This document shows positions 1-10,260 of a stretch of 10,260 nucleotides of DNA, one piece after another (positions within the stretch are counted from its first letter, which is position 1; each line of letters begins with the position of its first letter). The notes under the pieces are model-generated. The model had not been told where the DNA came from and ran no database searches. It saw only the letters and a list, made by a program, of their open reading frames with translations. This stretch comes from an uncultured Methanosarcinales archaeon. GTDB lineage: Archaea > Nanobdellota > Nanobdellia > Woesearchaeales > JAGVZT01. Location of the stretch: assembly GCA_964419615.1 (NCBI GenBank), contig CAYQPU010000042.1, positions 1-10,260 of the forward strand, read 5' to 3'. Made by a program: the position numbers and the translations under genes.

Positions 1-52
1 GATATATAAATAAAAGATATCAAAATTAGTATTAATTATTAATAAACAAAAA

Positions 53-58
53 GAGGTG
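53..58 (+). promoter_or_regulatory. Shine-Dalgarno GAGGTG preceding a putative ATA start at 66
   Basis: GAGGTG matches the archaeal SD consensus (GGAGGUGA). ATA at 66-68 is in frame with the ORF-track ORF 120..416. TATA-like TATATAAA at 3-10. Confidence 0.7.
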
Positions 59-65
59 TTTCAAA

Positions 66-416
66 ATAGTAAAATACAAGAAGGGTCAGAAAATTAAAGG
101 GATAAAAAACAAACCCTTATTGAAAAAGAAATTAGCAATCGTTAGAAAGAAACGACTGGCTTATGCTGGTGGAAAAACTGGTAATTATACAATTACTATT
201 GGTGCTGCAAAAAAAGTAGCAAAGAAAAAAAAGGCTAAAAGAAAAGTAGTCAGAAAGAAAAAACCAGTTAGAAGAAAACCGGCTAAAAGAAAAGTAGTCA
301 GAAAGAAAAAACCGGTAAAAAGAAAAAAACCTGCTAAAAGGAAAGCTCCTAAAAGAAAACCTGCTAAGAGAAAACCAGCTAGAAGGAAACCGGCTAAAAG
401 AAGACGAAGGCGGTAA
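66..416 (+). CDS. Lys/Arg-rich histone H1-like basic protein (116 aa from ATA 66; 98 aa from TTG 120)
   Basis: About half of the residues are K/R, there are no D/E, PAKRK-type motifs repeat, and it ends in RRRRR. The frame is open from 36. SD + ATA gives MVKYKKGQKIKG..., whereas TTG 120 has no SD. Function is inferred from composition only. Confidence 0.75.
   Translation: MVKYKKGQKIKGIKNKPLLKKKLAIVRKKRLAYAGGKTGNYTITIGAAKKVAKKKKAKRKVVRKKKPVRRKPAKRKVVRKKKPVKRKKPAKRKAPKRKPAKRKPARRKPAKRRRRR
233..313 (+). repeat. Exact 33-bp direct repeat (233-265, 281-313; 48-nt period) within the basic protein gene
   Basis: GGCTAAAAGAAAAGTAGTCAGAAAGAAAAAACC occurs twice and encodes AKRKVVRKKKP; more degenerate PAKRK units follow. 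Confidence 0.9.
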
Positions 417-450
417 ATTTTTTTTTATTTTATCCTATTTCTTTTTTTTT
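417..450 (+). terminator. Oligo-T archaeal-type terminator candidate
   Basis: Long T tracts immediately after the TAA of 66..416. Confidence 0.55.
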
Positions 451-453
451 AAA

Positions 454-765
454 ATGGGGAAGCTTGACAAAGGAAGGTGTGGTTTGTGTTGCAGTCTTGT
501 AGTTAGACTAAATAAGGATGATATTGAAAGAATCAAAAAGCTAGGTTTTTCTAAAAAATATTTTGTTGAAGATCATCGAGATGATAAAATCTTAAAGAAA
601 GTTAATGGTTATTGCCAGTTTGTTTTAATAAAAGAAGGTATTGCTACTTGCACAATATATGATAAAAGACCAAAGGTTTGTAGAGATTATGTTTGTATTC
701 CTGATGGAATGGATGATTGCAAACTAAAAAGACACTACTCTATAACTGATTATAGCAAAATCTAG
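454..765 (+). CDS. YkgJ-family (CxxCxxCC-type) zinc/iron-chelating cysteine-cluster protein
   Basis: RCGLCC near the N-terminus, then CQF...CTIYDKRPKVCRDYVC, which is the typical C.F...C.IY..RP..CR.Y pattern. Confidence 0.85.
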   Translation: MGKLDKGRCGLCCSLVVRLNKDDIERIKKLGFSKKYFVEDHRDDKILKKVNGYCQFVLIKEGIATCTIYDKRPKVCRDYVCIPDGMDDCKLKRHYSITDYSKI

Positions 766-2033
766 AAATAATCTTCCAAACCTTTTTGTTTTGGTTTAGG
801 TATTGTGTTGTGAGTTTGTTTTTTGTTTTCTACCTGTTCAACAAACAAAGGTTTACCATATACTCCATCATAGCCTGGCTTAACTTTTATGTTTTGCTTT
901 CGATTTAATAGAATATATTTGACAATTTTGATATCAATGTGCTTTTCTAATTCTTCTTGAGTTACATTTAACATGATATTTAATTCATTTCCAAAGTTCT
1001 CAATAAGTTTGTTATATATTCCCCATACTTTCTGTGTGGCAACACCCATACCTAATACTCCTGCAATGATTTCTGACAAAGGGATTAATTTTGTGAATGG
1101 TACGGCTTTTTTTGGAACAAATCCTTCTGGTCTGTCTGCAAGTTCTTCAACTCTGTGTAGTACACCTAAAGTTAAAGGTTTTTTACATACAGGGCATATA
1201 TTTTTGTTTGATAAAGATTTTTTTGGTTCATATACAATTCCGCATTTTCTATGACCATCATAATGATATTTACCTTCGTGGGGCCAGAATTCAATTGTCT
1301 CAACAAAACCTTGCTTTGTTTTAAGCGTATTTAGTATGTTATTGTAAGTTAATTCTTTCAAATCAAATATATTACATTCTCTTCCTAGTCTCCATGGCCA
1401 ATGACTGTGAGCATCTGAATTGCTTATTAGTGTGTATTTGTCCAAAGCAGAGAGTCTCCAATTCATTTGTGGGTCTGAACTAAGACCTGTTTCTAGAGCA
1501 TGGATGTGTTTTGTTTGGTCTTTGAAACAATCCTGGATCTTATCAAATCCTGATTTTGAGCCAAATAGGCTAAACCATGGAGTCCATATATGTGCTGGGA
1601 TTACTTCTATTTGTTTGTTTATTTGTTTAAGCATTTCTACAAAATCAGGACAAGGTATGCCAAATATTGGCCTTCCATCATAGTCAAGTCTTCCTATGGT
1701 TAATAGTTTTTCATTGATTTGTTGCACTGTTGCAATGTCTGGTGCGAGTATCACATTGTGAATTTTTCGCCCCTTTCCATCTTGAGTGTATATTAAAGAT
1801 ATTTCTGTTTGTAAGATGAAATTGAATCCTGAGTTGGTTTTTAAGATTCCTGTCCCATCTTCACGAAGTGTTTGCTTTAGTTCTTTTAACCATTCGGGGT
1901 GCGTGAAGTCACCAGTTCCAAGCAGATTGACTCCTTTGATTTTAGCATATTTTTCAAGATTAGTAATTGTCAATGACTTTGATGTTGCTCTTGAATATTT
2001 TCCATGGATGTGAATATCTGCAATAATTTTCAT
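762..2033 (-). CDS. Endonuclease Q family protein (PHP domain + Zn finger), damaged-base DNA repair endonuclease
   Basis: ADIHIHGKYSRATS, GTGDFTHP, PAHIWTPWFSLFGS, ETGLSSDP, SNSDAHS, GKYHYDGHRKC...CPVC...GVLHRV, and a C-terminal PIP box QKGLEDYF. Confidence 0.92.
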   Translation of the reverse strand: MKIIADIHIHGKYSRATSKSLTITNLEKYAKIKGVNLLGTGDFTHPEWLKELKQTLREDGTGILKTNSGFNFILQTEISLIYTQDGKGRKIHNVILAPDIATVQQINEKLLTIGRLDYDGRPIFGIPCPDFVEMLKQINKQIEVIPAHIWTPWFSLFGSKSGFDKIQDCFKDQTKHIHALETGLSSDPQMNWRLSALDKYTLISNSDAHSHWPWRLGRECNIFDLKELTYNNILNTLKTKQGFVETIEFWPHEGKYHYDGHRKCGIVYEPKKSLSNKNICPVCKKPLTLGVLHRVEELADRPEGFVPKKAVPFTKLIPLSEIIAGVLGMGVATQKVWGIYNKLIENFGNELNIMLNVTQEELEKHIDIKIVKYILLNRKQNIKVKPGYDGVYGKPLFVEQVENKKQTHNTIPKPKQKGLEDYF

Positions 2034-2055
2034 ACTGTGTCAAATGTTTTAATAT

Positions 2056-2067
2056 AATATAAATGTT
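2056..2067 (-). promoter_or_regulatory. BRE/TATA promoter of the EndoQ gene (probably leaderless mRNA)
   Basis: Minus strand AACATTTATATT; the first T of TTTATAT lies 30 nt upstream of ATG 2033; no SD. Confidence 0.65.
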
Positions 2068-2189
2068 ACGAGTAAAGACAATCTGCAGATATACTTATTT
2101 TTAATTCACAAGTAAATACATCAGACACATTACTTATCCAATCAGATTTTTATACTCATAATGCAACTACGTATTCTGAGTTGTAAAAA

Positions 2190-2204
2190 CGAAAGTTTTA
2201 TATA
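2190..2204 (+). promoter_or_regulatory. BRE/TATA promoter of the pilin cluster
   Basis: CGAAAG-TTTTATATA is a close match to the archaeal BRE+TATA consensus. A second TATA-like AAAGTTTATAC lies at about 2239-2249. Confidence 0.65.
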
Positions 2205-2262
2205 TTAATCAGCAATAAAATAGAACATTAAGAGTATTAAAGTTTATACATTACCCTAAAAA

Positions 2263-2268
2263 GGAGGT
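2263..2268 (+). promoter_or_regulatory. Shine-Dalgarno GGAGGT for ATG 2276
   Basis: AAGGAGGTTG, with the GGT core 7 nt before the ATG. Serves as the internal calibrator for SD spacing in this window. Confidence 0.85.
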
Positions 2269-2275
2269 TGATATT

Positions 2276-2770
2276 ATGAGTAAAAGAGCTCAAGCTGCCA
2301 TGGAATTTTTAATGACCTATGGTTGGGCTATTATGGTTGTTCTAATTGTCATAGGTGCTTTGGCATATTTTGGAGTATTAAATCCTCAAAGATTATTACC
2401 TCCTAAGTGTACATTTCCAACTGGACTTAGTTGTAGAGATCATATTGTAACTGCTAGTGGTGACGAAGTAAAGATCAACCTGGTTAATGGTCTTGGAAAA
2501 GCAATATATATCAGAAATGTCAGTGCAGATCCTTTAACAGGAAATCCCATAACAGCACCTTGTAATGCAACTATGGTTAGTGCATTGTATGTAAGGAATG
2601 GAGACAGTGTTGATCTTAATCTAAACAGTTCGTGCACAATTGCTAATATGTTTGTAGATCCAAATACAAAATACAGATGGGATATTAACTTGGATTATTA
2701 CTATGCTGACTCAGATGCATCTTATACAAAAACAATATCTGCAGAGCTGTTGACTAGTATAGAAGAATAA
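2276..2770 (+). CDS. Archaeal type IV pilin-like protein with class III signal peptide (candidate major pilin)
   Basis: MSKRA|QAAMEFLMTYGWAIMVVLIVIGALAYFGV: basic leader, Q+1, E+5, hydrophobic helix, then a Cys pair (PKCTFPTGLSC). Confidence 0.88.
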   Translation: MSKRAQAAMEFLMTYGWAIMVVLIVIGALAYFGVLNPQRLLPPKCTFPTGLSCRDHIVTASGDEVKINLVNGLGKAIYIRNVSADPLTGNPITAPCNATMVSALYVRNGDSVDLNLNSSCTIANMFVDPNTKYRWDINLDYYYADSDASYTKTISAELLTSIEE

Positions 2771-2778
2771 TTCTGATT

Positions 2779-3228
2779 ATGCAATCAAGTAAAGGAAAAG
2801 CACAATCTTCTATGGAGTTTGTAATTACATTTGCAATAGCTTTTATGATATTACTACCTGTGATTTACATTTTCCATAACTATTCTACAGATTCAACTCA
2901 ACACAGAGATTATAGTATGGTTAATGTTATTGGGAATGATATTGTAAATGCTGCTGAATCTGTTTATTATATGGGTAATCCCGCTAGACTCACTTTAGTT
3001 GAAACAATGCCAACAGGTATTAAATTAATACACATTGAGTCTAACTGGACTAAAGATATAAATGAACTTGTTTTTCAATTTTTTTCTGGAGAGAATGTTT
3101 CTTTTTTTTGTAATGTTAATATAAATGAATCTTTTAATAATGCTAGTTTCACACAAGGTATTAAGAAAATTGTGCTTGACTCAGCAAATGATTCAGTTTA
3201 CAAATGGGTGGAGATTAAAATTGAATAA
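2779..3228 (+). CDS. Class III signal peptide pilin-like protein
   Basis: KGKA|QSSMEFVITFAIAFMILLPVIYIF; starts 8 nt after the previous stop. Confidence 0.85.
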   Translation: MQSSKGKAQSSMEFVITFAIAFMILLPVIYIFHNYSTDSTQHRDYSMVNVIGNDIVNAAESVYYMGNPARLTLVETMPTGIKLIHIESNWTKDINELVFQFFSGENVSFFCNVNINESFNNASFTQGIKKIVLDSANDSVYKWVEIKIE

Positions 3229-3691
3229 AGACAAACATTTCTTTAGACCAAAGAATATTTTGAATAGAGCACAATCTTCTATGGAATTTGCAGTTATTAT
3301 CAGTTTTATGTTTATGATTCTTACAATATTTTTCTGGGCAGCTTCTGAGAGACTTTCTGAGATTCAGGACCAGAATGATAAGGCATTATTGGAAGATATG
3401 GGCAGTTATTTAAAAAGTGAACTGCAACTTGCTGCTGGAGCTGTGGATGGGTACCAAAGACAGTTTGAGATTCCAAGAAGATTAGCTGGTTGGCAATATC
3501 AGATTGTTGTTAATCCTTATTCAGGAACAGATATTAATCATTCAGAAATTATTTTAAGTTATGTTAATCATAGTGTGATATATGAATACACAATAGCTGT
3601 TCCGATTAATGTTACTGGGTCTATTGATCCAATGGAGAGTTTAGATGTGAATGTTAGCAAATTAAATAATATTATATATATTAATTCATAA
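3221..3691 (+). CDS. Class III signal peptide pilin-like protein (start probably TTG 3221, not ATG 3125)
   Basis: NRA|QSSMEFAVIISFMFMILTIFFW. TTG 3221 overlaps the upstream stop by 8 nt and has GGAG 7 nt upstream. ATG 3125 would overlap the previous gene by 104 nt. The exact start is uncertain. Confidence 0.8.
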   Translation: MNKDKHFFRPKNILNRAQSSMEFAVIISFMFMILTIFFWAASERLSEIQDQNDKALLEDMGSYLKSELQLAAGAVDGYQRQFEIPRRLAGWQYQIVVNPYSGTDINHSEIILSYVNHSVIYEYTIAVPINVTGSIDPMESLDVNVSKLNNIIYINS

Positions 3692-3760
3692 TGAAAATTT
3701 GATGGAAAAAGAATTTTCAGATTAGAAAATACATTGTGTTTTTAATAAATTATATAAACT

Positions 3761-4246
3761 ATGAAACACAGAAAAAGCAGAAAGAAGAAAAAAAAGGTGA
3801 ATAAAGTAGATACTAAATCACAAACATGGTCAATTGATGTTTTACTAGCGGCAACTTTGTTTGTTGGAGGTGTTGTAATTTTCTTTTATGTGCTTTCGTT
3901 TTCAGGAGATTCAAAAGCAGTTCAGGAATTGAGTGTTGAATCTGAGTCGATTCCTGAAAGTGTGATTGCACAGGATGAAAGATCTGTTTCATCCACCACT
4001 TTTGTTATTGGTAATAAGGTTGATGAAGAAAGACTAATTAGTGTTAGTGGAAAATCCTATGAAGATATTAAATCACAGATAGGAGTATTTAGTGATTTTT
4101 GCATTCATTTTGAGGATGATGACGGAAATCTGATTAATATTGGTGATGATCCATTAAACCCAAGGTATTCAATTGGAGATCCAAAATTAAATTTTACTAT
4201 TATTGACAAAGATGGGCAGCAACTAGTTGTTCAGTGTGGGACTTAG
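3761..4246 (+). CDS. Class III signal peptide pilin-like protein (Q-x-WS-x-D variant); start uncertain (ATG 3761, GTG 3797 or GTA 3806)
   Basis: TKS|QTWSIDVLLAATLFVGGVVIFFYVL hydrophobic helix after a basic residue; FCIHFED...CG Cys pair in the C-terminal half. Confidence 0.78.
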   Translation: MKHRKSRKKKKKVNKVDTKSQTWSIDVLLAATLFVGGVVIFFYVLSFSGDSKAVQELSVESESIPESVIAQDERSVSSTTFVIGNKVDEERLISVSGKSYEDIKSQIGVFSDFCIHFEDDDGNLINIGDDPLNPRYSIGDPKLNFTIIDKDGQQLVVQCGT

Positions 4247-5505
4247 TTTTCGACAGGAGTTACTTTTTTAGAAGTTGTTTTATTGTTTTTTAGTATAAAA
4301 TCTTTTAGTTTTGCTGTGATTGTTGCTAAGATTATACTATAAAACATAAACACAAGTATTAAGTTTAACAATAATGGAACCCCTTCAAGCTGGTGTAAAA
4401 CGCTTCCTGAATCTGAATACAAGGTAGTTAATGCAAACGCTATAGTTGCAACTGCTATTCCTTTTGCAACATTCAAGGTCATGAATAATTTTTCTCTGAA
4501 ATTTAGTTCATTCTTAAAGACCAAATCAACAGTTACAAATCGAATTATTAGATAAACAAAAAATAATAATAGTGATCTAAAGAAGAAATCAAACTCTAAT
4601 GGAATTTCTGTTATTAGTCCTATGAATACAAAGACTAGTATCTGTAAAGCAGTTGCTAGTGTTGAAGAGAATTTTTGCAGTTTTTCTTTTTTGTCTTTTC
4701 TTGCTATAGAAAAATTTCCAAAATATAATCCTAAAGTGCTTACTGCCAATACACCATTTCCATTTAGGTTTTTTGCCAAAATATATGTTAGAAGTGCTGC
4801 GGTTAGAACTGTCAATGAACTGAGTTCATCTGAGTATCTTTTTCTCATGAATTTAAAGAAAACTAGACCTACTAATACTCCTGCACCTATTCCTGTTACA
4901 AATTGCTGGATAAATGGGAGGATTTGCATTGCTATTTTGTCCCAGAGTCCACCTGAACCCAAATTCACCATTAAATCTATTACTATAAATGGGAGCAGGG
5001 CCATAAATGGTGTGTTAAAGACAGCTTCTATTTGGAGAATCTTGCTTAGTTTAGTTTTGCTGTCTTTAAATGCGATGATTGCTGCTGATGGATCAGTACC
5101 GCAGTTAATGAATGCAAATATTAGTGCTAAAGCTAATCCTAAAAAGACGTTTGTGTTGAATTTGAATAATAAATATGCGCCTGCTGTAAGAAATACTGCA
5201 TTTAACCCTATAAAACCAATGACCACTTTTAATACCTGGGATGATACTCTGTCAACATCCCTTAGTTTGAATTTTGAAGTTCCTTCAAATACTATCATTA
5301 TTAGCGCGAGTAAGGCCACAGCTGCCAGGAATTCTGTAGGGAAGAAGACTAATTTTTCTCCGTCAACTGTGAGTTGATTTAGTGCAATTCCAAAAAATAT
5401 CAAAAGTAAAAAGTTAGGTATCTTAAGATAGTCGCTTAGAATTGAACATAGGATTCCTACTAAGAATATTACTGCGATTATTGTTAATGCACTTAGTGCT
5501 GCGAT
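4243..5505 (-). CDS. NhaP/CPA1-family cation:proton antiporter-like membrane protein (420 aa from ATC 5505)
   Basis: Many TM helices; LFEG-like VFEGT, GTDP and EAVFNTP motifs. The frame extends 34 codons upstream of TTG 5403 as (M)AALSALTIIAVIFLVGILCSILSDYLKIPNFLL, a typical CPA1 first helix plus the KIP motif. SD GAGGTT at 5517-5512. Confidence 0.88.
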   Translation of the reverse strand: MAALSALTIIAVIFLVGILCSILSDYLKIPNFLLLIFFGIALNQLTVDGEKLVFFPTEFLAAVALLALIMIVFEGTSKFKLRDVDRVSSQVLKVVIGFIGLNAVFLTAGAYLLFKFNTNVFLGLALALIFAFINCGTDPSAAIIAFKDSKTKLSKILQIEAVFNTPFMALLPFIVIDLMVNLGSGGLWDKIAMQILPFIQQFVTGIGAGVLVGLVFFKFMRKRYSDELSSLTVLTAALLTYILAKNLNGNGVLAVSTLGLYFGNFSIARKDKKEKLQKFSSTLATALQILVFVFIGLITEIPLEFDFFFRSLLLFFVYLIIRFVTVDLVFKNELNFREKLFMTLNVAKGIAVATIAFALTTLYSDSGSVLHQLEGVPLLLNLILVFMFYSIILATITAKLKDFILKNNKTTSKKVTPVEN

Positions 5506-5522
5506 TTTACTAACCTCTTTTT

Positions 5523-6254
5523 TTAATCATCATCAAAAAATGATTGCAATGATCTATATTCTTGTTTTTCTTTTGGTATTTCTAGTTCAATAAAAGCCTT
5601 TAAGAACTTTTTCCTACTCGGCTTTTTATATGTTTTGTATAATTTCTTTGCTAAAGTCTCTGGTTGTGAAAGTTGAGAGTTTTGAAGTATTTGGATTAAT
5701 AGATTCTCAAATGCTTTTTTTTCTACAATTTTTTGAGTCTGGGAGTCTTGTAAAAGGTTTTTGAGAAGTTTTCTTTTTGTTGGATGTTTTGTGTTTTTGA
5801 TTAAAAGTGCTAGGTTATCTGGGTCTTCGAATAAGACATGTCTAATTAATTGTAGTGTTCTTAATACCGGATCTTGGTAGTTTTGCATGTCAATGTTTTT
5901 TGTTACTTGGTATAGAATATCTTGGAATTGTAGGATAGTTATTCCTTGGATGTTTTGCTCGACTGTTGTAACTAGAACTTTTTCATATTCACCTGTGTAC
6001 CCTAAATGTTGTTTTAGGTAGGATTTTATTGCTTTTTCTATTCCTGGCTTATTGAATTGCTCTTTTATTGCTCTTGGAGAATTAGGTTGCATTGATACAG
6101 AACAGTTTACTTCAATATGCTGGATGATTGGATCTTTTGTTGCTTTTATAGCTAGAATGTCAATTACTCTGTTTTTACCTGCATTTAGATTATTAATTAC
6201 TCCAAATCCATTTTGGTTTAGCCAGATGTTTACTATTTTCTTTTCTGGAAATAT
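5523..6254 (-). CDS. Hypothetical protein with N-terminal PD-(D/E)xK nuclease-like motif (243 aa from ATA 6254)
   Basis: The 54-codon extension upstream of ATG 6092 reads (M)FPEKKIVNIWLNQNGFGVINNLNAGKNRVIDILAIKATKDPIIQHIEVNCSVS, with SD GGGGTG at 6267-6262. The fold assignment is from motif recognition only. Confidence 0.75.
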   Translation of the reverse strand: MFPEKKIVNIWLNQNGFGVINNLNAGKNRVIDILAIKATKDPIIQHIEVNCSVSMQPNSPRAIKEQFNKPGIEKAIKSYLKQHLGYTGEYEKVLVTTVEQNIQGITILQFQDILYQVTKNIDMQNYQDPVLRTLQLIRHVLFEDPDNLALLIKNTKHPTKRKLLKNLLQDSQTQKIVEKKAFENLLIQILQNSQLSQPETLAKKLYKTYKKPSRKKFLKAFIELEIPKEKQEYRSLQSFFDDD

Positions 6255-6294
6255 TGTAATCCACCCCTTATAGTGTAATATTTAAGATTTCAAT

Positions 6295-6305
6295 ATATAA
6301 ATGTT
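6295..6305 (-). promoter_or_regulatory. BRE/TATA promoter of the nuclease-like/antiporter operon
   Basis: Minus strand AACATTTATAT, identical to the EndoQ and MFS promoter 11-mers. Confidence 0.65.
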
Positions 6306-6325
6306 GTTGAAATGTTGTTGAAATG
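6299..6325. repeat. 11-bp tandem repeat (AAATGTTGTTG x2 + AAATG)
   Basis: Units at 6299-6309 and 6310-6320, partial unit at 6321-6325; abuts the TATA box. Confidence 0.85.
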
Positions 6326-6376
6326 CTCTTGGTTTGCCCATAGGTAATAAATACCACTATTTAGTAATTAAAATAG

Positions 6377-6389
6377 AAATATTTATATA
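6377..6389 (+). promoter_or_regulatory. BRE/TATA promoter of the zincin-like gene
   Basis: AAATATTTATATA in the divergent intergenic region; SD-like AGGTG at 6412-6416. Confidence 0.55.
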
Positions 6390-6423
6390 AAGACTTTTAT
6401 TCAAAGTTGATAGGTGTTTAAAA

Positions 6424-10260: not shown

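What the first reader, a model, noticed from the sequence alone, without database searches (positions are those of the whole stretch)
5401..5529. The antiporter's first TM helix is reachable only from an ATC start
Between the in-frame TGA (5529-5527) and TTG 5403 there is no ATG, GTG, TTG or CTG. Yet these codons encode a full hydrophobic helix plus the KIP motif typical of CPA1 N-termini. The 17-nt gap after the upstream stop reads TAA-AAAAA-GAGGTT-AGTAAA-ATC-GCA-GCA, essentially only an SD and spacer. This is the strongest single case in the window for a non-canonical start.
Basis: partly seen in the sequence, partly recalled or inferred. Interest (0 to 1): 0.75.

Follow-up and report, generated by a model that had tools for sequence, protein, structure and literature searches.

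The report
Conserved AUC/AUU start of archaeal antiporter
A membrane ion-transporter gene of a tiny DPANN (Woesearchaeota) archaeon really does begin at the rare start codon ATC, and the same odd start (ATC or ATT) has been kept at the same spot in four related genera while about a hundred other relatives use ATG, TTG or GTG there.

Summary
The minus-strand Na_H_Exchanger (PF00999) gene 4243-5505 has no ATG/GTG/TTG/CTG between the in-frame TGA (5529-5527) and TTG 5403. Those 34 codons encode the first transmembrane helix and the K-I-P-N motif.

- **Same start as relatives.** The helix aligns residue-for-residue with the N-terminus of the solved PaNhaP structure and with about 100 orthologues. 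These all start with ATG/TTG/GTG at or within a few codons of this position, most behind a GAGGT Shine-Dalgarno.
- **One clade carries ATY.** Only one well-supported clade does: G000 ATC, G001 ATC, G002 ATC, G004 ATT. These are four genera from four independent assemblies. Each keeps a GAGG 5-8 nt upstream and an in-frame stop or the end of another gene just before it.
- **The helix is translated.** Codons 2-34 show 10-17 synonymous differences per pair. The first canonical codon falls at non-homologous places (18, 22, 32, 35).

Sequencing error, a downstream start and a frameshift fusion are therefore rejected.

In this clade the gene is always the tightly packed second gene of a two-gene operon. 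Genome-wide, AUH starts are sporadic (well under 1% solid cases) and usually species-specific (purA, gene X). The likely mechanism is SD-directed initiation by Met-tRNAi at a weak near-cognate codon. This is a new, unusually well conserved member of a known kind. Other notes of this scan flagged AUH starts only within this genome.

The parts
5503..5505 (-). ATC initiation codon of the antiporter (codon 1)
   Evidence: It aligns with the ATG/TTG/GTG start of about 100 orthologues and with the ATC/ATC/ATT of the three clade relatives. PaNhaP residue numbering matches, 9 to 9.
5513..5517 (-). Shine-Dalgarno core GAGGT, with its T 8 nt before the ATC
   Evidence: The genome's SD-to-start distance peaks at 7, range 6-10. 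A GAGG is kept 5-8 nt before the AUY in all four clade members.
5506..5522 (-). 17-nt intergenic spacer between the gene X stop and the antiporter start
   Evidence: No Rfam family and no unusual RNA fold, z = -0.6.
5404..5502 (-). Codons 2-34: first transmembrane helix plus the K-I-P-N motif, upstream of the first canonical codon
   Evidence: Pairwise synonymous differences are 10-17 and nonsynonymous 4-16 among the four clade members. The region is covered by PF00999 and by the PaNhaP alignment.
5401..5403 (-). TTG (codon 35), the start chosen by gene callers; judged not to be the real start
   Evidence: It is TTA in G001. The first canonical codons lie at non-homologous positions (35, 18, 32, 22) in the four genomes. 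Database proteins of the whole clade are truncated at different internal positions.
4243..5505 (-). Complete Na_H_Exchanger/NhaP-like gene, 420 codons plus stop
   Evidence: PF00999 at 93.7 bits against a cut-off of 26.2. Orthologues in 30 of 41 related genomes.
5527..5535 (-). Three consecutive in-frame TGA codons closing the antiporter frame upstream; they overlap the GAT-GAT-GAT codons of the gene X C-terminus
5523..6254 (-). Upstream operon partner, gene X: about 243 aa, no family match, itself starting at ATA 6254-6252
   Evidence: It is conserved directly upstream of the antiporter in all four clade genomes, with gaps of 17, 20, 4 and 1 nt. The ATA aligns with ATG in G001 and G002 and with TTG in G004, and 54 conserved codons precede the first canonical ATG. 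Pfam finds nothing.
6261..6267 (-). SD-like GGGGTGG, ending 6 nt before the gene X ATA
   Evidence: GGGTGG is conserved in G001 in front of its ATG.
6294..6301 (-). TTTATATA box, the inferred archaeal promoter of the X-antiporter operon
   Evidence: The same box sits at the same distance in G001. Promoter function is inferred only.

Best explanation
The antiporter is translated from AUC 5505-5503.

Proposed mechanism: the small ribosomal subunit is positioned by the GAGGT Shine-Dalgarno 8 nt upstream, and initiator Met-tRNA pairs with AUC despite a third-position mismatch. The protein therefore starts Met-Ala-Ala-Leu-Ser, and the Met is probably removed before Ala. It contains the full first transmembrane helix.

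History: the ATG-to-ATY change happened once, in the ancestor of a family-level Woesearchaeal clade. In that clade the gene lies as the second gene of a two-gene operon, 1-20 nt behind gene X. The change has been kept since, as ATC in three genera and ATT in one.

Likely purpose: the weak codon sets a low translation rate for the membrane protein relative to its co-transcribed partner.

Shown here:
- No other start is available.
- The helix is coding and homologous to the N-terminus of relatives.
- The AUY and its SD are conserved.
- The operon context is conserved.

Inferred:
- Decoding by Met-tRNAi.
- Low initiation efficiency.
- The selective reason.
For: 1; no canonical start lies between the in-frame stops and codon 35.
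2. PF00999 covers residues 13-398. PaNhaP (4CZ8) aligns 9 to 9, so relatives of known structure begin at the same place.
3; across about 100 distinct orthologous loci, every one outside the clade has ATG/TTG/GTG at 0 to -6 codons from the aligned position (mostly 0 or -1), most behind a GAGGT-type SD. The clade has ATC, ATC, ATT, ATC with no canonical codon within 6 codons either side, and only 4-7 open codons upstream in three of the four.
4; the four AUY genes and five database proteins whose annotations are N-truncated form one clade (SH-aLRT 100).
5; codons 2-34 carry 10-17 synonymous differences per pair. First canonical codons are at non-homologous positions.
6; among 743 G000-G001 orthologue pairs this is the only one with a shared, coding-like extension that lacks a canonical start in both.
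7; gene X ends 17, 20, 4 and 1 nt upstream in the four genomes. A tight same-strand upstream ORF is found in 4 of 4 AUY loci against 8 of 98 canonical-start loci.
8. Literature: AUC/AUU/AUA initiate at about 0.1-3% of AUG in E. coli and still insert Met (10.1101/063800). An ATT start attenuates EbpA expression (PMC4447247).
Against: - There is no protein-level or ribosome-footprint evidence, and all genomes are metagenome-assembled.
- The initiator tRNA could not be inspected. Only 10 tRNA genes are detectable in the assembly held.
- aIF1, which discriminates against non-canonical codons in Sulfolobus (as cited in PMC6237735), is present, so initiation at AUC should be inefficient. Whether that suffices for a functional transporter is unknown.
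- Other near-cognate codons exist inside the helix (ATA9, ATC10), though none has an SD.
- The four AUY genes are one evolutionary event. The link to operon position is therefore a single observation, not a statistic.
Confidence: 0.8

Rival explanations
1. Initiation at the AUY depends mainly on termination-reinitiation. Ribosomes finishing gene X restart at the nearby near-cognate codon, so the antiporter is made only when X is translated. The SD serves to hold the post-termination subunit.
For: Gene X ends 1 nt (G002), 4 nt (G004), 17 nt (G000) and 20 nt (G001) before the AUY. In G004 and G002 the X stop codon lies inside or right after the SD. A tight upstream ORF is found in 4 of 4 AUY loci against 8 of 98 others. 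This kind of coupling is documented in archaea (PMC6728339).
Against: In Haloferax and E. coli, gaps of about 20 nt almost abolish this coupling (PMC10666635), and G000 and G001 have 17 and 20 nt. A good SD at normal spacing is kept in all four, as expected for de novo initiation. An internal promoter cannot be excluded.
Confidence: 0.2
2. The helix is not translated. The protein starts at the first canonical codon (TTG 5403 here), as gene callers assume.
For: Database entries P0001 and P0003-P0010 are annotated this way.
Against: Codons 2-34 are under purifying selection. The canonical codons sit at non-homologous positions (35, 18, 32, 22) inside helix 1 or 2. TTG 5403 is TTA in G001, and no SD precedes it. 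The truncation would delete helix 1, which the PaNhaP structure and all other orthologues possess.
Confidence: 0.03
3. ATC is a sequencing or assembly error, or a recent inactivating mutation of an ATG, making the gene a pseudogene in the making.
For: G000 does carry species-specific ATG-to-ATA changes elsewhere: purA and gene X.
Against: ATY is found at the same site in four independent assemblies from four genera. The genes are intact over about 400 codons at 55-79% identity, with synonymous change dominating between the closest pair.
Confidence: 0.01
4. The antiporter is made as a fusion with gene X by programmed frameshifting or readthrough, so it needs no start codon of its own.
For: The gene order is invariant and tight. 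An A-run follows the X stop in G000.
Against: The frame offset between X and the antiporter differs among the genomes: -1 in G000 and G001, +1 in G004 and G002, from the coordinates. In-frame stops lie 4-7 codons before the AUY in three genomes, and no conserved slippery site exists. Orthologues elsewhere are free-standing with their own start.
Confidence: 0.02
5. This lineage has generally relaxed start-codon selection, so the antiporter's AUC is simply one of many AUH starts with no gene-specific meaning.
For: Other AUH starts in G000 are supported by homology: purA ATA against ATG in three relatives, and gene X ATA against ATG/ATG/TTG. Where one species has a clean canonical start, the other has ATA/ATT/ATC in 12 of 335 and 8 of 348 cases, against 1 and 4 for second-position variants.
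Against: There is no genome-wide excess of SD motifs at start spacing before in-frame AUH codons. Most aligned AUH cases have a canonical codon within a few codons. Only the antiporter shows an AUH start shared between species. aIF1 is present in all family genomes.
Confidence: 0.3

Closest known systems
Bacterial genes with conserved AUU starts: infC (IF3) and pcnB in E. coli
   Same: A near-cognate AUH codon behind a normal SD serves as the sole start of a functional gene and is maintained by selection. It is decoded by initiator tRNA at low efficiency (10.1101/063800 for the two confirmed E. coli cases and the efficiencies).
   Different: The infC AUU is an autoregulatory sensor of IF3, the factor that rejects such codons (my knowledge). 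Here the gene is a membrane transporter in an archaeon whose fidelity factor is aIF1, and no feedback loop is evident. The codon is AUC or AUU rather than only AUU.
Enterococcus faecalis ebpA ATT start (PMC4447247)
   Same: Gene callers annotated a downstream ATG. The true start is a rare ATT, and it was shown to attenuate expression of an envelope protein within an operon. That is the same logic as proposed here.
   Different: It is bacterial and experimentally proven. Here there is only comparative evidence, but conservation extends across genera.
Inferred ATT start of Asgard archaeal tubulin AtubA (PMC13394414)
   Same: An archaeal gene whose annotated N-terminus lacks an essential structural element. 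A rare ATT at proper RBS spacing restores it, and the inference rests on alignment and structure.
   Different: That was a single genome, and the passages read report no test of whether the ATT is conserved in relatives. The present case shows persistence of AUY through family-level divergence and a switch from ATG in the outgroups.
Termination-reinitiation coupled gene pairs of archaea and bacteria (PMC6728339, PMC10666635)
   Same: The gene is the distal member of a tightly packed same-strand pair. In G004 and G002 the SD lies within the last codons of gene X; in G000 and G001 it lies in the spacer just after the X stop.
   Different: Typical coupled pairs overlap by 4 or 1 nt and use ATG/GTG. 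Here the gaps are +1 to +20 nt and the start is AUY.
PaNhaP / MjNhaP1, archaeal CPA1 Na+/H+ antiporters (PDB 4CZ8, 4CZA)
   Same: Same Pfam family, same length and same N-terminal register. The TDP motif is retained.
   Different: Only weak sequence similarity (E about 3e-12). The Asp of the Asn-Asp ion-binding motif is Thr here and in all 18 aligned relatives.

Membership tests
Genes initiated at a near-cognate AUH codon (NCBI table 11 alternative starts; infC/pcnB/ebpA type) | No ATG/GTG/TTG is available upstream of N-terminal sequence that is homologous to the start of relatives | tested here: met
Genes initiated at a near-cognate AUH codon (NCBI table 11 alternative starts; infC/pcnB/ebpA type) | Shine-Dalgarno at functional spacing before the AUH codon | tested here: met
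   The T of GAGGT is 8 nt upstream, against a genome peak of 7 and range 6-10. A GAGG is kept in all four clade members.
Genes initiated at a near-cognate AUH codon (NCBI table 11 alternative starts; infC/pcnB/ebpA type) | The non-canonical codon is conserved in orthologues rather than being a private mutation | tested here: met
   ATC/ATC/ATC/ATT in four genera forming one clade.
Genes initiated at a near-cognate AUH codon (NCBI table 11 alternative starts; infC/pcnB/ebpA type) | The protein N-terminus (Met, or processed Ala2) is observed at that codon, and expression is lower than with AUG | not testable with these tools
   Needs N-terminal mass spectrometry, toeprinting or reporters.
CPA1 / NhaP-type cation:proton antiporter (Pfam PF00999) | Na_H_Exchanger domain above the gathering score | tested here: met
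   93.7 bits against 26.2, residues 13-398.
CPA1 / NhaP-type cation:proton antiporter (Pfam PF00999) | Thr-Asp (TDP) motif of helix 5 | tested here: met
   T137-D138-P139 are invariant in the alignment and align to the PaNhaP ATDP.
CPA1 / NhaP-type cation:proton antiporter (Pfam PF00999) | Asn-Asp ion-binding motif of helix 6 | tested here: not met
   N164-T165-P166 are invariant in all 18 aligned sequences, where PaNhaP has N-D-P. The role of the Asp is from my knowledge of PaNhaP/MjNhaP1.
NCBIfam potassium/proton antiporter equivalogs (NF003716 and relatives) | Score above the curated cut-off | tested here: not met
   92.6 bits against a cut-off of 355.
Termination-reinitiation coupled gene pair | Stop of the upstream gene overlaps, or lies within a few nt of, the downstream start | tested here: inconclusive
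   Gaps of 1 and 4 nt in G002 and G004, but 17 and 20 nt in G000 and G001. About 20 nt nearly abolishes coupling in model organisms (PMC10666635).

The most novel reading that the evidence does not exclude
The AUY start is a selected translational control device in an archaeon. It would be the first near-cognate start codon shown to be conserved across genera in Archaea. It would fix the output ratio of a two-gene operon. It might also make synthesis of an ion transporter responsive to initiation fidelity, through aIF1 activity or ionic conditions, in analogy to the infC AUU / IF3 circuit of bacteria.
Probability: 0.3. Interest if true: 0.65.

Novelty: new member of a known kind. Interest (0 to 1): 0.5.

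Why it matters
Reviews of archaeal translation list only AUG, GUG and UUG as start codons (PMC7531240). The one ribosome-profiling study of an archaeon set its near-cognate initiation sites aside (PMC7261190). This case offers a natural, evolutionarily validated AUC/AUU start with an ordinary SD, which makes it a ready substrate for testing how aIF1/aIF2 handle near-cognate codons.

It also has a practical consequence. Every database entry seen for this clade of transporters that is not cut by a contig end (P0001, P0003-P0005, P0007-P0010) is annotated 16 to 53 residues short, lacking part or all of helix 1 and in one case more. That would mislead topology and structure predictions. Gene callers restricted to ATG/GTG/TTG will repeat the error in DPANN genomes.

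Tried and rejected
- **Alternative genetic code (TGA as sense).** Three consecutive in-frame TGAs precede the SD, and they overlap the GAT-GAT-GAT codons that end gene X. Relatives have TAA there. Rejected.
- **Genome-wide recoding of start codons.** SD-anchored tallies and SD-distance histograms show no excess for in-frame ATA/ATT/ATC. Rejected as a general system.
- **Loss of aIF1 as a cause of relaxed fidelity.** PF01253 is present in all 8 family genomes and in 40 of 41 relatives. Rejected at the presence/absence level.
- **Variant initiator tRNA.** Only 10 tRNA genes are detectable in the assembly and none has a CAU anticodon. Untestable.
- **RNA element in the junction.** No Rfam hit, and the fold is no better than shuffles.
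- **Frameshift fusion with gene X.** The frame relation is not conserved.
- **Identity of gene X.** No Pfam or NCBIfam match. A nuclease-like motif was only eyeballed and is not claimed.
- **DNA of five further clade members.** The one extra metagenome locus of the clade (L021) is cut by the contig end two codons into the gene.
- **Thymidine-kinase-like ATA candidate.** It turned out ambiguous. G001 has TTG-GTG upstream, and G000 has a TGA between that GTG and the body of the gene.
Full report
**Observation.**
On the minus strand the frame of the Na_H_Exchanger gene is closed by three TGA codons (5535-5527). It then reads TTA AAA AAA GAG GTT AGT AAA, then ATC (5505-5503), then GCA GCA and onward. 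With ATG/GTG/TTG as starts, the ORF begins only at TTG 5403 and gives 386 aa. With the full table-11 start set it begins at ATC 5505 and gives 420 aa.

Between the stops and TTG 5403 the only start-like codons are ATC1, ATA9, ATC10, ATA13, ATC18, ATT22 and ATA29. There is no CTG. The upstream gene ends at TAA 5525-5523. The 17-nt gap contains GAGGT (5517-5513), whose T lies 8 nt before the ATC. In this genome the same distance for first-canonical start codons (ATG/GTG/TTG) peaks at 7, with a 6-10 window.

**The 34 codons belong to the protein.**
- Pfam PF00999 matches residues 13-398 of the ATC-started protein, beginning at profile position 4.
- The solved Pyrococcus abyssi NhaP (4CZ8/4CZA) aligns from its residue 9 to residue 9 here. 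A homologue of known structure therefore starts at the same place.
- The organism is a Woesearchaeota-type DPANN archaeon, judging from the names on close hits. The assembly is 1.48 Mb in 64 contigs.

**Comparative test.**
I collected orthologous loci from related genomes, JGI metagenomes and GTDB species representatives. I then mapped the codon aligned with position 1 in each. In about 100 distinct loci outside one clade there is an ATG, TTG or GTG at 0 to -6 codons from that position, mostly 0 or -1. Most follow an (A)GAGGT(G) motif.

Four loci are different:

| Genome | Sequence at the start |
|---|---|
| G000 | GAGGTTAGTAAA-ATC |
| G001 (same genus; Suakin Deep MAG JAANXH01) | GAGGCAAGAAA-ATC |
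| G004 (CAYUHF01) | GAGGTGAAAAA-ATT |
| G002 (JBDRLT01) | GAGGATAAA-ATC |

None has a canonical codon within 6 codons either side. In three of the four an in-frame stop lies only 4-7 codons upstream, and those codons are not near-cognate.

A maximum-likelihood tree puts these four in one clade with SH-aLRT 100 on a branch of 0.5. The clade also holds five database proteins whose annotated N-termini are missing residues: four are truncated at assorted internal Met codons and one (P0006) is a partial entry cut at a contig end. The sister lineage has ATG. The annotated proteins of all close homologues (54-78% identity) are N-terminally short. More distant ones (48% or less) start with the full helix.

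The ATG-to-ATY change therefore occurred once and has persisted through divergence to 55% amino-acid identity, including one ATC/ATT interchange.

**The helix is translated.**
Among the four genes, codons 2-34 differ by 10-17 synonymous and 4-16 nonsynonymous changes per pair. The closest pair shows 18 identical, 11 synonymous and 4 nonsynonymous codons. The first canonical codon is TTG35, ATG18, GTG32 and ATG22 in the four genomes, which are non-homologous positions inside helices 1-2. TTG 5403 is TTA in G001. No downstream start is conserved. Only codon 1 with its SD is.

**Context.**
In all four genomes a homologous gene of about 240 codons (gene X, no family match) lies directly upstream on the same strand. 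It ends 17, 20, 4 and 1 nt before the AUY. In G004 its TGA lies inside GAGGTGA, and in G002 its TAA is one base before the ATC.

A same-strand upstream ORF ending within 25 nt is seen in 4 of 4 AUY loci but in only 8 of 98 canonical-start loci. Several of the latter carry a TTAATAAA-type box upstream instead. Because the four share ancestry, this is one event, not four.

The frame offset between X and the antiporter is not conserved: -1 in two genomes and +1 in two (coordinates). That argues against a frameshift fusion.

**Is this a genome-wide habit?**
SD-anchored counts and SD-distance histograms in G000 show no excess for in-frame ATA/ATT/ATC over other codons.

I fetched 1.07 Mb of G001 and compared 743 reciprocal-best pairs.
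- Where one species has a clean canonical start, the other carries ATA/ATT/ATC in 12 of 335 (G000) and 8 of 348 (G001) cases.
- Second-position variants of ATG occur in 1 and 4 cases. Most of the AUH cases have a canonical codon a few codons away.
- The antiporter is the only pair in which both species share a coding-like N-terminal extension with no canonical start. The other apparent "extensions" are conserved untranslated leaders with essentially no synonymous change, or antisense shadow frames.

Solid species-specific cases do exist.
- purA of G000 has ATA exactly where G003, G002 and G006 have ATG, and its GDEGKGK loop lies 79 codons before the first ATG. G006 is unpublished, but the claim stands on G003 and G002 alone.
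- Gene X of G000 has ATA 6254 where G001 and G002 have ATG and G004 has TTG, with 54 conserved codons between that ATA and the first ATG.

AUH starts in this lineage are therefore sporadic, well under 1% for solid cases, and mostly young. The antiporter's is old and maintained. aIF1 (PF01253) is present in all family members. The initiator tRNA could not be examined, because only 10 tRNA genes are detectable.

**Mechanism.**
The best-supported reading is ordinary SD-directed initiation by Met-tRNAi at a weak near-cognate codon.
- In E. coli, AUA/AUC/AUU initiate at about 0.1-3% of AUG and still place Met at the N-terminus. Only infC and pcnB are confirmed natural cases (10.1101/063800).
- An ATT start was shown to attenuate EbpA in Enterococcus (PMC4447247).
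- For archaea, the review literature lists AUG/GUG/UUG (PMC7531240).
- aIF1 is reported to discriminate against non-canonical codons (cited in PMC6237735).
- About 30% of alternative initiation sites in Haloferax ribosome profiling were near-cognate but were set aside (PMC7261190).
- One ATT start has been inferred for an Asgard tubulin (PMC13394414).

Termination-reinitiation may contribute in G002 and G004. However, about 20 nt nearly abolishes it in model organisms (PMC10666635), so it is unlikely to be the whole story in G000 and G001. The purpose, low output of a membrane protein relative to its operon partner, is inference.

**Other checks.**

**Verdict.**
This is a new and unusually well conserved member of a known kind, near-cognate start codons, in a domain where such starts are barely documented. 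Other notes of this scan flagged AUH starts only within this same genome.

Noticed in passing
window 6252-6254 (-), gene 5523-6254: The upstream operon partner (gene X) also lacks a canonical start in G000. ATA 6254 sits behind GGGGTGG and aligns with ATG in G001 and G002 and with TTG in G004. Between that ATA and the first ATG (6092) lie 54 conserved codons. Gene callers give a 189-aa protein instead of about 243 aa.
   Followed up: yes
window 5011-5016 (-), codons 164-165 of the antiporter: The Asn-Asp ion-binding motif of NhaP-type antiporters is Asn-Thr here. It is invariant Asn-Thr-Pro in all 18 aligned Woesearchaeal relatives, while the Thr-Asp-Pro motif is kept. The transport chemistry of this whole group may differ from canonical CPA1.
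   Followed up: partly
G000:C26:10581-11804 (+) = L134:501-1724: The adenylosuccinate synthetase gene starts at ATA, two codons after a TGA and behind GAGGTGA. Relatives G003, G002 and G006 have ATG at the aligned codon, so this is a young ATG-to-ATA change in an enzyme of purine nucleotide synthesis.
   Followed up: yes
G000:C3:4580-5467 (-) = L135:501-1388: In a P-loop (thymidine-kinase-like) gene, G001 has TTG-GTG-CTT-GAA-ATA and G000 has GTG-GTT-TGA-ATA. A stop now separates the old start from the body of the gene, and ATA follows GAGGTGG. This could be restart at ATA, readthrough or decay.
   Followed up: partly
G000:C3:36665-37396 (-) = L136:501-1232: A repeat-rich protein has an apparent signal peptide (a basic stretch, then a hydrophobic run ending Ala-Ser-Ala) that begins at ATT behind AGAGGGGG. 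The first canonical codon is 90 codons later.
   Followed up: no
window 66-416 (+): A small lysine-rich protein: GAGGTG followed by ATA at 66, with the first canonical TTG (120) 18 codons later and no SD of its own. Its G001 counterpart was not recovered.
   Followed up: no
window 6424-6447 (+): TAGGTG lies 7 nt before ATT 6424, which is in frame with and 7 codons upstream of the called ATG 6445. It is ambiguous which codon is used.
   Followed up: no
G000 whole assembly: Only 10 tRNA genes are detectable with ARAGORN or Rfam RF00005 in a MAG scored 99% complete. Eight of the 10 contain introns, and no Met/initiator tRNA was found.
   Followed up: partly
window 4622-5377 (+): A 251-codon open frame lies antisense to the antiporter. 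It is a mechanical shadow ORF with no evidence of being a gene.
   Followed up: no
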